From a phage: a stretch of DNA of 64,000 nt. Shown here piece by piece: positions 1 to 64,000 of the stretch. The notes beneath the pieces are model-generated. The model was not told where the DNA came from, did no database searches, and was given only the letters and a program-made list of their open reading frames with translations. The DNA lies in the NCBI GenBank assembly GCA_020381345.1, contig GCA_020381345.1_3636.1. One strand, written 5' to 3'. A program made the position numbers and the translations under genes. Every line of letters begins with the position of its first letter. Position 1 is the first letter of the stretch.

Positions 1-109
1 AAAAAAAAAAATTTCTTCCGTGGTGTTGCAATCCGGTCCGGAATGTGGATAATAACAATCAACGGGGAGCTAATCCCCACCACCACAAAAACCAGAAAGG
101 AGAAACAAA

Positions 110-310
110 ATGAGCAACAATATCCGCGTTATTAACTTCAAAAAAGAAGAAAAAATTGCCGTGCTGATTGACGGTCAAGAAATCTTCAAGGGCGACTATG
201 AAGATCATCAAACGGCGATTAGTATCACTCGCGTGATTGGTTACCATAATTTTTACCCCCAAGGCGCTGAGGCAGCGGTTAAACGAATCAAAGAGATTGT
301 AGGCCTGTAA
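110..310 (+). CDS. hypothetical early protein (66 aa)
   Basis: ORF with RBS AAAGGAGA upstream of ATG; first of a same-strand array of small ORFs. Confidence 0.55.
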   Translation: MSNNIRVINFKKEEKIAVLIDGQEIFKGDYEDHQTAISITRVIGYHNFYPQGAEAAVKRIKEIVGL

Positions 311-403
311 AATTTATTTTTAGATGGCCTTGACTCCAGGGCCATCAATAAAGTAAATTTAAACCCTGTTAAAATACCACGCAGTTAACAAGGAGTGATA
401 GAC

Positions 404-703
404 ATGTTTATCCAGGCTAATAATCTTTATTTCTTTGATGGTCAGATCGTAGATGGTGTGGAAGTGGAGATCACCGGGTGCCCTGGCGGTCAGGCTATGA
501 CTTTTCGGAATAATGCCTTTGATGATTCTCATATCGTTATGAGAATGGAAGTTACGAAGCTGGATGACAAGAAAACACTTATTGACTATTCTGTGAAAGA
601 TCATCCAGACTACCACATGATCCATGGTGATTTGTGCACTGTTGACCGTGACAAGGTGGGCGGCATCGTGATCGCTATTGTGAACGATGTTTTCTCAAAC
701 TAA
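404..703 (+). CDS. hypothetical protein (99 aa)
   Basis: Track ORF 395..703 begins at GTG overlapping the RBS AGGAG (391-395); ATG at 404 is the likelier start. Confidence 0.55.
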   Translation: MFIQANNLYFFDGQIVDGVEVEITGCPGGQAMTFRNNAFDDSHIVMRMEVTKLDDKKTLIDYSVKDHPDYHMIHGDLCTVDRDKVGGIVIAIVNDVFSN

Positions 704-720
704 CTTCAGCAGGTGATTTT

Positions 721-1071
721 ATGAAAGTCAAACTATATTACCTTAATGAGCTTAACCCCCTTGCCCAGGTCCGCGCCCTAGCTAATACCTTGATTTGTGA
801 GAAATCTGTATATTGTGTTGAGCTTAACGCCATGCGTGAACGTCTCAAAGGTGGTTACTTTAACATCCATGCCGCCATCAACGGCCTGAATATGGAATTT
901 ATCCGTTTACGTAACAGCCGCCGGAATCTGGCAAGAATGGAACAAGATCCGGCCCACCTTCGTAAGCTGGTTATTGAAAATCATCTGATGTTTAATGCCG
1001 ATGGTGATTATTACCATTTTCACCGCAGACGCTGGTACCGTGGCGGCAATACAGACAAGAATGCAAAATAA
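721..1071 (+). CDS. hypothetical protein (116 aa)
   Basis: ORF followed by a strong hairpin terminator at 1110-1140. Confidence 0.55.
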   Translation: MKVKLYYLNELNPLAQVRALANTLICEKSVYCVELNAMRERLKGGYFNIHAAINGLNMEFIRLRNSRRNLARMEQDPAHLRKLVIENHLMFNADGDYYHFHRRRWYRGGNTDKNAK

Positions 1072-1109
1072 GGCCCCTAGCAGGGCCTGCAGCAATATAA
1101 TTACATAAA

Positions 1110-1140
1110 GGCCATGCGGTTGCATGGCCTTTATTATTTT
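1110..1140 (+). terminator. rho-independent terminator
   Basis: GGCCATGC-GGTT-GCATGGCC stem-loop followed by TTTATTATTTT. Confidence 0.7.
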
Positions 1141-1188
1141 GGCGTTACAACGGCATACGAGGCGCTTAAAAAATTTTTAAAGAAGTAC

Positions 1189-1216
1189 TTGCATCATTCC
1201 CGACAATATGGATAAT
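1189..1216 (+). promoter_or_regulatory. sigma70-like promoter
   Basis: TTGCAT, 16-nt spacer, GATAAT; upstream of ORF 1274. Confidence 0.45.
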
Positions 1217-1273
1217 AAGAGTTGTCGAGGGGGAGGCCCCCAATCATTGACCAGATAGATAGGAGTTAAAATC

Positions 1274-1558
1274 ATGGCTATTGTTACCGCTGGCGATGTA
1301 GTAGAAATGGAAGCAAAATACTTAAAAGCGGGTATGCATATCCTACGGAATGATCAAGAGTTATTATTAACGATGGTTGACTATAATCCCGGCCAGGATT
1401 ATCCAAGCATCGACTACTTTTTTGAGTATGTTGATGAAGAGTTAAAAGAGGATGAGGCCTATTGCGGTGAGTTCTGCAACTTCTTTTGTCCTGATGAGGT
1501 TGTAAAGGTTATTTATCAACCTGGCGTAGCTTTCCCGCTGCACGCTATCAATAAATAA
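1274..1558 (+). CDS. hypothetical protein (94 aa)
   Basis: ORF with RBS TAGGAG upstream. Confidence 0.55.
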   Translation: MAIVTAGDVVEMEAKYLKAGMHILRNDQELLLTMVDYNPGQDYPSIDYFFEYVDEELKEDEAYCGEFCNFFCPDEVVKVIYQPGVAFPLHAINK

Positions 1559-1613
1559 ACCTGGCGGGGCCGAAAAGGCCCCCAATTATGAAAATAAAGA
1601 GAGGTAAATCATC

Positions 1614-1847
1614 ATGATGGAACAAATTAAACGCGCTGAGGCTATTAATGGCAATGTGATCTATTTTGTCAGTAAAAACGAAAAAGGCGTACCATATGCG
1701 GCGGTAATAGTACAACCTGACGGCGATTATTGGTTTACTGTGTACGGCGCTTATTCTTTTGGGCGTCCAGTGCATGATAAAATTTTGAAAGTAGCGAACC
1801 CTACCGGGAAGAATATCACAGCAGAAAAATTTTTTGAAAATAGTTGA
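1614..1847 (+). CDS. hypothetical protein (77 aa)
   Basis: ORF with RBS AGAGAGGTAAA upstream; preceded by hairpin GGGGCCGAAAAGGCCCC. Confidence 0.55.
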   Translation: MMEQIKRAEAINGNVIYFVSKNEKGVPYAAVIVQPDGDYWFTVYGAYSFGRPVHDKILKVANPTGKNITAEKFFENS

Positions 1848-1871
1848 CATGACCGTATAAAACTGTAATAT
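1844..1871 (+). promoter_or_regulatory. sigma70-like promoter
   Basis: TTGACA, 16-nt spacer, TAATAT. Confidence 0.5.
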
Positions 1872-1922
1872 ATAAATCAAAGGGAGCAACAAGCCCCACC
1901 AACCACAAAGAGGATAAAAATC

Positions 1923-2102
1923 ATGGCTATTATTGCAAAGACCGAGATCGTAGGCTTAGATTCTATTCTCCTCGCATATGAGGAAGCTATAGAAATGTAT
2001 GTGGTTTCCTATGGTGAGTATATCCGTGAATATGAATCTATTGATCTAGCTTTTGAATGTTATATTCGCCAGGTTAATAAAGCGTACGATGATTATCGTT
2101 AA
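1923..2102 (+). CDS. hypothetical small protein (59 aa), not in ORF track
   Basis: Hand-translated ATG..TAA ORF just under the track length cutoff; RBS AAGAGGATAAAAATC-ATG with the same CA-rich leader as its neighbours. Confidence 0.45.
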   Translation: MAIIAKTEIVGLDSILLAYEEAIEMYVVSYGEYIREYESIDLAFECYIRQVNKAYDDYR

Positions 2103-2193
2103 AATAGTTTGACAACAAACAACCATCTAACAAAGCATAATACATAAGGTGGTAGAATGATCCGCCACCCGGAACAAAGAAGAGGTAAACACC

Positions 2194-2439
2194 ATGAAAA
2201 GCAATAAAGGTTATAACGGTTACAAAAACAAAACTCATTGGAATGTAAGCCTTTGGATTAATAACGATGAGTCATTGTACCGGTTGGCCCAAGGATTTAT
2301 TAACGCTAATGCTAATCGTAATGATGCGGCGCGGGATATGATGCTTTTTCTGGAGCTAACCGGACAAGATAAGACCCCGGACGGCTTCAAGTACAGCACT
2401 ACGGCGATCCGTGCCGCGATGGTTGGAATGAAACACTAA
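2194..2439 (+). CDS. hypothetical protein (81 aa)
   Basis: ORF with RBS AAGAGGTAAACACC-ATG. Confidence 0.55.
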   Translation: MKSNKGYNGYKNKTHWNVSLWINNDESLYRLAQGFINANANRNDAARDMMLFLELTGQDKTPDGFKYSTTAIRAAMVGMKH

Positions 2440-2516
2440 AAGCACATAGCCGCCTTACCCTGGGGCTGTGGTATCGGCCCCATGAATAAGGTTACTAACA
2501 GAAGAGAATAAACACT

Positions 2517-2621
2517 ATGAAACAGAAATTAATCGATGCAGTGATCTTGGTTATTGCCCTGGGTATTGGCCTGATTGCAACCATGTCTAATATGATCTTG
2601 TCTTCCAACGGTATCGGGTGA
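2517..2621 (+). CDS. small hydrophobic peptide (34 aa), not in ORF track
   Basis: Hand-translated MKQKLIDAVILVIALGIGLIATMSNMILSSNGIG; RBS AGAAGAGAATAAACACT-ATG; single predicted TM helix. Confidence 0.4.
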   Translation: MKQKLIDAVILVIALGIGLIATMSNMILSSNGIG

Positions 2622-2630
2622 GGTTGGCAA

Positions 2631-2846
2631 ATGATCACTAACAAAACAGGCAAAACAGAATTTTTACGCAACTTACAGATCGGCAAGCCTGAGATCTGGT
2701 ACTGCACTAAAACACCGCGTGACGAAATGAAAGACTTCACCGCCACGCTGCAACGGGTAAAGATATCTATCACGCAGAAAAAGGCCTTACTAGTGGTGGA
2801 AGGGGAGATCCCCCAAACCGTTGTTATAGTTGAGCGTACAGCATAG
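2631..2846 (+). CDS. hypothetical protein (71 aa)
   Basis: ORF with RBS GAGGT upstream. Confidence 0.5.
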   Translation: MITNKTGKTEFLRNLQIGKPEIWYCTKTPRDEMKDFTATLQRVKISITQKKALLVVEGEIPQTVVIVERTA

Positions 2847-2937
2847 TTTAATTTATACCGATACCCGAAAATTAACCAACAAAGCATAAACAGGCGGTTA
2901 CCGCCGCCTTAAACGTAGCAGAAAGAGGATAGACACA

Positions 2938-3228
2938 ATGAAAAAGATGATCGCAGTGGTTGCCCTGGTTGTTGGACTTAGTGCGCCTGCAATGGCTAAT
3001 GAGCTGGCAAAAGAGGTTAATCTAACGGATATTCATGCCGTCAATCGAATCGGGGTTACTTATCGCTTATGCCTTGCCACTAAAACTTTTAATGACGGTA
3101 CAACAGAGTACTACGGATTTGAGGGTATCCGGTGCGGTGAACTTGCTCGCGACCTTAAGGAAGATCCAGACCTGGAAGATTTGCCGATGACGGTAAACGG
3201 TAAAGCTTACGTAAACCGCCAACAATAA
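2938..3228 (+). CDS. hypothetical secreted protein (96 aa)
   Basis: N-terminal signal-peptide-like MKKMIAVVALVVGLSAPAMA; RBS AAAGAGGATAGACACA-ATG. Confidence 0.6.
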   Translation: MKKMIAVVALVVGLSAPAMANELAKEVNLTDIHAVNRIGVTYRLCLATKTFNDGTTEYYGFEGIRCGELARDLKEDPDLEDLPMTVNGKAYVNRQQ

Positions 3229-3244
3229 GTAAGGGAGATGTAAA

Positions 3245-3436
3245 ATGAATACTGAACAAGTTAGAAAGGTATTGGCGGTACTGCGTTATCATAATCATAG
3301 AAAGGTCATAGACGATCCTGATTATGTAGATTCAAGCCTGGAAGAAGACACGCTACAAGCTATCAGCCATATGCAAGAATTGCTTAAGCGCATGACAGAG
3401 AAAAACCGACCGGACTACATAGGGGGTAAAATATGA
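3245..3436 (+). CDS. hypothetical protein (63 aa)
   Basis: ORF with RBS AAGGGAG upstream. Confidence 0.5.
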   Translation: MNTEQVRKVLAVLRYHNHRKVIDDPDYVDSSLEEDTLQAISHMQELLKRMTEKNRPDYIGGKI

Positions 3437-3744
3437 TCGCTATTACGCCAACCGTTTTAGATTGGTATCGGCAACGCATAGCTCCTCCGCTGGCTATCTT
3501 CAAAGATGCGGAAGCAAAACAACGCCGGATCTCAATACATGAGATCATCAACCTTAACGCTGGAGGCACACCATACCGCCCAGGGCCTGGCCGTGAGATG
3601 GACAATACGTTAGCGATCCTGAAGATACGCCGTAAACGGTCCTCCCTTACGCTGGACTCCTTACACACAATGCAGTCTCCGTTCCAGGTGACCGGGAAAC
3701 GGATCGCCAGGTCCTGGACAAAGGCCAATGATCGGACCGTATAA
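3433..3744 (+). CDS. hypothetical protein (103 aa)
   Basis: ATG overlaps upstream stop as ATGA (translational coupling); RBS GGGGGTAAAAT. Confidence 0.5.
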   Translation: MIAITPTVLDWYRQRIAPPLAIFKDAEAKQRRISIHEIINLNAGGTPYRPGPGREMDNTLAILKIRRKRSSLTLDSLHTMQSPFQVTGKRIARSWTKANDRTV

Positions 3745-3775
3745 ATAAAAAGTGTTTTGGTACTGATTTTGGGGG

Positions 3776-3804
3776 TTGACTTGTTCGGCCCCTTTTGCTA
3801 TTCT
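3776..3804 (+). promoter_or_regulatory. sigma70-like promoter
   Basis: TTGACT, 17-nt spacer, TATTCT. Confidence 0.4.
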
Positions 3805-3880
3805 TATTAAACGGGCGGCACTTGGGAACAGGGGGAGACAATCACCGGACCTGCCTGTCATATAGGAACTATAAAAACCG

Positions 3881-3909
3881 TTGACATCTGCCAGGGGGTG
3901 GGGTAACAT
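3881..3909 (+). promoter_or_regulatory. sigma70-like promoter
   Basis: TTGACA, 17-nt spacer, TAACAT; upstream of ORF 3963. Confidence 0.45.
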
Positions 3910-3962
3910 TATCTTGAAGGGGCAAAAGTGCCCACACAACAACCAGAAGAGAGGAAAACATC

Positions 3963-4235
3963 ATGTCAAGCTGGATTAATCAAGAAGTCGAATCACGTTT
4001 TAATGCTATTTGGGATCTCATCGAAAAAGAGGACGGAACATCAAGCCCTTACCTCAATAATCTTGAATTCCATTTTGTGGAAGCGATGAACGCAGAACAT
4101 GATCACGAAGGTGGCGCGGATGAGTTCGCTAAAGGTTATGGCTTTAATAATGCCAACGAAATGATCGAGGCGGTTGTACTCCAGGCTGAGGAAGATTATC
4201 AATTAAAAACGCTTGAATTCTGCCGCCGCAAGTAA
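3963..4235 (+). CDS. hypothetical acidic protein (90 aa)
   Basis: ORF with RBS AGAGAGGAAAACATC-ATG. Confidence 0.55.
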   Translation: MSSWINQEVESRFNAIWDLIEKEDGTSSPYLNNLEFHFVEAMNAEHDHEGGADEFAKGYGFNNANEMIEAVVLQAEEDYQLKTLEFCRRK

Positions 4236-4296
4236 TAAGATAATGACACGGGCCAAAAGGCCCACCAAACCAGAACCACACAAAGAGGTAAACATC

Positions 4297-4560
4297 ATGA
4301 AACGTCTTGATCAGCTTAAACTAGTTCAGTACATGGCCTACAAAGTTCTTGAAGTCCAAAAAGGTAGCAAAAAAGAGGTTTGCGAGAAAGCATATAAGAT
4401 CTTTACCCGTAAAAAAGATGATTGGATGTTACGCCAGACTAAAAAAGCCGATATCTTGGGGTACCTGGAAGAAGAGATCCGACTTGAAGAGCAAGAAGAG
4501 ATCCGTCGCAGTGAGGCAGATTATCAGGCAGCTTGGGAAAACTGGATGAGTAACAAATAA
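4297..4560 (+). CDS. hypothetical protein (87 aa)
   Basis: Track ORF 4213..4560 starts at an upstream alternative codon; ATG at 4297 follows RBS AAAGAGGTAAACATC. Confidence 0.55.
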   Translation: MKRLDQLKLVQYMAYKVLEVQKGSKKEVCEKAYKIFTRKKDDWMLRQTKKADILGYLEEEIRLEEQEEIRRSEADYQAAWENWMSNK

Positions 4561-4627
4561 TACAACAAGTTACATGGTCAGGGGGCAATAAAGCCCCTTG
4601 ATTGCATAAAAATTATGCCATCCTTGG

Positions 4628-4656
4628 TTGACATGGATCGGCAGTTTTGCTATATT
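4628..4656 (+). promoter_or_regulatory. sigma70-like promoter
   Basis: TTGACA, 17-nt spacer, TATATT; upstream of ORF 4706. Confidence 0.5.
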
Positions 4657-4705
4657 CTTTTTTGAAGGGAAGTTGTAAGAAAATTAACTAAGAGGTAAAA
4701 ACACC

Positions 4706-5125
4706 ATGAGCATTAAATCTAATAATCCGGCATATAGCTTTGATAACGCTTTTTGTCACGGTCCGGCGGCGAAAGGATTCGAAATCGATGGTAAACTAAT
4801 TATTGTCAATGTTGACGGGGAAGAGGTTGCAGTATATCCGGTGGCAGACGTAAAAAGCCGTTTACAATGCCGCATTGATGTTACCGCCTATCAGCTTGAT
4901 CCGGTCCGCATAGTTGCCCTGGTCCTGGAAGAAGAAATTAAAGCCATGCACCATAGCAACAGGTTTATTGGTGACGCACAGGATAATATGAAGGTATGCC
5001 GCCATAAAGTTAATGAAGTGCTTAAAGAATATGGCTTTAAAGATCTGATGATCAAACGTGAGGAAAAATTCCGCTACCGTAACGACCTGGCAAATCGAAT
5101 CTATGAAATATACGAATCATTATAA
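4706..5125 (+). CDS. hypothetical protein (139 aa)
   Basis: ORF with RBS AAGAGGTAAAAACACC-ATG; last plus-strand gene before the non-coding region. Confidence 0.55.
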   Translation: MSIKSNNPAYSFDNAFCHGPAAKGFEIDGKLIIVNVDGEEVAVYPVADVKSRLQCRIDVTAYQLDPVRIVALVLEEEIKAMHHSNRFIGDAQDNMKVCRHKVNEVLKEYGFKDLMIKREEKFRYRNDLANRIYEIYESL

Positions 5126-5143
5126 TTTCTTAACTAAACTATC

Positions 5144-5172
5144 AGGGGCTTTAAAAGGTCCCTTTCTTTTTG
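5144..5172 (+). terminator. putative rho-independent terminator
   Basis: Imperfect stem AGGGGC/GTCCCT followed by TTCTTTTTG. Confidence 0.45.
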
Positions 5173-5776
5173 TCTGTATTTCTCCTACCACAAACGGCCC
5201 CACCTGGCAAGTGGAATAATTGACTAGCCATCAATCCCACACACTGTACAAATATACATGTAAAATAGCTATTGCATAATCTTTCATTGTGTGGTAGCAG
5301 GGCCATTTTTACACGTTTTTCCTTCCAAAATTGCACGTAATGCAGCTATTGCACAAAATTTAACCTGATGCATATCTTCAGTGTCTTGTCAACAACTAAA
5401 AATCTTTATAAGTCATACACTTACACAACCACAAAAGCGTGTTCTACGTGAAAAATCGGGTATAACTATAGCCACTAAATTCCAGAATTCACGTAGCGTC
5501 ACCATTCTATAGTCTGCTAAGCATTTATTCCAACCATAGAATAACGGAATAGTCAATACCTGCATAAAATAATTATTCGTTTAAACTGCATAACATAAAT
5601 CAGCCAGGGTGTCAACATTTTTCGTAAACAGTCCGAAATTGTCACGGTAAGTTATCATAAACAGAGAAATCTTTAGTCGTCTAATGTTTACTGTACATTA
5701 CTATACTGACTGGAATCATTAGATGACTAAGAGAAAGATAAGAAACAATTAACAGTCTAATTATATTAACGATAAC

Positions 5777-6051
5777 AATAACAGCGGTTAAAGTCATGGC
5801 GCGACGGAGTCGCGACATAATAACACCGAGTAACCCTCACCCCCGTGAGCGTTGCGAATGTTATTATGCCATGACTAAATCATTTCAACACGTAACTATA
5901 GGCATAACAACATTCCCTCGGTGTTATTATGTCGCTAGTTATTATATAACTGTTAACAATAACGCCTCGGGAATAGTTCTGCCTGCACGATGTTTATAAC
6001 AGCAAGTTATGATCAACATTTCACAGATTATAATAACAGCGGTTAAAGTCA
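5777..6051. repeat. 20-bp direct repeat AATAACAGCGGTTAAAGTCA, two copies
   Basis: Identical 20-mers at 5777-5796 and 6032-6051. Confidence 0.7.
5812..5935. repeat. perfect 19-bp inverted repeat flanking an 86-bp loop
   Basis: GCGACATAATAACACCGAG (5812-5830) is the exact reverse complement of CTCGGTGTTATTATGTCGC (5917-5935). Confidence 0.7.
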
Positions 6052-6709
6052 GGCGTAGAAACAGTGGAAGTGTAAACAGTCAATCATGTAAATGATAAGT
6101 ATGTGAACAGTTATCCATGTAAACTATTAGACATGCAAACAATCAGGTGTGCAAAAGTGTCAAGGGTGTCACCAGTATGTCAGACAAGTTTTCCTCCTCT
6201 TTGTCAAGTGCTGCATGAAAAATTTACAAACTGGTATGGTAGCATTTTTGCGGCCCTGTTTACATTCAGTAATGTATGTATAATCCTTGTTGTGTGGGCG
6301 TTTAGACGTCTAGACGGTTGGAAGTCCACAGGTCAATATCTAATCTATCGGCTGCTAACTATATCCCACACAAATAGTAAGAAATATAATTGTTATGCGT
6401 GTAAACAGTAACTCATGTTATCAATCCCTGTATGGATCGCCAGTGGTGCGCATAATGGGTATTATGTTAAATTGCCAGTAATGATAACTATTCTCACAAT
6501 GATAGGTATTCTCATTCCCCCACACAAGATAGGTTGCAAATGTTGTGCCACTGTGTGAACGGCCTCACCTATTAATTTGCCTCACTGCCTCGATATTTGA
6601 GAATTATTATAAGAATGAGAAGTATTCCCATTTCGTCCGCCTGGCAGCACTCCTGTAGGTCAGGTCAAAATCGGGAGAGAACTGGACCTGTTCAGATATT
6701 TCTGGCTGG

Positions 6710-7894
6710 CTCTTCAGGTCTGTGTGGGAAAAGCCGACCCCTCCGGCGGCGGGGAGGTGGTCAATTAAAAAATTTACGGGGTATATGAAGCGCTCTTCAG
6801 GTAAGGCATGTATTATGGGATGAAACCCTCTTCAGGCAATGATATTTGTGGGTGTGATATTTGCTGGAAAGCCAGATATGACGGGACTCCCGGCGGGGCA
6901 GGGGTAGTACAGACAGGGAAAATATGGGGATGTAGTTGGGTGAATTGATCGGTCAGGTAGGGTATGGAATATGTTACAGGTATGTTAAATATGGAGGGTG
7001 AATATCTGTAGGATTTGTGTGTAAAATCAAAGACTTAAGTGGTGTTGTGGTATTTTCTATAAATAATTCAAGTTTAATAGGTAATATTTGTCCCTATCCA
7101 CTTTGTGTGGTAAACAAATTCAGATGAGATTGGTTTACAAGTGTATACATAATATACAAATTAAAGATACAAGAAACCCCCCTCCCCCTTCGGCTACCAT
7201 TCACCTTTTCCTCTGACTGGTACTTAAACACTTATTCAGACTCTTCAGGTTATCACCCATATATCATATGGCAGTGACTGGTGTCCTCCGGCCCCTCTTT
7301 CGTCACCCGTCCGCTTCGCCATGCTAATGCCATAGCCAAAGGTTCGGTTGTTCACCCTGTTCACTCAGGTGTATCTCCATACCCCTTCAAACCGAAGAGA
7401 ACAGAAAACCCGAATTACTCGGTAAAAGAAAAGAGAAGAACTTAATTTTATCAGGATAGGCAAGAATGTCAAGGCATGACTGCTCACTAAACAAGCAAAC
7501 AGTCATGTGTGGGAGGTAAGTGATTGTGGTTGTAGGAAATTTAGTTGAAAGATGTGTTATAGGTGCTTCCAGCACTTTAGCCGGGCAGCTAATTGTGTGT
7601 CAGTCCAGCGGTTCATCCTCTACTTCACTGAAATCAATGTTCATGGTCTCTTCCCAACCATCGATCTCAGCACAAGAGTGGAGTTCTTTAGGGTTTACTC
7701 CCAAAGCCTCAGCAACAGAGTCTATATTTAACACCTCTGGCAGGTATGATTCATCGAATTCAAGGTAAATCAGGCCACGAGTATTGTCAGCTCCACCAAA
7801 TAGTTCTATCTTCATGAAATCTCCTTCGGAAAATGAGTGTGAACAGGATTATACGTCCCAATGCGCAGGAATTATGCACGTTTGCCTCTTCAGG
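6710..7894 (+). repeat. five same-strand copies of CTCTTCAGG
   Basis: Exact 9-mer at 6710, 6793, 6828, 7241 and 7886; copies at 6710, 6828 and 7886 are followed by TGTGGG and the one at 6793 by TGGG; two are followed by CCGGCGG(C)GGG tracts. Confidence 0.6.
7600..7815 (-). CDS. hypothetical acidic protein (71 aa)
   Basis: ORF track; strongly acidic composition. Confidence 0.45.
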   Translation of the reverse strand: MKIELFGGADNTRGLIYLEFDESYLPEVLNIDSVAEALGVNPKELHSCAEIDGWEETMNIDFSEVEDEPLD

Positions 7895-7933
7895 CCATGC
7901 TTTAGCATGAGGAACCTGTGTGGGCTCGGTGCT

Positions 7934-8146
7934 TCATAGTCTACCACCCCTGAACTCTTCGTGCTCAGGCATAATAGAGAACCAGATATCTACGATGTCT
8001 TCCCACGTTAGGTCATTAGCCTCAGGATCTACCTGGAGCGAAGATGGAGAATCTTCAGAATCGAAGTTTTCCTCTTTCACTGGCTCAGCCAAGGGACATA
8101 TAGTCACTCCTTTTGATGTCTCTTCAGATGCATGTGTGTTGATCAT
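7934..8146 (-). CDS. hypothetical acidic protein (70 aa)
   Basis: C-terminal part of track ORF 7934..8347; ATG at 8144-8146 overlaps the upstream peptide stop as ATGA. Confidence 0.45.
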   Translation of the reverse strand: MINTHASEETSKGVTICPLAEPVKEENFDSEDSPSSLQVDPEANDLTWEDIVDIWFSIMPEHEEFRGGRL

Positions 8147-8244
8147 GTTCCACCCGTGAGTATTCCGGCAACAGCCGCTATGGACGTAATGATCATCAGG
8201 ATCACCACTAAAACTTCGGACAATGTTTTCATTGTGTATTCCAT
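8143..8244 (-). CDS. small hydrophobic peptide (33 aa), not in ORF track
   Basis: Hand-translated MEYTMKTLSEVLVVILMIITSIAAVAGILTGGT; RBS GGAG 4 nt upstream. Confidence 0.4.
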   Translation of the reverse strand: MEYTMKTLSEVLVVILMIITSIAAVAGILTGGT

Positions 8245-8506
8245 ATTCTCCAAATGATGTGTGGATATTATCACTGGAGCGGTAATGTGTCAACAGAAAC
8301 GCCGCGAGGGTTTGGTTAAAATCCGAGCGTATGGTGATTTGGGTCAAAACGGACGTGCGTTCTCGCTACGCTCGAAAGAGAGATTTGTTTGTAGGCCGTC
8401 CTTAAACGCTCTATAATGAGATTATCTGCCCAAGGTATGCAATCGTGCACCAGATAAAGAAAAGGACGCCACAGAGCGTCCTAGGTGTCTTAAATTTGAT
8501 ATTTTG

Positions 8507-8818
8507 CTATACCCACGAGGGCTTATCAAGATTGGAGTAGCTGAAAGGTGTCAAAAGGTGACTGTCAAAATCTCTCAAACTATCCAAATCTTTTTCCTCG
8601 TCCTGACACCATCTGTGCCTACATTTATTGTTGTAGTGCATGGAATGCATAGCGTTCTGCAACTTAACAGGTACAAGTGATTCAGGAGTAGATAGTATTG
8701 TAGGGTATGCCAGAACCACCTCAAACAGTGGAAACACATCGAAACTAAAGTCTACCTCTGCAGAGGTTGATGGCATATAGGAGTATTTAGCCGCCTTTGT
8801 AGACATAATCCACCTCAC
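8507..8818 (-). CDS. hypothetical protein (103 aa)
   Basis: ORF track. Confidence 0.5.
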   Translation of the reverse strand: MRWIMSTKAAKYSYMPSTSAEVDFSFDVFPLFEVVLAYPTILSTPESLVPVKLQNAMHSMHYNNKCRHRWCQDEEKDLDSLRDFDSHLLTPFSYSNLDKPSWV

Positions 8819-9141
8819 ACAGGTTTGATAATACCTTCACCTAATAACTCTTCATATCTAATCTTATCCGGATCCCACTCCTGGATAATTTCGAAGACAA
8901 TATCCAACCCAGGAATAATCACTTCTCCAGTGTCAAGTTTGGCAAGAACAAAACCAGAAGGCTGAATGGTTTCCCAGTTGCGACGATTGGAATAGAAGAC
9001 CTCGAAAATATCACCGACCTTGATCTGTTGATCAAGATGTTCAAGATTCTCTTTCATATAGACGCAGCGGATTTTTCGTGCAGGCCATAGACCACCTGCA
9101 TCACGTTCATTTAGCTCTTTCACAGTGATTGGCATTCTCAT
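8815..9141 (-). CDS. hypothetical protein (about 108 aa)
   Basis: Track ORF 8815..9192 would read through an intergenic hairpin; the internal ATG at 9141 has RBS AAGGA. Confidence 0.45.
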   Translation of the reverse strand: MRMPITVKELNERDAGGLWPARKIRCVYMKENLEHLDQQIKVGDIFEVFYSNRRNWETIQPSGFVLAKLDTGEVIIPGLDIVFEIIQEWDPDKIRYEELLGEGIIKPV

Positions 9142-9193
9142 AGCTGGTTCCTTTTGCAAATAGTGAAAGAGGGGCCGTAGCCCCTCTGCCATA

Positions 9194-9499
9194 TTATTCT
9201 ACAGAGCGTTTGAACAGAATGTCTGCCTCAGACATGTGCTCAACCTCTTCTTCAATCTTAGCGCGACGTTTTTCAGCTTCGTAGCGGATATCAAACTCTG
9301 TAGCCACCAAAGATTTGATGAATTTAGGAGAATACAGATGATCCTGCTTCTCAACAAGAATGATATCCTTGATGGCATCTTTCAAATCTTTAATCTGAAG
9401 CTGGAGTTCCACCAGTTCTTCAATTGTTTTGCGAAGGCGATCACGTTCTGCAGTGTCAGAAGGAAGAGAGGTGAACAGTTCAACTTTAGATTTAGCCAT
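9194..9499 (-). CDS. hypothetical coiled-coil protein (101 aa)
   Basis: ORF track; followed by hairpin GAGGGGCTACGGCCCCTC. Confidence 0.5.
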   Translation of the reverse strand: MAKSKVELFTSLPSDTAERDRLRKTIEELVELQLQIKDLKDAIKDIILVEKQDHLYSPKFIKSLVATEFDIRYEAEKRRAKIEEEVEHMSEADILFKRSVE

Positions 9500-9527
9500 A
9501 GTAAGAGTCTCCTTATGTTGTTTTAAA

Positions 9528-9779
9528 TTAACGTTCTACAAAAATACCGTTCAGTTCAATAACCAGGAATTTCTGGTCTTCACTATCGTCTCGTGCCAGC
9601 ACCTCACAGACGTATCGGTCATCCCCATCATCATCGCAGTCAAATACAAGACTGAGGACTTTATCATGATAAACCTTCGCCACTATCGCCTCGTAAGTAT
9701 TGCCGATTGTGAATCCAAGATAATCTCCAATGCATTTGACAACAACATGATCGCCAGCATTCAAGTCAATCTTCGTCAT
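9528..9779 (-). CDS. hypothetical protein (83 aa)
   Basis: Internal ATG at 9779 with RBS AAGGGG 8 nt upstream. Confidence 0.45.
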   Translation of the reverse strand: MTKIDLNAGDHVVVKCIGDYLGFTIGNTYEAIVAKVYHDKVLSLVFDCDDDGDDRYVCEVLARDDSEDQKFLVIELNGIFVER

Positions 9780-9934
9780 TACTGCGCCCCTTGGGTAATA
9801 ATACTGTATGTAAAACTTTAACCAGAGATGTGAATAACGCCCCAAAACACACCGATAGCGCTAAAACAGACAAGGCCATCATTAAAGCTTCAGTAAAATC
9901 AGTCACCCCTCACCTCTTGTTAGTCACTATACTG

Positions 9935-10198
9935 TCATTTATCCTTGCCGTCAAGAACTTTTTTAAATCTTTCAGGGATATCGCCTGTTCTTAGATAGCT
10001 CATGACCTCACAAGGTTCCCACTTAAATTTCTTACAAAGCAGGGCGGCTGAGATTGTTTCATTGCGAAAAGAAAGGATATTAATATCCCATTCTGAGAAC
10101 CCCAACTTCCGAAGGGTAGCTACAGAAATCCTCACCGCAACCCAGCAGCAAAAACATGCAACAAACGCCACTGCTATAACCCACATCAGGATGTTCAT
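9935..10198 (-). CDS. hypothetical membrane protein (87 aa)
   Basis: N-terminal hydrophobic helix MNILMWVIAVAFVACFCCWVAV. Confidence 0.5.
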   Translation of the reverse strand: MNILMWVIAVAFVACFCCWVAVRISVATLRKLGFSEWDINILSFRNETISAALLCKKFKWEPCEVMSYLRTGDIPERFKKVLDGKDK

Positions 10199-10207
10199 AC
10201 AAGCACC

Positions 10208-10291
10208 TCACTGAAATACAAGACACAGTGCTAAGGTTACAGACCAGCAAATAACTAACAGTGCCGTTGCAACCTTGGCAAGATTTATCAT
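10208..10291 (-). CDS. small hydrophobic peptide (27 aa), not in ORF track
   Basis: Hand-translated MINLAKVATALLVICWSVTLALCLVFQ; ATG overlaps upstream stop as ATGA; GAGG 7 nt upstream. Confidence 0.35.
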   Translation of the reverse strand: MINLAKVATALLVICWSVTLALCLVFQ

Positions 10292-10575
10292 AGTGCCTCT
10301 AAGATTTCATATCCTTCGGGTCGGAATACAAGCCACTCCGTGGCTCCGTTTGGTCGATACGCTTTATACAGAACAACCTGATCTCGGCACATGCACATAG
10401 CTACATAGTTTTCATCCACACCTGCAGCCTGCATTGCAGCTTCTTCTCCGGCAACTGCTTTGCTTACAACCTCCTTAGTAGGCAGGTGTGCGATCAGCTC
10501 GTCACCATCATTAATTCCAAAATGGCTGAGCTCCCCATTGGTATCTTTAATCTTAATTTTAACCAGATCTTTCAT
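10288..10575 (-). CDS. hypothetical protein (95 aa)
   Basis: ORF track; start adjoins upstream stop. Confidence 0.5.
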   Translation of the reverse strand: MKDLVKIKIKDTNGELSHFGINDGDELIAHLPTKEVVSKAVAGEEAAMQAAGVDENYVAMCMCRDQVVLYKAYRPNGATEWLVFRPEGYEILEAL

Positions 10576-10904
10576 TAGTCTTCCTCCAGGTTCAAAGGCC
10601 CTAAGATTTCATATGCCAGATTAGAAGTTACCAGAGGGTCTTCTGCATCTTTAGTATTATACCACCCGTGAATAACCAGAGTCCCACTCTGTTTCATATC
10701 CAACTGGAACTGTTCTGCAGTTTCCTCATCCATCTCTAAGATTTCCATAAGGTATTTGATGTTAGGAAGGTATGCAGCTGTTACAGTTCCCTCCACCAAA
10801 CCTTCGGGCCAACCTACATCTGGATGACAAGTAGGAACCAGGTTGGTCAGCTTAATGGTGTACGCTTTTTCTGCACGAGCCTTCAGTAACTGGTCAATCT
10901 TCAT
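10575..10904 (-). CDS. hypothetical acidic protein (109 aa)
   Basis: ORF track; member of tandem small-gene array. Confidence 0.5.
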   Translation of the reverse strand: MKIDQLLKARAEKAYTIKLTNLVPTCHPDVGWPEGLVEGTVTAAYLPNIKYLMEILEMDEETAEQFQLDMKQSGTLVIHGWYNTKDAEDPLVTSNLAYEILGPLNLEED

Positions 10905-11254
10905 TATTCGTCCTCCTCTTCGGTGCCTGCTTCCAGTAATAAGTTAAGAATATCTTCTGCACAAGGCTCATAGAACTCTTGGCCTTCATTATCGATGATT
11001 TTGTAGTCATCTCCGCGAATAATCAGAGGATCACTCTCAAAATTATCGAGACCTTTAACAACGACAACACGATCGATTGCCATCATTGTAAGAACTTTAT
11101 CGACATCTTCCTCTGCTACACCATACTGCAGCAGAATGTCTTTGGTAGGAGGAACAGCATCCACCACAACGCCGTTACCAAAACCTTCTGGAAGTTTAGC
11201 TAAAATATCTTCCGGAACCACATTCACATCAAAACCGGTAATTTCTACTTTCAT
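10904..11254 (-). CDS. hypothetical acidic protein (116 aa)
   Basis: ORF track; MKVEITG-type N-terminus shared with neighbours. Confidence 0.5.
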   Translation of the reverse strand: MKVEITGFDVNVVPEDILAKLPEGFGNGVVVDAVPPTKDILLQYGVAEEDVDKVLTMMAIDRVVVVKGLDNFESDPLIIRGDDYKIIDNEGQEFYEPCAEDILNLLLEAGTEEEDE

Positions 11255-11515
11255 TTACAGCACCTCTTCGTCAACTACTTCATAAAAATGGCCTGGGATT
11301 GCAATAGCGTTCTCACCTTCACCTACAAACACAGTTCCGTCAAGAATCAACATCATAAGAATGTCTGGAATATCCTCTTCCGGAACGTTGCCAAAACTTT
11401 TAATCAGTTTGTAGGTTGGAAGATTTACCTCTAAGATGTCACCATCTTTAGAACGGAAATCTACACCGTCCTGAATCTCTGCCGTTTCAAGGTTTTTCAA
11501 TTTAATCTTCATCAA
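11255..11515 (-). CDS. hypothetical protein (86 aa)
   Basis: ORF track; MMKIKL N-terminus. Confidence 0.5.
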   Translation of the reverse strand: MMKIKLKNLETAEIQDGVDFRSKDGDILEVNLPTYKLIKSFGNVPEEDIPDILMMLILDGTVFVGEGENAIAIPGHFYEVVDEEVL

Positions 11516-11591
11516 TCAGTCTCCTGTCTTGTTAAGATGAAGGTATTATTTCACACAGGGTTGGTGTTGTCAACACCTGTGTGCAAGAAAA

Positions 11592-11987
11592 TTACTGAAA
11601 CAGTGCGGATAAATTACCTTCTGGTGGGAACTTATCTGCCAAAAACGGTGTTAGCACAGTAGCCTTCTGAAGATCTGGGGTCCACTCGTTGTTCAGAACA
11701 TCCCAGTAGTACGCAATGTTACTGTGTGGGTGCCGCATTACGAACTTTTTCCCTTCGTAGTCATCTGAAACCTCTACAGAAGAAATAACAACAGAATCTT
11801 CAAGGGTTTCTTCATAGAAAGATCCGCCTTCAAATTTCCAACGAGATGCAAGAGCCCCTGCCTTGAACGCTGCAGATAACGGACTGTCGGCAAGAACATA
11901 CATTTCTTGCACTCTGTCGCTGCGATCCTTGCTTCTTACGTTGTACACAGTATCTGAGCTATACTCAACACGGTATAGGCTTACCAT
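11592..11987 (-). CDS. hypothetical protein (131 aa)
   Basis: Paralog of 13794..14192 (shared HP-S--YW---WTP block). Confidence 0.5.
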   Translation of the reverse strand: MVSLYRVEYSSDTVYNVRSKDRSDRVQEMYVLADSPLSAAFKAGALASRWKFEGGSFYEETLEDSVVISSVEVSDDYEGKKFVMRHPHSNIAYYWDVLNNEWTPDLQKATVLTPFLADKFPPEGNLSALFQ

Positions 11988-12346
11988 TACCGCACCTCCT
12001 CAATAACTTCCACATCTGAACCCACCACAAATGCAAAAGGACAGGTTTCATGAAAGACATCCGGATCGCCGCCAAGCTTGCTAACAATTTCTCCACCACT
12101 AATAAACACAAGCTCACCGATATTCATCAGATTGCTGAAATAGTATCCATAATGATTAAAGAATGCAGCAGGGTCAGGTAGACTAGTAGCCTCAAGTTCT
12201 ACATCGGTTGAGATTACTTTCTTATCATAACCTCTCGCCTTCTGAGATGCAAGATCTGCAGAATCTTCAGGCGACCGGAGATGCACAGGAATTGTTTCAC
12301 CAATAAAGCGTACTTTCATATTATCACCCAACAACCATAGCTTCAA
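11987..12346 (-). CDS. hypothetical protein (119 aa or shorter)
   Basis: ORF track; internal MKVRFIGE start possible. Confidence 0.45.
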   Translation of the reverse strand: MKLWLLGDNMKVRFIGETIPVHLRSPEDSADLASQKARGYDKKVISTDVELEATSLPDPAAFFNHYGYYFSNLMNIGELVFISGGEIVSKLGGDPDVFHETCPFAFVVGSDVEVIEEVR

Positions 12347-12587
12347 AAGGGGTCATGAACGAATAAACGGCATCATCATCTGCTTCAGGGAATGCTCCCA
12401 AAGACTTCATGTCTGAGCCTTTGACAAATACAAGGTTTTGATCAAAAGCTTCTTGGGGGTCAATCCGATACATATTTCGTAGAATATCACCTACCTCTTC
12501 ATCAAGAGGTGAGTATGCTGTGCACGTTTTTCCGATCAAGCTTTGAGAATCAGGGTATCCACCTGAAGTTTTAAAATAAACAATCAT
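12324..12587 (-). CDS. hypothetical protein (87 aa)
   Basis: Resembles the 14205/14449/18104 family (GYP and VxVKGxDxxSxGA motifs). Confidence 0.5.
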   Translation of the reverse strand: MIVYFKTSGGYPDSQSLIGKTCTAYSPLDEEVGDILRNMYRIDPQEAFDQNLVFVKGSDMKSLGAFPEADDDAVYSFMTPFEAMVVG

Positions 12588-12678
12588 ATAGTATCACCTC
12601 TGGTAAGAGATTGGGATTCCTTTCCCACAAATAATTACAAACCTTCCTTATAGAGGAAGCATGCTAATCCAAGCAGGA

Positions 12679-12948
12679 TTATTCCTCTACAATCTCATAC
12701 ACATCAGGAGTTACAATCAACTCTTCTCCGTTACCCGGTGCAACAAACACCACCATGCCTTCAGGTGTGTGCTTTTTAGCCATCTCGATAACATCTTCTC
12801 GCAGAGCTGGCTCCATCAGATCAAAACCTTCACCCAGGGCATCACGAACCACCTTCATATAGTCAACTGGTTGTGCTTCGACAATCATGCCTTCAACCAG
12901 TCCACAGTTTTTGTCTGCCAGCTCAGTTTTGAATAATTTAATTTTCAT
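12679..12948 (-). CDS. hypothetical acidic protein (89 aa)
   Basis: ORF track; MKIKLF N-terminus. Confidence 0.5.
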   Translation of the reverse strand: MKIKLFKTELADKNCGLVEGMIVEAQPVDYMKVVRDALGEGFDLMEPALREDVIEMAKKHTPEGMVVFVAPGNGEELIVTPDVYEIVEE

Positions 12949-13085
12949 TTAGAGGTCTCCTCAATTATTTGATATTAATAGCCGTAACCTAACACATTAA
13001 CTACAACTGCGATTGCAAACATAATTTCAAAGCATGCAATCTCTACATTTGGGACTAATTTCTTAATCATACCTATTGTAGCACC

Positions 13086-13403
13086 TCATTCTCCAAAGTC
13101 AATCTTTACTTTGCCTTTCCCCTTACCTTTCTTTCCACCGCATTTAGCCAGCTGACGTGCTGCAACATCTACCATACGGTCAGTTGCCTCGTAAGCATCA
13201 CTACCTTTAGCCTTGGCAATAACTTCTTTTCCAGAATTGTCAAAAATGAGCGCCATAACTTCCTGGTGATCATTTTCAACTTTTACACTTACACGTGCAT
13301 GATTTACAGAAGGATGTAGACGCTCCAGTTTTGACATTTTGTGGGAAATGAAAGACACCATACCTTCGGTGATTTCTACGTTGCCAGTGATCTCAATTTG
13401 CAT
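13086..13403 (-). CDS. ribosome hibernation promoting factor / RaiA-family homolog (105 aa)
   Basis: MQIEITGNVEITE N-terminus, VKVE block and ARQLAK C-terminal motif match the short HPF/YfiA family as recalled from E. coli; Lys/Gly-rich tail. Confidence 0.75.
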   Translation of the reverse strand: MQIEITGNVEITEGMVSFISHKMSKLERLHPSVNHARVSVKVENDHQEVMALIFDNSGKEVIAKAKGSDAYEATDRMVDVAARQLAKCGGKKGKGKGKVKIDFGE

Positions 13404-13485
13404 AACGTGTTCCTTTTAAAGAAGAGGGAATAACTCTCTCTTTGAAAACAATAATACTATAACTGAAGCGTTGTGTCAACAGTTT

Positions 13486-13776
13486 TTACAGCTTGTTGTC
13501 GATAGTTTTTAAAATATCCACAGCGAGATCTGCCATTTTTCGAACATACTCTGCAAACTCAACAGGATCCTTGATCAAAGAATTCACAGGGTCGTACCCT
13601 AGAGCGTTTAAAATGGCTGCAGCATCTACAACCTTCTCATCATTTGCGAAGATCTCTCCGTCAAACTTGTAGGTCCATTTTGAGTCAACCTTAGCAGAGC
13701 AGGGTTTGTCCATGCTTGTTACACCATCGTCTTTAAACTCTCCTGCGTTATCAATATTTAGAATTAAATCCATCAT
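13486..13776 (-). CDS. hypothetical protein (96 aa)
   Basis: ORF track. Confidence 0.5.
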   Translation of the reverse strand: MMDLILNIDNAGEFKDDGVTSMDKPCSAKVDSKWTYKFDGEIFANDEKVVDAAAILNALGYDPVNSLIKDPVEFAEYVRKMADLAVDILKTIDNKL

Positions 13777-13793
13777 GGTGACACCTCACTGTT

Positions 13794-14192
13794 TCAGTTT
13801 AGCTTTTCTTCAACAACCCCATAACTTGGGGCAGAGTCAAGAGCTTTCTGGTTTAAAAGTGGCGTAGCAGAATCTGCAAACGGTGTCCAAGTTTTTGTTC
13901 TGGCATTCCAGTAATGCTTAACTCTGGAATCTGGATGCACTATAACAAAAACTTTTTCACTTGTCAACACATTAATTTCTTCTACACCCTTGCTGATAAT
14001 TTCTCCGTCATAGCCCCCAGTCTGGTATCCTTCGTACCAGGTTCTTGCATAGGCATAGCCAGCCTGCCAGCATGCAGCCTCCTCCGAGGTGGAGACTACG
14101 TAGAAGTCTTTCTCAAATTCTGGAATACGCCCTTGCTTTACGCTCCAAGCCCCGCGAATTTTCATTGTAACTTTAAACAGTTTATTTTTCAC
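13794..14192 (-). CDS. hypothetical protein (132 aa)
   Basis: Paralog of 11592..11987. Confidence 0.5.
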   Translation of the reverse strand: MKNKLFKVTMKIRGAWSVKQGRIPEFEKDFYVVSTSEEAACWQAGYAYARTWYEGYQTGGYDGEIISKGVEEINVLTSEKVFVIVHPDSRVKHYWNARTKTWTPFADSATPLLNQKALDSAPSYGVVEEKLN

Positions 14193-14204
14193 AACGGTTA
14201 CCCA

Positions 14205-14459
14205 TCACAGCTCTACAATATCTGCATCTGACCCTACCCCAAAGGCATAGTAGGACTCTTCCCCGAAATAATATTCAGGTGCACCAGCGGTGATCAGGTC
14301 TGATCCTAAGATAAACACCACGTTGTGGCCTACATAACTGTGATGTTGCCGCACAGGATCATCCCACGGCAACCCTTCAAAGTATACCGCAGGGACGACC
14401 TTTCCTTTCAGGAAGGATTGCCCCAAGTAGACGTTAGAATCAAGAATTTTAACCTTCAT
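14205..14459 (-). CDS. hypothetical protein (84 aa), MKVK-LDS family
   Basis: Paralog of 14449..14676 and 18104..18337 (MKVKxLD, YxGQ, GxDLIxAGA). Confidence 0.5.
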   Translation of the reverse strand: MKVKILDSNVYLGQSFLKGKVVPAVYFEGLPWDDPVRQHHSYVGHNVVFILGSDLITAGAPEYYFGEESYYAFGVGSDADIVEL

Positions 14460-14676
14460 GATCGTCCTCCACTATCTCTACATCCTCACCTAGGGCAAAG
14501 TTGTAGGTCCACTGACTGTCAAAGCATTCCTGAGATGCACCAGCGGCAATAAGATCTGCCCCTTTTATTTTTAAAAGGTCAGGGTAATCTTCGTTAGGGA
14601 CAGCAGTAAACACTTTCCCCACTAAAGGCTCCTGACCAATATAGAAGCTTGAATCTAAAACTTTAACTTTCATCAA
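14449..14676 (-). CDS. hypothetical protein (75 aa), MKVK-LDS family
   Basis: Paralog of 14205..14459. Confidence 0.5.
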   Translation of the reverse strand: MMKVKVLDSSFYIGQEPLVGKVFTAVPNEDYPDLLKIKGADLIAAGASQECFDSQWTYNFALGEDVEIVEDDHEG

Positions 14677-14960
14677 CGGTCTCCATCAGGTGGTTGTGGG
14701 ACGTAAACACTGTTACGAATATCGTCCGCAGTATAGTAATAAGTGTCTCCAACCCTATCTCTGGCTGCAATGTACTCTGCTATACCAATAAGTGCCATTG
14801 ATTTGGTGGCGTATCTTCCCCACTCGTTAGCTCCCCAGTAGAATTTAGACCAATAGGGAATAAGACCGAACAAATATACCTTTTGACGAACTTCCCAGTA
14901 AGTGCCTTTCCCGACAAGTTTAAACTCAACTTCACCACTGTTAATCTTTTTCATTATCAA
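14673..14960 (-). CDS. hypothetical protein (95 aa)
   Basis: ORF track; 4-nt overlaps with neighbours. Confidence 0.5.
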   Translation of the reverse strand: MIMKKINSGEVEFKLVGKGTYWEVRQKVYLFGLIPYWSKFYWGANEWGRYATKSMALIGIAEYIAARDRVGDTYYYTADDIRNSVYVPQPPDGDR

Positions 14961-15253
14961 TCTCCCTCTACCGTGGTCGGATTGTCAGTAAGAAATTGAG
15001 CATTAGCTGGAGGCACACCTGACATTTTCCACACGACCATAAGTTTGTAACCAGGCACTCTATTAAGCGCAGATCGAGTAGAGTTTGTGCACGTATACTT
15101 TCGCTTTCCAAACCCGTTCTCCATCATAATCCAGTACCCAGTATCTTTGTCACCAGGTATTGGTAGACCACCTTCATCAACCCACTGAATGGACCACGGC
15201 ACGATGGCTACAGCTTTATATTTAAACTTTTTAAACCACTCAAAAAGTTTCAT
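14957..15253 (-). CDS. hypothetical protein (98 aa)
   Basis: ORF track. Confidence 0.5.
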   Translation of the reverse strand: MKLFEWFKKFKYKAVAIVPWSIQWVDEGGLPIPGDKDTGYWIMMENGFGKRKYTCTNSTRSALNRVPGYKLMVVWKMSGVPPANAQFLTDNPTTVEGD

Positions 15254-15256
15254 AAT

Positions 15257-15346
15257 TCAGCCTCGCATAGACATAATCACTATAAACAGGCAAACAATGA
15301 ATCCGAATGCCACGCCACCCATAAACGTTAATATTGATGCAATCAT
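15257..15346 (-). CDS. small hydrophobic peptide (29 aa), not in ORF track
   Basis: Hand-translated MIASILTFMGGVAFGFIVCLFIVIMSMRG; lies between two tightly spaced genes. Confidence 0.35.
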   Translation of the reverse strand: MIASILTFMGGVAFGFIVCLFIVIMSMRG

Positions 15347-15348
15347 AG

Positions 15349-15534
15349 TCAATCAGCCTCGCTTGGCAACTCTTCCACCTTAACATGCCGAAAAGTGTTA
15401 CCGTAATGGTTGATCCATGACATCAGCTCACTTTCTTGCTCTTCCTCTGGGATGAACTCTCGAATACTGACAAGTTTTAAGAAAACCCAATCACAATCTG
15501 CACCCATTCTACCAGACAGACAATAGTGCTTCAT
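15349..15534 (-). CDS. hypothetical protein (61 aa)
   Basis: ORF track. Confidence 0.45.
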   Translation of the reverse strand: MKHYCLSGRMGADCDWVFLKLVSIREFIPEEEQESELMSWINHYGNTFRHVKVEELPSEAD

Positions 15535-15553
15535 AAAAACCCTCCATCCTGGT

Positions 15554-15754
15554 TTAGAATACTGCCTCTTTTAATGATCCAAGGAGCAGCAGGTGTGAAA
15601 TCTGATCCACATCCATGGTAGATTCAATCTCCTCTTTTTTGAAAGGTTCTCGGCAAAACAGTACTACATTTGGGTTTTCGCTACGCACTATATAATACAG
15701 ATCGTTCAAATCATTCTCATAGTAGGTATTAAATTTAAGAATTTTGTCACTCAT
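15554..15754 (-). CDS. hypothetical protein (66 aa)
   Basis: ORF track. Confidence 0.45.
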   Translation of the reverse strand: MSDKILKFNTYYENDLNDLYYIVRSENPNVVLFCREPFKKEEIESTMDVDQISHLLLLGSLKEAVF

Positions 15755-16038
15755 TTTCTAATCCTCTTCTTAGATTTTTGTGCAGAAACGCTTTCTGCAA
15801 TACGAGACAGGCGTTCTTCTGAAGCTTTACCTACCCCAGGTTTCTTGAGCGGGTTATCTTTATGACCGCAATCCAATTGGATGCTAGATACCTCCCCAAC
15901 CTTGTAAGTCAATTCTAACAAAAGGTTGTCGTCCTTGTCAAATGTTTTTACGATAAATTTTTTATCGTCCTCCTGAACTTCATACCTAGTACCTGCAGTA
16001 TACAGCATGGTGCCATCAGTGTAGGATATCCAAATCAT
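15751..16038 (-). CDS. hypothetical protein (95 aa)
   Basis: ORF track; basic C-terminus. Confidence 0.5.
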   Translation of the reverse strand: MIWISYTDGTMLYTAGTRYEVQEDDKKFIVKTFDKDDNLLLELTYKVGEVSSIQLDCGHKDNPLKKPGVGKASEERLSRIAESVSAQKSKKRIRK

Positions 16039-16382
16039 TGCACCTCCTTCTGCTGCAACAGCATTAACTCTTTGTTGGAAATCTTTACTGCTGTCTTTAT
16101 TGTTCCATCTTCACGGAACCACGACCAGAATTCTACAGTGTCACCACTATCAAGCAAGGCATGACCATGGTAAAAATCCTTGTCCTTAGACAGTTTCTCA
16201 TCTATATCTGCATCGACACATTCGTGATCCATAGCATTTTGCCTGAATGCATCGGTTATGCCAATGCATGCCTTGCTCTCAAGACTGGTATATCCGATAT
16301 CTTTTAATTCAGTTTCCCAAGTCCAGTATCCTACAAAAGCCACAACAGCTACCCACATTAATATCGATTTAATCTTTGACAT
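16035..16382 (-). CDS. hypothetical membrane/secreted protein (115 aa)
   Basis: N-terminal hydrophobic segment ILMWVAVVAFVGYW. Confidence 0.5.
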   Translation of the reverse strand: MSKIKSILMWVAVVAFVGYWTWETELKDIGYTSLESKACIGITDAFRQNAMDHECVDADIDEKLSKDKDFYHGHALLDSGDTVEFWSWFREDGTIKTAVKISNKELMLLQQKEVQ

Positions 16383-16442
16383 TCTCTCTACCTCTTTCTT
16401 AATTTGTTTAATTATGGCACATCCTTTGTGCCTTGTTGCACA

Positions 16443-16904
16443 CTACTTAAACAACAGTTCAAAATAGTGCAAAATTAACAGAAGTTGAATTACGCCTAGC
16501 ACAACAGCAAGTATGTTAATCTTAGAATCAAAAAACTTCTTAACTTTTACCCTAAAAGGTTCCTTAATGTCCTTTACGATCCTATCTATAGATGACCTCA
16601 TATCCCTGATTACCATCCTGAACATTAAAGACGGATGATCCCTCTCTGTAACGGAATCGAAAACATACTCTCTTTGATCACAAGGGCCGCCAGCTCTGCG
16701 TATTAACCTCTCCACAGAGACCTCGTACGACACACCTGTAACGTAATCATCTATGACAAGGAGTGACGGGTCTTTATCGTCCAAGGGTATCAAAGTTATC
16801 TTTCCAGATTTTGTTAAAATTTCTCCTTTTTCAAGTAAGGTGTACCAATGCTCTCTGCCAAGACTGTTGAGGCACGTTTTTACATATTTAACAAACATCG
16901 TCAC
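16443..16904 (-). CDS. hypothetical protein with C-terminal TM helix (153 aa)
   Basis: ORF track; C-terminal ILAVVLGVIQLLLIL. Confidence 0.5.
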   Translation of the reverse strand: MTMFVKYVKTCLNSLGREHWYTLLEKGEILTKSGKITLIPLDDKDPSLLVIDDYVTGVSYEVSVERLIRRAGGPCDQREYVFDSVTERDHPSLMFRMVIRDMRSSIDRIVKDIKEPFRVKVKKFFDSKINILAVVLGVIQLLLILHYFELLFK

Positions 16905-17104
16905 CCCTCATCGCACGTCTGATATAACCACTCTATAAAATCTTGATACCATTCGCCCTCTGAGCGCTCCGTAGGCCAATAATCTTCACCCTCTCGTGCA
17001 TTAAAATCTGAGTATTCAACTTTCCACTCCTTTACCAGCTCGTGGAGAAGGTTTTCAGCCTGCTCTAAAGATTTATTTTTTGCCATTGCTGTCTCCTTTT
17101 TCAA
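16901..17104 (-). CDS. hypothetical acidic protein (67 aa)
   Basis: ORF track. Confidence 0.45.
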   Translation of the reverse strand: MKKETAMAKNKSLEQAENLLHELVKEWKVEYSDFNAREGEDYWPTERSEGEWYQDFIEWLYQTCDEG

Positions 17105-17305
17105 GATAGTTATACATCAGAACTGCACCACCTAAGATGGCTACCAGTAACAATACCCCAGATAGCATCTCAATAAACATGGCTTGAAACACTGGAAGGT
17201 CTCCCTAAATTAACGCACCATTTTAAATACATGCTCTTTTCCCATAAAGGTGCCTGGCTAAGATCTGCGTAGAACGCAATCTCTTTAAGAACAGTATAAA
17301 CAGTT

Positions 17306-17542
17306 TTAGGTGCGGTCTCCATCCCTACTCTCCTTTTTCTCCTTACGGATATTCTTGTAGTAATCAACTAGGCACATTATTACAATGAAGATAACAATAG
17401 GCCAAAAAGGTGCAGCAGTGATGATGGTGATAAAATCATCAAACTCCACCTTTCGTCTAGCTAAGATGCATACACCTGTCAAGAATACCGCTGTTATAAC
17501 GGCTATTACCAGGTAACCTATTAGCACAGCATTTATACTCAT
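17306..17542 (-). CDS. small two-TM membrane protein (78 aa); holin candidate
   Basis: Two hydrophobic helices and a charged C-terminus (KNIRKEKKESRDGDRT). Confidence 0.45.
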   Translation of the reverse strand: MSINAVLIGYLVIAVITAVFLTGVCILARRKVEFDDFITIITAAPFWPIVIFIVIMCLVDYYKNIRKEKKESRDGDRT

Positions 17543-17573
17543 TAGTCCTCCCTTTTGTAGGTTAAATTATATA

Positions 17574-18107
17574 CTACAGATGGTTGCTTATGGTGTCAAG
17601 AAAATTATCTCGTTCTTTCTCGGAGTTTTCACGGGTGTAGCTGAAAAACATATCTAGAATAACCTTATTGATATATTCCAGCTCCTCTGTGTTCAGGTAC
17701 TTAGCAGGATCTACAATGACATCCCAAATATCATACAGACCACACTCATGATATCCATAACGCCACTCAATTGTCAAGCTGAGCGGCAAATCTTTACCGT
17801 CACAAACAACCTTCCATCTACATATGTTGGTATCTGGGCGTATCTGTGCACGGTATACCTGTACAAAATCCAATTTGAATTTGAGGTATTCGTCATGCAA
17901 TTTAAGCACAAAGTTCTCGATTTGTGGAGACACTTTTGCAGCAAACTGTGCGTATTTGTATTTGCACTGGATGATCTTTCTGCGTTTTGCAGTTAAATTT
18001 TTTGCCGCCAGTTGTTCTTCAGTGTATCTCCACCTACGATCAACAAACGCAACAGGGTCTTTGTCCCCATAGAGGTCTTCCCAGTTAATCAGAAGCATAC
18101 CTGTCAC
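17574..18107 (-). CDS. hypothetical protein (177 aa)
   Basis: ORF track. Confidence 0.55.
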   Translation of the reverse strand: MTGMLLINWEDLYGDKDPVAFVDRRWRYTEEQLAAKNLTAKRRKIIQCKYKYAQFAAKVSPQIENFVLKLHDEYLKFKLDFVQVYRAQIRPDTNICRWKVVCDGKDLPLSLTIEWRYGYHECGLYDIWDVIVDPAKYLNTEELEYINKVILDMFFSYTRENSEKERDNFLDTISNHL

Positions 18108-18337
18108 TCCTCCACAACTTCAAGGCCTTTACCGCCTCGCTCTGGCAGATTACTTAAAGATAGGTAATACATATAATCAGGAGAGATCCTGCCAGACTCT
18201 GCACCTGCAGATAGTAAATCTTTTCCCTTAACCATGACAACATTATCGTTTGCAGATAGTCGTTTTGCTTCCACAATTTTACCAACGCAGTCAACCAAGG
18301 AAGGGTACCCTAAATCTGTAAGAAATTTAACTTTCAT
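18104..18337 (-). CDS. hypothetical protein (77 aa), MKVK-LDS family
   Basis: Paralog of 14205..14459. Confidence 0.5.
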   Translation of the reverse strand: MKVKFLTDLGYPSLVDCVGKIVEAKRLSANDNVVMVKGKDLLSAGAESGRISPDYMYYLSLSNLPERGGKGLEVVEE

Positions 18338-18376
18338 GCTACCTCCTACTTCTACCGTCCCTGGTAAGATAAATTA

Positions 18377-18775
18377 TTACTGAACAAAGCGCGGAGCTGG
18401 GAAGGATAACTCTTCTAAAGAGAAGATTTCATTCCCCACAATCCATGTTGCAGGATCATCTGGGTTGACTGGATAGATAATCATCACCTCGTCAGTGTTA
18501 CATACCCGCTTTTTACCTGTGGAGTCATCAGCAACCAGCATGCGCGGTTCTTCAGAAATGCACAGGTAGCCTCCTCGGCCCACTGTTCCTTCCACAGGGT
18601 CTTGCCCTTTGATCACGATGATTATCTTCTCTCCTGAGGCGATATTACCTTGCACACTCACCGTTTGACCAACCTTGGATGTGCCAATCTTAGTGACTTC
18701 GAACATTACATCCCGAATTACTGTTGCATAATCGCCAGACACTTTCTTACCTTCTTTAGTGATCTCAATCTTCAT
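18377..18775 (-). CDS. hypothetical protein (132 aa)
   Basis: ORF track; MKIEITK N-terminus. Confidence 0.5.
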   Translation of the reverse strand: MKIEITKEGKKVSGDYATVIRDVMFEVTKIGTSKVGQTVSVQGNIASGEKIIIVIKGQDPVEGTVGRGGYLCISEEPRMLVADDSTGKKRVCNTDEVMIIYPVNPDDPATWIVGNEIFSLEELSFPAPRFVQ

Positions 18776-19044
18776 ACACTGGGCTCCTTAAATGAATCTA
18801 TGTAATCAATTAAATCCCAAGCATCCCTATGACCTGTCAGAGGGTATACTTCTCCAAGAGGGATCATAGCAATAAGTCTATCAAAAACCCAATCTGGACG
18901 CAACATTTTATGGTGATACTCCCACTCACCTTCTACAGACTTTTTCTGAGTGATCAGGATCTCTGTGTAGTGTTTCGCCTGTCTTGAGTAGATTGAGAAT
19001 GACTTGTACATAAATGGCCCCCTCTTGTTGAAAACAAAATACAC
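18772..19044 (-). CDS. hypothetical protein (90 aa)
   Basis: ORF track. Confidence 0.45.
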   Translation of the reverse strand: MYFVFNKRGPFMYKSFSIYSRQAKHYTEILITQKKSVEGEWEYHHKMLRPDWVFDRLIAMIPLGEVYPLTGHRDAWDLIDYIDSFKEPSV

Positions 19045-19046
19045 TA

Positions 19047-19361
19047 CTACCAGGTCACTGTCAAGTAGGCAACTGTGTTATTTTTCTCCGGAGAGATGCC
19101 AACAACATCCACCTGCAGACCTCCTGCCCTCAAATCCCCAACAATGTGTGGGAAGTAGTCTGAGAGATGCGAGGGTAGATTTATCGAAAATCCGCATCCC
19201 AGAAAGCCTGCTAACGCTTTATTTTGTATCTCCCCTACAATCGCATCATAAATGGAGTTAAGCTCGTCAGGGAGCGTTACAGGACGTTTTAGCGCTAACT
19301 GGTGTAATTTGTCCTTAGCACTCATTTTCATTTCAGGTCTACCTCTGGTGGTGCCAACCAC
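19047..19361 (-). CDS. hypothetical protein (104 aa)
   Basis: ORF track. Confidence 0.5.
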   Translation of the reverse strand: MVGTTRGRPEMKMSAKDKLHQLALKRPVTLPDELNSIYDAIVGEIQNKALAGFLGCGFSINLPSHLSDYFPHIVGDLRAGGLQVDVVGISPEKNNTVAYLTVTW

Positions 19362-19861
19362 ATAAATGGCGGCAAGCCTAAACGGTTTTTCTTATCCCAC
19401 ACAAAATATGCATATGCTTGCCCGTCAGTTCTGCCATTTGATTGAAATGACGGACGCTTAGATATTGTGATCACAGTGGTAGGTGCATTATCAAGCCACC
19501 ATTCAAATCTGGCTTTGCTTTCCAGAAAATTAAGACGTAAAAGCATAATAACTACGTCAGCATCTTTCAACGCCTTGTCTACAAACTCACGAGCTAAGCT
19601 GTATGGTGGGTTGGTGATAATACAGTCAACATGGTTGTATTCTGTATTCAGATAGTCAACACCTTCTTGGATTTCTCCCCATGCAGATCCTAACGGCATA
19701 CGGGAGTAGAACACACCTGAGGCACTATTCCTGCAAGGCTCTAAGTAGGTCCAGTCTTCTGGGAACGGAATAAGGTCATACAGCCCTTCTGCACACCACT
19801 CCGGTGTCACATACTCATCGTAGGCGTTACGTTGTTCATCAGGTTTTCTAGCACAAGTCAT
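19328..19861 (-). CDS. DNA methyltransferase (N6-adenine or N4-cytosine type, 177 aa)
   Basis: Catalytic motif IV CIITNPPYS in translation; no adjacent restriction gene. Confidence 0.65.
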   Translation of the reverse strand: MTCARKPDEQRNAYDEYVTPEWCAEGLYDLIPFPEDWTYLEPCRNSASGVFYSRMPLGSAWGEIQEGVDYLNTEYNHVDCIITNPPYSLAREFVDKALKDADVVIMLLRLNFLESKARFEWWLDNAPTTVITISKRPSFQSNGRTDGQAYAYFVWDKKNRLGLPPFMWLAPPEVDLK

Positions 19862-19912
19862 GCAAATCTCCAGATCATAAAAGCCCTCCGAAGAGGGCTT
19901 TAGAATTAATGT

Positions 19913-20962
19913 TTAAACTTCTTCGACAATTCCTGCACCCAGGATTTTTTCATTGAGCTCTTTTGCTGTTTTAATAATATTATCTACCAGACGCTTGCGA
20001 GTCTTATCTTTCACCTTAACCTCTTCACCGCCGTTCAGAGTAGTCTTCAATTGAGACAGAATATCCTGAAGTTCAACGACAGAGAATCTCTGCAGATCTT
20101 CTGAAGTAATCTCACCCAGGGCAATTCGGACGGTCTCGCCACTTTCCATCTGCAGATTCAGGAACACAGTGTGAACATCACCTTTCGAACCACCCGCTTT
20201 TGCAGATTCAACAGCATGAACTAACTCATCTAAAGATGTGCACTGGTGAATCTCCGGAAGACCTGCTTCACCTAACACGCCTTCTTCATCACCTTTTGCC
20301 AGAAGCTTTTTCGGTTTTTGTCCGTTCTGGATGCGTTGTATGTTGCCTTCATCCAGAATAATAGCTCCAGTGCGTGCTGCCAGCTCTTCTCCGTCCAACC
20401 ACACTTCGCCGCCAGCTGTGATGGATGCGATCTCATCTTCTGTCAGCACCCCACCGTAGTATTTTTCGATTAAGCGTTCGAAACGTTTTTTCCAGTAGCT
20501 GACCTGAGTATTCATGTTCACACCGTTACCATAAGTGCCACCTTGGTAGTAGTGGAACATAAACTCTGTGTCCGGAGCCACAGTGCGTTCTTTGCAACCC
20601 AGCCATAAGATTGTTCCCGCAGAGCAGCACATCCCTTCAGCATGTGCAACAACGCTTGCCTGAGACTCGCGGAATGCCTGCAGATAAGCCATTGCAATGT
20701 GCACGCAACCCCCAGGACTATTGATGATCACCCGAATGCTTTCTTCCGGCTGAGCCATACGGATCGTCTGCAGACGAGACATATGATCTTGTAAGTCTTC
20801 CAAATCGTCGATATAAAGAACGTGGTCAACAACTGGTGTTGGGTAGCTGTATGTTTCCATAATACCACCCGGCATACCGAACATTTTATTACTCATAGGT
20901 TCGAAACCGTTCTGTTTTTCTTTCATGCCGTGTACCATGGTGCTACGAGGTGTTAAATTCAT
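19913..20962 (-). CDS. ClpP-family serine peptidase with C-terminal extension (349 aa)
   Basis: INSPGG motif and MCCSAG serine region typical of ClpP/S14-S49 peptidases; followed by hairpin AAAGCCCTC-TTCG-GAGGGCTTT. Confidence 0.65.
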   Translation of the reverse strand: MNLTPRSTMVHGMKEKQNGFEPMSNKMFGMPGGIMETYSYPTPVVDHVLYIDDLEDLQDHMSRLQTIRMAQPEESIRVIINSPGGCVHIAMAYLQAFRESQASVVAHAEGMCCSAGTILWLGCKERTVAPDTEFMFHYYQGGTYGNGVNMNTQVSYWKKRFERLIEKYYGGVLTEDEIASITAGGEVWLDGEELAARTGAIILDEGNIQRIQNGQKPKKLLAKGDEEGVLGEAGLPEIHQCTSLDELVHAVESAKAGGSKGDVHTVFLNLQMESGETVRIALGEITSEDLQRFSVVELQDILSQLKTTLNGGEEVKVKDKTRKRLVDNIIKTAKELNEKILGAGIVEEV

Positions 20963-21022
20963 GAGAAATCCTTAATATTGGAAGTTGAAAGCTATTTATT
21001 TAAACCTGATTCACATTTACCT

Positions 21023-21334
21023 TTATTTAGCAATCACTATAGAGTACTTACGATTGTCAGAAGCATCGCAGCTCAATGATTGCCAGTCTACCACATACCA
21101 CGTATCATTGTCAACAATCACTTTATCGCCTGTTCTGTAGCAGGTGCTGCTTTCAATAATCCGAGACTCGATAAAGAATCTGTGTCGGCGCTCACGTAGC
21201 AACGCTAAGTTGATTATATTGCCACCACTGTCCTTGATCCATACATTCTTGGATCCTTTATATGCCAGAATTGTCTCGCCGTTATAGACAAACAGGCAGT
21301 ATATTTTATTTAGTTTCTCTTGTATTGTGGCCAT
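21023..21334 (-). CDS. hypothetical protein (103 aa)
   Basis: ORF track. Confidence 0.5.
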   Translation of the reverse strand: MATIQEKLNKIYCLFVYNGETILAYKGSKNVWIKDSGGNIINLALLRERRHRFFIESRIIESSTCYRTGDKVIVDNDTWYVVDWQSLSCDASDNRKYSIVIAK

Positions 21335-21437
21335 ACTATCTCCTTCTCCTTGTCTTGTCCGATAATAATATCTAAAGCTTACCTGTTTGTCAACAACTGT
21401 TTTAGATATTTAAGGGTGGAATAACCACCCTTCTGTA

Positions 21438-22226
21438 TTACTCGGAAACAGGGGTCCAAATATGATTTGCACGATCCTCTATAAGATTGAGAGCAATCTG
21501 ACGACCCAACCCGGAACGAACGACATCGTCTGGACTATCAAAGCTGATCATTCCAACCTCGGGATCTGGATGACGAGTAAAGAAATCCGTCACCCATGCA
21601 AGGCCAGATTTACCAGGGATGTCACGTTGACTATTATCGCCCATAATTACAAGGGTGGCCTGATCAGAGATCCTTGTAATAATTGACAACATTTCTTCAG
21701 GGTTAGTTTGCTGTGCCTCGTCAATCAGGACAAAGCATCGCTCATCGAAACTACGACCACGAATGCTTTCAACTTCACAAATCTCGATACGGCTGTTCTG
21801 ACCATCTCCCAGCATTGCGGCAAAAGCACCTTTGCCAACACGACGACAAATAGTGTCCATCATGCTTCGAAGATAGGGCCACAGTTTTTGCATTGCATTC
21901 CCTGGTTTAAATCCTGAAGTCTTTCCTGTCTGAACGTAAGGACGTGCAACAATGATCTTATCAATCTCGTTCTTACGCAGAAGATCACCTGCATATGCAG
22001 ATGCCATGAATGTCTTACCGGATCCAAACACACCGTTTACAATAATAATCTTACGTGACCCTAGATAATCAAGATACTTTTGCTGCTTCTTATTCATTGG
22101 TCGGAGAGCTGGAGCAGTGTGCTCTCTTTCGTCAGCAAATTTCTCAGCAGCCTTACGCAGGCGATCAGATTTGCGAGCCTCTCTAGCTTCATCACGCATG
22201 CGTTTTGTTTCTTTAGCTCGACCCAT
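21438..22226 (-). CDS. phoH: PhoH-like ATPase (262 aa)
   Basis: Walker A GVFGSGKTF plus LIDEAQ Walker-B-like box. Confidence 0.8.
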   Translation of the reverse strand: MGRAKETKRMRDEAREARKSDRLRKAAEKFADEREHTAPALRPMNKKQQKYLDYLGSRKIIIVNGVFGSGKTFMASAYAGDLLRKNEIDKIIVARPYVQTGKTSGFKPGNAMQKLWPYLRSMMDTICRRVGKGAFAAMLGDGQNSRIEICEVESIRGRSFDERCFVLIDEAQQTNPEEMLSIITRISDQATLVIMGDNSQRDIPGKSGLAWVTDFFTRHPDPEVGMISFDSPDDVVRSGLGRQIALNLIEDRANHIWTPVSE

Positions 22227-22264
22227 GTTGGGACTCCTTTCAGATTGAGATGTGCCAAGTACTT

Positions 22265-22615
22265 TTACTGCAACAGTTTTTCAATAGCCGCTTCCATGCT
22301 GCTTGCAACAGCCTGAACTCGGATATTCATCTCTTCTTGGTGGATCAGCTCCTTAAGCTCTTTAACGGTAAATTCTTTAGAGAAACCTTCCACCATGATC
22401 TTGTGCAAGGCTTCTTGCGTGTCCACTTGCAAGAACTTTTCCAGTTTGTTGGCAGAGGCTTCTAAATCAGCCCGAATACGAGGGTCATCTGTGCGATTCA
22501 GCATTAGACGTAAGCCATCAAGATTAGTAGAAATAGCATCTGCATGTTGAGTAACTAACCGTGGCAAAATGAGATCTACAAACTTATTAGCCAAATCGAT
22601 ACGTTCTTGTGTCAC
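22265..22615 (-). CDS. hypothetical protein (116 aa)
   Basis: ORF track; GTG start overlapping upstream small ORF stop. Confidence 0.5.
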   Translation of the reverse strand: MTQERIDLANKFVDLILPRLVTQHADAISTNLDGLRLMLNRTDDPRIRADLEASANKLEKFLQVDTQEALHKIMVEGFSKEFTVKELKELIHQEEMNIRVQAVASSMEAAIEKLLQ

Positions 22616-22725
22616 TGTTGCACCCCCTCTTCATCCTCATGATATTTCTTTTCACGCTTGTGTTTTTTCTTAAGCTCAAGCGCAATCTCTTTTTTGTACG
22701 CCTTCTTCAAGGCTTTTTTAGCCAT
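22612..22725 (-). CDS. small lysine-rich protein (37 aa), not in ORF track
   Basis: Hand-translated MAKKALKKAYKKEIALELKKKHKREKKYHEDEEGVQQ; RBS GGAGG 6 nt upstream. Confidence 0.45.
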   Translation of the reverse strand: MAKKALKKAYKKEIALELKKKHKREKKYHEDEEGVQQ

Positions 22726-22787
22726 TTGGCACCTCCTCTGCTTTCATTACGACAATTATAACCAACTTAACAAAGCTTTGTCAACGA

Positions 22788-23261
22788 TTAGTCAACCTGA
22801 ACCCAACCGCCTGCTACTTTTTTAAACATTCTTTGGTTATCGCTACCTCGGAACGGTTTCTTGGTTGGTAAATCTTTTACATACTTACCGTCAATGATGA
22901 TATCAGCCAGTTTAAGAACATCACTAGAGATATGGTCAAATGTGAACCCAGTATATACAAGAATAGTTTTCTTGTCACCAAATTTTTCCTTAATTTTCTC
23001 CATCAGGCTAATAATATCTGGCTCATTATAGTATGCTAAGGGTTCTCCACCCAGCAGAGAGATACCACCCACAGACGGGTTATCTAAATCTGACAAGATT
23101 TTTTGCAAGTCTTCTTCAGTGAACTCTCTTCCCTTATCTTTTGACCAAAATGCCTGATTAAAGCAACCAGGGCAAGCGTGTGGGCACCCAGATACCCACA
23201 AGGCAGTTCTAATACCTGGCCCTTCGGTGTAAGATATTTCTGTGTATCCGGCAATGTTCAT
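22788..23261 (-). CDS. nrdG: anaerobic ribonucleotide reductase activating protein NrdG (157 aa)
   Basis: Radical-SAM cysteine cluster CPHACPGC; lies next to nrdD. Confidence 0.8.
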   Translation of the reverse strand: MNIAGYTEISYTEGPGIRTALWVSGCPHACPGCFNQAFWSKDKGREFTEEDLQKILSDLDNPSVGGISLLGGEPLAYYNEPDIISLMEKIKEKFGDKKTILVYTGFTFDHISSDVLKLADIIIDGKYVKDLPTKKPFRGSDNQRMFKKVAGGWVQVD

Positions 23262-23426
23262 AGATACTCCGCATCACATTTAGGGCAATGCCAAATAAAA
23301 TCGTCCAGTGCCTTGCACCAACGAAGATTGCAACGACAACCACACTTGCAAATTTTATAAATACCTTTAGACATATTGTACCTCCTTAGTTTATAGCATG
23401 TTTAAGATATGTGTATCTTTCTACGA

Positions 23427-24446
23427 TCATTTACCACAGATCTCTTTGTATGCTGCTTCCACTATGCTAAACACTTCAGGTCTGTAGTGAAAGAATTCAG
23501 TGCTTCCACTAAATGCTTTAGAGAAGTTTATTTTATACTTATTGAAGGCTTCATGCACAGATTTTTCTACACTCAGTATGTTTTCAGTCGATCCGCCCCA
23601 TGTTTTTACTATGTGGAGATCATAAATACCTGCACCAGCCTTCTTGGATGCTCTTAATATCCTTCCCTTCCTCGCTTCTACATTGACGCTCACACCGATC
23701 TTCATAAGTGTTGGCGCTTCTAAGTTATCAACCATGAGGTAAAGCTTCCCATAGTTGTGAGATAAGAAACCGTTTTTGGCACATTTAGGGCATCCACGAC
23801 CAGACAGGTGGCAAGAAGGTGTCTGGGTGAAGTGATTTCCACAAGTGTTGCAGATTATCTCTACCTTATCTTCGCAAGTCATATAATCTATAAAAGAGTA
23901 GTCATATTTATCGCCATGGATTTCTTTGGCTCTTTCTATGAATTCAGGGCCTTTATTCCTTTTTGCTGCGCTAATGAGTTTACTACACTCAGGGCACCCT
24001 TGGCCTTTCAAATGGTTAGATGGGGATTGCAAGAACACTCCGTGCTCAGGGCATACAATTTTTACAGGAGTTTTATAGTTAACATATCCAACCTTAGAAT
24101 AATCATAGGTGTCACCGTGGATTTTTACAAATTTTTTGATAATATCACTAGAATCGTTTCTAAGCTTATTGCCTACTGGCACTCTACCACACTTAGGACA
24201 CCCACTACCGTCAAGGGTATGATGTCCAGCGATCTGCGTAAACTCACCATGAACAGGGCATACAATTACAACCTTACTTTTAGCAGTTTTATATACGGTT
24301 TTTGAATAGTCATATTTATCGCCATGTACTTCTCTAGCTCTTTTTGTAAATTCTTCAGTCGTAAGTTGTTTTCCTCTAGGCATCTTTGATCCCTCTTGGT
24401 TCTCATAGATTAGCCAAGTATGCCACATCCTTGTGGCTTCTGTCAA
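23427..24446 (-). CDS. free-standing endonuclease-like protein with three zinc-ribbon repeats and GIY-YIG-like C-terminal domain
   Basis: Three ~50-aa repeats HGDKYDYS..CPxHGxF..GxGCPKC; C-terminal GKLYLMVDN..MKIGVSVNVEARKGR; inserted between nrdD and nrdG; likely start at internal MPRGK. Confidence 0.55.
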   Translation of the reverse strand: MTEATRMWHTWLIYENQEGSKMPRGKQLTTEEFTKRAREVHGDKYDYSKTVYKTAKSKVVIVCPVHGEFTQIAGHHTLDGSGCPKCGRVPVGNKLRNDSSDIIKKFVKIHGDTYDYSKVGYVNYKTPVKIVCPEHGVFLQSPSNHLKGQGCPECSKLISAAKRNKGPEFIERAKEIHGDKYDYSFIDYMTCEDKVEIICNTCGNHFTQTPSCHLSGRGCPKCAKNGFLSHNYGKLYLMVDNLEAPTLMKIGVSVNVEARKGRILRASKKAGAGIYDLHIVKTWGGSTENILSVEKSVHEAFNKYKINFSKAFSGSTEFFHYRPEVFSIVEAAYKEICGK

Positions 24447-24449
24447 GTA

Positions 24450-25412
24450 TCAGCAACTACAACTTCCATAGTGCTTAACCCGTTCTATAACTTCCGCTTG
24501 CTTACCTTTATTGTAAGGACGGGAGTTAGGACTGGAAAGGTATCCAGACACACGTCGAATTACACTGATCGTTCCCTCTTCATGGTTTCCACACTCTGGA
24601 CATACAAAGCCTCTAGCTGTTGCACTGAACTCACCAGAGAAACCACACTTGAGACATTTATCCACAGGCTGGTTGATACCAAAATACATAATGTGTTTAT
24701 ATCCGAAATCAACAAGAGCTTCCAAAGCATCTAAGTTGTTTTTCAGATTTGGTGTCTCTACGTATCCGATGTTGCCACCAGAGGAGATCATAGCAAAACC
24801 TTCCTCATACTCCCACTTATCAAAAGGAGAGCTATTGATCCATACTGGCTGATGGAAACTGTTGGTGAGATATTCATGCTCGTGCTTCAACACTTCAGGA
24901 TATTCACGATCCAGACAGGTTGCAGCTTTATAGCATAGACTCTCAGAAGGGGTGCCGTACAAGCTAAACGCTAGTCTACTTTCCTTCTTGTATCTCTCAC
25001 AAGCATCTCTCATGTGCTGAAGTATTCCAAGAGCTAAAGCCTTGTCACCCTCCCTGCCCAAAATCTGACAGGTTTCATACACACCAATATACCCAATACT
25101 GATGGAAGCGTACCCGTCATAGAAGAGTTTATCAATACTCTCTTCAGGGTCCAGGCGAGCAAGAGCGCCTTCACACCACATGATAGGGTTCTGCCCTGCC
25201 TTTGTCCCTTTTAGACGATTAACCCTTACAAGGTGAGCCTCGTATGCAAGATCCAGGTATTCGTCAAGAACTGCAAAGAAATCAACACCTTCCGTCTTAG
25301 CTTTTGCCGCAATCATTGGCAAGTTAAGGCTAACAACACCCAAGTTGAATCTGCCAAGGTATTTCTCCTCGCCTGTTACAGGGTCGCTATATTTCGATAA
25401 GAAACTTCTACA
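24450..25412 (-). CDS. nrdD: anaerobic ribonucleoside-triphosphate reductase NrdD, exon 3 of 3
   Basis: Starts CRSFLSKY and ends with glycyl-radical motif RRVSGYL; the track prefix MDLRTTLNIM is intron read-through. Confidence 0.8.
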   Translation of the reverse strand, partial: CRSFLSKYSDPVTGEEKYLGRFNLGVVSLNLPMIAAKAKTEGVDFFAVLDEYLDLAYEAHLVRVNRLKGTKAGQNPIMWCEGALARLDPEESIDKLFYDGYASISIGYIGVYETCQILGREGDKALALGILQHMRDACERYKKESRLAFSLYGTPSESLCYKAATCLDREYPEVLKHEHEYLTNSFHQPVWINSSPFDKWEYEEGFAMISSGGNIGYVETPNLKNNLDALEALVDFGYKHIMYFGINQPVDKCLKCGFSGEFSATARGFVCPECGNHEEGTISVIRRVSGYLSSPNSRPYNKGKQAEVIERVKHYGSCSC

Positions 25413-26174
25413 CATTATGTTCAGGGTGGTTCGCAAGTCCACCCCCGCACCTTTACGTGCTGCTGCATGTTCCCATGCAGATCAGACTATATCTTCACAC
25501 TTAGTGTGTCTACCATTTCGAGTGTCATCGGCTTACACCCTACACCGCTACATTCATCACGGTTAGTCGTTAGGCATTTCGTAACAGAACTCGTAATCAT
25601 AGTTATTAGGCGCACCACGTTTCAGGATAGCAGATATTCTTTTTCTATCCACTCCTAAAACATCAGCACAACATCTCAGACTTTTAAAGTGGAAAACCTC
25701 ACCAGTTAATTTGTTGGTGGCTTTCACACCGTGGCATCTTGTGTAAAAAGCATAACAGTTGTTGTTGTATCCTTCTTGCGTATTGTCTGGGCAAGCTCCC
25801 CACTCAAGGTTGTATACACTGTTATCTTTCCTGTTGTCCCCTTTGTGCTTAACATAGGGTAAATTGTCTGGATTTGGTAAGAACGCTTCAGCAACAAGTC
25901 TGTGAACCCTTAGGCAAACAGTCTTTTTGTTCTTGCGTATCCTAACAAGACGGTAACCTGTGTTTATCTCTTCCCACGAATGAATAATTCTTTCATTTTC
26001 GTAGCGGGTGCAATAAACATTGCCCATCTCGTCAATTTCATAACCTTCAAAATCACGAATTTGTTTTCTCATTTCAGGACTCCTCTTGGTCAGGAGTTCT
26101 GTTACGTTTAGCACGGGATTGTCCGTTCTGGAGTTTCCCCGTTTAGATAGATTTTACATGAGCAGTTATAGTTT
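25413..26174 (-). mobile_element. group I intron (nrdD intron 2) carrying an HNH homing endonuclease ORF
   Basis: 762-bp insertion between in-frame exons; exon ends in U and intron ends in G; contains CTAAACGGGG and ACAATCCCGTGCTAAA elements and a 3' block GATATAGTCTGATCTGCATGGGAACATGCAGC. Confidence 0.7.
25563..26072 (-). CDS. HNH homing endonuclease (intron-encoded, about 169 aa)
   Basis: HNH region RVHRLVAEAF..KHKGDNRKDNSVYNLEWG; RBS AGGAG before internal ATG; frame differs from nrdD. Confidence 0.7.
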   Translation of the reverse strand: MRKQIRDFEGYEIDEMGNVYCTRYENERIIHSWEEINTGYRLVRIRKNKKTVCLRVHRLVAEAFLPNPDNLPYVKHKGDNRKDNSVYNLEWGACPDNTQEGYNNNCYAFYTRCHGVKATNKLTGEVFHFKSLRCCADVLGVDRKRISAILKRGAPNNYDYEFCYEMPND

Positions 26175-26474
26175 ACCCATGCTCGTTACTTTACCATCTG
26201 TCGAGCCTGTCACTTTACGATTTAGTGGAACAGAGACAAAGTCAGGATAAATCCGCTCTGCAGAGCATTCCAGAGCTAATAGTTTCAAATCATAGTTAGG
26301 ATCTCCAGGGTTCATGTTGACACCCTCTTCTAGGAAGAACAGCACTTTAGGGAACACAGGTGTGATACGTTCTTCACCAAGACCCATTTTGTGGACTTTC
26401 AAGTAGTTTTTGGTAATCATTCTACCAAATACTGAGGTGTCCAGACCTAAACTTAATGTGATAAAAGGGGTTTG
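26175..26474 (-). CDS. nrdD: anaerobic ribonucleoside-triphosphate reductase NrdD, exon 2 of 3
   Basis: In-frame translation QTPFITLSLGLDTS..VFPKV..GDPNYDLKLLALECS..KVTGS..SMG matches the middle of E. coli NrdD. Confidence 0.75.
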
Positions 26475-26731
26475 CGGTCCCCACCCTTATGTTTCCACAA
26501 GGCCAGACTATCTCTTGCCTGAAATCACACCGTGTGATTCTTAATCAGACCTCTGCGTTTCGGAATCTTCCATAATCCCTACACCAAAAGGTTAGTCGTT
26601 ACAACCGCCTCACTCCTTGTGAAGCTAGTCACGGGATTGGCATAGCTTTCGCCTTAGCGTTCCCCGTTAGCCAGCGATCAGCTGACCCCTCATACTGAGG
26701 TTAGCAGAGTTTTAAAACGGCCAGTTTGTTA
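26475..26731 (-). ncRNA. group I intron (nrdD intron 1), ORF-less, about 257 nt
   Basis: Separates exon 1 (..NTLTSVNG) from exon 2 (QTPF..); the apparent exon 1 stop TAA is the intron start; GCCGTT near the intron 5' end can pair with exon end AACGGU; 3' end AGATAGTCTGG resembles the other introns. Confidence 0.6.
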
Positions 26732-27592
26732 ACCGTTGACAGAAGTTAACGTATTGATTTGATAGAGCAAAGTCTGCATGCTGTCAAACACGTCTTTATC
26801 TGTCATTTGCATTGCAACAGTCTCAGCATCTGGCAACCAATGTTCCTGGCAAAATTTAAGGTTCTTCTCATAGGTTGCTTCAGCATACTGTGCCAGATAA
26901 TGATCAATATGGCTCATAGTCTGACCACCATATTGAGCACTAGCTACCGCACTAGAGATTTGACTAAGGATTGTTGTTGCAACCCCTATTGACTTCGGCT
27001 TACTGACATGGGCGTTACCAATGTTGAATCCGTTTTCCAACATATCTGGATAATTTACCAAACAACAGTTTGTTAACGGACTGATCAAGTAGTCAAGATC
27101 ATGCACATGGATGAAGCCTCTATTGTGCTCTTCTGAGACACGGTCTGGCAGGATCTGTGTTGATGCAAGGTGTTTGCTAAGGATGCCTGCAAGCAGGTCA
27201 CGATGAGTGTGTACATGATTGGTAGGCTTATTTGCGTTTTCTTTTGTAAATTCATCACAAGTGCGATCCAAGAAGCCACTAATATCTGCAAGCAGTTTTC
27301 CACCTGCCTCTCTGTTATTATCTCTTGTCTGCCTATACTGGATGTATTCTCTGGCTGCACATTTTAAACCCATATCCATAAGAGCGTCTTCAACAAGGAT
27401 ATGGATATTTTTTACAGAGATCGTGCACTGGTCGGTTGGTAGATTGTTAGCAACAACTTCATTAACCGCGCAGGCGATCCGGTAAGCTTCTTCTTCAGTA
27501 TGTCCAGACTCAAGTAAGGCGGACTCTGCCGCCTTGATCACCTTAATTCCGTTATAGAACTCTTCTCTACCGTCCCGTTTTACAACTTTCAC
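26732..27592 (-). CDS. nrdD: anaerobic ribonucleoside-triphosphate reductase NrdD, exon 1 of 3
   Basis: N-terminal ATP-cone-like region MKVVKRDGREE and HRDLLAGI..HDLDY match class III RNR. Confidence 0.8.
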
Positions 27593-27867
27593 TTTTTCTC
27601 TCCAAAACCATTCTTAACAAAAGAGATGAAATCATCGGCACCGCCTATATGGGCACTTTCAAGATTACTTTCTAAGAAGATCTGCGGCAACGTTCTGGGT
27701 ACGATTGGACTGCACTTCTCAATAAGCTCTTCTTTTGTGTAACCCTCGCCAAGTGTCTTATATACAAAAGGCAGACCTTTACTGACTGCAAATTCTTTTG
27801 CTCTTACACAATGTGGGCAGTTATCTTTACCGTAAATAATAAAGAAAAAAGATTTTTCACAGCTCAT
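27589..27867 (-). CDS. glutaredoxin-like protein (92 aa)
   Basis: CPHC active-site motif after a beta-strand (IIYGKDNCPHC). Confidence 0.65.
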   Translation of the reverse strand: MSCEKSFFFIIYGKDNCPHCVRAKEFAVSKGLPFVYKTLGEGYTKEELIEKCSPIVPRTLPQIFLESNLESAHIGGADDFISFVKNGFGEKK

Positions 27868-27870
27868 GTA

Positions 27871-28959
27871 TTAAAACTCCCAAATTTCTTCTTCAGCGTC
27901 ATTAACAGTTGTGTTGACGCGGTAGTCAGTGTTCGACATTTCTTGGTTCGCCGTCTGTTGCAATGAAGGTTTCATCCACACCTGCATAAACGGTAGAGGG
28001 TCCTTTGTTGGCGGCACAAAGTCTTTGTCGATGCCGTAGTAATCATAAATCGGTGAGCAGTTATAGTCAACCCATTCTTTAAGCAACGGTGAGTTAAGAC
28101 CTATAATCGCTCTTCCTTCGCTGAAAATATAGTCACTCCAACCGTACTCTTTGGTTCGTACTTCATCAAGAATCTCTTTTAACTCCCCTTTTATCTCAAG
28201 GAAGCTTTTCTCCCATGCTGGATCATTAAGCAGGATATCAATGATGGCAAAATCACCTTTCGAGTGTAGCATTTCGTCAAGCATGATTTTTTGAACAAGC
28301 TGCGCCACCTGAACAAAAATACCCTGTTCAGCTACTGCGAAAGTGCATGCAAAACTTGCAATAAACTCAATACTTTCCAGAGCTAAAAGTGCAAAAAGCG
28401 CTCTAAGAATGCATTTCCGCACAATATCTTCTTCAACACTAGAAGGATCCAGTCGGTATTTTGCACCAATAACCTCAAGCTCTTGCATGTACTTGACAAT
28501 AACGCCAGATCTGCTCAGAACGTTTTGGTTTTCCTGAATCTCTTCTATAATCTCACGGGCATTGGGGAGGCATTGTCTAACAATCTCTGAGTAAGTTAGT
28601 GCGTGAAGAACTTCAATCTCTGACTGTTTCATCAATAGAGTGAAAAGCTCACTATTAGTGATGAATGGTGAAAAGAGGCAGATGATCGATCTTGCCGCAA
28701 CGCTATCAGCCTCCCATTGCCACATCAAGGTCTGCACCATTACATCATAAGTTGACTTGGAGCATGTTACAAAATCTGAAATAGATTGCGACAAATCCAC
28801 TTCATCCTCTGCCCAGTCTTGTTCTTTTTGTTTTTTGTACAGTTCGAACAGTTGTGGATATTTTTTGTTGATAGAGTCGTACATACCCATTTGCTGTCCC
28901 AGAAACAGCGGATAGTCACCAGTTTTATGAGCGGTGTTCTCAGCATTAAATACAGCCAT
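27871..28959 (-). CDS. nrdB: ribonucleotide reductase small subunit NrdB (about 362 aa)
   Basis: Position after nrdA and size; start placed at ATG 28959 (RBS GAGGTAG) rather than the track start, which overlaps nrdA. Confidence 0.75.
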   Translation of the reverse strand: MAVFNAENTAHKTGDYPLFLGQQMGMYDSINKKYPQLFELYKKQKEQDWAEDEVDLSQSISDFVTCSKSTYDVMVQTLMWQWEADSVAARSIICLFSPFITNSELFTLLMKQSEIEVLHALTYSEIVRQCLPNAREIIEEIQENQNVLSRSGVIVKYMQELEVIGAKYRLDPSSVEEDIVRKCILRALFALLALESIEFIASFACTFAVAEQGIFVQVAQLVQKIMLDEMLHSKGDFAIIDILLNDPAWEKSFLEIKGELKEILDEVRTKEYGWSDYIFSEGRAIIGLNSPLLKEWVDYNCSPIYDYYGIDKDFVPPTKDPLPFMQVWMKPSLQQTANQEMSNTDYRVNTTVNDAEEEIWEF

Positions 28960-28997
28960 TATTCTACCTCTAAAATGGGGCCGAAGCCCCTTTAAAA

Positions 28998-31313
28998 TTA
29001 TAGTGCACAGCTTTCGCAATACGGATCTTCAACTGAACTATCTGCAATCAAAGGATAGTTCTTTCTGGTTTCATCTTCAGCCTGTTTCTTGGCATGAAGT
29101 TCCTCTGCCAAGGAGTCACCCGCACCAACCCTGGAGTTTAAATAATACCATGTCTTCATTCCGAATTTAGTGGCACGGATAAGGTACCCTAGCTGCTCCT
29201 TCATTGAAATTTTACCATCTTTCAACTTGGTGTAGTCTATGTATAAATCCGCGCTGATTGCCTGACCTGTAAATTTTTGAATCACAGCATACATATCGAT
29301 CATGTCGTTAGTATCAACGTCCCAAGCCGAGGTGTAATACTCTTTCAACTCATCATAGTCAGGAACGATAAACAGCACCTGCCCTTGTGGCGACTTTTTA
29401 AAGATAATGTGCTCACGGACAGGATAAACCCCGTTAGTGGTGTTTGTTGCCAGCGAAGAGCTTTCATTAGGCATATATGCTTCAAGAACGCTATTACGTA
29501 GCCCACCATTTTCAATGATTTCTTTACGTAACCCTTCCCAATCCTGTTTAAGAGAAGGATCTTTCACCACGCTATCGACCTCTTTGTTATAGGTGTCGAT
29601 TGGTAACCAACCCTCCGGGTATTTTGTTTTATGCATCCACTCACAGACACCACGCTCTTTTGCCAATCGTAAACTTGCCTTATGCAAACTGTAGCTGTGA
29701 AGTTCTGCAAGATCGTGAACAAGCTGTTTACTTTCAGGAGATCCGTAAGTAACCTTGTGGCTGGCAATAAAATGTGCAACATTGGTAAGGCCAACTCCGA
29801 TGGATCTGCGTTTTTTAACAGTGCTCTCCATATTTTCATACGGATATGTCATGATTTCCATAACATTGTCAATCATAAGCACCGTGTAATATGCAACATC
29901 CTCATACTCCTCTGGGGTAACCCTTCCAGCTACAAGGGATGACAGGAAGCACAATGCAACTTCGCCATCATCAACATCGTGCTTGAAGATATTACGCATA
30001 TCTGAATAGCCTTTTGTCGGGAGGGCTATTTCTGCACACAGGTTACTTGAATAGATCACATCTTTAAAAGGTGTATGTCTATTCATCTCGTCTGTCCAGT
30101 ATACGAACAGCCTTCCAACCTCAGTACGCTGCGTGAGCAGTTCAACAGCAAGATCTCTAGCTCGGATCCATGTTTTAGGAATACTGTCATCTTTAGCGAT
30201 ACGATCAACCTCTGCATCAAACTCCTCCATAGACATGGTGAAGATACCCTCATGCAGTTGAGGCGCGTGCTTATAAGAAACAAGCATCCAATCTAAATTC
30301 TTAGCCACACGGTTGATAAACGACCTGTTAATACCTATAGAGTAGTCCATGGTGTTGATTCTTTTTGAAGCAACAGTCATAGGGTTTCTCAAACGGATTA
30401 GTTCATCAATCTGCGGATCCAGTGCAAGGAATGATACTGTTGCAGAACCGCCACGTGATTGTTGTCTGTTCTCCTTAACCCCAGCATCAATACCTCGATA
30501 ATATGGAATCTTACCCATATGTTTAATAGTGTTACCACGAACACCATCGCCTGCAGATCTTGAGGATAAGTAGTAGCCGATACCTGCCTGGTTAACCGTC
30601 ATTGTGTACGCAACTTCACGTGCCACACCAATAGATTTTGCTGTATCGTCAGCTTTTATTACACAACAAGATGCATACCCTGTCTTACCTGTGCGCAGCC
30701 CGTTTAAGTACGGTGTCGGGGCATTGATCTTTAAGTCGGACAGATAAGTGTATAATTTTACAACATCGTTGATACGACGTTCTTTCGGCATATTCTTCAT
30801 GACAGCCATTGCTATCCCCATAAACATCATCTGGGGAGATTCAAACAGGGTGTCTTTAAGAGTATCTTTGATCCCGTATTTGTCGCGAAACTGTTTAAGG
30901 ACTGCATAGCCGTAACCGAGATCTTTACTGTGGTCAATAACAGCGCCTAAAGTGTTTAGCTCGGTAAAGCTATAACCCATATCCTCCCAATACCCTTTCT
31001 CAACCATGTCGTTGTAAAATGATGGTAAGGAAGGGATCTTTGTAAACCCTCCAAAAGCCTCTTTATAAATCTGACCAATAAGAACACGACCAGCCATACG
31101 GGAATGTGCTTCGTCTTTACGGCTAACACAGGAGTCTATGATAGCTTGGTTAACTTCTTTGGTCGTACATCCATCATACAGTCGTTTGTATGCATCCAGT
31201 GCAATATGTGACCAATTTCCGTTACCGTCGTCACCGAAAATAGCTGCCTTATTTAAACGTTCTGGATCGAATGCCACTTCACATCCGTTGCTTTTAATTA
31301 CCTTGGTGATCAA
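28998..31313 (-). CDS. nrdA: ribonucleotide reductase large subunit NrdA (771 aa)
   Basis: Size, C-terminal CESCAL-type tail and adjacency to nrdB. Confidence 0.85.
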   Translation of the reverse strand: MITKVIKSNGCEVAFDPERLNKAAIFGDDGNGNWSHIALDAYKRLYDGCTTKEVNQAIIDSCVSRKDEAHSRMAGRVLIGQIYKEAFGGFTKIPSLPSFYNDMVEKGYWEDMGYSFTELNTLGAVIDHSKDLGYGYAVLKQFRDKYGIKDTLKDTLFESPQMMFMGIAMAVMKNMPKERRINDVVKLYTYLSDLKINAPTPYLNGLRTGKTGYASCCVIKADDTAKSIGVAREVAYTMTVNQAGIGYYLSSRSAGDGVRGNTIKHMGKIPYYRGIDAGVKENRQQSRGGSATVSFLALDPQIDELIRLRNPMTVASKRINTMDYSIGINRSFINRVAKNLDWMLVSYKHAPQLHEGIFTMSMEEFDAEVDRIAKDDSIPKTWIRARDLAVELLTQRTEVGRLFVYWTDEMNRHTPFKDVIYSSNLCAEIALPTKGYSDMRNIFKHDVDDGEVALCFLSSLVAGRVTPEEYEDVAYYTVLMIDNVMEIMTYPYENMESTVKKRRSIGVGLTNVAHFIASHKVTYGSPESKQLVHDLAELHSYSLHKASLRLAKERGVCEWMHKTKYPEGWLPIDTYNKEVDSVVKDPSLKQDWEGLRKEIIENGGLRNSVLEAYMPNESSSLATNTTNGVYPVREHIIFKKSPQGQVLFIVPDYDELKEYYTSAWDVDTNDMIDMYAVIQKFTGQAISADLYIDYTKLKDGKISMKEQLGYLIRATKFGMKTWYYLNSRVGAGDSLAEELHAKKQAEDETRKNYPLIADSSVEDPYCESCAL

Positions 31314-31618
31314 TTTGCTTCCTCCACTTCATTAACGTATTTATCAAGGCAGGTATCAGTATCTTGCTGGATAAAGGTATCCTCTTCTACAGAGATATTT
31401 ATAATTTTACCTGTATACTCGTCATAATAAACATCATCATACATTTTAATATCGTTTGTCAGGCCGTTGAACCAAAGCCAACCAACATATTCTGCCCGAC
31501 TTGCAAAACCAAGATCCTTCCACTTGGAGTTATGGCTCATCTTCACCACCTTAGCTTTCAATACCGAATAATTTTTCCAGGCGATGCAGATCTTCAAAAT
31601 TGAAAGGTTCATCAACAA
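31310..31618 (-). CDS. hypothetical protein (102 aa)
   Basis: ORF track; start overlaps next gene. Confidence 0.45.
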   Translation of the reverse strand: MLMNLSILKICIAWKNYSVLKAKVVKMSHNSKWKDLGFASRAEYVGWLWFNGLTNDIKMYDDVYYDEYTGKIINISVEEDTFIQQDTDTCLDKYVNEVEEAN

Positions 31619-32051
31619 TATGAATATCTTCAGCCTTTTCAGATTGTTTTGTATACTTTCTTACATTAACACGATCCTCTACTGGGATATCATACGGGAG
31701 ATCTTGAACAAGCATTGCCTCACCAGGTGCTTTATCCACATCTAAAATATCTACACCGTTATACATTTGCGGGTATCTAAAGTCTGCACGCATGACACCA
31801 GCAAATACATCTGCCTTTCGATAATGTGTTGGCTTATTTTTGCATCGAACGTTTTTTCCACGAAGAACATCAATACTTTTTAAATCAAACCCTACGGCAA
31901 AGAGTGCAGCTCGGAGACCGTTTCGTGTGCGAACGTTAAACCCGGGAACGGTAGATAGGAAATCCAAAGTAACTGAAATAAATGTCTTTTTAGGAATCAT
32001 AACATTACTCATATCTGTCTCCATTTCTGGCTCACTAACAAAGTGAGCCAT
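31551..32051 (-). CDS. hypothetical protein (166 aa or shorter)
   Basis: ORF track. Confidence 0.45.
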   Translation of the reverse strand: MAHFVSEPEMETDMSNVMIPKKTFISVTLDFLSTVPGFNVRTRNGLRAALFAVGFDLKSIDVLRGKNVRCKNKPTHYRKADVFAGVMRADFRYPQMYNGVDILDVDKAPGEAMLVQDLPYDIPVEDRVNVRKYTKQSEKAEDIHIVDEPFNFEDLHRLEKLFGIES

Positions 32052-32110
32052 TATTATAGATTATCTGATACTATTAGTCAACACAAAAGTTACCTATCGC
32101 TGTGATAGGA

Positions 32111-33094
32111 TTAACCTTTCACGAAGTGGTTATTAAGCAGTTGTCTGTGCTGAACCCACCCACAAAAGTTGGCAGACCAGAATTTACCATCACGGTCTTG
32201 ATGGGTTACACCTTCCTGCCAAGTACTGATGTCTTGTGTGATTTCACATGAAGACAGGTAGTAGTTTAAACGTTCCATTGCGTTATCGTGATCCATAGGT
32301 GTTGCCTGGTGCTCGTAAGGGCTTGCATGAATACGATCCCCACCAATCAATTTTTTAGCCACACTGTCTGCCTTTTCAAACGTGCTGTCAATATTTCGAT
32401 AAGATACTTGTGCACAGCAACTAGCACTGATAGACAGAGCTTCTTTAGTATCGAGAATGCAGAGCTTTCCTTCTGTGTCACGCACAGCGTAGTTAAACTC
32501 TCCGTCCAAATAAACGTGCTCTACATATGGGGTGTGCCATTGACCCGGTTTAAGGATTTCAGGAGTGCTATTCCCAAGAGCCTCCCACATACAATTAGCC
32601 AACATCTGAATCGTAGGATCCGCATCGTGCCAGCAACGGAGGTGGAAAAAATTATTCCATTCGGTGCTTGTTACAACTGTTTTCATTCGCTGAAAAGGCT
32701 CCACTAGGCGGTTACATACTTGCTTATGATAACCAGCAAGGGCGAACTTCTCTGCATGCCAAGCGGCGTTTTTTGCAGCTTCTTTCCAAAACTCTTCAGG
32801 AGTTAGCTCTATGTCAGTGTACTCTACACGGATCTTTTGATCGTGTTCCCCACCATCTTCCATTCCTCGCTTATTTACACCGAAGCGAACTGGCATTGCC
32901 GGATTCTCCAAAATCTGCTGCAGCATCTTGCCGAAAGGAACTGCACGGGAAGACATGGCGTTTCGGCTGAACACTCGGTGCGTCATAAGCTCTGAGTGAA
33001 TAATTCGAGGATACTCTAGCTCAAAAGTGGTGATACGCTTACCTTTCTCGGAAATGCTGTCAGCAATGATCTTTGCAGTGCACAGTTTTAGCAT
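32111..33094 (-). CDS. thyX: FAD-dependent thymidylate synthase ThyX-like (327 aa)
   Basis: ThyX-type motif HRVFSRNAMSSR; sits in the nucleotide metabolism cluster. Confidence 0.7.
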   Translation of the reverse strand: MLKLCTAKIIADSISEKGKRITTFELEYPRIIHSELMTHRVFSRNAMSSRAVPFGKMLQQILENPAMPVRFGVNKRGMEDGGEHDQKIRVEYTDIELTPEEFWKEAAKNAAWHAEKFALAGYHKQVCNRLVEPFQRMKTVVTSTEWNNFFHLRCWHDADPTIQMLANCMWEALGNSTPEILKPGQWHTPYVEHVYLDGEFNYAVRDTEGKLCILDTKEALSISASCCAQVSYRNIDSTFEKADSVAKKLIGGDRIHASPYEHQATPMDHDNAMERLNYYLSSCEITQDISTWQEGVTHQDRDGKFWSANFCGWVQHRQLLNNHFVKG

Positions 33095-33294
33095 TATTTA
33101 GCTCTCCTTGTTTTAATTTTGGAAATTTCGTCTGGGTTTATATTGGCCTTAAATGCAAGGTATCTGTTAAACATATCAGAGCACATATCTTGGGTGATCC
33201 TGGAGGCATACACTAGCTTACCCCCCAGATCATATACCTCCAGCCAGTCACCGTATCTGACTACAGGATCGCCACCTTTAGAACATCTGCCCAT
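33094..33294 (-). CDS. hypothetical protein (66 aa)
   Basis: ORF track. Confidence 0.45.
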   Translation of the reverse strand: MGRCSKGGDPVVRYGDWLEVYDLGGKLVYASRITQDMCSDMFNRYLAFKANINPDEISKIKTRRAK

Positions 33295-33295
33295 T

Positions 33296-33889
33296 TCAAA
33301 TACCTTCTAAAAACTTTCCTATTTTATACCAACTATTAGCGGTATAGTCAACACTGACCTTTAACTCCTCGAATTGCTCATAAGGCGTATCTTTTAGGAT
33401 TTTAATAACTTCAGGTCGTGAAGCGAATTGGTTAAGGTATTCATGCCTGTCGTCAATTATAACATCTACAGCCACATTTCCTTTGAAATGTGTGGCGTAG
33501 AAGCCGTGACCCTGGGTGTGATCGTCCAGATCCATAAAATCACTGGTCCAACGCTTTAAGAACCTTGATTTAGATGCAAGGTGACCTTTCTTGCATACCG
33601 AGATAAATGCAAGCTTGTGACCACGAGCCACCAAATCTTTCATAACCTCAATAGCCCCCTCTTCAGGCTTAAGAAAGTCGTAGAGGAATGGGTCACTCCA
33701 GAAATCAAAAGGCCCTATGATGTTTTCTTTGGGGCGATCAGGCCAATACTTTGACAGATCGTAATACATCAGTCCATTAGAAGGTTTAGCGACTGTCTTA
33801 CTGGCTGGACCATACAAACGCTCCAACCACTCCCACCATGCTGTTCCTGAATCTACCAGTGTCAAATCTACATCAATTCCGATTAACAT
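33296..33889 (-). CDS. HAD-superfamily phosphatase, possible 5'(3')-deoxyribonucleotidase (197 aa)
   Basis: HAD motif I GIDVDLTLVDS. Confidence 0.55.
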   Translation of the reverse strand: MLIGIDVDLTLVDSGTAWWEWLERLYGPASKTVAKPSNGLMYYDLSKYWPDRPKENIIGPFDFWSDPFLYDFLKPEEGAIEVMKDLVARGHKLAFISVCKKGHLASKSRFLKRWTSDFMDLDDHTQGHGFYATHFKGNVAVDVIIDDRHEYLNQFASRPEVIKILKDTPYEQFEELKVSVDYTANSWYKIGKFLEGI

Positions 33890-34500
33890 TCTTCTTGGGC
33901 CTCTTTAGCATCAATATACTTGCACACAATCTCCGATGCACACTCCCAAGGTGCACCTTCAGGGTTTACAACATCGAACTCAATCCCTTTTATTCCGTTC
34001 TTTTCCAGACTTAGATAGGTTCTGGAATCATTTCCCCAGTCATATCCGACACGGTGAATACGGAACAACAACAGATCTCCACCTGTGCTGTATGCGTACT
34101 CGCTAAGGCATGCCAGCTCCTCTTTGAAGCCACCATCGGAGTAAACAACAACCCCTTTACCTTTAGGGAAATCTTTCTTCAAAGATTCGACTGCGGATTT
34201 ACCGAAAGCATCTTCACCAAAAATAGGTTTAATCAGATTTTCACTACAATGGATCATCCATTCTCGCGGAGAAACATGCTTGCCGTCTATCATTAAGAAA
34301 GGGCAAGGCTCTTCTTTGTAGTGGCGGTCATAAAGTGCATTCCAGAGCTGAGGAGTTACACCAGCTGCCTTAATTACCACACTGAATAGCAGCTCCTTAA
34401 CCTCACGGTGGTGTGAGTTAGGAATAGCTTCCAACAAGAGATCTGCAATGTGATCCTTACCACTACTAGGTGGGGCGTTAAGAACAATAATATCCATCAA
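33883..34500 (-). CDS. P-loop nucleotide kinase-like protein, possible dNMP kinase (205 aa)
   Basis: Walker A-like NAPPSSGKD near the N-terminus. Confidence 0.4.
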   Translation of the reverse strand: MMDIIVLNAPPSSGKDHIADLLLEAIPNSHHREVKELLFSVVIKAAGVTPQLWNALYDRHYKEEPCPFLMIDGKHVSPREWMIHCSENLIKPIFGEDAFGKSAVESLKKDFPKGKGVVVYSDGGFKEELACLSEYAYSTGGDLLLFRIHRVGYDWGNDSRTYLSLEKNGIKGIEFDVVNPEGAPWECASEIVCKYIDAKEAQEEC

Positions 34501-34700
34501 AAACCTCCGTGGTATTCTTCAACTGCATCAATAATACTTTTACACTTATCTACCAGCTCGTTAGCCACTACAGCATCGTCTTCCCAAACAGCTTCCTCAA
34601 TCTGATCAAGCAATGATCGCATCTTGCCCATCATTTCTGGGATAAAGTTTTCTGAAAAGCTGTCTGGAATTGTTAACTTTAGTGTCATTGCGGTCTCCAA
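34497..34700 (-). CDS. hypothetical acidic protein (67 aa)
   Basis: ORF track. Confidence 0.45.
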   Translation of the reverse strand: METAMTLKLTIPDSFSENFIPEMMGKMRSLLDQIEEAVWEDDAVVANELVDKCKSIIDAVEEYHGGF

Positions 34701-34715
34701 CCATTCTATGCGTTA

Positions 34716-35174
34716 TTAGAAGTTTGTTTTTACACGTCCCTTTTCATCAACCTCGTTGTTAGCTAAAAGCGTTACAAAGTCTGTGAAACGGACATGAAGA
34801 ACTCTTTTCTTATCAAGGTATCCTAAAGCCACCCCTGAGAAATTTAGCATCAAAGGGGCTAAAGAAGCTCTGGCACTGAAATGCTGTTGTTCTACCCTTC
34901 CAACACCCTTAGTGTAGGATGGGTTAAGATTGTAAGTTCTGAATCCTAGTTTTGTTGGAGCTTTAGAATTAAAAACAACTTTATAGCGTTTCTTACTCAA
35001 CTTATGCTCCAAGATAAGCATTCCCTTATCACCCTTGATAAGTTGAAAATCTGTAAAGTGCTCTTTTAAGACGAAAGGTAGTGCCAGCCCCATCGCCTGC
35101 CCCCTTTGTACCGCTGTCTCACCAAAAGCTTTTGCATCAGTAAGTTCTTTGGTCAAGTCTATGCTTTTGATCAT
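34716..35174 (-). CDS. hypothetical protein (152 aa)
   Basis: ORF track. Confidence 0.5.
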   Translation of the reverse strand: MIKSIDLTKELTDAKAFGETAVQRGQAMGLALPFVLKEHFTDFQLIKGDKGMLILEHKLSKKRYKVVFNSKAPTKLGFRTYNLNPSYTKGVGRVEQQHFSARASLAPLMLNFSGVALGYLDKKRVLHVRFTDFVTLLANNEVDEKGRVKTNF

Positions 35175-35955
35175 ATCTGGTCTCCAAAATGTATTGTAGT
35201 TCTTTCTTGCCTATACTCTTCATTCCAGCAGTCTTACCTGCTTCTTCTTGAAAAGAAGAATAGCATTCAGCAAACACTCTGTCAACACCGTCAACTAAAG
35301 ATTTTATGAAATATGTAGATTCTTCAGATTTTGGATCATCATCGCCCAATACTTTTCCAGCGTTATACCCAACACGTCTTACACAGAAGTCGTAGTCATC
35401 CGGTGTGCTAAAAGAAAATAACTTATTCTCTCCAATCTCTACAGGATCCCTATTGCACGCCTTTTTCTCCCAAATTTGGAAAACACATGGCACGTCATAA
35501 GGTTTGCCATTAAGTAAAAACGAGTTCTTAGGGCACCTTTCGCTGTAGACAAGGTGCATAGACATGTCCAGTTTGTTTGCAAAAAATATTTTTTCAAATG
35601 TCCGTGGCAAGATGAAGGCTATAGCCCCGCCAAGCTCTAGCAATGATGCACAATGGTTAAAGAATTTGCAAGCTAAAGATGAATTCTTGCCAAATGGTGG
35701 GTTACCTATGAAGACATCTGCCTTGGGATGCACCTCCAAGAAGTTTGCCTGAATGCACTGTGTTGGCCCTTCAAATTCAGGATCTGGTACTAAATCGTAC
35801 GACAGTATCTCTGAAAATAGTTTTGAAAAAGAACCCCTTCCAGCAGAAGGCTCAACGTATGCACAATTCCCATACTTATCTTTTACTCTACCAACAAGAT
35901 ATTCTGCATACTCAGGGTTTGTGTAGTATTTGTCGTTAGACTCTTTCTTGCTCAA
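35137..35955 (-). CDS. N6-adenine DNA methyltransferase
   Basis: Motifs EPSAGRGSF and VFIGNPPFG; the track N-terminus reads through a terminator hairpin, so a TTG start at 35955 with RBS GGAGG is proposed. Confidence 0.65.
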   Translation of the reverse strand: MSKKESNDKYYTNPEYAEYLVGRVKDKYGNCAYVEPSAGRGSFSKLFSEILSYDLVPDPEFEGPTQCIQANFLEVHPKADVFIGNPPFGKNSSLACKFFNHCASLLELGGAIAFILPRTFEKIFFANKLDMSMHLVYSERCPKNSFLLNGKPYDVPCVFQIWEKKACNRDPVEIGENKLFSFSTPDDYDFCVRRVGYNAGKVLGDDDPKSEESTYFIKSLVDGVDRVFAECYSSFQEEAGKTAGMKSIGKKELQYILETRYDQKHRLDQRTY

Positions 35956-35961
35956 AGTGCC

Positions 35962-35992
35962 TCCAAAAGGAAAAGGGAGGCGCAAGCCTCCC
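35962..35992 (-). terminator. rho-independent terminator
   Basis: Minus-strand stem GGGAGGC/GCCTCCC followed by TTTTCCTTTT, just after the exonuclease gene. Confidence 0.6.
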
Positions 35993-36000
35993 TCTACTTG

Positions 36001-36984
36001 TTAGATTATCTGAATCAGGGTGTTTTTCATCTCTTCTCGGGTACGGATGTTGTTACGATCACGAACAACAGATCCACAACCTTCACAGCGGTATGTTTTA
36101 AATGCACTCAGCTGAGTATATGCCAAAGCTTCTTCCTCGTGAAGGTGTTCTCCACCACAGCGTGGGCAACGAACCTTTGGCTCCTCGTCCTGGTAGTACA
36201 ATGACATGTTTGGGTGCTGCTTAGCAAACGGGCGAGCCAGCAAATACAAGCCTTCCAGAGACAGGATATCACCAACATTATACTCCCGCATCTGTTTAAA
36301 TGCCTCAAGATCGCCATGGACACACTTGATCCACATTTCAAATGTGTGGTCAATCAGTTTCTGTCGGGCCAGTTGGAAGTATTTGCATGCATACTCTAAA
36401 GTGTTTGCATTCAAACGGAATGCCTTCTTGATCATTTTAAGGGTGTCAACCTCTTTGTAGGAGCTTGTTGGAGGCAACCCGTGAAATGCAAATCGTTGGT
36501 TGGCCCACCCACAGTCAAAACCTGAATTGTGGGCTACTGCGACATCGCATTTATCAAGATAATACCACAAGTCCTGAATCAATTCAAGATCATTGTGAAT
36601 ATCTTCGCCCCACATTTTATAATCAGGAAGAGCGCAGTCAACCACACTAGGACTGTCTAACCACTTACCTGCGAAAGTTAGCATATATGGCATAATTTCA
36701 ATACCGCAGGTTTGAATGTTGGTCTTATAGTGCCCAAAGAACCAGCCGTTTGTTGGAGATGTCTCTGTATCATACACCCAAACTTTAGCACCTTTGTGCT
36801 CTTCAAGGAAGCGCTCCGTTGCTTCTCCTACAATCTCTGACATATTCTCTTGTGCACGTTTAAGCTGCAGTCGGATCCAGCTCTCACGTGACTCACGGCC
36901 TAAAAATTCACGAGCAATTTGTCTATTAGTGTATCCCTGTTGCTTTAGTGTTAAAATTTGCTCAAGAGTTAACTTTGTCATCAT
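36001..36984 (-). CDS. DnaQ-like 3'-5' exonuclease with N-terminal HTH (327 aa)
   Basis: Exo motifs VWVYDTETS and AHNSGFD; N-terminal GYTNRQIAREF; C-terminal CPRCG..CEGCG zinc ribbon. Confidence 0.6.
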   Translation of the reverse strand: MMTKLTLEQILTLKQQGYTNRQIAREFLGRESRESWIRLQLKRAQENMSEIVGEATERFLEEHKGAKVWVYDTETSPTNGWFFGHYKTNIQTCGIEIMPYMLTFAGKWLDSPSVVDCALPDYKMWGEDIHNDLELIQDLWYYLDKCDVAVAHNSGFDCGWANQRFAFHGLPPTSSYKEVDTLKMIKKAFRLNANTLEYACKYFQLARQKLIDHTFEMWIKCVHGDLEAFKQMREYNVGDILSLEGLYLLARPFAKQHPNMSLYYQDEEPKVRCPRCGGEHLHEEEALAYTQLSAFKTYRCEGCGSVVRDRNNIRTREEMKNTLIQII

Positions 36985-36996
36985 CGTTAAGATTCC

Positions 36997-37218
36997 TTAG
37001 TAAAACTGAAGAATGTCTTTTAAAGCGAAGTCACGATATTCGCCCTTGTCTACATCGAAGGCACGCATCAACCACTGCTCTTCTTTATGATACTCTGTAG
37101 AGCCAAACCATAAATTAGGCTCAGTAACGCAGCGATCTGCAACAACACCTTTCCAGTTACGGTATTTCATCCTGATCAGGACTGAGTCGCAAGGATTGAA
37201 TACCTTTTTCATCCCCAT
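36997..37218 (-). CDS. hypothetical protein (73 aa)
   Basis: ORF track. Confidence 0.45.
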   Translation of the reverse strand: MGMKKVFNPCDSVLIRMKYRNWKGVVADRCVTEPNLWFGSTEYHKEEQWLMRAFDVDKGEYRDFALKDILQFY

Positions 37219-37762
37219 AGAAATCTCTCTCCTCAGTTTTCTTTATAAACTCTTGCATGTAGAACTCAATAGCCTCATGCTTGGTGCACTCCGGATCAAT
37301 GACAAGATTGAGATCTGATTCTGCTCGTGCAATAATCGTAGCTTTAGAGCATCTCCTCAAGAACTTTGTCATATCATCTCTGTAGTTTTTGTGGAGCGGG
37401 AAGTCGCTGTAGTCTTTCTCCAAATAGTCAGCCATCCGGCGCAACGCCTCTGATAAACTGCAATCTGTATACTCGTTACAGTATTTCATCCAGTATTTAA
37501 GCACATACCCCTCAAAGGTATTAGTGCATTGAGACAAAACACCCCTGCAACGACCAGTCAGATGATCATGATCTAAACAAGGCTTACGAAGTGGCTCGCA
37601 CAAGATCGGATCAAGACCATCCTGCTCCTCTGACAATTCTTTTCGAAAGTTGGCTATGTCCTTAGAATCTTTTAACCACCCGTTATGAACTGGGGCTTTG
37701 ACAGCTTTCTTTCTTATTTTACGCTTTGCGATAATCCCTCCAGATGAGCCCTGCCTATCCAA
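37157..37762 (-). CDS. endonuclease VII-like resolvase (HNH-type)
   Basis: Motif CEPLRKPCLDHDHLTGRCRGVLSQCTN resembles the T4 endonuclease VII signature; true start probably internal. Confidence 0.55.
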   Translation of the reverse strand: MDRQGSSGGIIAKRKIRKKAVKAPVHNGWLKDSKDIANFRKELSEEQDGLDPILCEPLRKPCLDHDHLTGRCRGVLSQCTNTFEGYVLKYWMKYCNEYTDCSLSEALRRMADYLEKDYSDFPLHKNYRDDMTKFLRRCSKATIIARAESDLNLVIDPECTKHEAIEFYMQEFIKKTEERDFYGDEKGIQSLRLSPDQDEIP

Positions 37763-38343
37763 TAAGCATCTGCGAGATCGGCCTTACCTTGTACCAAATT
37801 GATCCCGTCTAGGAACCCAGGTTCAGATACTTCGCAGGCCTTAACCATCAACTTTTTATCCATTGTAACAGGTTTCTTCACAGTATGCTCTTTACCTGTC
37901 TTTTTGTCAAGCTTTTTCTTCTCCTCAAAAGCAAGTTCTTCAGGAAGATGACTACGAGCAAACTTTTTGGCAGTTGTTGGTGTCACTGTGTGGACCTTAA
38001 ACAGGCCGTCATTTTCACAATCAGCTAAGGCATCCCAAAGCATAATTTCAAGACCGTAAAACAACCCAGCCAGTTCACGTGTGGCATCCCCGCGTGATCC
38101 AAAGGAAAGCCCTTCCATAACCACGGTGTCAACGTGATGCGTGTGGATATAATATCTGACCTGTTTGCAGATCCAGTCAATACGCTCAGCAGCTGTTGCA
38201 AAAGAAACCGTCCCTGGTTTCTTCTCTTTTGCAGATGAGCTTTGAGTTCGTAACACAACCTTATGAACAGGCTTTCCATCGTCCCATACAACGCAAGCTG
38301 TGTGTGTCAACGACTGGTCTATGGATAATAGACGCTCTCTCAT
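37714..38343 (-). CDS. RuvC-like Holliday junction resolvase (209 aa)
   Basis: N-terminal LSIDQSLTHTACVVWDDG and VVMEGLSFGSRG resemble RuvC-fold motifs. Confidence 0.55.
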   Translation of the reverse strand: MRERLLSIDQSLTHTACVVWDDGKPVHKVVLRTQSSSAKEKKPGTVSFATAAERIDWICKQVRYYIHTHHVDTVVMEGLSFGSRGDATRELAGLFYGLEIMLWDALADCENDGLFKVHTVTPTTAKKFARSHLPEELAFEEKKKLDKKTGKEHTVKKPVTMDKKLMVKACEVSEPGFLDGINLVQGKADLADAYWIGRAHLEGLSQSVK

Positions 38344-38675
38344 GCTTCCTCATCCTCCTCTCCTTCATCAGGAGCATAAGCCTTATCTTTGAACAAGACG
38401 AGAGAGCAAAGCTTAACATCTGTTTCCACACTGGTGAACATGCATAACCGCTCGCCCTCAATCAACTCACAATCCTCTTTTAAAACAGCAGACCATACAC
38501 GGTCATCTGCGTAATCATCTGTGTACAGGATGTATGAAATAGTGTCATCTTCATACAACCGCCACATACCTGTGGCAACAATAAATGTATTTTTTGTTTT
38601 AATGGTCCCTGTTGTATGATCATCCTCAAAAACAGCTTCCATAATTGCATTATCTACAGAATTTTTAGTCATCAA
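38340..38675 (-). CDS. hypothetical protein (111 aa)
   Basis: ORF track. Confidence 0.5.
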   Translation of the reverse strand: MMTKNSVDNAIMEAVFEDDHTTGTIKTKNTFIVATGMWRLYEDDTISYILYTDDYADDRVWSAVLKEDCELIEGERLCMFTSVETDVKLCSLVLFKDKAYAPDEGEEDEEA

Positions 38676-39811
38676 ATTGCTCCAACATTTCTAAGAACGT
38701 TAACAAGTTTTGTTTGATCATTGAATGTTCGCTTCATATACAAACAGTCAAAAATTATACTCATCCACTGACCTACGGAAATTCTACGATCAATACCATT
38801 GAAGTCAGTATACTTAACAACACCTTTCGGGAACCACTTCTTGTACTGATCAATAATAGCCGCCCACATCTCCTTTGGAGTGCTGCACTGAGACAGTAGG
38901 TAGAATGCTGAGGCATCCCCGAACTTACCTTTACCGATAAGTCCTTGATACGGCTTAATGTTGTCAGCAGAGTCACCACACAGCATTTGGTATCCGAAGA
39001 ACAGCATTCCGTAACCACCAACCTCTCCATTAGGCTTCATGAAGATGTTACCCATACCGTTATCGATCAGCATAGGGGTTTCCCTTACAAAATCTCCCTT
39101 ATCATTTCGCATGGGATCGAACACAAGCCCCGGTAGTGTTCTTTGGTCCTTATCAATAGAGATAATAAACTTGTTGAACTTACCTGTTTTTTGGTAGTGG
39201 TTCCAACCTTCAAATTGCTGGATAGCTAACCAGTCGTCAGCCTCGATACCGTTGATCACTTGAGCATTATACTGCTTTTGGAGATACTGTCTTGCATCTC
39301 CAAGCAGCAGTGGTCGAAGAGTATTGTTACGGTTGGCTTTATATCTTTCCGGCATTGGGAGATCTAGTCTGAAGTTACCTGTGCCTCCCAGCACCCCAAC
39401 GCACCGATCTTCCGGAATACCGAGATAATTAAGGACTGCATTAGCTTTACACTTAATTGTGTGCAAGCAGTTCTCTACAGGATCTGGGGTTTGGATATCC
39501 AAGACATCGAAATCTTCTCGTGTCCACGGAATAAACTCCTTGCCAGCCTTTTTACATGCAGCTTCACGGTTGGTATTCTCAGCTTTTAACCAACCACCAA
39601 CGGTGTTCTTCTGCCGCCCCCAGAACTCTGTTCGTGTTTTAAACATCTTCTTACGTCCGGAGGCTTTGTGTGTTACCTCAATTGTCCTTTTTTCACAACT
39701 TGCTGCAGCTTGATATGCAACCTGATCGAAGTCATAATAAACTATAGCGTCAGGTTCAAGAAGATCAGCCAGACAATCTATGGACTCAATAAGTGGATAT
39801 TCTCTACTCAA
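38672..39811 (-). CDS. 5'-3' exonuclease / flap endonuclease (379 aa)
   Basis: Motifs INGIEADDWLA and GDSADNI resemble FEN-family metal-binding and H3TH signatures. Confidence 0.6.
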   Translation of the reverse strand: MSREYPLIESIDCLADLLEPDAIVYYDFDQVAYQAAASCEKRTIEVTHKASGRKKMFKTRTEFWGRQKNTVGGWLKAENTNREAACKKAGKEFIPWTREDFDVLDIQTPDPVENCLHTIKCKANAVLNYLGIPEDRCVGVLGGTGNFRLDLPMPERYKANRNNTLRPLLLGDARQYLQKQYNAQVINGIEADDWLAIQQFEGWNHYQKTGKFNKFIISIDKDQRTLPGLVFDPMRNDKGDFVRETPMLIDNGMGNIFMKPNGEVGGYGMLFFGYQMLCGDSADNIKPYQGLIGKGKFGDASAFYLLSQCSTPKEMWAAIIDQYKKWFPKGVVKYTDFNGIDRRISVGQWMSIIFDCLYMKRTFNDQTKLVNVLRNVGAI

Positions 39812-40112
39812 AGACCCTCCTGTTAGTTATTCTGCAAGATGGTTGGATGCTGTAATGGAATGCATCATCACTCTCTGCAATAAGTGACTCAACATCCCAA
39901 TACTTTTCAAAAAGGAACGGATTAGACCCCCAGTGGTGGGTTATTTTCATCAAGGAGTCTGGTATCATATAACCACAGATCTTAATTACATCGCCAGGTT
40001 GAATTGTGTTTTCATGAAGGTTGCTTGCCTTCTTCAGAATCATACCTTTATGATTCTCGTTTGCATACAACTGGACAATATCTTTATCTTCAACAATAAA
40101 AATTTTAAGCAT
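39804..40112 (-). CDS. hypothetical protein (102 aa)
   Basis: ORF track. Confidence 0.5.
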   Translation of the reverse strand: MLKIFIVEDKDIVQLYANENHKGMILKKASNLHENTIQPGDVIKICGYMIPDSLMKITHHWGSNPFLFEKYWDVESLIAESDDAFHYSIQPSCRITNRRVFE

Positions 40113-40171
40113 GTCTAGTTCTCCTAGTTTATAAATATCTGACTGATAATATCAGATTAATAGCACTTTTG

Positions 40172-40465
40172 TCAAGACTTTTTAGTCTTTCTTGGAGAGC
40201 TTTTTGTTGATCTTTTCCTTTTGTGGTAGATTCCAAGTGCAGCGTTTTCTTGGGCGCACGTTTTAACAGTTCTCAGACAAGAACTTTCAGCTTTAGGCAG
40301 GTTTAACTCCCACCAACCAAGCCAGTAAAGTTCTGATTCAGACAACTGCTCAGATTCAGCCTTCCGATACAAGGCTTGCATACCTCTGATGATATCGTCC
40401 AGAGGTGTATCGAATACAAAAGCTGTCTTATCGAATTTCTCTTTTACAGGTCTCTTAGCCATCAA
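40172..40465 (-). CDS. hypothetical protein (97 aa)
   Basis: ORF track; basic C-terminus. Confidence 0.5.
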   Translation of the reverse strand: MMAKRPVKEKFDKTAFVFDTPLDDIIRGMQALYRKAESEQLSESELYWLGWWELNLPKAESSCLRTVKTCAQENAALGIYHKRKRSTKSSPRKTKKS

Positions 40466-40970
40466 GGTAACCCTCTATCCACGAAAAGTCAGTCTTCCAT
40501 TCTGGAACTTTACTAAGCTCACGCCACTCTGCAAAGCAGTCTCGGTAATACGCCTCTGCCATACCTTTGGTGATCTTATTCACCTTAGCCAACTGATTAA
40601 CTGCCTGAGCATACTTTCCACGGATATTTGCTAACCCAGGATGCACCGATGTGTGACAATCTGGGCACAACGCTATCAGTCCGACAAGCCGGATCACTCC
40701 CTCTTCGAAAGTGTAAAGTTCATGACACTCCACTGGGTGTTTGCTGCCTTTACCGCCGCACACCTCACAGGTGTAGTTGGCTTCTCTATAGCACTTCTTG
40801 CGGATCTTATCCCACTCACTCTTCTTCACAGCGTTTCGGAGGTTATTATACCAAGCTGTTTCTGGGATCAGTTGCACAATAAGCCTTCGTTCAGACTTCA
40901 TTAAACGTCCGTCTTCCACGTGTTCTCCCTCATTCAAAGAAATGGGTGCGAGGGCAGGAACCTGCCTCAC
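40455..40970 (-). CDS. zinc-binding HNH-like nuclease domain protein
   Basis: Cys/His arrangement CEVCGG..HPVECHELY..CPDCH; start may be the internal MKSERRL. Confidence 0.4.
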   Translation of the reverse strand: MRQVPALAPISLNEGEHVEDGRLMKSERRLIVQLIPETAWYNNLRNAVKKSEWDKIRKKCYREANYTCEVCGGKGSKHPVECHELYTFEEGVIRLVGLIALCPDCHTSVHPGLANIRGKYAQAVNQLAKVNKITKGMAEAYYRDCFAEWRELSKVPEWKTDFSWIEGYLDG

Positions 40971-41136
40971 CTTGTCTCACAAGCTCGTAGAGCTCACCTT
41001 GGCTTGTCTCATAAAGGCAAATACGTTTACCATTGTCCCGATATACATCGACAAGATACGCTGTTTCACCTGCAAACACGACACCACAGGCCAGACATGC
41101 CGCCATGAACAAAATTGCCAACAGAAAATCTTTCAT
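40930..41136 (-). CDS. putative secreted protein or lipoprotein (about 68 aa)
   Basis: Signal-peptide-like MKDFLLAILFMAACLACG; RBS GAGGGGGG; directly downstream of endolysin. Confidence 0.45.
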   Translation of the reverse strand: MKDFLLAILFMAACLACGVVFAGETAYLVDVYRDNGKRICLYETSQGELYELVRQGEAGSCPRTHFFE

Positions 41137-41201
41137 GGTTAAACCCCCCCTCAAACATTTTATGAGGTGACAATACCACTTCCGTGTGGTTATGTCAATG
41201 A

Positions 41202-41672
41202 TTAATCCAGGACAACACCGCCTGCCTTTTTAAACACCTCGATCAACTTCTCGATCTTCTGTTCATGCTGACCATATCCAGCACCAGGTAACGAAGCCCA
41301 GCGGGAACGGCATTTGCGGATAGCCTCGTGGATACGCCCTTCGTCAATGTCGGCGAGAGCCTTGCACTCACGGATCAGTTGCAACGCAATCTTGTCCTGA
41401 CTGGCAGGGCCAAAATCTGGTAATCCTAACTGTTTCATATAGTGTTTAGCGAACTTCTCCAAAACCTGGTAACGCCCAGCAGCGGAGGAGGTAAGTTTAG
41501 CATTTAGCTTAACGTAAACACCGGGATGCTTGCTGTAATCGCTGAACAGCTTGCCACCGACTATGACATCGTATCCCCGATCCTTGGTAGGTTGTCTACC
41601 GTTATCTGTGCCTTCCGAATATGCGATCATATCCAAGAAAGCTTTTCGTTGAATATTTTTATCAAGTTTCAT
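41202..41672 (-). CDS. endolysin, lambda R-like lytic transglycosylase (156 aa)
   Basis: Near colinear match to recalled lambda R (QRKAFLDM..SEGTDNGRQ..GYDVIVGG..GRYQ..WASLPGAGYGQ). Confidence 0.85.
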   Translation of the reverse strand: MKLDKNIQRKAFLDMIAYSEGTDNGRQPTKDRGYDVIVGGKLFSDYSKHPGVYVKLNAKLTSSAAGRYQVLEKFAKHYMKQLGLPDFGPASQDKIALQLIRECKALADIDEGRIHEAIRKCRSRWASLPGAGYGQHEQKIEKLIEVFKKAGGVVLD

Positions 41673-41800
41673 TTTTCATACTCTCCAGTTTACTCATAAC
41701 TAACCCGATCAACAACACTGCATAGTGTGGTTATGTAGGTGCCAATTGAAAAAAAAACCCTCATTCAATTGGCTACCGTTACCTACTAAACCTTCCTACA

Positions 41801-43084
41801 TCATTCCAGAACCTCCCAAGTGTATGGGTTAACATTTCGGACGCAGATACCGACAGGGAATTGGTAGTTGTTGTCTTCTGTCCTTGCTTGATATTTGAAG
41901 GTGACAAACTTGCCGATCATTTCCTGCATCCTGTCATAGCTACGCTCCTCGTGCGTGCCTTTCATCTTCATTTTAACAACAACACCTTCCTTGTCAACAC
42001 AGATAAGAACACCTTCATCATTCTTATCTTTCTCAACGTCAATAACTTTCACCTCTGCGTCGTTGAACTTTTTCCATTTCAATGCTTCAGATGTTCGCTG
42101 ACCATACTCATATTTACCACAGAAGTTACGCATAATGGTACCTTCATATCCCTCAGACATAAATATACCAACAGACTCTTCGCACCGATCAACTGTGTAT
42201 GCAAGCTCTGCATCAACAACCTTAATATGATCAAGCATCAAAGAAGCAATAGCACCATTTGCCTCCATAAGATCCTTACAGCGTCCAGACTCTGTTTCAG
42301 GATCCCACCACACCTTGTCGCTAGGAATATCAAAAATGTGATACTCCAGATCGTAGCTACAGTACCCACCGTAACGCAAATCATCACGAACAGGCTCAAC
42401 ATCGACAGGAATATCTACCTTGTTGAAGTTTTTGTATGTTGATAAGCCTGCCTTAATTGCGGCATGACGGCGTTTTTTATCTGCCTCATAGTCTTTATCG
42501 ATCTCGGCCTGAATCTCTTCCTGTGTGCGCCACCGTTTAGCAAGAGACACTATTTTCTGCAAAGGAAGACCATGAATGTAGAGTTCCCCATCAAGTTGTT
42601 TAATCCCAGTGGTAGAATGGAAAGAACGAAGTTGCTCTAAAAGATTTCCTTGAATAGGGTAGGACTTATTACCACGGGAAATAAATTTAGGCTCACCATT
42701 TTGGAAAACAACAAGCAGACGAAGGCCATCTAACTTACGCAAGATCCAGCAAGGTAGTTTAAGTGCCTTGCCACGCTTCAGGTAGTCATGCACCAGCATG
42801 GGTAAAAGGTCAACACCCTGCTCGCAATCTTCCATGTTTTCAACATACCCCAGACGGACTTGTTTTTCCCACTTGCTGATAGCCTCAAGCTCGGCCTGTT
42901 GCTCAGCTGTAGTCTCGTTGGCACGACCTACGTTCTTAGGTGTGCATACCGTCTCTTTGTACTGCAATTTACCGTCAAGCTTGCCAAACTCTACGATAAC
43001 CTTTTCGCCATCTGTAAATACTTTCCATTGCTGGTAACTTCCATCCTTATTCAGTGCATAAAGTGTTGTTTTGATTTGATGCAT
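41801..43084 (-). CDS. ATP-dependent DNA ligase (427 aa)
   Basis: Adenylation motif I KLDGLR. Confidence 0.7.
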   Translation of the reverse strand: MHQIKTTLYALNKDGSYQQWKVFTDGEKVIVEFGKLDGKLQYKETVCTPKNVGRANETTAEQQAELEAISKWEKQVRLGYVENMEDCEQGVDLLPMLVHDYLKRGKALKLPCWILRKLDGLRLLVVFQNGEPKFISRGNKSYPIQGNLLEQLRSFHSTTGIKQLDGELYIHGLPLQKIVSLAKRWRTQEEIQAEIDKDYEADKKRRHAAIKAGLSTYKNFNKVDIPVDVEPVRDDLRYGGYCSYDLEYHIFDIPSDKVWWDPETESGRCKDLMEANGAIASLMLDHIKVVDAELAYTVDRCEESVGIFMSEGYEGTIMRNFCGKYEYGQRTSEALKWKKFNDAEVKVIDVEKDKNDEGVLICVDKEGVVVKMKMKGTHEERSYDRMQEMIGKFVTFKYQARTEDNNYQFPVGICVRNVNPYTWEVLE

Positions 43085-43353
43085 TACTCTGCCTCTTCCT
43101 TAAAAATTTTAAACATCTCTTCTTTACTCATTACCAACCAGTCTCCCATAAAGTCAACTAACCAATCCCCCTGGTATAAGACCAGGTTACCAAACGGCTC
43201 AACAAGCTCACACATGCGACGAATATCTCTGGTCCGAACAGGTGACCATGTAAACACGCCTGTATCAATCCACCGTTGCAGATCAGATACTGATGAAGAG
43301 CTTCCGTCAAACTGGTGGGCTTCTACAGGTTTAGCAAGATTAAATAACGGCAT
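43084..43353 (-). CDS. hypothetical protein (89 aa)
   Basis: ORF track. Confidence 0.5.
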   Translation of the reverse strand: MPLFNLAKPVEAHQFDGSSSSVSDLQRWIDTGVFTWSPVRTRDIRRMCELVEPFGNLVLYQGDWLVDFMGDWLVMSKEEMFKIFKEEAE

Positions 43354-43678
43354 TGCAGTCCTCCTTCTGTAGTAGGTCTTTTATAGGATAAACAAGTAAG
43401 TGTGGATCGGAATAACGTATAGTCCTATTCTGCCACACTATGAACTTTATTACAACCAAATTTACAATATCTTTATCACCATGTAGCCCAACACACACAT
43501 TTGTCCATATTTTGTGGTTGAAGATCTTGCTATCGATGTAGATTTTAGTGTCAAACTTATCTTCCATTCTACCTATAAGTTTGATCAGCTCCTTCATCTG
43601 ATCCCCAAACACAGCATCGTTTTCAAGATCTCTAGAGTGCTTGTACATAACTATCTGCCTCACTTGCATACTTTCCAC
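43340..43678 (-). CDS. hypothetical protein (112 aa)
   Basis: ORF track. Confidence 0.5.
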   Translation of the reverse strand: MESMQVRQIVMYKHSRDLENDAVFGDQMKELIKLIGRMEDKFDTKIYIDSKIFNHKIWTNVCVGLHGDKDIVNLVVIKFIVWQNRTIRYSDPHLLVYPIKDLLQKEDCNAVI

Positions 43679-43711
43679 AACAAGTAAAGCCGGGTGATCC
43701 CGGCTATGTTG

Positions 43712-44425
43712 TTAAATATACTCTGTTACATCCTTGAAGCTTGAAGGCTTCATGATCTTACCTTTACTGTCAAGGAATATGATAACTTTATTACCGTTGT
43801 AGAATTCTTCCTTGGCAACAAAACCTTCATATCGACCATCAAAGCGTCGTTCAAGATCTTTAATCTCCAACTCGATTAGTTGTTCAGCAGGCATATCTGC
43901 ACTGGCACCGTGTGAATACCGTAGATGGTTGACCCGTGCAAACTTGCTGTCATTCGATTTGAGAACCTTACGCATCATCCCGCACACATCGCCGCGAAGC
44001 TGGAACAGCAAAGCTGTTGACAACTCTGCTAAGCGGTAAGCAGACGCTCTTTGCTTAGAGGTGTTTTTCGCAGCGATCAGTGTATCATAGAACTCGCCGA
44101 TCTTGAACTTAAGACCTCGCGGATTATCAAACAGGTTTGACCACTTTTCGTGATTGTCATTAACAAGATAAGCGGCATAACTTGTGACAACATGAAGATC
44201 GCAGGCCTCTTTTAGCAGGTGATCTCCACCATCACCTTTCTCCAGCTCTTCCAAAACCTCATTGAACTCTTCCTCAATGAAGCTAAGCTGTAATTCGAAT
44301 GGTGTGTATGATTTTTTCACTTTAGCTGCCACACGGTTCCAGTTTTCCACCCAATTGGCAGACCAAAGGTAGTTTTCAGGCTGAGACAGTTTTTCCAGGT
44401 TGTCGATCAGTTTAGTATTCAGCAT
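43712..44425 (-). CDS. hypothetical protein, possible MazG-like NTP pyrophosphohydrolase (237 aa)
   Basis: Acidic stretch FIEEEFNEVLEELEKGD..EACDLH resembles the MazG EExxE..D pattern; weak. Confidence 0.35.
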   Translation of the reverse strand: MLNTKLIDNLEKLSQPENYLWSANWVENWNRVAAKVKKSYTPFELQLSFIEEEFNEVLEELEKGDGGDHLLKEACDLHVVTSYAAYLVNDNHEKWSNLFDNPRGLKFKIGEFYDTLIAAKNTSKQRASAYRLAELSTALLFQLRGDVCGMMRKVLKSNDSKFARVNHLRYSHGASADMPAEQLIELEIKDLERRFDGRYEGFVAKEEFYNGNKVIIFLDSKGKIMKPSSFKDVTEYI

Positions 44426-44438
44426 TAAAGGTCTCCTT

Positions 44439-45200
44439 TTAAAGTTCCATAAAGTTTTCTACAGTTTCAATAAATGCTTTATCAGAGAAAGCGTCAACAG
44501 CACCGTTAAACCATACAGGGATCCCGCGATCCTCATATTGATAAAGGTCGCTACGTGAAATGCCACTTCCATCTGCACTCTGCGAATCATACTTGTTTAC
44601 AATCAGCAGTTTTGTTCCTTTACAAGTAGCAGGAAACAATTCCCAGTTAAAATTAATAACTGTGTTAGAACAACCCACTAGGATCACCATATCATTGCTG
44701 GTGAGAGATGTCAACAGGTCATACATGTCTGTATACTTAGGAGCAACCTCGCCGAAGAACACTACATTGGGCTTAACCCAGGTATACTTGCCTGTATCTA
44801 CCTCCGTGTATCCGATATTTTTAATTACATCATTACCTTCAGCATCTTCGTAGGTGATTTCAGGCAAATACCCGTGGACATGTAAAATATCTTCATGTTT
44901 TACACCAGCACGCTCCAGCAAATCATCTACATTGGTGGTAAGGTTGATCACACGACCAGACCAGCGGGAATACCACTCAGCGATCCGAAGATGTGCAAGG
45001 TTAGGATCAACACTGCCCAGAGCTACACGACGTGCATTGTAAAAGTCATGCACCTTATAGTAGTTCTTGGCAAAGGTGTGGATGTTGCACACCTCATCGA
45101 TGCTGAAATTCTCCCACATTGCAGTGCTACCAGATCGGAAGGTGGGAATACCAGATTCTGCGCTCAAACCAGCACCAGAAATAACAATAAGTCGTCGCAT
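44439..45200 (-). CDS. Sir2-family NAD-dependent deacylase / ADP-ribosyltransferase (253 aa)
   Basis: Sirtuin NAD-binding motif GAGLSAESGIPTFR at the N-terminus. Confidence 0.75.
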   Translation of the reverse strand: MRRLIVISGAGLSAESGIPTFRSGSTAMWENFSIDEVCNIHTFAKNYYKVHDFYNARRVALGSVDPNLAHLRIAEWYSRWSGRVINLTTNVDDLLERAGVKHEDILHVHGYLPEITYEDAEGNDVIKNIGYTEVDTGKYTWVKPNVVFFGEVAPKYTDMYDLLTSLTSNDMVILVGCSNTVINFNWELFPATCKGTKLLIVNKYDSQSADGSGISRSDLYQYEDRGIPVWFNGAVDAFSDKAFIETVENFMEL

Positions 45201-45208
45201 AAATGTCC

Positions 45209-45559
45209 TTAGTAGATGTTTTGTTTGATCTCTATTCCAAACTTCTTGAATGAGTCAGCAGCAAGCATAAATTTACGAGCTGCCGATGGATTAGAAGTAT
45301 GCACGAAAATAATCACGTTGTCAATAAGTGGTGGCTTTCCGAATACAAGTTTCTCCTCTAGCGCAGAGAAGCAGTCGTACCCTTCAAGAACTTCACCTAG
45401 ATCATTGTCAAAATACCATTCAGATACGCGTCTGTAGAGCTTTCTCTTATCATTAAGAAAATCCATAAATTCAGAAGAATTCTTTAGCCACAGAGCGTCT
45501 GGGAGTCCATAATCTGACGGATCTCTAAAATCATCAAGCCACACAATCCACTTCTTCAT
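45209..45559 (-). CDS. hypothetical protein (116 aa)
   Basis: Internal ATG overlaps the RNA ligase stop as ATGA. Confidence 0.45.
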   Translation of the reverse strand: MKKWIVWLDDFRDPSDYGLPDALWLKNSSEFMDFLNDKRKLYRRVSEWYFDNDLGEVLEGYDCFSALEEKLVFGKPPLIDNVIIFVHTSNPSAARKFMLAADSFKKFGIEIKQNIY

Positions 45560-46473
45560 TGCATATAGTCCTCGTTGTGGAAATAGCAGTCCAGTATCTC
45601 GCGACGCTCCTGCTCTAATAAGCAATTCCACACATCTTCTGTATAGTTGCTACGAATAAATTTTACCATACCGTAAAACTCCTCGTCAACACGTTTAAAA
45701 ATATCGTCATCCCAAATCTTCCATGCTTTACCTCTCATTACGGCCTTCCGTGCCAAATAGTATGGAGACTTGATCTTCAGCTGCAGGTCATAAGGGTAGT
45801 AAGGCTTACGGATCATATACCCTTCGCCCCTTGTTTCTGCAGCTAATTCTTTTGCATAGCTGAACGGGATTTCACGCACAGTGTGAGGACGTTTTGCACC
45901 AAGGTATTTGGCAATCCCATCTAAAGCTGCTTCTGGTAGCATTATTCCAGAATCATTATATCTGCAACCTATCAAATATGCGCCATGGTCTTCTTGAACA
46001 ATATGCGGATCTGAAGGGTGACAAATTTCAAACATGAATGTCATGTTTTCATTGCCCATAACCTTCTTGATAAGATCTAAATTACCACATTGCTCTTGGA
46101 TGGTTTCCTTTGCAAGGTTACAATATGGAGAATCAAGAGACCCGGTTGTTGAGAACAATAGTTCACCTTTATGAGATGATACCACACCGAGGAATCCGTT
46201 CTTTTTCTCTACCGCAGTAACAAGTTTACTGTCCGGTAGGTTGGTGGAGTTTTCTCCTAAGTTGAATACTTTTGTGAAAGGCCATGCCACAACATTCCCC
46301 TCATTGCCAACAACAATACCTCGGCACTCCAGTAAACGCGGAGACAAATGCCACAGATTGTTGTAGAATACTTTTCTGGCATATTTATAGATCTTTAATC
46401 CAAGATCTGGATAATACCGACTGGTTACAAGACCTTTGTCTACTAGGTCATCTGCATTAAAATACTTCATCAT
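45556..46473 (-). CDS. Rnl1-like RNA ligase
   Basis: Matches recalled T4 Rnl1 in LECRGI, KVFNLGEN and the nucleotidyl-transfer lysine region EKKNGFL; start placed at ATG with RBS GAGGA. Confidence 0.75.
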   Translation of the reverse strand: MMKYFNADDLVDKGLVTSRYYPDLGLKIYKYARKVFYNNLWHLSPRLLECRGIVVGNEGNVVAWPFTKVFNLGENSTNLPDSKLVTAVEKKNGFLGVVSSHKGELLFSTTGSLDSPYCNLAKETIQEQCGNLDLIKKVMGNENMTFMFEICHPSDPHIVQEDHGAYLIGCRYNDSGIMLPEAALDGIAKYLGAKRPHTVREIPFSYAKELAAETRGEGYMIRKPYYPYDLQLKIKSPYYLARKAVMRGKAWKIWDDDIFKRVDEEFYGMVKFIRSNYTEDVWNCLLEQERREILDCYFHNEDYMQ

Positions 46474-46534
46474 ACGTTCCTCATTTGTCATTTTGTCAGT
46501 CTATCCTGCCACACAAATAACCTAGTGTCAACAC

Positions 46535-46563
46535 TTGAAATTAACAAAACAGTTAGGTATACT
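46535..46563 (+). promoter_or_regulatory. sigma70-like promoter
   Basis: TTGAAA, 17-nt spacer, TATACT in the divergent region between RNA ligase and kinase. Confidence 0.5.
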
Positions 46564-46591
46564 ATCATTAAAATTAAAACGGAGGATTGCT

Positions 46592-47002
46592 ATGTCTAAA
46601 ATGCTATATATCGTGCGTGGTCTGCCAGGGTCTGGCAAATCAACACTGGCAAATGCGCTATCTTTAGAAGGTCTGTATCCACATTTTGAGAACGACATGT
46701 TCTGGTATGACGATGACGGCAATTACAACTGGGATGCAAGTAAAGTAACACTCGCAGCAAAATGGTGCAAAGATAACGTAGAAGATATGATGCGTATGGG
46801 ATACGACCGTATCGTGGTAAGTAATACGTTTACAAAAGAAAAACATGTGCAGGAATATGTTGACATGGCAATCAGTCATGGGTATAGTTATACCGTGATC
46901 GTGGTTGAAAACCGCCACGGTAATAAAAGCATTCATGATGTTCCAGACAAGGTTGTGGATCGTATGGAACGCCAGCTTAAAAACTGCATTAAACTTAAAT
47001 GA
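46592..47002 (+). CDS. P-loop kinase, polynucleotide 5'-kinase-like (136 aa)
   Basis: Walker A GLPGSGKST; RBS GGAGG 6 nt before ATG 46592. Confidence 0.6.
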   Translation: MSKMLYIVRGLPGSGKSTLANALSLEGLYPHFENDMFWYDDDGNYNWDASKVTLAAKWCKDNVEDMMRMGYDRIVVSNTFTKEKHVQEYVDMAISHGYSYTVIVVENRHGNKSIHDVPDKVVDRMERQLKNCIKLK

Positions 47003-47009
47003 GGAATGT

Positions 47010-47564
47010 ATGAAATACTTTGTAACAAGCGACACACACTTTCTCCACCAGCGGGTCATGGAGTTTGATTCATGTCAAAAACACAGATCTCAGTATGATC
47101 ACAATCTTGACAGTATGAATGCGGGAATCATCGCCGAGTGGAACTCTGTTGTGTCACCTGCAGACACTGTGTTCCACTTGGGAGATATTGCGTGCACTAA
47201 TGATAAGAATATCAACAAATTACTTCCAGATATTCTAAATATGTTGAACGGACATATTATTCTTGTTCGTGGCAACCATGACACAAGGACGACTGTCAGA
47301 ATTATGAAAGAGTTCGGTCATGAGGTTGTAGATTATTACGAGCTTCGCCACAACAAGAATTTGATCTGTATGAGCCATTACCAGTTTGCAAAGTGGAACA
47401 GAAAGCCTCACGGATCAGTCCAACTGTTCGGTCATGCTCACGGAACCACACAACAGTTGTTTGGCAGGCAGCTTGATGTCGGTTGGGATGTGTGGGGGAG
47501 ACTCTTACCATTAGAAGAGGCATACCGTACTGCAATGAGTTTTGATATTGACAGCAGGGAGTAA
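47010..47564 (+). CDS. calcineurin-like metallophosphoesterase (184 aa)
   Basis: Motifs SDTHF, GDIA and GNHD; track ORF 46905..47564 is an upstream-extended version of the same frame. Confidence 0.6.
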   Translation: MKYFVTSDTHFLHQRVMEFDSCQKHRSQYDHNLDSMNAGIIAEWNSVVSPADTVFHLGDIACTNDKNINKLLPDILNMLNGHIILVRGNHDTRTTVRIMKEFGHEVVDYYELRHNKNLICMSHYQFAKWNRKPHGSVQLFGHAHGTTQQLFGRQLDVGWDVWGRLLPLEEAYRTAMSFDIDSRE

Positions 47565-47611
47565 TCCCTGCTATTTTAAAGAAAATTGCCACACAAGGAG
47601 AATCAGGAGAT

Positions 47612-47962
47612 ATGAAAGATGGGGATAAGCTGCTATATCTTAAAGTCCCCCTTGAAATACTATCTATGTCAAAAGTTTTGAATGACACAACTGGGGAGGT
47701 TGTTGTTCTTGACTTGTATGACAAGATCGTATACTGCTACCTGCACAACTGGTATAAGCTTGGAGGAAATTCACGCTTCACACCAAGCACAAGGAAAATT
47801 GCAGCAGATGTTGGGATAAAGAAAACAAAAGCAGCAGCGTGCGTTAAAACTTTAGAATGTGCAGGAGTGGTTGAAACATCCACACAAGGGAGAGGTAAAA
47901 GATGCACATTTTCCAAAGTTTTGCCACCAGAAAAAGTTATTCGAATGTCAACAACTGGTTAG
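47612..47962 (+). CDS. putative DNA-binding protein (116 aa)
   Basis: HTH-like segment TRKIAADVGIKKTKAAACVKTLECAGVV; sits just upstream of the iteron array. Confidence 0.5.
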   Translation: MKDGDKLLYLKVPLEILSMSKVLNDTTGEVVVLDLYDKIVYCYLHNWYKLGGNSRFTPSTRKIAADVGIKKTKAAACVKTLECAGVVETSTQGRGKRCTFSKVLPPEKVIRMSTTG

Positions 47963-48035
47963 ACCAGTAAAAACTTAAATATCTGTACTATAAGGATTCG
48001 TATGTTTTATGTTCGCTCTGGAACAGAGGTTAGTA

Positions 48036-48121
48036 ACTGTCCGTGATACGGACACTACTGTCCGTCACGCGGACACATCTGCCCGTAATACGGACACTAA
48101 CTGTCCGTGATACGGACACAT
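48036..48121. repeat. four tandem ~21-22-bp iterons, each a GTCCGT-N4-ACGGAC palindrome
   Basis: Units start at 48036, 48057, 48079 and 48101; the third is degenerate (GCCCGT). Confidence 0.75.
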
Positions 48122-48250
48122 AAAGAATATAACTAAAATAACTAAATAATAAAAAATAAAAGATCTAGTACTTATGGTACTAAAGTACATATACTTAACT
48201 TATGTAGAATATACTAGATCCTAAGTACCATGTTTTAAATTTATTACTTA
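48122..48250. other. AT-rich tract with GTAC-containing palindromes (possible DNA unwinding element)
   Basis: About 130 bp of strongly AT-rich sequence right after the iterons, including AGTACTTATGGTACT. Confidence 0.4.
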
Positions 48251-48623
48251 CTATAGGTAGTGTCGGCCCTTCATTGGCACTCGCCTACGAGGGGCGAGAT
48301 GCCGGGCCTCCGTAGTGCACACAATAACAGAAGTGCATACATGCAGGTATGTTAACATGTGTGGTAGCGAAGCGATAGCGCAGGCCAAAGGCCGAGCACT
48401 AATGTGGGCCACCGACGAAAGCTTGCCAGCGCCGTAAGGAGTCGGTTAAGAGTCTCCCGCGCGAGTTTGGATAAAGTTTATGTGTGGAAACGGACAAGGA
48501 GGCCCCTAAATAGCCCCACAGCTATATAAACTATACCAGGTAAGGCAATCGCACCAGTTTGATAGAAAAGCTCGTTACAAAGCGATACAGTGAGTTTTTC
48601 TATAACTTGAAGAGGAGGCAGCT

Positions 48624-49202
48624 ATGAGTCAACGCAAAGATGACCGTGAAAAGATTGCAAAACGTTATCAGAATGAAGAACAGATGGAGAAAACTTTCAA
48701 GTGGAAGCCAGGTTTCCAGCGTAATCATTCTAACGCTCGTGATCGTAAGCATCCGGATAAGTGGTTAACACCGCCAAATGATGGCATTCAGGTTGGTGAT
48801 GAGAAGGAGCTGTCACCTGGAAAAGATGGCAACTACATTCGCACTAAGGAAGCAGGTCCAAAGGATGACAGCTATCTTGTAGATAAGGTTCTTGACGGTG
48901 TTGAGGTAGGTGTTGACACTGCACGAAACCTTTTTCTTGGTTGGTATCGCACAGGGTTTTTCGACATCAAGGCTATTCGTCGTGTTTGTGATATTAAAAA
49001 GTCTGCCTATGATGATGACTCCCTACATCGCACTCTGAGACAATACTCAGAGAGATACGGTCATCCAGTTATCACTCTTGACGATATTAACGAAGTGATG
49101 TATCATGCAGAGGTTGTTGCAGGTAGGTTCGGTGATGCATATCTCGGTATCCTTTCTGCAAAGGATGAGGTAATGTTAAATAAGATTTACTATGAACGCT
49201 GA
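48624..49202 (+). CDS. hypothetical protein (192 aa)
   Basis: ORF with RBS GAAGAGGAGG upstream. Confidence 0.55.
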   Translation: MSQRKDDREKIAKRYQNEEQMEKTFKWKPGFQRNHSNARDRKHPDKWLTPPNDGIQVGDEKELSPGKDGNYIRTKEAGPKDDSYLVDKVLDGVEVGVDTARNLFLGWYRTGFFDIKAIRRVCDIKKSAYDDDSLHRTLRQYSERYGHPVITLDDINEVMYHAEVVAGRFGDAYLGILSAKDEVMLNKIYYER

Positions 49203-49212
49203 GGGGCGATTA

Positions 49213-49401
49213 ATGAACAATCCGGTAGCAAAGAACTGTAATAAGTTCAACAAGTCTGCGATTCACACTGACAGGAAAAAGGGTTGGTTTCCTGACATTG
49301 ACGAGGAGCTTGAGAGTTACTTTGAAGATTTAGTCACCAATGCAGATGAGGTTGCGATTAAAGAATATGCAGACAGGAGGGATAAGGCCGGAATCTGTTG
49401 A
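49213..49401 (+). CDS. hypothetical protein (about 62 aa)
   Basis: Internal ATG at 49213 with RBS GAGGGG. Confidence 0.45.
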   Translation: MNNPVAKNCNKFNKSAIHTDRKKGWFPDIDEELESYFEDLVTNADEVAIKEYADRRDKAGIC

Positions 49402-49426
49402 CAAAAATAATGTTACCTGATAAGAT
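49398..49426 (+). promoter_or_regulatory. sigma70-like promoter
   Basis: TTGACA, 17-nt spacer, TAAGAT. Confidence 0.45.
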
Positions 49427-49477
49427 CTGCAATATGATGTGATACAATTTTAACTTACGAGGTCTACAGGTAATGCT

Positions 49478-49720
49478 ATGTTTAAGGTTAAGCTCGTTTT
49501 TCGTTCCATGAATGAGGATTATTTAGAAGATGAAGGTGAATTTCGTGCACTGGATGATGCAATAGATTTTGCCAACGACTTAGCTTGTATGAATACGGGT
49601 TATGGGTTATGTTGTTGGGATGGTGGTGTTCAGATCGGTGATAGCAAGATCTTCTACTTCTACCCTGAGCCCGATAACAAACAAATTAAGTATGTTTTAT
49701 TTATTTGTGCTTTACAATGA
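49478..49720 (+). CDS. hypothetical protein (80 aa)
   Basis: ORF track. Confidence 0.5.
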   Translation: MFKVKLVFRSMNEDYLEDEGEFRALDDAIDFANDLACMNTGYGLCCWDGGVQIGDSKIFYFYPEPDNKQIKYVLFICALQ

Positions 49721-50007
49721 GGTTGTTTTCGTGTATCATGATGAATATCCAATTTAAAGATGAATTTGATGGCTTTATCTCCGGATGCTTTGAAACAGGG
49801 TTCGGAGAAGACTGAGTTCCCCTTAGAGGGCTTGATAGTGCACCACACTTAAAATGGTAGGGGCAGCCAGCACATGACGATGTGACCCCAGCCAACCTGT
49901 AATAAGGTCGAGCCAAAGCGCGGTAATAGGCTCTGGTAACCCACTTGTTGGGTCTTGTTGGTCCAGGACGCTGGACAAGTCGCAGGGAATACCACCCTGC
50001 GGCGAGC

Positions 50008-50036
50008 TTGACAATCAGTGTTTGCTATGATAAAAT
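50008..50036 (+). promoter_or_regulatory. sigma70 promoter
   Basis: TTGACA, 17-nt spacer, TAAAAT; preceded by hairpin CGCAGGG..CCCTGCG. Confidence 0.55.
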
Positions 50037-50064
50037 CCACTTATCACGTGATAATGGAGGAAAC

Positions 50065-50403
50065 ATGGCGGATACAACTAAAAAGCGTCGCCGTAGAGGC
50101 AGACCTCTGAAAGAGGAGTCCAACGCCATTCAGCTAGAGAAGAACATCCTTGATATGAAGGAATCTTTTATAGCGATGGTTCCAGAAGCTCACAAAGTTT
50201 TAAGAGAGCTGATGTTGGACCCGAAAACCAAACAAAATATTCGTCAAAGCATTGCAGAGTATGTTCTTGACAAGGCAGACCGAATGCAGGAAGAATATGA
50301 TGAGATGTTTGGTGAAGAGGAAGAGGTGGTAGTAGAAGAGGCTGAAAAACCAGCACCTTTTATGCCGTTTACCACAGAAATACAGCCTGTTAGCAATAGC
50401 TAA
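50065..50403 (+). CDS. hypothetical protein with Arg-rich N-terminus and acidic C-terminus (112 aa)
   Basis: ATG 50065 with RBS GGAGG; N-terminal KKRRRRGRP. Confidence 0.55.
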   Translation: MADTTKKRRRRGRPLKEESNAIQLEKNILDMKESFIAMVPEAHKVLRELMLDPKTKQNIRQSIAEYVLDKADRMQEEYDEMFGEEEEVVVEEAEKPAPFMPFTTEIQPVSNS

Positions 50404-50412
50404 AATATTTTC

Positions 50413-50441
50413 TTGACAAACTTTGCTTAACAGTGTAATAT
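50413..50441 (+). promoter_or_regulatory. sigma70 promoter upstream of the tRNA cluster
   Basis: TTGACA, 17-nt spacer, TAATAT, about 60 nt before the first tRNA. Confidence 0.55.
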
Positions 50442-50499
50442 TGTAAACATGGTCTCCCACCTTTTCTGGCGGCTAAGGTGTAAAAGAAAGCCACCCAGT

Positions 50500-50574
50500 G
50501 CCCTGTTAGCTTAGTGGATAAAGCAGCGGCCTTCTAAGCCGTTGACACTGGTTCGAGTCCAGTACGGGGTGCCA
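50500..50574 (+). tRNA. tRNA-Arg (anticodon TCT)
   Basis: Hand-folded cloverleaf: acceptor GCCCTGT/ACGGGGT, anticodon loop CTTCTAA, T-loop TTCGAGT, encoded CCA. Confidence 0.7.
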
Positions 50575-50704
50575 AGTTCTTTTTAATGTAGCTTACTTTA
50601 GCAGAGTAAATCTTCGGCAAGTGGCGGTAACCACTTTACCGATACCTCATAGTTAGTGGTGAGAACACTAGCTATTTTAAAAAGAATTTAAATATTAGTA
50701 TTTA

Positions 50705-50792
50705 GGTGAGTTAATTCCGTAGGGGTAGCGGGGCAGACTGTAAATCTGTTATCATTGCGATTCGGGTGGTTCGACTCCATCACTCACCACCA
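50705..50792 (+). tRNA. tRNA-Tyr (anticodon GTA), long variable arm
   Basis: Acceptor GGTGAGT/ACTCACC, anticodon loop CTGTAAA, T-loop TTCGACT, CCA; 88 nt. Confidence 0.6.
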
Positions 50793-50906
50793 AATTTATA
50801 TTTTTAAATGCATAAATCATACAGATAATGGCATTGATATTTATCGTCGTTTATACTAGTCACTAACTGCTCGAAAATCAGTGTCATTATCAGTATTGTT
50901 TATAAA

Positions 50907-50997
50907 AGAGGGTAGGGAGCAATGGTGCTCAAGCGGTCTTGAAAACCGTCCCGTTGAGGATTACTCGATGATGGTTCGATTCCATTATCCTCTGCCA
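50907..50997 (+). tRNA. tRNA-Ser (anticodon TGA), type II
   Basis: Acceptor AGAGGGT/ATCCTCT, anticodon loop CTTGAAA, T-loop TTCGATT, CCA; 91 nt. Confidence 0.6.
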
Positions 50998-51095
50998 TAT
51001 TGTTGACCTTGTAATTAAGCGAAAGCCGGAAGCAGAACCGGATTATCAAATGTTACAGTCGTCATCGCCGACTAGCAACATGGTCAACATACTGA

Positions 51096-51192
51096 GCTAG
51101 GTAAGCCCTTTGGCAAGGGCGAGGATTTTTAATCCTGAAAATAGACGAGGTAGTCGTTGAATACATAGGTGGTTCGATTCCATCACCTAGCA
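51096..51192 (+). tRNA. atypical tRNA-like element (97 nt), anticodon uncertain
   Basis: Acceptor GCTAGGT/ACCTAGC, D-arm GCCC/GGGC, T-arm GGTGG-TTCGATT-CCATC, but non-canonical anticodon arm, 29-nt extra arm, A at position 8, no CCA. Confidence 0.35.
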
Positions 51193-51199
51193 CCTTTTT

Positions 51200-51275
51200 G
51201 CTGATGTAGCACAATTGGTAGTGCAATTGATTTGTAATCAATAGGTTGCAGGTTCAAGTCCTGCCATCAGCACCA
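51200..51275 (+). tRNA. tRNA-Thr (anticodon TGT)
   Basis: Acceptor GCTGATG/CATCAGC, anticodon loop TTTGTAA, T-loop TTCAAGT, CCA. Confidence 0.7.
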
Positions 51276-51276
51276 T

Positions 51277-51351
51277 GGCCCTGTAGCTGGAAGGTTCAAG
51301 CAAGCGACTCATAATCGCCAGACGGTGGTTCAATTCCACCCAGGGCCACCA
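51277..51351 (+). tRNA. tRNA-Met or Ile2 (anticodon CAT)
   Basis: Acceptor GGCCCTG/CAGGGCC, anticodon loop CTCATAA, T-arm GGTGG-TTCAATT-CCACC, CCA; D-stem weak. Confidence 0.55.
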
Positions 51352-51362
51352 AATAATGAATA

Positions 51363-51439
51363 CTCCGCGTAGCTCAGCTTGGTAGAGCGCCTGATTTGGG
51401 ATCAGGAGGTCGAGTGTTCGAATCACTCCGTGGAGACCA
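51363..51439 (+). tRNA. tRNA-Pro (anticodon TGG)
   Basis: Acceptor CTCCGCG/CGTGGAG, D-arm GCTC-AGCTTGGTA-GAGC, anticodon loop TTTGGGA, T-loop TTCGAAT, CCA. Confidence 0.7.
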
Positions 51440-51485
51440 CTTTCAGTTATACTTTAAACATATACAAACAAAAGGAACCTTTAAA

Positions 51486-51755
51486 ATGTATACACTTAAA
51501 ATTGTAGAGCGTGTAAATCCAACCCATACCGTAGATTTTCGTGACGATTTCAATCCTCTGGCTGTAAATCTTCGAGAGTCATATCATGAACTCAGCTGCG
51601 ATGCAGTGGTGGTCTTTTTTGAAGACAACTCTGAAGGGGCGGTAGCTTGTGTTGTTGATAGTGAGCAGAAGTTTTATATTTACAGAGATGTAGATGCATA
51701 CTTGATGAATGAAAATGCAGTTACTGTTAGAATCATCCACCGAGTGCCTCGATAA
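51486..51755 (+). CDS. hypothetical protein (89 aa)
   Basis: Track ORF 51396..51755 overlaps tRNA-Pro; internal ATG 51486 used. Confidence 0.45.
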   Translation: MYTLKIVERVNPTHTVDFRDDFNPLAVNLRESYHELSCDAVVVFFEDNSEGAVACVVDSEQKFYIYRDVDAYLMNENAVTVRIIHRVPR

Positions 51756-51810
51756 GTATTAGTCTCCTTTTAGTTAGTTTCGATCTATTTAGGTTACTCA
51801 ATTTTAACCC

Positions 51811-51846
51811 GCCCCGTTAGCTGTATAGCTGCGGGGTTTTTTCGTT
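51811..51846 (+). terminator. rho-independent terminator
   Basis: GC stem CCCCG..CGGGG followed by TTTTTTCGTTTC. Confidence 0.6.
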
Positions 51847-51860
51847 TCTGGAGCCTTAAA

Positions 51861-52259
51861 ATGATTTCAGTTTTAACATGGCTGAGCAGGTATAGAGGGA
51901 TCATAAAAGGTTTAGTTTTTGCAGCTGCGATAGGTACAGCTTATCTTGGGGCCGTGTATTGGTTTAACTCTAAGCTTAATGATGCCTACCAAGAAGGTGT
52001 GTCAGCAACAGAGTTAAAGTGGGAACGGATCCTTGATCAGCAACAAAAGCAGGCCGACAAAATTAAAATGGGCCACGCAGAGGAGGTTAAAAACCTTGAA
52101 AAATCCCTTTCTGATCTACAGGATAAATTAAATATGGCTGAGAAGGCAGGTAAAGAAAAGCAGATTATTTACCTCCAGTCACCTGAGGGTAAGAAGTCAA
52201 CACTCCCTGATCAGCTTATAGATATTTATAATGAGAGTATTAATCAGGAGGGTAGATGA
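51861..52259 (+). CDS. i-spanin (Rz-like, 132 aa)
   Basis: N-terminal TM helix then coiled-coil periplasmic domain; overlaps the next lipoprotein gene by 4 nt. Confidence 0.6.
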   Translation: MISVLTWLSRYRGIIKGLVFAAAIGTAYLGAVYWFNSKLNDAYQEGVSATELKWERILDQQQKQADKIKMGHAEEVKNLEKSLSDLQDKLNMAEKAGKEKQIIYLQSPEGKKSTLPDQLIDIYNESINQEGR

Positions 52260-52543
52260 GAGTTGCTACACTGTTTATTGTGTGCTTGTTATTATGTGGG
52301 TGTGCAACCAGCGTTGAGAGAGAATACAAGATTGACCCTCCGGATGTAGGAAGGTTGATTGTTAAACCCCCAGAAGGTGCCATGAAACCACCTGCTAAAG
52401 CTATGCCTTTGAAGAAAGGTGCGCCAGATGCAGTGAATTCTGGCATTATGAGGGATAATAATCTGTCTTGTAGCAATGATAGAGCTAAATTGATCATTTT
52501 GCAAGACTATATTAGAACACTGTTTCCAAAGGAGAGAGGTTAA
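52256..52543 (+). CDS. o-spanin (Rz1-like outer-membrane lipoprotein, 95 aa)
   Basis: Signal peptide with lipobox LLLCGC and proline-rich mature region. Confidence 0.6.
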   Translation: MRVATLFIVCLLLCGCATSVEREYKIDPPDVGRLIVKPPEGAMKPPAKAMPLKKGAPDAVNSGIMRDNNLSCSNDRAKLIILQDYIRTLFPKERG

Positions 52544-53285
52544 TGTCTAAGATTTACGGACCGTGTTCTGAAAAGCAGAAGATGATCCTAGAAAACGATG
52601 CAGATATTTTGGTAATCGGCGGTGCCGCAGGGTCTGGCAAGTCGTTCCTCTTGCAGTTGATGCCACTTAAAATTATTGATGACCCCCACAGCTCTGTGGT
52701 TATGTTCCGAAGAACAACCCCGCAGTTGGAAGGTGAGGGTGGACTATGGCCTAAAGCAGTAGCTATTTATAGTGATCTGCCTGAAAACATTAAGCCAAAG
52801 TTCAGAGAGAAGGATCATAAGTTCATTTTTCCACGGTTTGATCCGAACACTGGTAAGTGGGATAGAAGCAAAAAGGGAGCTGTTGTAAAATACTGCCACA
52901 TGGAGTATGTACAAGATAAGCTTAACCATCAGGGGCTTGAGTACACCATGGTTTGCTTCGATGAGGGCACGCAGTTCGAATGGGAGCAGATAGACTATCT
53001 GATGTCTCGTCTGCGATCTCAGTCAAAGTATCCATCAAGAATGGTTATCAGCTGTAACCCCGATTCAGAACACATGCTTGCCAAACTGGTTAGATGGTGG
53101 TTGGACGATGAAGGGTATCCAGATCCGGAGAAATGCGGTAAGAAAAGATATTTTATCCGACGCGACGGTGAATTTATATGGGGAGACTCTAAAGAAGAGT
53201 TGATAGAGAAATACACCACGGTTAACGGACTGGGTGTGGAGATCAAGCCAAGACCGTTGTCATTCTCGTTTATAGGCGCAACCAT
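52543..53285 (+). CDS. terL: terminase large subunit, exon 1 (ATPase domain); 3' boundary approximate
   Basis: Walker A ILVIGGAAGSGKSF and Walker-B-like MVCFDEGTQ; apparent stop at 53290 lies inside the intron. Confidence 0.7.
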
Positions 53286-54264
53286 TAAATGATAGTGGCT
53301 TCGTGCAGAAATGCACGTCGAATAACTTCGTTAATTGCTGGAAAATCCGATTGCTAAACGGACAATCAGCAGCTATAATTACCCTTCCGAACCTGTAGTA
53401 GGGAGATGTTTGAAATGAAAAATTTAGGCTTTTTAGGCTACAATCATTATTGTGCTACATACGATGGCAGAATTTACAGTCTGTATTCTAATAAATTCCT
53501 CCATCCTAATGTGCAGAAAAAGACTGGCTATGCTATGGTAACTTTGTGCGAGGACGGTAAAAAGTTCCAAGTGCTCGTTCACAGAGTGATTGCTATGACT
53601 TTTGTTGATAATGATAATCCCAGCGTGAAAACTCAAGTAAATCACCTTGATGGCAATAAGTTGAATAACGCCGCATGGAACCTTGAGTGGACAACACCTG
53701 AGGAAAACACACATCATGCTCATGAAATGGGACTTAAAAAGGACTATGTCAATAAATACAGGTCCCTAGATGATGCCACTGCTCTTGAAATATGTAGACT
53801 GTTAGAGCAAGGTGCAAGGGTAAAAGACATTTGTGAAATGTTTGGTGTCAATCAACCACTTGTAAGTGGTATAAAGAATGGCTCAGTATACCCAGATATT
53901 TCTAAAGAGTTTAACTTTAGAAAAGTGCCAACCTCTAATAGGATAAGTGAGCACAAGATAATAGGTATCTGCGAGGATCTTAGTGATAGGGTTTTGTGTG
54001 TAAATAAAATAGCTAAGAAGTGGGGCGTAAGTTTTAGTGTTGTTAAAGGAATAAAAGACCGTAAGACTTACACCTATATTTCAAACAATTACGATTGGTA
54101 ATGTAGTTCAACGACTATCCCGAGAGGGAGTAGGGCGCAAGCTTATGGCGCTCGAAAAGCGAAGCACCCTGAGATGGGTGGTGATATAGTCTACTCTGCA
54201 TGGTAACATGCAGCGGCACGTAATGGTGCGGAGGGTGGTGTTGCGACCACCTTTGAATATAAGG
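53286..54264 (+). mobile_element. group I intron in terL carrying an HNH homing endonuclease ORF; boundaries approximate
   Basis: About 980 bp between the ATPase and nuclease halves; contains CTAAACGGACAATC and a 3' block nearly identical to nrdD intron 2. Confidence 0.65.
53406..54101 (+). CDS. HNH homing endonuclease (intron-encoded, 231 aa)
   Basis: HNH motif VLVHRVIAMTF..VNHLDGNKLNNAAWNLEW; own RBS GGGAG. Confidence 0.7.
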   Translation: MFEMKNLGFLGYNHYCATYDGRIYSLYSNKFLHPNVQKKTGYAMVTLCEDGKKFQVLVHRVIAMTFVDNDNPSVKTQVNHLDGNKLNNAAWNLEWTTPEENTHHAHEMGLKKDYVNKYRSLDDATALEICRLLEQGARVKDICEMFGVNQPLVSGIKNGSVYPDISKEFNFRKVPTSNRISEHKIIGICEDLSDRVLCVNKIAKKWGVSFSVVKGIKDRKTYTYISNNYDW

Positions 54265-55069
54265 ATTCGATAATCCTGTCTGCTTGAGAGACAACCCAGA
54301 ATACCTTGCTTTTCTTGAAGGTCTGCCCGAGCTTGAAAAAGCCCAGCTTCTTCATGGCAACTGGTTTGCAAAGCCTGAGGGTGCAAACTATTTTCAAAGA
54401 TCTTTCCTTCGTGATGCCGATAGAGTACCCCTTGGATCAGTATCTTGCAGGGCATGGGATAAGGCAGGAACCGAGAGAACTTCCGGTAATAAATTTCCTG
54501 ACTTTACCGCCAGTGTTAAGGTAAGTAAAGATAGCGACGGCTTTTATTACCTGTCCGGTGATTATTGTCCTGAGAACGTGGATGACGGGAGGTATTCCAC
54601 AGGTCTGGAAGGCAAGTTCTGTAAAAAGGCTGGTGAACGAGATGTGATCATCAGGAAACAGGCGCAGTTTGATGGTGATGATTGTATAATCGTATTCTCT
54701 GTGGACCCCGGTCAGGCAGGTAAGAGTGAGTTCTTAACATCCTCCAGATCCTTGCTCGCCGAAGGGTTTAGGGTTGAAGAAGACCCAATGCCTTCCAACA
54801 AATCTAAACTGACAAGGTTCTCACCTTTTGCCAATCTTGCCCAACAAGGAATGGTTAGGATTGTAAAATCCAGTTTCCATCCTGATACTCTGGAAGCATT
54901 TCTGACTGAACTTGAAAAATTCAACGGGGAAAGATCAACATTTAACAGGAAAGACGACTGGGCCGACTGTGTAGCTTCTGCGATTAATTTCCTGGAGAAA
55001 GAGGAGGTAGCACTTCCTTGTGTGATTCCATCAATCTCATCACCTTCTATGTTCAAGCGTTTTATCTAA
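54265..55069 (+). CDS. terL: terminase large subunit, exon 2 (nuclease domain); 5' boundary approximate
   Basis: Open frame continuous from 54263 with no ATG; acidic residues consistent with a terminase nuclease domain (IIVFSVDPGQAG, DDWADC); track start is TTG. Confidence 0.65.
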
Positions 55070-55118
55070 GTGTTGCCAATCTTAATTAGATGTGGTAGAA
55101 TAGAGTAATCGGAGATAC

Positions 55119-55148
55119 TAGCCCTCTAACACGAGGGCTATTTTGTTA
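55119..55148 (+). terminator. rho-independent terminator
   Basis: TAGCCCTC-TAACAC-GAGGGCTA followed by TTTTGTT. Confidence 0.6.
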
Positions 55149-55171
55149 TACTGTTTTGAGGGGTAAAGCTT

Positions 55172-56728
55172 GTGTCCAAAAAGAACCGCAGGAAACACAA
55201 CGCCACAGCCAAAACTGTGAATAAATCTGGGAACGCAGGCGCACCAACTCATAATGTTCGTATGAGTGAGATCGGTTCTGGCGCACTTTCCCAAATTATG
55301 GCAGAGTCGCAATCTATGATGGTTGAGGAATTGCGTTGGCCTCAGCTGATTGCTACAGTGGAGACTATGAAATGTGATTCCACAGTTGCTACTGCCTTAG
55401 ATACAAAATATGTTTTCATCACGAAAGCATTTAATGATTTTAAGATCCTTTATAATGTTAAAAGTGAAGACTCTAAGAAAGCTGCCGAGCTTATAGAGTA
55501 TTCTTTGCGTAATTTGGCAAACCAACAAACTCTTCGAGATATTGCAAGAAGCGCAGCTACCTTTAACGAGTATGGTTTTTCACTGTTTGAGAAAGTATAC
55601 CGCAGAGAGAGAGAAGGTAAATATGCCGGGATGCTTCTTATTGATAAAATTGCATTCCGACCTCAGGCCAGCCTGTCCAGATCAGAGCCGTTTGTTTTTG
55701 ATAAGAATAGCAGAACACTGACAGGTATTTATCAGTCACCTAATGCATTTCTAAACACTCAGAATGCACGCTGGGCTGGACCTCTTGCTGCAATGCCTTC
55801 AAAAGGCTTTAATGAGCCTGAAATTTTCATCCCTGCTAAAAAGCTTATGCTCATGACCCTGTCAGGAACAGAATCTAACCCTGCAGGTGTGTCACCTATG
55901 ATAGGTTGCTACAGATCTTTCCGTGAGAAAGTTCTGATTGAAAACCTTGAGGTTGTTGGCTGTTCCAAAGACCTTGGTGGCGTGCTTGAGCTGAAAATTC
56001 CTTCCAATATTTTGAACAAGGCCAGCATTGACCCGAATTCAATGGAAGGGAGAATGGTTGCAGACCTTATGCTTGACGCAGCAAACGCCCATAGTGGTGA
56101 GCAAAGTTTCTTTATACTTCCGTCTGATAGAGATAAGTCTGGTAAAGAGCTTTACTCCATGACCCTGAAGGGGGTTGACGGTATGGGTAAGCAGTATTCC
56201 ACTAAAGATTTGATTGATGCCCGTAAGAAGGCGATTCTTGACCGTTTCGGTGCTGGCTTTATTAACCTCGGTAACGATAACGTTGGATCCTTCTCTCTGT
56301 CTGAGTCAAAACAGTCTATCCATGGTCATTTTGTTCAGCGTGATATAGATATTATCACTGAGGCCTTCAATAAAGATCTTATTCCACAGCTTCTGGCATT
56401 GAATGGTATCATCCTTGAAGATGATGATATGCCTAAACTGAAACCTGGTCTGATTGAAGAAGTGGACATGGAGAGCTTCTCCAAGTTTGTCCAGAGGATC
56501 GGTGCTGTAGGTTACTTGCCAAAAACTCCTGCAGTAATTAATAAGATTCTTGAAGTAGGCGGGTTTGATGAAAGATTTGACGAGGACATGGATCAGGAAG
56601 AGCTGATGAAGCTCTTGGGCCAGGACATCAGTAGAGCTGGTGATGGAATGGCTGCAGGATCCACTGGTAACGGCACTTCTAAGATGTCATCAACCAGAGA
56701 TAATTCCATATCCAACATGGAAAATTAA
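55172..56728 (+). CDS. putative portal protein (518 aa)
   Basis: Large ORF directly after terL, GTG start with RBS GAGGGG; call by position and size only. Confidence 0.55.
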   Translation: MSKKNRRKHNATAKTVNKSGNAGAPTHNVRMSEIGSGALSQIMAESQSMMVEELRWPQLIATVETMKCDSTVATALDTKYVFITKAFNDFKILYNVKSEDSKKAAELIEYSLRNLANQQTLRDIARSAATFNEYGFSLFEKVYRREREGKYAGMLLIDKIAFRPQASLSRSEPFVFDKNSRTLTGIYQSPNAFLNTQNARWAGPLAAMPSKGFNEPEIFIPAKKLMLMTLSGTESNPAGVSPMIGCYRSFREKVLIENLEVVGCSKDLGGVLELKIPSNILNKASIDPNSMEGRMVADLMLDAANAHSGEQSFFILPSDRDKSGKELYSMTLKGVDGMGKQYSTKDLIDARKKAILDRFGAGFINLGNDNVGSFSLSESKQSIHGHFVQRDIDIITEAFNKDLIPQLLALNGIILEDDDMPKLKPGLIEEVDMESFSKFVQRIGAVGYLPKTPAVINKILEVGGFDERFDEDMDQEELMKLLGQDISRAGDGMAAGSTGNGTSKMSSTRDNSISNMEN

Positions 56729-56783
56729 AAATTATCAACACAGGGGGTTGCAAAACCTCCTTTGGCGTGATAAAATAATCCAC

Positions 56784-57215
56784 ATGGGGAATAAGATGCC
56801 ACAGGAAGAAATGATTTCCTACGAAATCATCTACGAACCTGACACTAAAGATGCTCACGGTGAGTGGATGAGTAAAGACACCATCAAAAAGGCTAAAGAT
56901 AACTGGGACGCAGCATACGCCGCAGGCCTAGTTTCTGAGAACCTTTTCCACTTGACCTCTACAGATGCTTTCACCATTGAAAAGACGTGGATTCAAGAAG
57001 AGTTTGATGTTGTAGTGATTGGCACTGAGCAGGTCATCAAGGCTGGCTCTTGGGTTGCTAAAGTTAAATACAATAATCCTGAATTATGGGAAGCTAAGAA
57101 GGCTGGCATTGTTGGTGGCCTAAGCATTCAGGCAACAGGTAATGTTGATGAAGAAACTGGTGAAATTACCAACGTAAACTTCGGGATCAGTGTTGTAGAA
57201 GAGGGCAATGAATAA
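56784..57215 (+). CDS. hypothetical head morphogenesis protein (about 143 aa)
   Basis: Between portal and scaffold-like gene; track start overlaps portal, so internal ATG used. Confidence 0.4.
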   Translation: MGNKMPQEEMISYEIIYEPDTKDAHGEWMSKDTIKKAKDNWDAAYAAGLVSENLFHLTSTDAFTIEKTWIQEEFDVVVIGTEQVIKAGSWVAKVKYNNPELWEAKKAGIVGGLSIQATGNVDEETGEITNVNFGISVVEEGNE

Positions 57216-58192
57216 TGTCTGAAAAAACGATTACTATTAAAGAGAAGGGGATTGCCCTGTGCCATAAGGCGCAAGGCTATAGCGCTAACAACAGACCTGT
57301 ATCTCTTTTGATGAAGAGTGATCTTAAGCCTGAGCAGTTAACAGACGATATTGTTAAGGCACTTCGCCAAGTTACTGTGGAGCTTAGTTTTGAAGAATAC
57401 CTGCGTCGTTTCTTCGATATGTGGTATGATGATGCTAAAGCACTTGCACACATGCTTGGTTTTGAGATTGAAGAAGAGGCTTGGGCTAAAGAGCACCCCG
57501 ATTGGGAATGGGCGCAAGCTGACGCAGAGTCTTGTATTGCATGGCTGGAAGAGCGTTGTGATAACGTGACCATTCATAAGGCTGCAAAAGAAGGCAAGCA
57601 GCTTAGTGTGGTAGATCAGTACAGCCTGTTAAAAACACAACAGATTTTTGAACAAGTAACCGCTGATCTCTTCGATAAAGAAGGGAACCTGATCAAGGCG
57701 GTACAGGAACCTGCTGAGGTGGATAAAACTACCGAGGTGGATGATGTTGCAAAATCCGCAAATACCGAGGAGAATCCGGTGGACGTAACCAAAACTAAAG
57801 AGTATCTGGATCTGCTGAAGCAAGTAGAAGAGCTGAAAGCAACCCAGAGTAAAGCTGAAGAAATCATCAAGGCCCAGGTTGAAGTTGAAAAAGCTAAAAT
57901 GCTGACTAAGGCTCAAGCTTTAAGCTTTGTTGGTGAAGAAGATCACGCAACCCTGGTTGACTTCATGCTGGAAAAAGCTAACGAACCTATCGTAGCTATG
58001 CTGGAGAAAGCTCAAGCAAAAATTGAAGAGCTGGAAGCAGAGGTGCATAAAACTAAAGAAGAGTTTGCCACCACTGAACATGGTAATGATGGCGAACCTG
58101 TTGTGGATGATATTGCAAAATCCGCAGAAGAAATTCTTGCTGAAAACGTTGCAAAAGCACTTGCTCGTGCACGTGCAGAATCTAACAAATAA
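57215..58192 (+). CDS. putative scaffolding protein (325 aa)
   Basis: Acidic, coiled-coil-rich C-terminal half; sits before decoration and capsid genes. Confidence 0.5.
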   Translation: MSEKTITIKEKGIALCHKAQGYSANNRPVSLLMKSDLKPEQLTDDIVKALRQVTVELSFEEYLRRFFDMWYDDAKALAHMLGFEIEEEAWAKEHPDWEWAQADAESCIAWLEERCDNVTIHKAAKEGKQLSVVDQYSLLKTQQIFEQVTADLFDKEGNLIKAVQEPAEVDKTTEVDDVAKSANTEENPVDVTKTKEYLDLLKQVEELKATQSKAEEIIKAQVEVEKAKMLTKAQALSFVGEEDHATLVDFMLEKANEPIVAMLEKAQAKIEELEAEVHKTKEEFATTEHGNDGEPVVDDIAKSAEEILAENVAKALARARAESNK

Positions 58193-58212
58193 TACATTAA
58201 CGGGGGAAATAA

Positions 58213-58602
58213 ATGATTACCGCTCAATATTCTGATATCGTGCTCGGCAAAGTTGATTCTAGCGATGCTGGCTACAATTTTAAAGAGATGGAAATTACAC
58301 TGACAGAGCACCACCATGCTGGTACTGTTGTAACAAAAACTGGCACTATCGCTAACGATGATGGCTCAGACGTTTATGGTGTTCTTGTAGACCGAGCTTT
58401 GGTAAAAGATGCAGGAAAAGTTCATCTTGCTGAGCCTCTGCAAACAGGTCAGAAATATAAACTGGTTGTTGCAGTTCACGGTGTTACCTTTGCAAAAGAT
58501 AAGCTGCTGGGGTCTAACGGTGAAGCAGCTAAGCAGGCTGTTCTTGAAAAGCTGGAAGCTCTGGGTAACAAAGTTCACGTCCAGACTCTTGGTGAAGAGT
58601 AA
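58213..58602 (+). CDS. putative head decoration protein (129 aa)
   Basis: Small ORF directly before the capsid gene; call by position. Confidence 0.45.
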   Translation: MITAQYSDIVLGKVDSSDAGYNFKEMEITLTEHHHAGTVVTKTGTIANDDGSDVYGVLVDRALVKDAGKVHLAEPLQTGQKYKLVVAVHGVTFAKDKLLGSNGEAAKQAVLEKLEALGNKVHVQTLGEE

Positions 58603-58650
58603 GTCCTAAATTGTTCGGGAAAATATTTAAGTTTTACTTTGGAGAAATAA

Positions 58651-59661
58651 ATGATTACTCGTAAAGATGAATTTGGCATTGTTGATTTAGGTGCTACTCT
58701 GGACCTTGTTCCACGTCAATTCCGCCTGATTACTGGTATGGATCTGTTCGAAACCCGTCTCGGCACCTCAACAATTGCTCAGATTGAGCGTGTTGATGAA
58801 GTTGTAACCGACATTCCGGCACGCCGTCGTGGTGGTGAGCGTAACTACGTTGGTAGTGAACGTGCTCAGGTTAAAAACCTGAACATCCCGTTCTTCCCTC
58901 TGGACAAAGGCATCACCGCAGCAGATGTTCAGAACTTCCGTCGTTACTTCACCCCTGATGCTCCGAAAACTGTTCAGGACGTAGTAACCCGCGTTGTTCG
59001 CCGTATCCGTGTTTCTCATGAAGCACTGCGTGAGAAAGCGCTGTTCCAGGCTATTCTGGGCAAATCCTATGCACCTGGTGACACCACCTGTCAGTATGAC
59101 TACTACACTCTGTGGGGTGTGTCTCAGAAATCTGTTGAAATTGACCCTGCAAAAGCAGATCAGGATCCTATGGAGGTTCTGGAAGAAGCTCGTCTGCACA
59201 TCGCGCTGCAAGCTGGCGATAACGCAGCTGGCTACCGTATCGTGGCTCTGTGCTCTCCTGAGTTCTTCAGTGCAATCACTCACCACCCGCTGGTAGAACT
59301 GGCATACACCTACTACGGCTCTGCTCAGGAACCTCTGCGTCGCCGTCTGGGTGCTGGCGGTCAAGACAGCGTATACCGTGTGTTTGAGCATAAAGGTATC
59401 ACCTTTATCGAAGATATCTCTGGCAATATTCCTAAGAAAGAAGCTCGCATTCTGCCGATGGGTATTGATCAGATGTTCCAGCTGCACTTTGCTCCGGCAG
59501 ACGATGTTAACGAAGCAAACACTCCAGCACAGGAACTGTATATGTGGTATAAACACTCTGCATACCTGCGTGAAGAGAAGATTGAATCTGAAACTTCCAT
59601 GCTGGCAGTTAACACCCGTCCAGAGCTGGTTGTTAAAGCAACTCTGAAAGGTGGTGAATAA
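58651..59661 (+). CDS. putative major capsid protein (336 aa)
   Basis: Position in head module, RBS GGAG, and a very strong terminator immediately downstream. Confidence 0.6.
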   Translation: MITRKDEFGIVDLGATLDLVPRQFRLITGMDLFETRLGTSTIAQIERVDEVVTDIPARRRGGERNYVGSERAQVKNLNIPFFPLDKGITAADVQNFRRYFTPDAPKTVQDVVTRVVRRIRVSHEALREKALFQAILGKSYAPGDTTCQYDYYTLWGVSQKSVEIDPAKADQDPMEVLEEARLHIALQAGDNAAGYRIVALCSPEFFSAITHHPLVELAYTYYGSAQEPLRRRLGAGGQDSVYRVFEHKGITFIEDISGNIPKKEARILPMGIDQMFQLHFAPADDVNEANTPAQELYMWYKHSAYLREEKIESETSMLAVNTRPELVVKATLKGGE

Positions 59662-59685
59662 TCACTGAGGTGATTCATCCCATAT

Positions 59686-59720
59686 GGGGAGGGGGTTCTC
59701 CCCCTCCCCTTTTTATTTAT
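59686..59720 (+). terminator. strong rho-independent terminator
   Basis: GGGGAGGGGG-TTCT-CCCCCTCCCC followed by TTTTTATTTAT. Confidence 0.8.
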
Positions 59721-59742
59721 TAGGGTTTAACAGGAGTGTCCC

Positions 59743-60570
59743 GTGAAGCGAACCGTCTACCCAGTCGAGTATGATCCTCTATTAAGAGTTTTCAACAATC
59801 AGTTAAGTTTTTATCAATTTTTAGCACAATATAACCCAGAAATCAATGTTGGTTTATCAGCCCTGCTGCCACCAACAGAATTCGTTATTGGCAGTGTTCA
59901 CTATCCGTGCAGAACGATTGTAGACTTCTTCGAGAAGATTGCAAAACATACAGGCCTGCCAATTGATACTGGTATTTCAACTATCCGTATGGGTGTTATT
60001 CTTCTGTTCTTCACAGAGAACCTTGATGAAAGTACTTTAACACTGCAAAGCGGGGATGTCAATATCACACTCACTCCGTCAGTGTTTAAAGAGGTAGATG
60101 CTGCTTTCCAAGTTTCCGTGGCAGAGGGCCATTTATGGGACCCTGTAGGGATGCCTAAAAAAGTGACCATAAACGATGAGCAATGCAACATTGTTTATGA
60201 AGAAGATACCCAAACTTTCACCATTGAGTGGCCTAAGAAACGTTCTCAGGTTGTAAATCTTGGACTGGTCTCTACGATAGCTCCACCGCCTGAACCAGAG
60301 CCGGAGCCGCCTGTAGGTCCTACTGAACCTGGTGGTGACGGTGAAGTTACTGTAGCAGATCCGCAAGATGTGACTGTATCCTCTTCCTCATTTGTAGCCA
60401 TTGAGAATAAGGATGAAATCCTTAAACAGGCCGCAGCTCTTAACAACGAAGATGACAAAAGTGGTTCAAAAGATGCACTCCAAACCTTCGCTAAAGAGTA
60501 CGGTGTTACCTTAAGTAAGGCAAAAACTTTCCAAAATATGATGAAAGATTTTGAGGCTGCACTGGCATAA
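59743..60570 (+). CDS. hypothetical structural protein with Pro/Glu-rich linker (275 aa)
   Basis: GTG start with RBS AGGAG; internal PPPEPEPEPP linker. Confidence 0.5.
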   Translation: MKRTVYPVEYDPLLRVFNNQLSFYQFLAQYNPEINVGLSALLPPTEFVIGSVHYPCRTIVDFFEKIAKHTGLPIDTGISTIRMGVILLFFTENLDESTLTLQSGDVNITLTPSVFKEVDAAFQVSVAEGHLWDPVGMPKKVTINDEQCNIVYEEDTQTFTIEWPKKRSQVVNLGLVSTIAPPPEPEPEPPVGPTEPGGDGEVTVADPQDVTVSSSSFVAIENKDEILKQAAALNNEDDKSGSKDALQTFAKEYGVTLSKAKTFQNMMKDFEAALA

Positions 60571-60580
60571 TTTTGTTAAG

Positions 60581-60616
60581 GCCCCTTCCAAATCAGGAAT
60601 GGGGCTTTATTTTTAC
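60581..60616 (+). terminator. rho-independent terminator
   Basis: GCCCCTTCC..GGAATGGGGC stem followed by TTTATTTTT. Confidence 0.55.
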
Positions 60617-60629
60617 GAGGTATTTTCAA

Positions 60630-61250
60630 ATGGCATGGTATGAAGATGAAGAGATTATCCCGTCACCACCTAACCATGATGGTGTAGTCGATACCCCAGA
60701 AGAACCACCAAAAGAAGATCCTGTTCCTCCGGAACCTGATCCAGACCAACCTCTTATTGATATTATGAGGTTATTGCTTGGCAATGTTGATGAGGAAACA
60801 CTCCCTGATGAGGTAATTAAAACATTCCTTGACATGGAGAAGCTGAAACTAAATTATCCGGCAGATCCTGATAAGCTGCCCCTGCTTAAGTACAATGTGC
60901 TTGTGCAGCTTGTGCGGTGGCTGATGATGCAGGAAGTGTCCAGTGGTAATGCAAGTATAACTTCCCGTCTGGAAAAAATAGGTGATGAGACCATAGAGAT
61001 TCGTGGTGGATCTGCCTACGCCCAATGGAAGGATTTCCTTGATTGGCTGCTGGCACACCCAGACTATGTAGATTCTGAGCTAGATGCTTACAGCAGAATG
61101 ATTATCATTGGTGGTGTTCGTGTAGACGAAGGAATTCGGGTTAAATTTAATGAAAACAGCAACGGACCGTTCGATGTCCAGGGGATTACACCTATCAGTG
61201 GTCTAAATAACCAACCTCCTCGACACCCAAGACGCAAACGCAGTTTTTAA
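60630..61250 (+). CDS. hypothetical structural protein (206 aa)
   Basis: ATG 60630 chosen over the upstream alternative start, which overlaps the terminator. Confidence 0.45.
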   Translation: MAWYEDEEIIPSPPNHDGVVDTPEEPPKEDPVPPEPDPDQPLIDIMRLLLGNVDEETLPDEVIKTFLDMEKLKLNYPADPDKLPLLKYNVLVQLVRWLMMQEVSSGNASITSRLEKIGDETIEIRGGSAYAQWKDFLDWLLAHPDYVDSELDAYSRMIIIGGVRVDEGIRVKFNENSNGPFDVQGITPISGLNNQPPRHPRRKRSF

Positions 61251-61303
61251 AAATTGTTGCTTTTGATGTATCTTTGTGGTAAAATACATTAGTGAGGGAT
61301 ATA

Positions 61304-61762
61304 ATGCTAAAGGTTAAATGTCAAACAAGGTTCAACCTAAAGCGTTTAGATCGCTTCTACAAAGAACTTGTGAGACTTGAAAGTAAAACAATAACCTACG
61401 GCTTTTATGACGAACCTCACCCGTCAGGCTTAAATATGGCAACATTGGCAGCCATTCACAACTTCGGTTGGAACGGGCTGCCTGTTCGCAATTTCATGGA
61501 GACAGCCTTTGCATTTCATAGTACTCAACTACAGACCTTGACAGAAAAATTGTTGAGAGCTATGGCTAGAGGATCAAGTGCAGAGGCTATTCTTAAGCAG
61601 ATGGGGGACACAGGGGCCAAAGCTATCCAGTTTGTTATTGAGGCTGGGCAGTTTAGTAATCCTACTGTTAGTGAGCAGTGGGCACAAGAAAAAGGCTTCA
61701 ACGAGGCTATGCGGCATTACGATGTGCTGCTTGAATCTGCAACCTTTAAAATCGGACAGTAA
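61304..61762 (+). CDS. hypothetical structural protein (152 aa)
   Basis: ATG 61304 with RBS GAGGG; upstream TGTGGTAAAAT extended -10-like element. Confidence 0.45.
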   Translation: MLKVKCQTRFNLKRLDRFYKELVRLESKTITYGFYDEPHPSGLNMATLAAIHNFGWNGLPVRNFMETAFAFHSTQLQTLTEKLLRAMARGSSAEAILKQMGDTGAKAIQFVIEAGQFSNPTVSEQWAQEKGFNEAMRHYDVLLESATFKIGQ

Positions 61763-61776
61763 AATAAGGGGGTTGA

Positions 61777-62202
61777 GTGGCAGCAGGTTATAAGCTGATA
61801 GGAAAGAACAGACTAATACCTCGTAAAACATTCAAAGGTCGCCACAGAGTGTATAACAAAACAGTTGGTGGCCCTTTTGCCAACGAGGGGTTAGAACTTG
61901 AGTATGAAGAGTTTGATGTCTTAGAGTGTGTTGTGCAGCCGTTGACAGGAAGAGCAGCCAAAGATTACTCCTCTCAAATAAACCCTGAAGGTGACAGACA
62001 GTACGAGGCTTTTACAGTTTACTCCTCAACCAAGTTGTATAGTCCGGATGAAGGAACATATGCAATGGCTGATCAAATTCAACTTCCTGACATCCGTGGT
62101 GACTTGAAATGGTTTACCGTTTTAAAATGCGATGCATATGTTACCTCTGGTGGTGGGAGATATAGATTTTTTGTGGTAGAAGAGCCTGAAGGAGAAAACT
62201 GA
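61777..62202 (+). CDS. hypothetical structural protein (141 aa)
   Basis: ORF track. Confidence 0.45.
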   Translation: MAAGYKLIGKNRLIPRKTFKGRHRVYNKTVGGPFANEGLELEYEEFDVLECVVQPLTGRAAKDYSSQINPEGDRQYEAFTVYSSTKLYSPDEGTYAMADQIQLPDIRGDLKWFTVLKCDAYVTSGGGRYRFFVVEEPEGEN

Positions 62203-62753
62203 TGGAAGCTTTCGAAAAAGTTTTTTCTGATCTTGAAACAACCATTGCTAAGCTTGTCAAGGTTGCCACAGGAAGAACTGTAGTTCTGGCAGAAAGCTCT
62301 ACCATACCGAAGCCGGAAGGTGAGTTTGTACTCTTACAAACCTTGGCGATCAATCCCACCACTTGGGAAGATAATGAGTTTCAAGATGCGGAGGGTAATG
62401 CTTACGTCACCCACAGCTACACTGTTACCTATCTGCTAACAGCTTATCGTGGCAGAGCATATGCTGCACTTAGCAGAGTATTGCAAGCAATAAACCTTCC
62501 AATGTTTTATGACAAGTATTTCCCTCTGGGATCGTGCTTTGCCTACTCTAACAATTCAACAATCTCACCTCAAAGAGTGCCGTTGAATAAGCAGACGTAT
62601 GAAAATAGAGCCACTGTGATGCTGACATTTAACGTAAGGTTTGTTGAAACAGACATTGGGGCTTTTGAGGATCTTGAGGGAATTAAGGCTGAAATAACCA
62701 CACACTTCCCTTCGCCCAATTCTGGTAAAGCGGTTACAGACAGTGGTCAGTAA
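62202..62753 (+). CDS. hypothetical structural protein (183 aa)
   Basis: ATG overlaps upstream stop as ATGA. Confidence 0.45.
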   Translation: MEAFEKVFSDLETTIAKLVKVATGRTVVLAESSTIPKPEGEFVLLQTLAINPTTWEDNEFQDAEGNAYVTHSYTVTYLLTAYRGRAYAALSRVLQAINLPMFYDKYFPLGSCFAYSNNSTISPQRVPLNKQTYENRATVMLTFNVRFVETDIGAFEDLEGIKAEITTHFPSPNSGKAVTDSGQ

Positions 62754-62825
62754 TCGTTATAATTGTGTAGTGTAATGATTACACTGCGTGTTTGATATCC
62801 GTGCACAGATATTAAGAGGAAACAA

Positions 62826-64000
62826 ATGCCATATTTAGATAAAGTGGTAGATGTCACAGTTAACCTCGGAACCCAGCCTATTGACACTGTAGGTTTCGAA
62901 ACTCCCCTGTTCATCGCTATCCACAACAACTTTACTGAGCGAGCTCGCGTATATGCAGAGCTGGATCAGATGGTGGAAGATGGTTTCGCACAAGGCTCTG
63001 CAGCGTATGAGTTTGCAGCAAAAGCTTTTGGTGGTGTATTCCCTCCACAATACGTTATGATCGGCAGACAGGCCAAAGAAAATACAACTGTAGATTTTAA
63101 AGGTATTGCTGCCGCAGCTGATACCGATGTCGTAATGACTATTGCAAAAGGTAGCTACAATACTTCTTTGATAGTGCCTATCTCTGGTGGAACAGGTGCA
63201 ACTCAGATTGCAGAGTCAATGAAGACTAAAATTGAAGCAGATGATAGCTTGAACGATATCACTGTAGAGGCTTCTGAAGGTGTTCTCACCATCACTGGTG
63301 ACTGTACTGTTGGTTACCATACTGGTAACTATACAATCAAAAATATCGCCAATGCTGAAAAACCTTCTACAGTAGTTGATAAGATCAATGCTGAGCGTGA
63401 CAATTGGTACTTCCTGTGCCATGAAGACCACACCGACATTGAAGCATGTGCTAAGTGGGCTCAGGCTAACTACAAGCTGCATGTCTACTCTACTGCAGAA
63501 GATGTGACGGGTAAAGATAATAACATCGCCACCAAACTGAAAGCTGCACAATATGACAGTGTCGGCATGTACGATCCTCGTGCAGATAAGGACTTCCCGG
63601 AGGGTGGTATCATAGGTGCTATGGCATCCAACGATCCGTCTTACGGCGACAGCTTGCACTTAAAACAGATGCCAGGTGTGATTGCACCGTCTCTGACTTT
63701 AACTCAGCGTATGGCTATTTGGGAAAACCACGTTAACTTCTACAGAATGATTAACGGTGTTGGCGCTTTCTGGGAAGGTAAGTGTGCTTCAGGTCAGTAT
63801 GCAGACGCTATTCGTTTTGCACACTGGATCAAGTTCAGATCTGAAGAATCTATGTTTGGGTACATGCATCGTCGCTCCAACATGGGTTTAAGCATGAAGA
63901 TGTCTGATGATGATCTTCCGGTTATCAAGTCTGTCCTGATGAACAACCCAATCAACACTGGCATTAAGAATGGTGCGATCCTGACAGGTTTTGACGAAGA
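62826..64000 (+). CDS. putative tail sheath or major tail protein, 5' partial (runs past window end)
   Basis: Hand-translated frame from ATG 62826 (RBS AAGAGGA) is open for more than 390 codons to the window edge; absent from track because incomplete. Confidence 0.4.
   Translation, partial: MPYLDKVVDVTVNLGTQPIDTVGFETPLFIAIHNNFTERARVYAELDQMVEDGFAQGSAAYEFAAKAFGGVFPPQYVMIGRQAKENTTVDFKGIAAAADTDVVMTIAKGSYNTSLIVPISGGTGATQIAESMKTKIEADDSLNDITVEASEGVLTITGDCTVGYHTGNYTIKNIANAEKPSTVVDKINAERDNWYFLCHEDHTDIEACAKWAQANYKLHVYSTAEDVTGKDNNIATKLKAAQYDSVGMYDPRADKDFPEGGIIGAMASNDPSYGDSLHLKQMPGVIAPSLTLTQRMAIWENHVNFYRMINGVGAFWEGKCASGQYADAIRFAHWIKFRSEESMFGYMHRRSNMGLSMKMSDDDLPVIKSVLMNNPINTGIKNGAILTGFDE

Follow-up and report, generated by a model that had tools for sequence, protein, structure and literature searches.

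Two predicted methyltransferase genes in a Vequintavirus-like genome

The window, i.e. the whole stretch of 64,000 nt of phage DNA that was analysed, contains two genes on the minus strand that are predicted to encode DNA methyltransferases. Gene A (35137–35955) encodes a gamma-class N6-adenine DNA methyltransferase of 272 aa that is translated from a TTG start codon, with GTAC as its probable target. Gene B (19328–19861) encodes a minimal N6-adenine DNA methyltransferase of 177 aa and has an ATG start codon.

The start codon of gene A deserves attention, since the longest open reading frame would begin at the TTG at 35985, i.e. within the loop of an intrinsic-terminator-like hairpin (35972–35995, minus strand; stem of 10 bp with 6 GC pairs, TTGC loop, T-rich tail). 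This hairpin was detected in a terminator scan, lies between the gene for a DnaQ-like exonuclease and gene A, and is annotated as a terminator in phage Murica. The initial annotation had proposed that gene A starts at a TTG and that the longer N-terminus reads through a terminator, and several observations confirm the TTG at 35955 as the start. This TTG is preceded, at a distance of 4 nt, by the Shine-Dalgarno motif GGAGG (35964–35960, minus strand), for which an equivalent ribosome binding site is annotated in Murica. In an alignment, the homologues start with MSKK precisely at this position, and GenBank records, including that of Murica, annotate the identical coding sequence of 819 bp. The next in-frame ATG (35565) is located 130 codons downstream of this TTG. 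A terminator-like hairpin is also found directly upstream of gene B (19881–19900, minus strand; AAGCCCTC-TTCG-GAGGGCTT, followed by TT), and a GGAG (19871–19868) is located between this hairpin and the ATG.

All six-frame open reading frames of the window with 100 aa or more were scanned for the amino-methyltransferase motif IV ([DNS]PP[YFWH]), and the motif was found in genes A and B only. The peptides that had initially been singled out were recovered at aa 35–43 (EPSAGRGSF) and aa 81–89 (VFIGNPPFG) of gene A and at aa 80–88 (CIITNPPYS) of gene B, so that motif IV is present in both genes, as GNPPFG (aa 84–89) in gene A and as TNPPY (aa 83–87, within I-I-T83-N-P-P-Y87) in gene B. The motifs of gene A are arranged as in the gamma class, in the order X – I – II/III – IV with the target-recognition domain at the C-terminus. 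Motif X is represented by D8..Y11-T12, motif I by E35-P-S-A-G-R-G-S-F43, motif II by D54, and motif IV by G84-N-P-P-F-G89, after which a target-recognition region of about 110 aa follows. An alignment gave no indication of inactive motifs, as the residues of motifs X, I, II, and IV of gene A are invariant across 46 sequences. Taken together with the matches of gene A to PADLOC and PHROG profiles and of gene B to a PHROG profile, this argues that the motifs in genes A and B do not represent chance matches. Motif I of gene B is degenerate (L-E-P-C-R-N-S-A-S-G) and has no GxG; its presumed function in SAM binding is based on the published activity of an orthologue in phage Bas51.

Both genes are solitary, as had been proposed: no neighbour of either gene has a Pfam, PHROG or PADLOC endonuclease match. 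Gene A is flanked by the gene for the DnaQ-like exonuclease upstream and by an ORFan of 152 aa downstream, and gene B by a gene for a ClpP-like protease upstream and, on the downstream side, by one for a functionally uncharacterised 104-aa protein (PHROG 12158).

The window originates from a Vequintavirus, i.e. an rV5-like E. coli myovirus, with nucleotide identities of 98–99% to Vequintavirus genomes (about 98% to FFH2 and V5). Phage Bas51 (Escherichia phage WalterGehring, MZ501111) is about 99% identical to the window phage. Both genes are labelled as putative N6-adenine methyltransferases in more than 100 GenBank records, and each of them is present with at least 90% identity in about 120 phage records (121 for gene A). 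Genes A and B are thus solitary DNA adenine methylases that have already been annotated. They represent ordinary, largely known phage biology, because the GATC enzyme has been characterised in a near-identical phage and GTAC is probably the target of the other enzyme. The initial count of two methyltransferases is correct for the window, but not for the phage: Bas51 carries four, and the remaining two, a type III Mod-like enzyme (bas51_0070) and a Dcm-like enzyme, are encoded outside the window. No restriction enzyme is listed in the annotated Bas51 genome.

Gene B and the methylation of GATC

Gene B is identical to bas51_0176 at 176 of the 177 positions, has the same length, and occupies the same place beside the gene for the ClpP-like protease. 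From the Bas51 protein, for which the specificity is known, it is distinguished by two conservative exchanges close to the C-terminal end (G160D and V174A). It has been reported that bas51_0176 methylates GATC on the phage genome, yielding G(m6A)TC, that it is toxic when cloned, and that it triggers the retrons Asa1 and Squ1 (PMC12548924). D69G, D79G, and T83P were found as escape or loss-of-function mutations of this gene (PMC12548924), and the residues D69, D79, and T83 fit gene B, but not gene A, bas51_0070 or bas51_0074.

The Bas51 genome contains 703 GATC sites, i.e. 1406 adenines, as counted by us. The number of methylated GATC adenines decreased from 1405 in the wild type to 35 in the T83P mutant, with derivatives of MG1655 as hosts (PMC12548924). 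The catalytic-motif mutant therefore loses GATC methylation, showing that the host Dam does not substitute for gene B. Mutants in the gene form plaques like the wild type on K-12, and the gene is dispensable there (PMC12548924). By analogy with the 99%-identical orthologue on which the experiments were performed, gene B can be regarded as a GATC methylase.

Gene B matches PHROG 799 (“DNA methyltransferase”) with an E-value of 5.5e-67 and, weakly, the PADLOC MTase_II profile (1e-3). The scores remained below the thresholds for PF05869 (19.2 versus 28.1 bits), EcoRI_methylase (20 versus 26.4), and TIGR01712 (16.1 versus 97), and a PDB sequence search yielded only matches at chance level (E > 0.6). 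The gene is a syntenic core gene, beside the gene for the ClpP-like protease, in Vequintavirinae, Certrevirus, Phapecoctavirus, and phi92-like phages, and is apparently old in these groups. For the Certrevirus CB7, a Pectobacterium phage, a putative Dam-type adenine methylase has been described, and the ClaI digestion pattern fits Dam-type methylation. As phiTE, another Certrevirus, carries a gene B homologue that is 61% identical and adjoins the protease gene, the CB7 methylase and the gene B homologue may be the same gene.

Methylation of the phage genome at GATC and GTAC

Nanopore analysis of Bas51 DNA also revealed methylated GTAC adenines, 509 in the wild type and 511 in the T83P mutant (PMC12548924). 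For comparison, we counted 258 GTAC sites, i.e. 516 adenines, in the Bas51 genome. The virion DNA thus contains m6A at about 100% of GATC (1405 of 1406 adenines) and at about 99% of GTAC (509 of 516), and the self-methylation of phage DNA that the initial annotation had predicted is indeed observed in this near-identical phage. Because the methylation of GTAC is unchanged in the T83P mutant, a second phage enzyme must exist. E. coli K-12 is not known to carry a GTAC methylase. We infer that gene A encodes this enzyme, which would generate G-T-m6A-C independently of gene B.

Our reading of the two genes, to which we assign a probability of roughly 70%, is that both encode active solitary SAM-dependent N6-adenine DNA methyltransferases, that gene B is responsible for the GATC mark and gene A, by inference, for the GTAC mark, and that the presumed benefit is protection from restriction. 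Both enzymes would methylate the replicating phage DNA during infection, and the packaged genomes would then carry m6A at essentially every GATC and GTAC. This would protect the DNA from nucleases that require unmethylated GATC (MboI/DpnII-type) or unmethylated GTAC (RsaI-type, PabI/HpyAXII-type). The price, which has been shown for Bas51, would be that the gene B product is sensed by retrons.

Restriction evasion and other possible benefits

Evasion of host restriction had been proposed as the purpose of the two genes. This is not borne out by published assays with the BASEL collection, in which the Vequintavirinae were “exceptionally susceptible” to the RM systems tested, with a high sensitivity to EcoRI and EcoRV as well as to systems of types I and III (PMC8594841). 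None of these systems targets GATC or GTAC. In view of this sensitivity, any protection has to be narrow and limited to enzymes that cut at GATC or GTAC. The normal plaques of gene B mutants on K-12 also speak against a benefit of this kind.

We calculated the ratios of observed to expected occurrences (O/E) for both sites. For GTAC, the window yields 0.52 and Bas51 0.59, versus 0.90 in a 50-kb sample of E. coli K-12, showing that GTAC is counter-selected in the phage genome. The GATC values in the phage are 0.98–1.06. With regard to an anti-restriction role, this avoidance of GTAC and the sensitivity to the RM systems tested are indirect indications that diverge.

The methylases might be real and yet be maintained for reasons other than restriction evasion. 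Full methylation of GATC could prevent that the host proteins MutH and SeqA treat the rapidly replicating phage DNA as hemimethylated or unmethylated, or methylation could regulate transcription, replication or packaging. The roles of Dam methylation at MutH, SeqA, and the pac site of phage P1 are established. We regard this explanation as possible, albeit rather unlikely. It is compatible with the exceptional sensitivity of the Vequintavirinae to the RM systems tested (PMC8594841), with the lack of GATC avoidance, i.e. no sign of past restriction pressure at this site, with the mere 35 methylated GATC adenines left in the T83P mutant, which show that the phage DNA evidently escapes methylation by the Dam of the host, and with the conservation of gene B as an old syntenic core gene across several phage groups. 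In contrast, mutants in gene B form plaques as well as the wild type on K-12, so that no essential role is visible in the laboratory, and GTAC is strongly avoided in the phage, yet not in the sample of the host genome, which is a sign of restriction pressure at this site.

Assignment of the GTAC mark

In 18 of 80 bacterial loci, the gene A homologue directly precedes, on the same strand, a gene for a conserved protein of about 215 aa. This partner matches the PADLOC REase_II profile PDLC03460 with an E-value of 2.5e-14, which is the sole match, as sequence and profile searches in Pfam, NCBIfam, and PDB were all negative. In view of this endonuclease-like partner, the gene A family can be assigned to the type II R-M systems, the targets of which are typically short palindromes. 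Palindrome avoidance was analysed at loci of <7 kb each. The O/E values for GTAC are 0.63–0.67 for loci with the endonuclease partner, versus 0.85–0.96 for those without it, and the difference has the same direction within the Sphingomonadales and within the Rhodobacterales. The depletion is weak, with a permutation p-value of 0.019 that is uncorrected for 16 palindromes and loses significance after correction, and CTAG co-varies with GTAC (p = 0.025). At this level, palindrome avoidance suggests GTAC as the target of the gene A family.

The main competitor for the GTAC mark is the Mod-like methyltransferase outside the window, and its existence means that the assignment to gene A falls short of proof. 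If the orthologue of bas51_0070 were responsible for the GTAC mark, gene A would be active, but would target a rarer site among the “other” methylated adenines, or would be poorly expressed. Bas51 encodes three putative adenine methyltransferases, versus a methylome of two clear motifs and 349–576 “other” methylated sites (PMC12548924). The same study does not name the enzyme behind the GTAC mark (PMC12548924). The product of bas51_0070 is a bona fide N6_N4_Mtase (PF01555, E-value 4e-42), and the signal of GTAC depletion in the bacterial family of gene A is statistically weak. However, among solved structures, bas51_0070 is closest to Mod subunits of type III systems, EcoP15I Mod being one of them, a class that usually recognises asymmetric sites and methylates one strand. 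The methylation of 509 of 516 GTAC adenines, on both strands, is unlike such one-strand marking, whereas one-strand asymmetric marking by bas51_0070 would fit the 349 “other” sites. In addition, bas51_0070 is found with at least 90% identity in only 88 phage records, versus 121 for gene A, and it is the gene A family that is paired with type II endonucleases. We regard bas51_0070 as a possible, albeit rather unlikely source of the GTAC mark. In the literature on restriction digests and methylomes of rV5-like phages, the rV5 genome paper contained nothing on this point, and no further report of GTAC methylation was found.

Gene A as the GTAC enzyme can be placed in a wider context, which we favour by a narrow balance. 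On this view, compact gamma-class enzymes of about 260 aa that generate G-T-m6A-C would constitute an uncurated family (PHROG 5172, for which Pfam and NCBIfam have no model), with gene A as its founding representative in phages. The bacterial members would form type II R-M systems with the poorly described protein of about 215 aa as the endonuclease. From such a system, the rV5-like phages would have acquired the methylase half, and methylation together with GTAC avoidance would constitute a double shield against restriction at GTAC.

Family and fold of gene A

Gene A is identical to bas51_0200 at 270 of 272 positions. It matches PHROG 5172, which is labelled “unknown function”, with an E-value of 4e-129, and the PADLOC MTase_II profile PDLC03255 with an E-value of 3.5e-34 (PADLOC has no curated cut-off); residues 8–253 align with positions 2–249 of the 269 profile positions. 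Curated Pfam thresholds were not reached for Eco57I (PF07669; 16.2 versus 25.3 bits), MTS (PF05175; 15.0 versus 23), and N6_Mtase (PF02384). The NCBIfam search yielded no match at E-values up to 1, and the PDB sequence search yielded nothing; an alignment profile of the homologues gave only weak matches to Ta1320 and M.TaqI. PF26055, which is listed for some homologues, was not reproduced by the Pfam search. The AF2 model (pLDDT 93) has a Rossmann fold and matches M.BseCI, M.TaqI, CamA, and MmeI over 228–247 residues. The predicted fold and the invariant catalytic motifs characterise gene A as a gamma-class type II DNA methyltransferase.

That gene A could instead modify RNA, i.e. act as an adenine-N6 methyltransferase on rRNA or tRNA of the host translation apparatus, is very improbable. 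Some homologues are named “predicted RNA methylase” in some sources, one homologue is at the Pfam threshold for RrnaAD, and another one has weak matches to Erm. However, an alignment that covers 228–247 of the 272 residues and extends into the C-terminal domain is obtained only with DNA methyltransferases (M.BseCI, MmeI, M.TaqI, and CamA), whereas the RNA enzymes align over about 150. The full-length match to the PADLOC type II profile and the coupling of 18 of the 80 bacterial homologues to a homologue of type II restriction endonucleases also argue for DNA as the substrate, and an m6A motif of the phage DNA, GTAC, still needs an enzyme.

The 152-aa gene (34716–35174) shares 38 nt with the 3′-end of gene A, has no assigned function, and encodes a D-x6-E-x-K string. 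The proposal that it is a GTAC nuclease partner of gene A that would degrade the host DNA, which would lack methylation at GTAC, in the style of the chlorella viruses, was rejected as extremely unlikely: the protein has no functional match in Pfam, PADLOC or PHROG, is unrelated to the endonuclease partner seen in bacteria (hhalign probability 0.2%), and is a lineage-specific ORFan, as a search of 5.8 billion sequences yielded no more than 5 close homologues. Further support for a nuclease activity is lacking.

Significance

The discovery value is small: more than 100 public genomes already carry annotations of both genes, and gene B has been functionally characterised. There is practical value for work with rV5-like phages, which are candidates for phage therapy and biocontrol. 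Methylation of GATC and GTAC decides which restriction enzymes and methyl-dependent nucleases can act on their DNA, and also what is to be expected of this DNA during cloning and nanopore basecalling. Since retrons are triggered by the gene B enzyme, its presence predicts that a phage is sensitive to type II-A retrons. If gene A is indeed the GTAC enzyme, this would fill a gap in the published Bas51 methylome, and would provide a name and a function for PHROG 5172 and for the bacterial R-M relatives.

Comparison with known systems

In comparison with the PADLOC models of type II R-M systems (PDLC03255 and PDLC03460), gene A matches the methyltransferase over its full length, but stands in the phage without an endonuclease partner. 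The identities to M.TaqI, M.BseCI, CamA, and the MmeI module are about 15–19%, and gene A is considerably shorter (272 versus 380–550 aa); its recognition domain, of about 110 aa, is compact.

M.HpyAXII of Helicobacter pylori is an experimentally characterised gamma-class enzyme that generates G-T-m6A-C, with N87 as the catalytic Asn (PMC2588503). This mark, which blocks RsaI, is the one found at GTAC on the phage DNA. The likeness of gene A to M.HpyAXII is one of class and of the position of the Asn (N85 versus N87); a tie by sequence between gene A and any characterised GTAC enzyme was not found. The partner of M.HpyAXII is a PabI-type glycosylase, and that of the bacterial gene A relatives is a different protein, the one of about 215 aa. 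A methyltransferase from a Helicobacter prophage is a true gene A homologue (34% identity), but was rejected as a candidate for M.HpyAXII and as a link to it: the Asn of its motif IV lies at about residue 100, not 87, and the gene downstream of it yielded no match to PabI. Further enzymes that generate m6A at GTAC are M.PabI and M.CviQI.

The Dam enzymes of T2/T4 and T1 and the Dmt of P1 (PF05869, TIGR01712) resemble gene B in being solitary, in generating m6A at GATC, in having an NPPY motif IV, and in having no cognate nuclease. Gene B differs from them in its shorter length of 177 aa, in its degenerate motif I, and in belonging to another family (PHROG 799). It is thus Dam-like in action, yet lies outside the families PF05869 and TIGR01712.

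Identity and genomic context of the two methyltransferase genes

The window belongs to the genome of an rV5-like myovirus of E. coli (genus Vequintavirus). Gene A (35137..35955, minus strand, 272 aa) contains the motifs EPSAGRGSF and VFIGNPPFG, and gene B (19328..19861, minus strand, 177 aa) contains CIITNPPYS. The initial annotation had assigned amino-methyltransferase motif IV to both genes; this was borne out and is specific, i.e. [DNS]PP[YFWH] is confined to these two among the six-frame ORFs of 100 aa or more in the window. The regions of both genes are 98-99% identical to FFH2, V5, and more than 100 further records. They are ordinary phage genes, already annotated in GenBank as “putative N6 adenine methyltransferase”, “DNA methyltransferase” or similar. 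About 20 unannotated “Campylobacter phage” records (MG0656xx; H3-H12, H32, H42, and others in our nucleotide comparison) match rV5-like phages of E. coli at 96-98% identity in both regions, and are probably mislabelled or contaminant assemblies.

The proposed orphan status was supported, as none of the flanking genes had an endonuclease match in Pfam, PHROG, or PADLOC, and no restriction enzyme is listed in the annotated genome of Bas51, a near-identical E. coli phage of the BASEL collection. Gene B lies between the gene for a ClpP-like protease and one for a 104-aa protein without known function. The upstream neighbor of gene A encodes a DnaQ-like exonuclease, and a 152-aa ORF (34716-35174, minus strand; PHROG 9938, unknown function) overlaps its 3′ end by 38 nt. 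The 152-aa protein had no functional match in Pfam, PHROG, and PADLOC searches. It is a lineage-restricted ORFan, as a search of 5.8 billion proteins yielded only five close homologues. It was rejected as a nuclease partner of gene A, being unrelated to the endonuclease partner of the gene A family (see below). The number of two methyltransferases, in contrast, is an effect of the window: Bas51 carries four, and the genes for a 441-aa Mod-like beta-class type III enzyme and a 254-aa “Dcm-like” protein without a Pfam match map outside (Bas51 locus L010, 14456-15781 and 17042-17806, respectively).

GATC methylation by the Bas51 orthologue of gene B

Bas51 escapers of the retrons Asa1 and Squ1 carried mutations in an “N6 adenine methyltransferase”, and the rebuilt mutants D69G, D79G, and T83P abolished retron defence (PLoS Biology, PMC12548924). 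Bas51 is phage WalterGehring (MZ501111), and D69, D79, and T83 are all present only in bas51_0176, with other residues at these positions in gene A, bas51_0070, and bas51_0074. Gene B and bas51_0176 are identical at 176 of 177 positions, and the enzyme has already been characterized experimentally in this phage. Native nanopore sequencing revealed m6A at GATC, which was almost gone in T83P; the supplement lists 1405 methylated GATC adenines for the wild type and 35 for the mutant (PMC12548924). As the Bas51 genome contains 703 GATC sites, i.e. 1406 adenines, GATC methylation is complete and dependent on bas51_0176, notwithstanding that the methylome host was an MG1655 derivative (PMC12548924). 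The number of m6A outside of GATC and GTAC decreased from 576 in the wild type to 349 in T83P (PMC12548924, S4 Table), suggesting some relaxed, off-target activity of this small enzyme. A third motif may be hidden among the ~349 residual sites.

Gene A as a type II methyltransferase and candidate GTAC enzyme

For gene A, curated libraries (Pfam, NCBIfam, PDB sequences) yielded no match above threshold, and its family, PHROG 5172, is labelled “unknown function”. There are at least 791 homologues, and an alignment of 46 sequences has invariant D8, T12, E35-P36, G39, G41, F43, D54, and G84-N-P-P-F-G89. A match to the PADLOC type II methyltransferase model PDLC03255 (E 3.5e-34) spans the full length of the protein. 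When one genome per bacterial species was scanned, relatives of gene A were encoded at 80 loci, 18 of which encode a conserved protein of ~215 aa immediately 3′ on the same strand (L019, L025, L035, L050-L052, L055, L058, L062, L063, L068, L070, L074-L076, L078, L080, L085; at ~3.75-4.45 kb in most). Its invariant residues include H10, G11, F14, E15, K19, D41, K57, and N161...Q-R-R-x-Q-C-S175. Pfam, NCBIfam, and PDB searches with this protein were without match, and the PADLOC model REase_II PDLC03460 gave an E-value of 2.5e-14. The partner is likely to be the cognate type II endonuclease. The gene A family therefore supplies the methylase of a type II restriction-modification system, and the phage copy is solitary. 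That gene A encodes a DNA methyltransferase is well supported.

For GTAC, 509 methylated adenines were reported in wild-type Bas51 and 511 in T83P (PMC12548924 supplement). Because the genome has 258 GTAC sites, i.e. 516 adenines, ~99% of GTAC is methylated independently of gene B; the responsible enzyme is not named in PMC12548924. We estimate a probability of roughly 0.55-0.6 that gene A makes this mark. Type II-type methyltransferases typically recognize short palindromes, which favors gene A. The alternative candidate is bas51_0070, the Mod-like protein encoded outside of the window (PF01555; closest PDB relatives are Mod subunits). Type III Mod-like enzymes usually mark a single strand at asymmetric sites, and the 349 residual “other” adenines would fit such an enzyme. 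At ≥90% identity, bas51_0070 occurs in only 88 phage records, versus 121 for gene A (~120 for genes A and B), and thus appears to be accessory in rV5-like phages; this, too, favors gene A.

GTAC specificity of gene A is also favored by the bacterial loci, because GTAC is depleted only in those with the endonuclease partner (85 observed versus 127 expected; 718 versus 752 in the other loci). The observed/expected ratios in Sphingomonadales are 0.55 with and 0.85 without the partner; in Rhodobacterales the ratio with the partner is 0.50, and without it GTAC is outside the five most depleted palindromes. Against the assignment, the permutation p value for the difference is only 0.019 without correction for the 16 palindromes, with similar behavior of CTAG, and a sequence link of gene A to a characterized GTAC methylase was sought and not found. 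Taken together, GTAC specificity of gene A is probable.

Start codons and expression

The longest ORF of gene A starts with TTG 35985, inside the TTGC loop of a terminator-like 10-bp hairpin (35995..35972, minus strand) 3′ of the exonuclease gene and 5′ of gene A. The proposed TTG start is correct: translation from TTG 35955 agrees with this hairpin position, with a preceding GGAGG ribosome-binding site (35964-35960, minus strand), and with the MSKK... N-termini of homologues from unrelated sources, which align exactly with this codon. The curated GenBank records of Murica and DrSchubert contain the identical 819-bp CDS, and the Murica record has the same terminator and ribosome-binding site annotated. 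No in-frame ATG occurs until 130 codons after TTG 35955. Gene B has the same layout, i.e. a terminator-like hairpin (19900..19881, minus strand) followed by GGAG and ATG. Both genes lie directly 3′ of a hairpin and GGAG(G), leaving no space for a promoter, and terminator read-through may be their sole route of expression. This would be in keeping with the reported toxicity of such enzymes upon over-expression, as seen for the cloned Bas51 N6 adenine methyltransferase (PMC12548924).

Possible functions of phage methylation

The initial annotation had proposed self-methylation to evade host restriction. Self-methylation stands, as shown by m6A at GATC and GTAC in Bas51; evasion would be narrow at most. 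Vequintavirinae were “exceptionally susceptible” to a restriction-modification panel without GATC- or GTAC-specific enzymes, and seem to be without effective protection (Maffei et al., PMC8594841). The observed/expected ratio of GTAC is 0.52 in the window and 0.59 in Bas51, versus 0.90 in a 50-kb sample of E. coli K-12. Among the 4-bp palindromes of the phage, GTAC ranks first or second in under-representation, about level with CTAG, and this is not so in the K-12 sample; GATC avoidance is absent in the phage. GTAC is thus both avoided and fully methylated, and its under-representation hints at real restriction pressure on GTAC. Methylation may also, or instead, have other roles, for example in regulation or in avoiding the action of MutH and SeqA on under-methylated GATC. 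A cost of the gene B-type methylase is retron triggering (PMC12548924). A premature stop at R87 of the “putative glycosidase” bas51_0171 also led to escape from Asa1 (PMC12548924). R87 is conserved in the orthologue at 17574-18098 (minus strand), so that two retron-trigger genes lie within ~1.2 kb.

Comparison of gene B with Dam-type methylases

Gene B is an old core gene, with homologues of 48-66% identity in Klebsiella, Pectobacterium, Cronobacter, Phapecoctavirus, and phi92-like phages, which often adjoin a ClpP-like protease gene where neighbors were reported. Curated models do not assign gene B to the classical families of phage Dam methylases, PF05869 and TIGR01712, against which its scores were below threshold. 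A putative Dam-type adenine methylase is also encoded by Pectobacterium phage CB7, for which the ClaI digestion pattern points to methylation of the Dam type; this methylase may be a gene B homologue, as in the related phage phiTE.

Follow-up and report, generated by a model that had tools for sequence, protein, structure and literature searches.

A zinc-less Sir2-family protein encoded among RNA repair genes of an rV5-like phage

We analyzed a stretch of 64,000 nucleotides of phage DNA (the window) and found that it encodes a Sir2-family protein, a sirtuin, in the midst of RNA repair genes. The identity of the gene, its intact active site, the loss of its zinc site, the operon-like anatomy of its surroundings, and the recurrent linkage of its relatives to RNA repair genes are established. 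We tentatively read the protein as a catalytically competent, NAD+-consuming, zinc-less sirtuin that may serve as a component of a phage RNA (tRNA) heal-and-seal module. We favor this reading because relatives of the protein adjoin unrelated RNA repair enzymes in other phage lineages.

Both the gene and the proposal were already known, the gene from annotation and the proposal from Iyer, Burroughs, Anantharaman, and Aravind (2022, Viruses 14:1977, section 3.7.3; PMC9503650), and our analysis of the window re-identified both. Those authors described a sirtuin-centered RNA repair neighborhood, their type 2, with Escherichia phage V5 and Proteus phage Mydo as prototypes, and proposed that the V5 sirtuin neighborhood carries out KptA/Tpt1-like removal of RNA 2'-phosphates (PMC9503650). 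The window holds the same locus, in a genome 98.5 to 99% identical, with all of the type 2 components (sirtuin, T4-like RNA ligase, cREC, nucleotide kinase, MazG-superfamily pyrophosphatase, and calcineurin-like phosphoesterase) and no substantive difference. To that account we add the loss of the zinc site, the Q89T replacement, the persistence of the YxxR pair, and the acidic nature of the protein, together with the occurrence of the same clade in Marinobacterium chromosomes and in Phapecoctavirus-like phages without RNA repair neighbors.

The sirtuin gene and its neighborhood in the window

The original prediction was of a phage Sir2-family protein with a sirtuin NAD-binding motif, lying beside RNA repair genes and flanked by a 116-residue protein of unknown function and a possible MazG-like protein. 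The first part was borne out. Positions 44439 to 45200 correspond to exactly one minus-strand open reading frame (ORF), with an AAGGA ribosome-binding site 6 to 7 nt 5' of the ATG. Its product matched the Pfam family SIR2 (PF02146; E = 6.9e-28, 98 bits against a cutoff of 24), the PHROG 2162 family "Sir2" (E = 2e-108), and E. coli CobB in the PDB (1s5p; E = 2.4e-21), similarities that far exceed the chance level, and an AlphaFold model of the protein (pLDDT 89.9, pTM 0.88) gave the same assignment. The sirtuin gene is real and apparently active. The genome that carries it is that of a Vequintavirus, an rV5-like E. coli phage, the window being 99% identical to E. coli O157 typing phage 14 and 98.5% identical to phage V5. 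The gene is the counterpart of rV5 gp080, which has long been annotated as Sir2-like.

The predicted neighborhood held up as well, with RNA ligase, kinase, and phosphoesterase families identified adjacent to the sirtuin gene. Both flanking genes were also there, the MazG-like one matching PHROG 671, but the 116-residue protein proved to be a cREC protein rather than one without a family. The ligase, cREC, Sir2, and MazG-like genes form a tight co-directional run: the ATG of the cREC gene overlaps the ligase stop codon by 4 nt, 8 nt separate cREC from Sir2, 13 nt separate Sir2 from the MazG-like gene, and a gap of 33 nt follows. The kinase and phosphoesterase genes adjoin this run on the opposite strand, the kinase gene being divergent from the ligase gene. 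The six components of the repair neighborhood thus lie within 3.9 kb (43712-47564).

Features of the sirtuin neighborhood, with positions in the window
Feature	Position	Strand	Size	Matches and remarks
ATP-dependent DNA ligase	41801..43084	(-)		Downstream end of the same co-directional run
Two conserved small ORFs	43084-43353, 43340-43678			Between MazG-like and DNA ligase genes; no assigned function
Hairpin	43688..43705	(-)	7-bp stem	GC-rich, with T-rich tail; in 33-nt gap 3' of MazG-like gene
MazG-like (all-alpha NTP pyrophosphatase superfamily) protein	43712..44425	(-)	237 aa	PHROG 671 "nucleotide pyrophosphohydrolase," E 5e-22
Sir2-family protein	44439..45200	(-)	253 aa	Intact ORF, ATG start, stop codon within coordinates
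Sir2 NAD motif	45135-45176	(-)	residues 9-22	GAGLSAESGIPTFR
Other key Sir2 residues				Y54/R57; T89-N90-V91-D92; H109-G110; K143-P-N-V-V-F-F-G-E151; G176-C-S-N179; N202
cREC (cyclic-phosphate-processing receiver-like) protein	45209..45559	(-)	116 aa from ATG	Pfam cREC_REC PF20274, E 1.6e-13; PHROG 1479
Rnl1-type (T4 RnlA-like) RNA ligase	45556..46491	(-)	311 aa	Pfam RNA_lig_T4_1, E 9e-15; PHROG 562, E 9e-66
Stand-alone P-loop kinase	46592..47002	(+)	136 aa from ATG	Pfam AAA_33, E 1.7e-10; PHROG 2071; PHROG 505 "polynucleotide kinase," E 8e-10
Calcineurin-like metallophosphoesterase	47010..47564	(+)	184 aa	Pfam Metallophos_2 and Metallophos; PHROG 547, E 2e-52; PDB 1xm7, E 2e-10
Phage tRNA cluster	50500..51439	(+)	6-7 genes	ARAGORN, Rfam, rV5 annotation; ~3 kb from repair genes

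The neighbors have counterparts in rV5, namely, gp079 (351 nt) for cREC, gp078 for the RNA ligase, gp077 for the P-loop kinase, and gp076 for the metallophosphoesterase. Alignment showed that the cREC protein, whose mechanical ORF reaches back to a GTG at 45631, keeps the motifs LDDxRxP, FDxDLG, and VH[ST]xNP. The RNA ligase has a K-K-N-G sequence as its candidate nucleotidyltransferase motif I and scored 38 bits against TIGR02308, far under the cutoff of 242. The P-loop kinase is a candidate RNA 5'-OH kinase, a family assignment that alone is no proof of an RNA substrate, and the metallophosphoesterase is a candidate for healing 2',3'-cyclic-phosphate or 3'-phosphate ends. Searches of the PDB with the RNA ligase and kinase sequences gave no usable match.

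The MazG-like protein carries an EExxE...D motif in its N-terminal part, and its C-terminal ~90 residues are conserved and match no family. It had no match in Pfam, and a single-sequence search of the PDB came back empty; when a profile was used, the best PDB match was HisE (1yvw), of the MazG superfamily, weak (E = 0.05) and lying over the EExxE...D motif. Iyer et al. also assigned this protein to the MazG superfamily (PMC9503650). The hairpin that follows its gene may perhaps be a terminator or attenuator ending the ligase-cREC-Sir2-MazG unit. A scan of positions 41000 to 48200 for promoters and terminators gave counts, those of terminator-like elements included, equal to the shuffle expectation, and this hairpin was singled out by its position.

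An active site of the CobB type and a lost zinc module

The original prediction named the catalytic His and the zinc-binding cysteines as the residues to look for in an alignment. The His is there, as H109, in line with the catalytic residue of CobB. None of the four zinc cysteines is left, either in the phage protein or across the phage clade. The sirtuin Rossmann motif GAGxSxxxGIPxFR is present at residues 9 to 22, and among 31 homologues (50 to 93% identity) we found G9-A-G11, S16, G17, F21, R22, Y54, R57, N90, D92, H109, F149 and E151 of the FGE loop, S178, and N202 to be invariant. In the TQNxD-type motif, the phage clade keeps N90 and D92 and has T89 in place of Q throughout.

The Cys4 zinc module (CxxC...CxxC) lies between the HG and FGE motifs, and the 35-residue HG...KPN segment of the phage protein contains no Cys. 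The same segment had no Cys in 50 of 63 full-length viral relatives, one in 11, and two in the other 2, whereas a segment of equal length had 4 to 5 Cys in 53 cellular relatives. AlphaFold still modeled the zinc-less segment confidently as a small domain with a three-stranded beta-sheet. The derived signature of the phage clade is Q89T, GCSN for GTSG, and the loss of all four Cys, and the clade nests inside the zinc-bearing cellular relatives.

A Foldseek search with the model returned CobB, Sir2Af1, and SIRT5 as its best matches (CobB at E = 1e-18, TM 0.75/0.83), and the best 50 were all sirtuins. With CobB and SIRT5 the phage protein shares the fold, the NAD motif, the N and D of TQNxD, the catalytic His, the FGE loop, and the Y-x-x-R anion-binding pair of class III, F53-Y54-N-A-R57-R58 aligning with FYNARR of CobB and FYHYRR of SIRT5. 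The 14 jumbo-phage relatives that we compared mostly had H54 (71%) and L57 (79%) instead. C38 aligns with the CobB pocket residue A76, and the set implicated in acyl-lysine recognition (Y54, R57, the FGE loop, and C38) is as invariant in the phage clade as in its zinc-bearing cellular relatives. The phage protein differs from CobB and SIRT5 in lacking the four zinc Cys, in having T for Q in TQNxD and GCSN for GTSG, and in being encoded by a phage within an RNA ligase operon. By descent the protein is of the CobB/class III branch, and it has lost its zinc site.

Such likeness argues for a CobB-like protein lysine deacylase (desuccinylase, demalonylase, or deacetylase) that would act on host or phage proteins during infection, a reading that we regard as a serious possibility, if one short of even chances, and that keeps alive the original suggestion that the phage copy modifies such proteins. 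Such an enzyme could act on acetyl-CoA synthetase or on the adjacent lysine nucleotidyltransferases, that is, the RNA and DNA ligases, and in that case its gene would lie beside RNA repair genes as part of a common early block of "auxiliary metabolism" genes and not of a common pathway. The best sequence and structure matches and the conserved H109 and acyl-lysine-recognizing residues favor this reading, and the acyl-lysine-recognizing residues also count against a role in RNA repair. The protein is also acidic (pI 4.9; family median, 5.3), as many sirtuins are, and this is unusual among RNA-binding enzymes. The same view has been published for the Sir2 protein of KVP40-like phages (PMC5107563). 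Against deacylation, the zinc module, one wall of the peptide cleft, has been remodeled, and the Q89T and GCSN changes, specific to the clade, lie near the NAD site. The protein also fell below every NCBIfam CobB cutoff (NF040867, NF001753, and related models; 123 versus 243, 105 versus 320, and 94 versus 318 bits), and the E. coli host has a CobB of its own, to which the phage protein is only 27.8% identical.

That low identity led us to reject the idea that the phage recently acquired cobB from its host, which is also contradicted by the position of the clade among compact zinc-bearing sirtuins of Campylobacterota, Verrucomicrobia, and alphaproteobacteria. We likewise rejected a defense-type Sir2. 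ThsA, DSR1/DSR2, Sir2-HerA, and SPARSA belong to the same superfamily and consume NAD+, but the phage protein is a single 253-residue domain of the deacylase type (PF02146) and comes from a lytic phage. In a PADLOC scan its sole match was nonsignificant (E = 0.009, 13 bits) and to an unrelated candidate model, and no defense Sir2 model matched. Pfam and PHROG searches of the protein and its scanned neighbors found no defense sensor or partner (SLOG, HerA, pAgo, or a large N- or C-terminal domain), and Pfam, PDB, and Foldseek results all pointed to deacylase-type sirtuins. With the protein on the CobB/class III branch and its YxxR pair kept, the analogy originally drawn with NAD-consuming defense effectors is unsupported.

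An intact active site would also suit a mono-ADP-ribosyltransferase that modifies proteins or nucleic acids for host takeover, in the manner of T4 Alt, ModA, and ModB or of the SirTM sirtuins, and some sirtuins are known to ADP-ribosylate proteins (PMC9503650). We consider this very improbable: the catalytic His and a deacylase-type pocket are retained, the context offers no transcription or translation takeover target, and the scanned neighbors included neither a macrodomain nor another reversing enzyme. In particular, no Macro domain partner of the SirTM type was present in nine neighboring proteins searched with Pfam or in seven searched with PHROGs, and Iyer et al. likewise state that a macrodomain is absent from the sirtuin neighborhood (PMC9503650).

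Relatives of the sirtuin in other genomes

Sirtuins of the phage clade occurred in 1,012 of 50,697 phage records (~2%), among them T5-like, rV5-like, PVP-SE1-like, and KVP40-like phages. In 12 Vequintavirinae-like loci the relative was accompanied by an Rnl1 ligase, a kinase, a metallophosphoesterase, and MazG, with cREC present in 10. At 31 T5-like loci a HAD_SAK_2 gene (PF18143) lay 0 to 460 bp from the sirtuin relative. Relatives were linked to RlaP and Thg1 in a 279-kb phage and to RNA_ligase (PF09414) and Metallophos in a 381-kb phage; one locus (L079) had an overlapping Sir2-Metallophos pair, and another (L160) had the order cREC-Sir2-Sir2. Chance hardly explains why relatives in several phage lineages are repeatedly linked to unrelated enzymes of RNA end processing, and this recurrence speaks against a plain deacylase.

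Other settings count against a role in RNA repair and favor deacylation. About 15 Phapecoctavirus-like loci had no recognizable RNA repair neighbor within 10 kb. Zinc-less orthologues of the TTNVD type were found in Marinobacterium, where, in every genome among the matches listed, they sat in an ordinary chromosomal, housekeeping setting and had no RNA repair partner. In PVP-SE1-type phages, a DNA ligase gene directly follows Sir2, which also favors a deacylase.

Some relatives have neighbors of another kind. One (L100) adjoins NADAR and NadV, another (L067) adjoins a nucleoside 2-deoxyribosyltransferase-like gene, and PVP-SE1 has a NadV-like and Prs-like pair 6 kb from Sir2. These neighbors would fit a protein that acts on small molecules derived from NAD or ADP-ribose, either destroying or diverting a signal used in immunity or a product of NAD breakdown, or rebuilding NAD+ by nicotinamide base exchange, with the kinase, phosphoesterase, cREC, and MazG-like proteins as its metabolic partners. 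This equals the original idea of interference with NAD-dependent immunity, for which we found no specific support, and we judge it improbable. It does agree with the partners all being generic nucleotide- or phosphate-processing enzymes, but to our knowledge no anti-defense protein of such a kind has been described. The linked genes, moreover, include a true RNA ligase, and Thg1 and RlaP at other loci, and the rV5 annotation lists no NAD synthesis gene over the stretch that corresponds to positions 1 to 56000 of the window. A further point in its favor is that the predicted substrate of cREC is ADP-ribose cyclic phosphate (PMC9503650). Against it, the known phage NAD-restoring pathways NARP1 to NARP3 use other enzymes; the work on NARP3, a possible experimental lead in T5-like phages, deals with PnuC- and NadR-like genes and not with the sirtuin (PMC13464706).

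We also looked at the distribution of KptA. Its homologues occurred in only 98 phage records, mostly from Erwinia, Dickeya, and Klebsiella jumbo phages and from Clostridioides phages. None came from an Escherichia or Salmonella phage, whereas the clade sirtuin is common there, and among the matches listed no phage record had both. The two distributions are roughly complementary among phages, which, like the gene context, indirectly supports removal of 2'-phosphates by the sirtuin. Around KptA in three of these phages, a search for the cREC, Rnl1, and kinase partners, made with Pfam and custom HMMs, revealed nothing recognizable.

A possible heal-and-seal pathway

In the heal-and-seal reading that we tentatively prefer, a tRNA cleaved by a host anticodon nuclease or toxin would end in a 2',3'-cyclic phosphate and a 5'-OH. 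The cyclic phosphate would be opened by the cREC protein, the metallophosphoesterase, or both, the 5'-OH would be phosphorylated by the P-loop kinase, and the Rnl1-type ligase would seal the break. The sirtuin would then move the ADP-ribose of NAD+ onto the leftover 2'-phosphate, producing nicotinamide and ADP-ribose 1'',2''-cyclic phosphate, and the latter might be degraded by cREC and the MazG-like pyrophosphatase.

The sirtuin step would be Tpt1/KptA chemistry on a nonhomologous fold, a phosphate oxygen attacking C1'' of NAD+ as nicotinamide leaves. KptA has an ADP-ribosyltransferase fold, in contrast to the Rossmann sirtuin fold of the phage protein, and the two are not homologous; the phage protein could be only an analogue of Tpt1/KptA, not a member of that family. 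The proposed logic resembles that of fungal and plant Trl1 heal-and-seal repair, with its cyclic phosphodiesterase, kinase, Rnl1-family ligase, and NAD-dependent 2'-phosphate remover. A bolder version of the idea is that the zinc-less protein is the first sirtuin to act on nucleic acid, as an NAD+-dependent RNA 2'-phosphotransferase or an ADP-ribosylator of RNA ends, and that sirtuin, cREC, kinase, and Rnl1-family ligase rebuild the tRNA-splicing chemistry of Trl1 plus Tpt1 from nonhomologous parts. We think this possible but doubtful.

T4 Pnkp and Rnl1, which counter the PrrC anticodon nuclease, offer another comparison. There too, an Rnl1-family ligase, a 5'-kinase, and 3'-end-healing functions (here assigned by family) are found in one lytic coliphage. 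In the window, however, two proteins supply the kinase and the phosphatase, the latter of the calcineurin-like and not the HAD type, and T4 lacks the sirtuin, cREC, and MazG-like partner. In T4-type repair by Pnkp and Rnl1, no 2'-phosphate is left behind, and E. coli has a KptA of its own; both facts count against an RNA repair role for the sirtuin. The argument for such a role is also partly circular, because the roles of cREC, HAD_SAK_2, and RlaP are themselves context-based predictions by the authors of the proposal.

We found no biochemical or genetic test of a phage-clade sirtuin in the literature. RNA repair by these proteins is in print as a prediction, and the novelty would lie in its demonstration. 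If the prediction is true, sirtuin chemistry reaches beyond proteins to RNA, there is a second, nonhomologous route to 2'-phosphate removal, and the contest between phages and tRNA-cutting defenses has an extra player. If the protein is a plain deacylase, phages reset the acylation of host or phage proteins during infection. Sirtuins of this clade sit in phages used as models and in therapy.

For the heal-and-seal reading, plausible substrates are host tRNAs together with the tRNAs that the phage itself encodes in the cluster near its repair genes.

A sirtuin gene in a tight minus-strand run

The interval 44439 to 45200, originally predicted to encode a Sir2-family protein, coincides exactly with a single minus-strand ORF (253 aa), whose ATG start is preceded at 6 to 7 nt by an AAGGA ribosome-binding site. 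Matches to Pfam SIR2 (PF02146; E = 6.9e-28), PHROG 2162 (E = 2e-108) and the E. coli CobB structure 1s5p (E = 2.4e-21) identify the predicted protein as a sirtuin beyond doubt. By its sequence the window belongs to a Vequintavirus. A 4-kb region centered on Sir2 shares 99.1% identity with E. coli O157 typing phage 14 and 98.5% with phage rV5, and a single match spanned at least 80% of this region in 118 of 121 related records. Eighteen records titled Campylobacter phage (C7, C9, A112b and others; GenBank MG0656xx; host Campylobacter jejuni) are 97 to 98% identical to E. coli Vequintaviruses across the same 4 kb and are probably mislabeled or contaminant assemblies.

The gene and the leading hypothesis about it are both already known. 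The rV5 counterpart, gp080, is annotated "Sir2 (NAD-dependent deacetylase)," and Iyer et al. (2022; PMC9503650) described this neighborhood with phage V5 as a prototype. They proposed that the sirtuin is KptA/Tpt1-like, removing 2'-phosphate with NAD+, and that its partners either resolve the cyclic phosphate or break down ADP-ribose cyclic phosphate. The sirtuin belongs to a widespread phage enzyme family.

Features of the Sir2 region, with positions on the whole stretch
Feature	Position	Strand	Remarks
Rnl1-type RNA ligase	45556-46491	-	4-nt overlap with next gene (cREC)
cREC-domain protein	45209-45559	-	PF20274, E = 1.6e-13; 8 nt to Sir2
cREC protein, mechanical ORF	45209-45631	-	GTG start, 140 aa; overlap with ligase gene would be 76 nt
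Sir2	44439-45200	-	13 nt to MazG-like gene
MazG-like protein	43712-44425	-	PHROG 671, E = 5e-22; 33 nt to next ORF
Hairpin	43688-43705		Perfect 7 bp, GC-rich (AGCCGGG...CCCGGCT), T-rich tail
Two small ORFs without assigned function	43084-43678	-	1-nt overlap with DNA ligase
ATP-dependent DNA ligase	41801-43084	-	Last gene of run
Cluster of 6-7 phage tRNA genes	50500-51439	+	About 3 kb beyond kinase and phosphoesterase
tRNA, probably rV5 tRNA-Tyr	50705-50789		Rfam; missed by ARAGORN
tRNA-Ser	50907-50997		ARAGORN call only
tRNA-like gene	51096-51194		ARAGORN, 99 nt, four-base anticodon (atcc); Rfam score just 35.5 bits

From the RNA ligase to the DNA ligase, the genes on the minus strand are closely packed. 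Divergent from the RNA ligase lie a calcineurin-like phosphoesterase and a stand-alone P-loop kinase (AAA_33), which matches PHROG "polynucleotide kinase" more weakly. RNA-repair genes do stand beside Sir2, as the original prediction had it. Its two flanking genes, a MazG-like protein and a 116-aa ORF, were also found, although the latter, taken as an unknown, is a cREC-domain protein that retains the acidic motifs LDDxRxP and FDxDLG, plus VH[ST]xNP. Read from the ATG at 45559, this protein has 116 aa, as annotated in rV5, and its start overlaps the ligase stop codon in the ATGA manner, which suggests translational coupling of the two genes. The MazG-like protein has a weak profile match to HisE across an EExxE...D motif. 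Its residues ~150 to 237 form a conserved extension (invariant S157-N-D159-x-K161, E187, E192-x-R194, G197-x-Y199 and G222-K-I-x-K-P227) that matched no Pfam or PDB family and may be an uncharacterized domain fused to the pyrophosphatase module. The hairpin 3' of this gene may end a ligase-cREC-Sir2-MazG transcription unit; terminators across the region are about as numerous as expected by chance. In the tRNA cluster, ARAGORN and Rfam differed.

Conserved residues, zinc site and fold

We aligned 31 homologues (50 to 93% identity) and found invariant the NAD motif (G9, A10, G11, S16, G17, F21 and R22), F53, Y54, R57 and R58, T89, N90, V91 and D92, H109 and G110, K143, P144, V146, F148, F149 and E151, and G176, S178, N179 and N202. 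Y54 and R57 align with the class III Y-x-x-R pair (FYNARR in CobB, FYHYRR in SIRT5). The original prediction had named the catalytic His and the zinc-binding cysteines as points to check: the former is present as H109, which pairs with that of CobB, and all four of the latter are missing, the 35-residue HG-to-KPN stretch having no Cys. Among 63 full-length viral relatives, this stretch had no Cys in 50, one in 11 and two in 2. In the closest relatives of cellular origin (Campylobacterota, Verrucomicrobia and alpha-proteobacteria), an equally long segment bears CxxC...CxxC and shares the internal IGY motif. The AlphaFold model was confident (pLDDT 89.9, pTM 0.88), and the segment was modeled as beta-strands (pLDDT 94 to 96). 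The zinc ribbon is thus, in the predicted structure, converted to a metal-free sheet rather than deleted.

We compared residues among four groups: the phage clade, versions from jumbo phages, Marinobacterium-like sequences and cellular relatives that bear zinc. Almost all pocket residues were common to the phage clade and the cellular relatives, which differ in Q89T, GTSG to GCSN and the Cys loss. In a rough neighbor-joining tree rooted on CobB, all TTNVD, zinc-less sequences formed one clade nested within zinc-bearing ones, and these features are therefore derived.

Foldseek ranked CobB first (E = 1e-18, TM 0.75/0.83), followed by Sir2Af1 and SIRT5, and none of the PADLOC defense-type Sir2 models matched, so the suggested analogy with NAD-consuming defense effectors is not supported. 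Recent capture of the host gene was ruled out by the 27.8% identity to host CobB and by scores far under every NCBIfam CobB cutoff.

Gene neighborhoods of relatives

The ORFs of 79 loci encoding sirtuin relatives, mostly viral contigs and phage records, were searched with iterated profiles of the window's neighbors, and Pfam scans were added. In 12 Vequintavirinae-like loci (~4 to 5 lineages), Rnl1, kinase, phosphoesterase and MazG-like genes lay inside ~3 kb, with cREC in 10 of the 12. In 31 T5-like loci, a HAD_SAK_2 "Swiss-army-knife RNA-repair" phosphatase lay 0 to 460 bp 3' of Sir2, and no RNA ligase was present up to 10 kb away. RlaP and a Thg1-like tRNA 5'-repair enzyme were encoded near Sir2 in a 279-kb phage, and a 381-kb phage had Sir2 amid a metallophosphoesterase and an RNA_ligase (PF09414). 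Sir2 overlaps a metallophosphoesterase gene on a small contig (L079, 4576-5840), and a Campylobacterota MAG contig (L160, 186-2121) carries cREC followed by two Sir2 genes (293 aa; 236 aa with zinc cysteines). The strongest argument that the sirtuin acts in RNA repair is that a single clade is linked, in different phage backbones, to RNA end-processing enzymes that are unrelated to one another. The most likely reading, held tentatively, is that the phage Sir2 would be an active NAD+-consuming enzyme within a tRNA heal-and-seal module, a nonhomologous analogue of KptA/Tpt1. The cyclic-phosphate chemistry and the ADP-ribose by-product would fall to cREC and the MazG-like enzyme.

Some relatives have neighbors that suggest, more broadly, a link to NAD/ADP-ribose metabolism. 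A phage-like Bacilli MAG contig (L100, 4664-8723) has NADAR, NadV and Sir2 in a row, and Salmonella phage PVP-SE1 (L002, 1-2476) encodes NadV-like (nicotinamide phosphoribosyltransferase-like) and Prs-like (ribose-phosphate pyrophosphokinase-like) proteins ~6 kb from its Sir2/RNA-ligase cluster, a pair that resembles a phage NAD+-reconstitution pathway; the rV5 annotation shows no such pair over the stretch that matches window 1-56000. These loci would fit action on small molecules or in anti-defense, which is less supported and appears unlikely; a protein ADP-ribosylation enzyme, also less supported, is more improbable still.

A tandem DUF7415 gene pair always lies 3' of Sir2-HAD_SAK_2 in T5-like phages (L001, L009-L028 and others), 0.5 to 1.4 kb past Sir2, and occurs without HAD_SAK_2 at L035, L036 and L057. 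A DUF7275/DUF7277 protein, its N terminus similar to a minimal nucleotidyltransferase (GS...DxD), lies 2 to 3 kb 5' of Sir2 in KVP40 (L066, 7099-7860) and in Phapecoctavirus-like L005 (4759-5688) and L039 (6981-7910), and may be a further recurring partner.

Weighing an RNA-repair role

KptA homologues occurred in 98 phage records, none from Escherichia or Salmonella phages, whereas the window-type sirtuin occurred in 1012, mostly with Escherichia or Salmonella hosts; no record among the matches listed had both. As a crude test, this complementarity fits the RNA-repair reading. Several observations count against it. The T4-type Rnl1 pathway yields no 2'-phosphate (the ligase here may be T4-like or Trl1-like), the host has its own kptA, and the sirtuin is acidic (pI 4.9; family range, 4.6 to 6.1). 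The reading is also weakened because cREC, HAD_SAK_2 and RlaP are themselves context-based predictions as RNA-repair partners. Finally, acyl-lysine-type pocket residues are fully conserved. Protein deacylation of the CobB kind is only slightly less likely than RNA repair. Skliros et al. (2016; PMC5107563) suggested that the KVP40-type phage sirtuin removes acetyl groups from host proteins, acetyl-CoA synthetase among them; they also examined its finger (zinc-binding) domain and proposed salt bridges that might stabilize that domain. Our literature search found no enzymatic or genetic tests of either idea or of cREC.

Also counted against RNA repair are loci where no such neighbor was recognizable. 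In ~15 Phapecoctavirus-like loci, Sir2 sits in another conserved block (L003, L005, L038, L039, L041, L042 and L045), extending from ~2.5 kb 5' to 0.3 kb 3' of the gene. Besides Sir2, the block encodes a Dcm-like methyltransferase and proteins of ~213 aa (AYQVDRDDxEGSVVVF...HGLxARRxGA), ~180 aa (with cysteines; SDCETCG) and ~85 aa, the last three uncharacterized and matching no Pfam family. Every Marinobacterium genome returned (L081-L099, L123) had a zinc-less orthologue, most with the phage-type TTNVD and a few with TSNVD. None of these loci had an RNA-repair partner, so the sirtuin clade is not tied to RNA repair. At two loci inspected closely, Sir2 adjoins two large conserved genes, identical in kind at both, that resemble those of a 2-oxoacid:ferredoxin oxidoreductase. 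Other zinc-less compact cellular sirtuins were found in Haliea (L092) and Pseudochelatococcus/Chelatococcus (L106, L109, L112 and L116).

Follow-up and report, generated by a model that had tools for sequence, protein, structure and literature searches.

Does the neighbourhood of an RNA ligase gene in an rV5-like phage encode an RNA repair set in which end healing and sealing are divided over separate genes? The window, the whole stretch of 64,000 nucleotides that was analysed (contig GCA_020381345.1_3636.1), is 99.7% identical to Escherichia phage rV5 (V5). A first-pass annotation had described in it a ligase, a P-loop kinase and a calcineurin-like metallophosphoesterase as such a set, located next to phage tRNA genes. 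All three open reading frames were confirmed at their coordinates, and profile searches with each protein gave strong domain matches which are not attributable to chance. Three further genes downstream of the ligase and co-oriented with it had been overlooked, namely those of cREC, a zinc-less Sir2 protein and a MazG-like protein. The idea of a repair role of this locus is essentially already known, since such a role was predicted by Iyer et al. 2022 (PMC9503650) and the genes are named in GenBank, where the records label the three as RNA ligase, polynucleotide kinase and phosphoesterase.

Organization of the locus

43712-44425, minus strand: MazG-like nucleotide pyrophosphohydrolase (rV5 gp081; phrog_671, RefSeq annotation)
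44439-45200, minus strand: Sir2-family protein without zinc-ribbon cysteines (rV5 gp080; PF02146)
45209-45559, minus strand: cREC, cyclic-phosphate-processing receiver-like protein (rV5 gp079; PF20274 cREC_REC)
45556-46491, minus strand: Rnl1-family ATP-dependent RNA ligase (rV5 gp078; 311 aa; Pfam RNA_lig_T4_1)
46492-46591, no strand: intergenic region separating the divergent ligase and kinase genes (100 bp; strand-switch point of the window)
46592-47002, plus strand: stand-alone Pnk-clade P-loop kinase (rV5 gp077; 136 aa; AAA_33, phrog_505, PDB profile)
47010-47564, plus strand: aq_1665-family calcineurin-like metallophosphoesterase (rV5 gp076; 184 aa; Metallophos/Metallophos_2)
50500-51439, plus strand: tRNA cluster (ARAGORN, Rfam)

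As described before, the ligase gene is divergent from the kinase and phosphoesterase genes. This arrangement is peculiar to rV5-like phages; in relatives the genes are co-directional. The GC skew of the window flips its sign in the intergenic region, which also contains a promoter-like site at 46535-46563, although a promoter scan of the region found no excess of such sites (16 versus 11.8 +/- 3.7 in shuffled sequence). The kinase stop and the ATG start of the phosphoesterase are separated by 7 nt. For the kinase, an ATG start at 46592 is preceded by GGAGGA, whereas the mechanically called reading frame begins at TTG 46535. The true start of the ligase is probably M7 or M8 (46473 or 46470), because a GAGGAA Shine-Dalgarno sequence lies 5-8 nt upstream of these codons while its spacing to M1 is poor. 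This shorter form of the ligase is the one annotated in the BASEL records.

The proximity of tRNA genes was borne out by ARAGORN and Rfam, the first of them starting at 50500, 2.9 kb past the phosphoesterase stop. The cluster comprises Arg-UCU, Tyr-GUA, Ser-UGA, an unusual 97-nt Lys-UUU, Thr-UGU, Met/Ile-CAU and Pro-UGG. tRNA genes were also found within 10 kb of the ligase in half of the ligase-cluster representatives scanned (14 of 28). The idea that the 97-99-nt tRNA carries an intron or is a split gene in need of the ligase was rejected, as the additional 27 nt fall, according to Rfam, in the variable region and not in the anticodon loop.

RNA ligase and kinase

The ligase matched Pfam RNA_lig_T4_1 (PF09511) over profile positions 1-227 of 227 with E=9.1e-15 and 55.6 bits, the cut-off being 28.3 bits. 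It consists of a nucleotidyltransferase domain and a short (~55 aa) helical C-terminal domain. Invariant in 51 homologues are K96-x-N-G99, E155, E223-G224, K239-x-K241, R57, K74 and F76, that is, the KxxG lysine nucleophile, motifs III, IV and V, and the Rnl1-specific upstream Arg, Lys and Phe. Each essential nucleotidyltransferase residue of T4 Rnl1 is thereby matched by an invariant residue of the family, a correspondence which we take from the motif pattern and the T4 numbering. The fold is nearest to Rnl1 when compared with Rnl2, Rnl3, Rnl4, Rnl5 and DNA ligases, and is also similar to that of Trl1-LIG. Fold and catalytic residues thus back the original assignment to the Rnl1-like ligases.

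The similarity to the T4 enzyme does not extend over the whole protein. The ligase reached 38 bits with the T4 RnlA equivalog TIGR02308 (model positions 32-250 of 373), far from the cut-off of 242 bits, and neither phmmer nor profile searches matched it to T4 Rnl1 in the PDB. Its C-terminal helical region covers only residues ~264-310, in contrast to ~120 aa for this domain in full-length RnlA. The C-terminal domain of T4 Rnl1 confers tRNA specificity. As that of the phage ligase is about half this size, targeting to tRNA is not assured. A report of RNA sealing by this ligase was not found in the literature. The GenBank label 'tail attachment protein' for the ligase derives from T4 gp63; an essential role of this kind is considered unlikely, given that the close relative Bas54 tolerates insertions in the gene.

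The plus-strand P-loop kinase falls within the polynucleotide-kinase clade. It matched Pfam AAA_33 (E=1e-10) and phrog_505 'polynucleotide kinase' (E=5e-10). A single-sequence search of the PDB was uninformative, and a profile of 51 sequences was needed for this comparison. Best matches of the profile were the Rhizopus kinase 9d8a, the P-loop NTPase 9drz, Pnkp1 (4xrp) and T4 Pnk (1ly1/1ltq), with PSTK and the CthPnkp kinase (4gp7) further down the list; RNA or polynucleotide 5'-kinases make up most of the top matches. The P-loop GxxGxGK(S/T), D35 and R108 are invariant in the family, and D35 aligned to the catalytic D35 of T4 Pnk (profile; E=4e-5 to 1ly1). In contrast, the position of T4 Pnk Arg38, which contacts the acceptor nucleotide, is occupied by W38 in the rV5 kinase and by F in the family consensus. 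Only AAA_33-type matches were obtained for the 136-aa protein, and a HAD (DxDxT) 3'-phosphatase domain is absent. The orthologous kinase of Pakpunavirus likewise is devoid of a phosphatase domain (PMC12846349).

Metallophosphoesterase

That the third gene encodes a calcineurin-like metallophosphoesterase is supported by Pfam matches to Metallophos_2 (E=1.7e-6) and Metallophos (E=3.3e-6), both exceeding the cut-offs, and by the superfamily motifs. All five motifs (DxH, GD, GNH(D/E), H and GHxH) are present as D8, H10, G58-D59, G88-N89-H90(-D91), H123 and G141-H142-x-H144, residues that show no or almost no variation among 45 homologues, and the dinuclear metal site is intact. The proposed likeness to bacterial Pnkp did not hold. 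The protein belongs to the uncharacterised aq_1665 family and not to the bacterial Pnkp/lambda-phosphatase type, its nearest structural relative being Aquifex aeolicus aq_1665 (PDB 1xm7). This structural-genomics protein is of unknown function and thus uninformative on the substrate.

The phosphoesterase is a candidate for the 3'-end healing enzyme and represents the weakest link of the repair reading. One alternative holds that kinase and ligase alone repair RNA, while the phosphoesterase is an unrelated neighbour acting on DNA ends, on cyclic or linear nucleotides, or on defence signalling molecules. Its structural neighbours after aq_1665 are consistent with this, being phosphodiesterases of lipids, nucleotides and DNA, namely LpxH, MJ0936, YfcE, the Pseudomonas MPE nuclease and Mre11/SbcD; weak NCBIfam matches to PdeM and YfcE point in the same direction. 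Remoter members of the family moreover occur in DNA replication and recombination neighbourhoods with neither kinase nor ligase nearby. We nevertheless consider this alternative unlikely in view of gene spacing and linkage. The close spacing of kinase and phosphoesterase in rV5 recurs in unrelated freshwater phages, where the two genes abut or overlap by a few bases. Furthermore, a cassette with neither the phosphoesterase nor cREC would be left with no candidate for 3'-end healing.

Linkage in other phage lineages

Linkage was assessed for the ligase in 29 clusters, formed at 70% identity from IMG/VR and GenBank sequences. A kinase gene lies within 2 kb of the ligase in 26 of them and a phosphoesterase gene in 22, while 21 have the two together. 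How the three genes are ordered, oriented and spaced differs between clusters. That the phosphoesterase has been kept close to the ligase in 22 of them despite rearrangements argues against an unrelated neighbour. The 7 clusters in which it is missing from this interval include both lineages with a kinase-ligase fusion, and this counts in favour of the unrelated-neighbour explanation. Synteny among related myoviruses is partly due to common descent and not to selection.

In the two fusion clusters (IMG/VR loci L036-L050) kinase and ligase form a single protein of ~430 aa. In freshwater phage contigs the overlapping kinase-phosphoesterase pair adjoins a PF09414 (Rnl2-like) ligase, and further kinase homologues are encoded near RNA ligases of either family. 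A distant ligase homologue of a Streptomyces phage is paired with a gene annotated as 'polynucleotide kinase' (891 nt, ~296 aa). The 737-position family phrog_8238, with a kinase at its N-terminus and a ligase at its C-terminus, was considered as a Pnkp-like fusion that would include a phosphoesterase; no match of the rV5 phosphoesterase to this profile was obtained at E<0.001.

These neighbourhoods also bear on the explanation that kinase and phosphoesterase process DNA ends (5'-OH and 3'-phosphate) for a nearby ATP-dependent DNA ligase, as mammalian PNKP does. A DNA ligase gene is indeed located 2.5 kb from the RNA ligase in the window and 1-4 kb away in many relatives, and T4 Pnkp is active on DNA too. 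However, the distance to the DNA ligase gene is variable and the gene is absent from many loci. Fusion or direct adjacency of the kinase was seen with RNA ligases of two families but never with the DNA ligase. We therefore regard a role in DNA end processing as highly improbable.

Transposon data of Bas54 on E. coli K-12 showed that insertions are tolerated in the orthologues of ligase, kinase, phosphoesterase, cREC and Sir2, which fits a conditional, non-structural role. In the host comparison consulted for this phage, depletion was not significant for the genes of ligase, kinase and phosphoesterase. The dispensability of the Bas54 ligase contrasts with T4 rnlA, the N-terminal domain of which does not tolerate insertions.

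Associated cREC, Sir2 and MazG-like genes

The start of cREC overlaps the ligase stop, and the gene is translationally coupled to the ligase. The protein matched PF20274 cREC_REC with E=1.6e-13 and its translation has a DD pair at residues 9-10; the family has been defined, and its function predicted, in earlier work (PMC7824862, PMC9503650). The Sir2 protein matched PF02146 with E=7e-28. In the alignment to E. coli CobB (1s5p) the catalytic HG is kept, and every position aligned to the cysteines of the CobB zinc module (VRCS.., KCHCC segment) is occupied by another residue. The MazG-like protein matched phrog_671 (E=5e-22) and had no Pfam match.

Iyer et al. 2022 (PMC9503650, section 3.7.3) named Escherichia phage V5 and Proteus phage Mydo as prototypes of a type 2 neighbourhood composed of a sirtuin, a T4-like tRNA ligase, cREC, a nucleotide kinase, MazG and, in occasional cases, a calcineurin-like phosphoesterase. 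They predicted an NAD+-linked RNA repair with cREC, Sir2 and MazG in the same system and proposed an NAD+-dependent route for the 3'-end. Ours is the same locus, with all six genes found in the window within 43712-47564. Their survey was centred on the sirtuin, and the phosphoesterase appeared as occasional. When the ligase is taken as the centre, it is kinase and phosphoesterase that are common, whereas sirtuin and cREC are rare.

If the NAD+-dependent route were the main pathway, cREC would open the 2',3'-cyclic phosphate to a 2'-phosphate, kinase and ligase would join the ends like fungal Trl1, and Sir2 would move the junction 2'-phosphate to NAD+, a task performed elsewhere by Tpt1/KptA. 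The metallophosphoesterase and the MazG-like protein would then only clean up ADP-ribose by-products. We think that this is probably not the case. Only 4 of the 29 clusters have cREC, Sir2 and MazG-like genes along with the ligase, far fewer than have the kinase or the phosphoesterase, and therefore the widespread core must work without them. In addition, RNA dephosphorylation is known for no sirtuin, and cREC is uncharacterised.

A combined scheme is also conceivable, albeit doubtful, in which one Rnl1-type ligase is served by two independent 3'-end healing routes, a metal-dependent one via the aq_1665-type phosphoesterase and an NAD+-dependent one via cREC and the sirtuin. In the first, the phosphoesterase would act as RNA 2',3'-cyclic phosphodiesterase and phosphatase; in the second, cREC would open the cyclic phosphate and the zinc-less sirtuin would strip the 2'-phosphate as Tpt1 does. 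If true, the metal-dependent route would mean that the 3' step was invented independently for a third time, T4 Pnkp using a HAD domain and bacterial Pnkp a lambda-phosphatase-like domain for it, and would provide the first function for the aq_1665 family.

Comparison with known repair systems

The locus shares with T4 Pnkp and Rnl1 the fold and catalytic residues of the ligase, a Pnk-clade kinase with P-loop and Asp35 equivalent, and the logic of 5' phosphorylation, 3' phosphate removal and sealing. It differs in that the kinase is a separate small protein with no HAD domain and with Arg38 replaced, and in that a metallophosphoesterase is the candidate for 3' healing. The combination of kinase, metallophosphoesterase and ATP-dependent ligase for healing and sealing resembles bacterial Pnkp/Hen1 of the Clostridium thermocellum type and Pnkp1-Rnl-Hen1. 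The PDB matches of the rV5 kinase profile include Pnkp1 and the kinase domain of CthPnkp, and Pnkp1-Rnl-Hen1 provides a precedent for a separate ligase subunit. In contrast to the single polypeptide of bacterial Pnkp, rV5 has three separate genes on two strands and possesses neither the lambda-phosphatase-like metallophosphoesterase domain nor the Rnl4-type ligase domain. Among nine proteins scanned (41.8-49.2 kb), no methyltransferase match indicative of a Hen1 2'-O-methyltransferase partner was obtained, and no KptA/Tpt1 or 2H (cyclic phosphodiesterase) domain was detected among the neighbour proteins. Unlike fungal and plant Trl1, which acts with Tpt1 and is ordered ligase-kinase-CPD, the phage fusions are ordered kinase-ligase.

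Proposed role

Ligase, kinase and phosphoesterase probably constitute a split 'heal-and-seal' RNA repair cassette, a reading derived from sequence comparison and preferred because of the Rnl1-family ligase, the Pnk-clade kinase, the intact metal site and the linkage across lineages including fusions. The earlier proposal of healing and sealing activities distributed over genes is thus the best reading of domains, linkage and fusions, whereas its bacterial-Pnkp-type phosphoesterase has to be replaced and tRNAs cut by PrrC/RloC-type nucleases are conjectural substrates.

In such a cassette the 136-aa kinase would phosphorylate 5'-OH RNA ends, and the metallophosphoesterase would remove the 2',3'-cyclic or 3'-phosphate left by metal-independent ribonucleases. 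The Rnl1-family ligase would then adenylylate the 5'-phosphate and seal the break. A likely use is the restoration of tRNAs or other translation RNAs cut by anti-phage nucleases of the host. This role would be accessory and conditional, and would complement the replacement tRNAs that the phage encodes 3 kb away. In rV5-like phages, cREC, the zinc-less Sir2 and the MazG-like protein may add a second, NAD+-dependent clearing of 2'/3' phosphates.

As published work and GenBank annotations already contain the idea, this finding is of value in prompting experiments and not in discovery. Confirmation would extend the repair of RNA cut by host defence systems, with a different set of parts, to many non-T4 phages of Escherichia, Klebsiella, Pseudomonas, Vibrio, Acinetobacter and Aeromonas. 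The aq_1665 phosphoesterase family, cREC and a divergent clade of sirtuins would each gain a function. It would also help to explain the behaviour of phages on hosts with tRNA-cutting defences, and would bear on the choice of therapeutic phages.

Organization of the locus

Escherichia phage V5/rV5 (NC_011041, genus Vequintavirus) matches the 2.5 kb around the gene set at 99.7% identity, and at least 80% of this region is present in 118 phage records. The three ORFs described in the first-pass annotation exist, with Pfam matches above cut-off or at E=1e-10:

Core genes of the locus
45556-46491, minus strand: ligase; Pfam RNA_lig_T4_1, whole profile, 55.6 bits (cut-off 28.3)
46592-47002, plus strand: kinase; Pfam AAA_33, E=1e-10
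47010-47564, plus strand: phosphoesterase; Pfam Metallophos and Metallophos_2, both above cut-offs

RefSeq names these genes 'RNA ligase 1 and tail attachment protein' (rv5_gp078), 'ATPase' (gp077) and 'phosphoesterase' (gp076), and in BASEL phage EmilHeitz they are called 'RNA ligase', 'polynucleotide kinase' and 'putative phosphoresterase'. The RNA-repair function of this locus is already known as a prediction, since public records annotate the genes with these functions and the neighbourhood in this phage has been published as a putative RNA-repair system. Upstream TTG codons open the mechanical ORFs of the two plus-strand genes, whose true starts are ATG. GGAGGA stands ahead of the kinase ATG, and 7 nt separate the kinase stop from the phosphoesterase start. 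The ligase probably starts at M7 or M8, where GAGGAA is found with good spacing and with which the BASEL annotation concurs. The 100-bp spacer between ligase and kinase (46492-46591) marks the GC-skew sign change and the strand switch of the window, genes lying on the minus strand from about 8 to 46.5 kb and on the plus strand from 46.5 to 64 kb.

Kinase and ligase

The kinase family is very large (at least 8000 candidates), and nearly all members are stand-alone proteins of about 130 aa. A profile built from 51 sequences matched in the PDB first a Rhizopus kinase (9d8a) and a P-loop NTPase (9drz), next Pnkp1 of the Pnkp1-Rnl-Hen1 repair complex and T4 polynucleotide kinase, and further down adenylate kinase 9 (9d2f), seryl-tRNA(Sec) kinase and the CthPnkp kinase domain. 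A DNA-end repair role of the enzymes encoded at the rV5 locus appears very improbable. The P-loop, D35 and an ENRH motif are invariant in the family. D35 aligns with the catalytic D35 of T4 Pnk, whereas R38 of T4 Pnk is replaced by W or F. Unlike T4 Pnkp, the rV5 kinase lacks a phosphatase domain, as already remarked for a Pakpunavirus orthologue (PMC12846349).

Linkage of the three genes across phages

In 80 IMG/VR loci with ligase relatives and several GenBank phages, every ORF was searched with HMMs of the three families, and the ligases were grouped at 70% identity into 29 clusters. Of these, 26 have a kinase within 2 kb of the ligase and 22 a phosphoesterase; 21 have both. The kinase lies upstream, downstream or divergent, and the phosphoesterase overlaps, precedes the ligase by 0.1-1.5 kb or follows it. 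These variable positions indicate retained linkage instead of frozen synteny, although common ancestry contributes too. The divergent ligase-kinase arrangement noted at first pass holds for rV5 but is specific to rV5-like phages, the genes being co-directional in phi92, Mydo, JG004 and Acinetobacter phage P1. Two clusters (loci L036-L050) encode a Rosetta-stone fusion, a single ORF of about 430 aa with an N-terminal kinase and a C-terminal ligase (HMM E=3e-52 and 2e-95; Pfam AAA_33 and RNA_lig_T4_1). An example is L046:9527-10825 (plus strand). Downstream of the fused gene lie an ATP-dependent DNA ligase gene, at 2.3 kb, and a tmRNA gene, at about 5 kb.

Seven kinase homologues were sampled elsewhere. 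Two are directly followed by an abutting or few-base-overlapping Metallophos gene, one of them with a PF09414 (Rnl2-like) ligase 1.8 kb away; another two have an Rnl1-like or Rnl2-like ligase at 1-3 kb, and three have no annotated partner. In Streptomyces phage Genie2 the partner of a distant ligase relative is an 891-nt gene that bears the annotation 'polynucleotide kinase'. On a metagenomic phage contig (L095:5277-7209), the Rnl2-like ligase near a kinase homologue appears split into PHA02142 and RNA_ligase ORFs, with a GIY-YIG/NUMOD homing-endonuclease gene between them. In Acinetobacter phage vB_AbaM_P1, a second gene annotated as RNA ligase (L087:10761-11867) adjoins a PRPP-synthetase-like gene about 4 kb downstream of the Rnl1-like ligase-kinase-phosphoesterase set; two RNA ligases have also been reported for Pakpunavirus Adele (PMC12846349).

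The phosphoesterase was previously likened to that of bacterial Pnkp, which was not borne out; it belongs to the aq_1665 family. Of the proposed assignments, 3'-healing by this enzyme is the least secure. More distant relatives (33-35% identity) occupy phage replication or recombination neighbourhoods, where the flanking 3.5 kb contain neither kinase nor ligase, and no phosphoesterase of the rV5 family lies near the kinase-ligase fusions. With the linkage counts also considered, a function of the phosphoesterase outside RNA repair seems unlikely.

NAD+-linked genes

Three genes overlooked in the first-pass annotation come after the ligase in the same orientation. The first overlaps the ligase stop with its start and encodes a cREC_REC protein (PF20274, E=1.6e-13); the others encode a Sir2 protein (44439-45200, minus strand; Pfam E=7e-28) and a MazG-like pyrophosphohydrolase. 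Aligned to E. coli CobB, its closest solved relative, Sir2 keeps the catalytic HG, and all zinc-ribbon cysteines are replaced, which indicates a zinc-less sirtuin. For this neighbourhood, Iyer et al. (PMC9503650) listed sirtuin, T4-like tRNA ligase, cREC, nucleotide kinase and MazG, occasionally with a calcineurin-like phosphoesterase. They proposed that the sirtuin removes 2'-phosphates in a KptA/Tpt1-like manner, and stated that cREC is experimentally uncharacterised.

An iterated HMM search found the cREC, Sir2 and MazG-like genes with the ligase in only 4 of the 29 clusters. Set against 26 and 22, this indicates that kinase, phosphoesterase and ligase form the widespread core, which Vequintavirinae-type loci extend with the NAD+-linked genes. 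The published description is centred on the sirtuin, an emphasis that these ligase-centred counts reverse. It is accordingly doubtful that rV5 relies mainly on an NAD+-dependent cREC/Sir2 route, but such a route is compatible with the core model and the two could coexist.

In 17 of the 29 clusters (many IMG/VR loci, among them L003, L004 and L005) a nicotinamide phosphoribosyltransferase-like gene occurs within 10 kb of the ligase, and in 15 a PRPP-synthetase-like gene does. The pair resembles NARP1, a phage NAD+ reconstitution pathway. Pakpunavirus-like loci additionally carry Macro-domain and HD-domain genes. No gene of these kinds was found in the 64-kb window.

tRNA cluster

The tRNA genes do lie about 3 kb downstream, the first 2.9 kb past the phosphoesterase. 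Rfam detected a tRNA-Tyr(GUA) whose variable arm is long (50705-50789, plus strand; 39 bits) and which ARAGORN missed, so that the cluster comprises seven tRNAs, not six. A 97-nt tRNA (51096-51192, plus strand) has the anticodon loop UUUUUAA of tRNA-Lys(UUU) and an insertion of about 27 nt in the variable region, unusual for a Lys tRNA. It scores 35.5 bits with the Rfam tRNA model, ARAGORN reports 'tRNA-???' with a 4-base anticodon, and the EmilHeitz equivalent is annotated tRNA-Lys. Because tRNA-Lys(UUU) is the classic PrrC target, this tRNA may be a nuclease-evading spare.

Dispensability and proposed function

A literature search yielded no biochemical or genetic experiment on these proteins. 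The HIDEN-SEQ preprint (10.1101/2025.11.20.689424) gives transposon data on the syntenic locus of Bas54, a close relative. Mean insertion read counts in its reference column are 405.6 for Sir2, 87.7 for cREC, 192.3 for the ligase, 170.6 for the kinase and 139.9 for the phosphoesterase, the last three showing no significant change in one comparison. The recovered insertions indicate that all five genes are dispensable on E. coli K-12, which fits a conditional accessory function. In contrast to the Bas54 ligase gene, the N-terminal domain of T4 rnlA is intolerant of insertions. An essential 'tail attachment' role of the ligase, a label copied from T4 gp63, is countered by the dispensability in Bas54. 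A small HTH/DUF6945 protein (47612-47962, plus strand), labelled 'replication initiation protein' or 'transcriptional regulator', directly follows the phosphoesterase. The same data give its orthologue bas54_0212 a mean insertion count of 13.6, against 90-400 in its neighbours, and this protein is therefore probably important for growth.

Folds, catalytic residues, linkage and fusion provide the computational support for joint action of the three core proteins. We infer their substrates and division of labour as follows: the kinase would treat the RNA 5'-end, the phosphoesterase would clear a 2',3'-cyclic or 3'-phosphate, and the ligase would seal the healed ends. It is fairly probable that together they mend RNA cleaved by metal-independent nucleases, which are probably anti-phage tRNases of the host. 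The additions made here to the existing prediction are modest. They comprise the assignment of the phosphoesterase to the aq_1665 family and not the Pnkp type, the natural kinase-ligase fusions, the far wider distribution of the three-gene core than of its sirtuin/cREC extension, and the partnership of the kinase-phosphoesterase pair with Rnl2-like ligases too.
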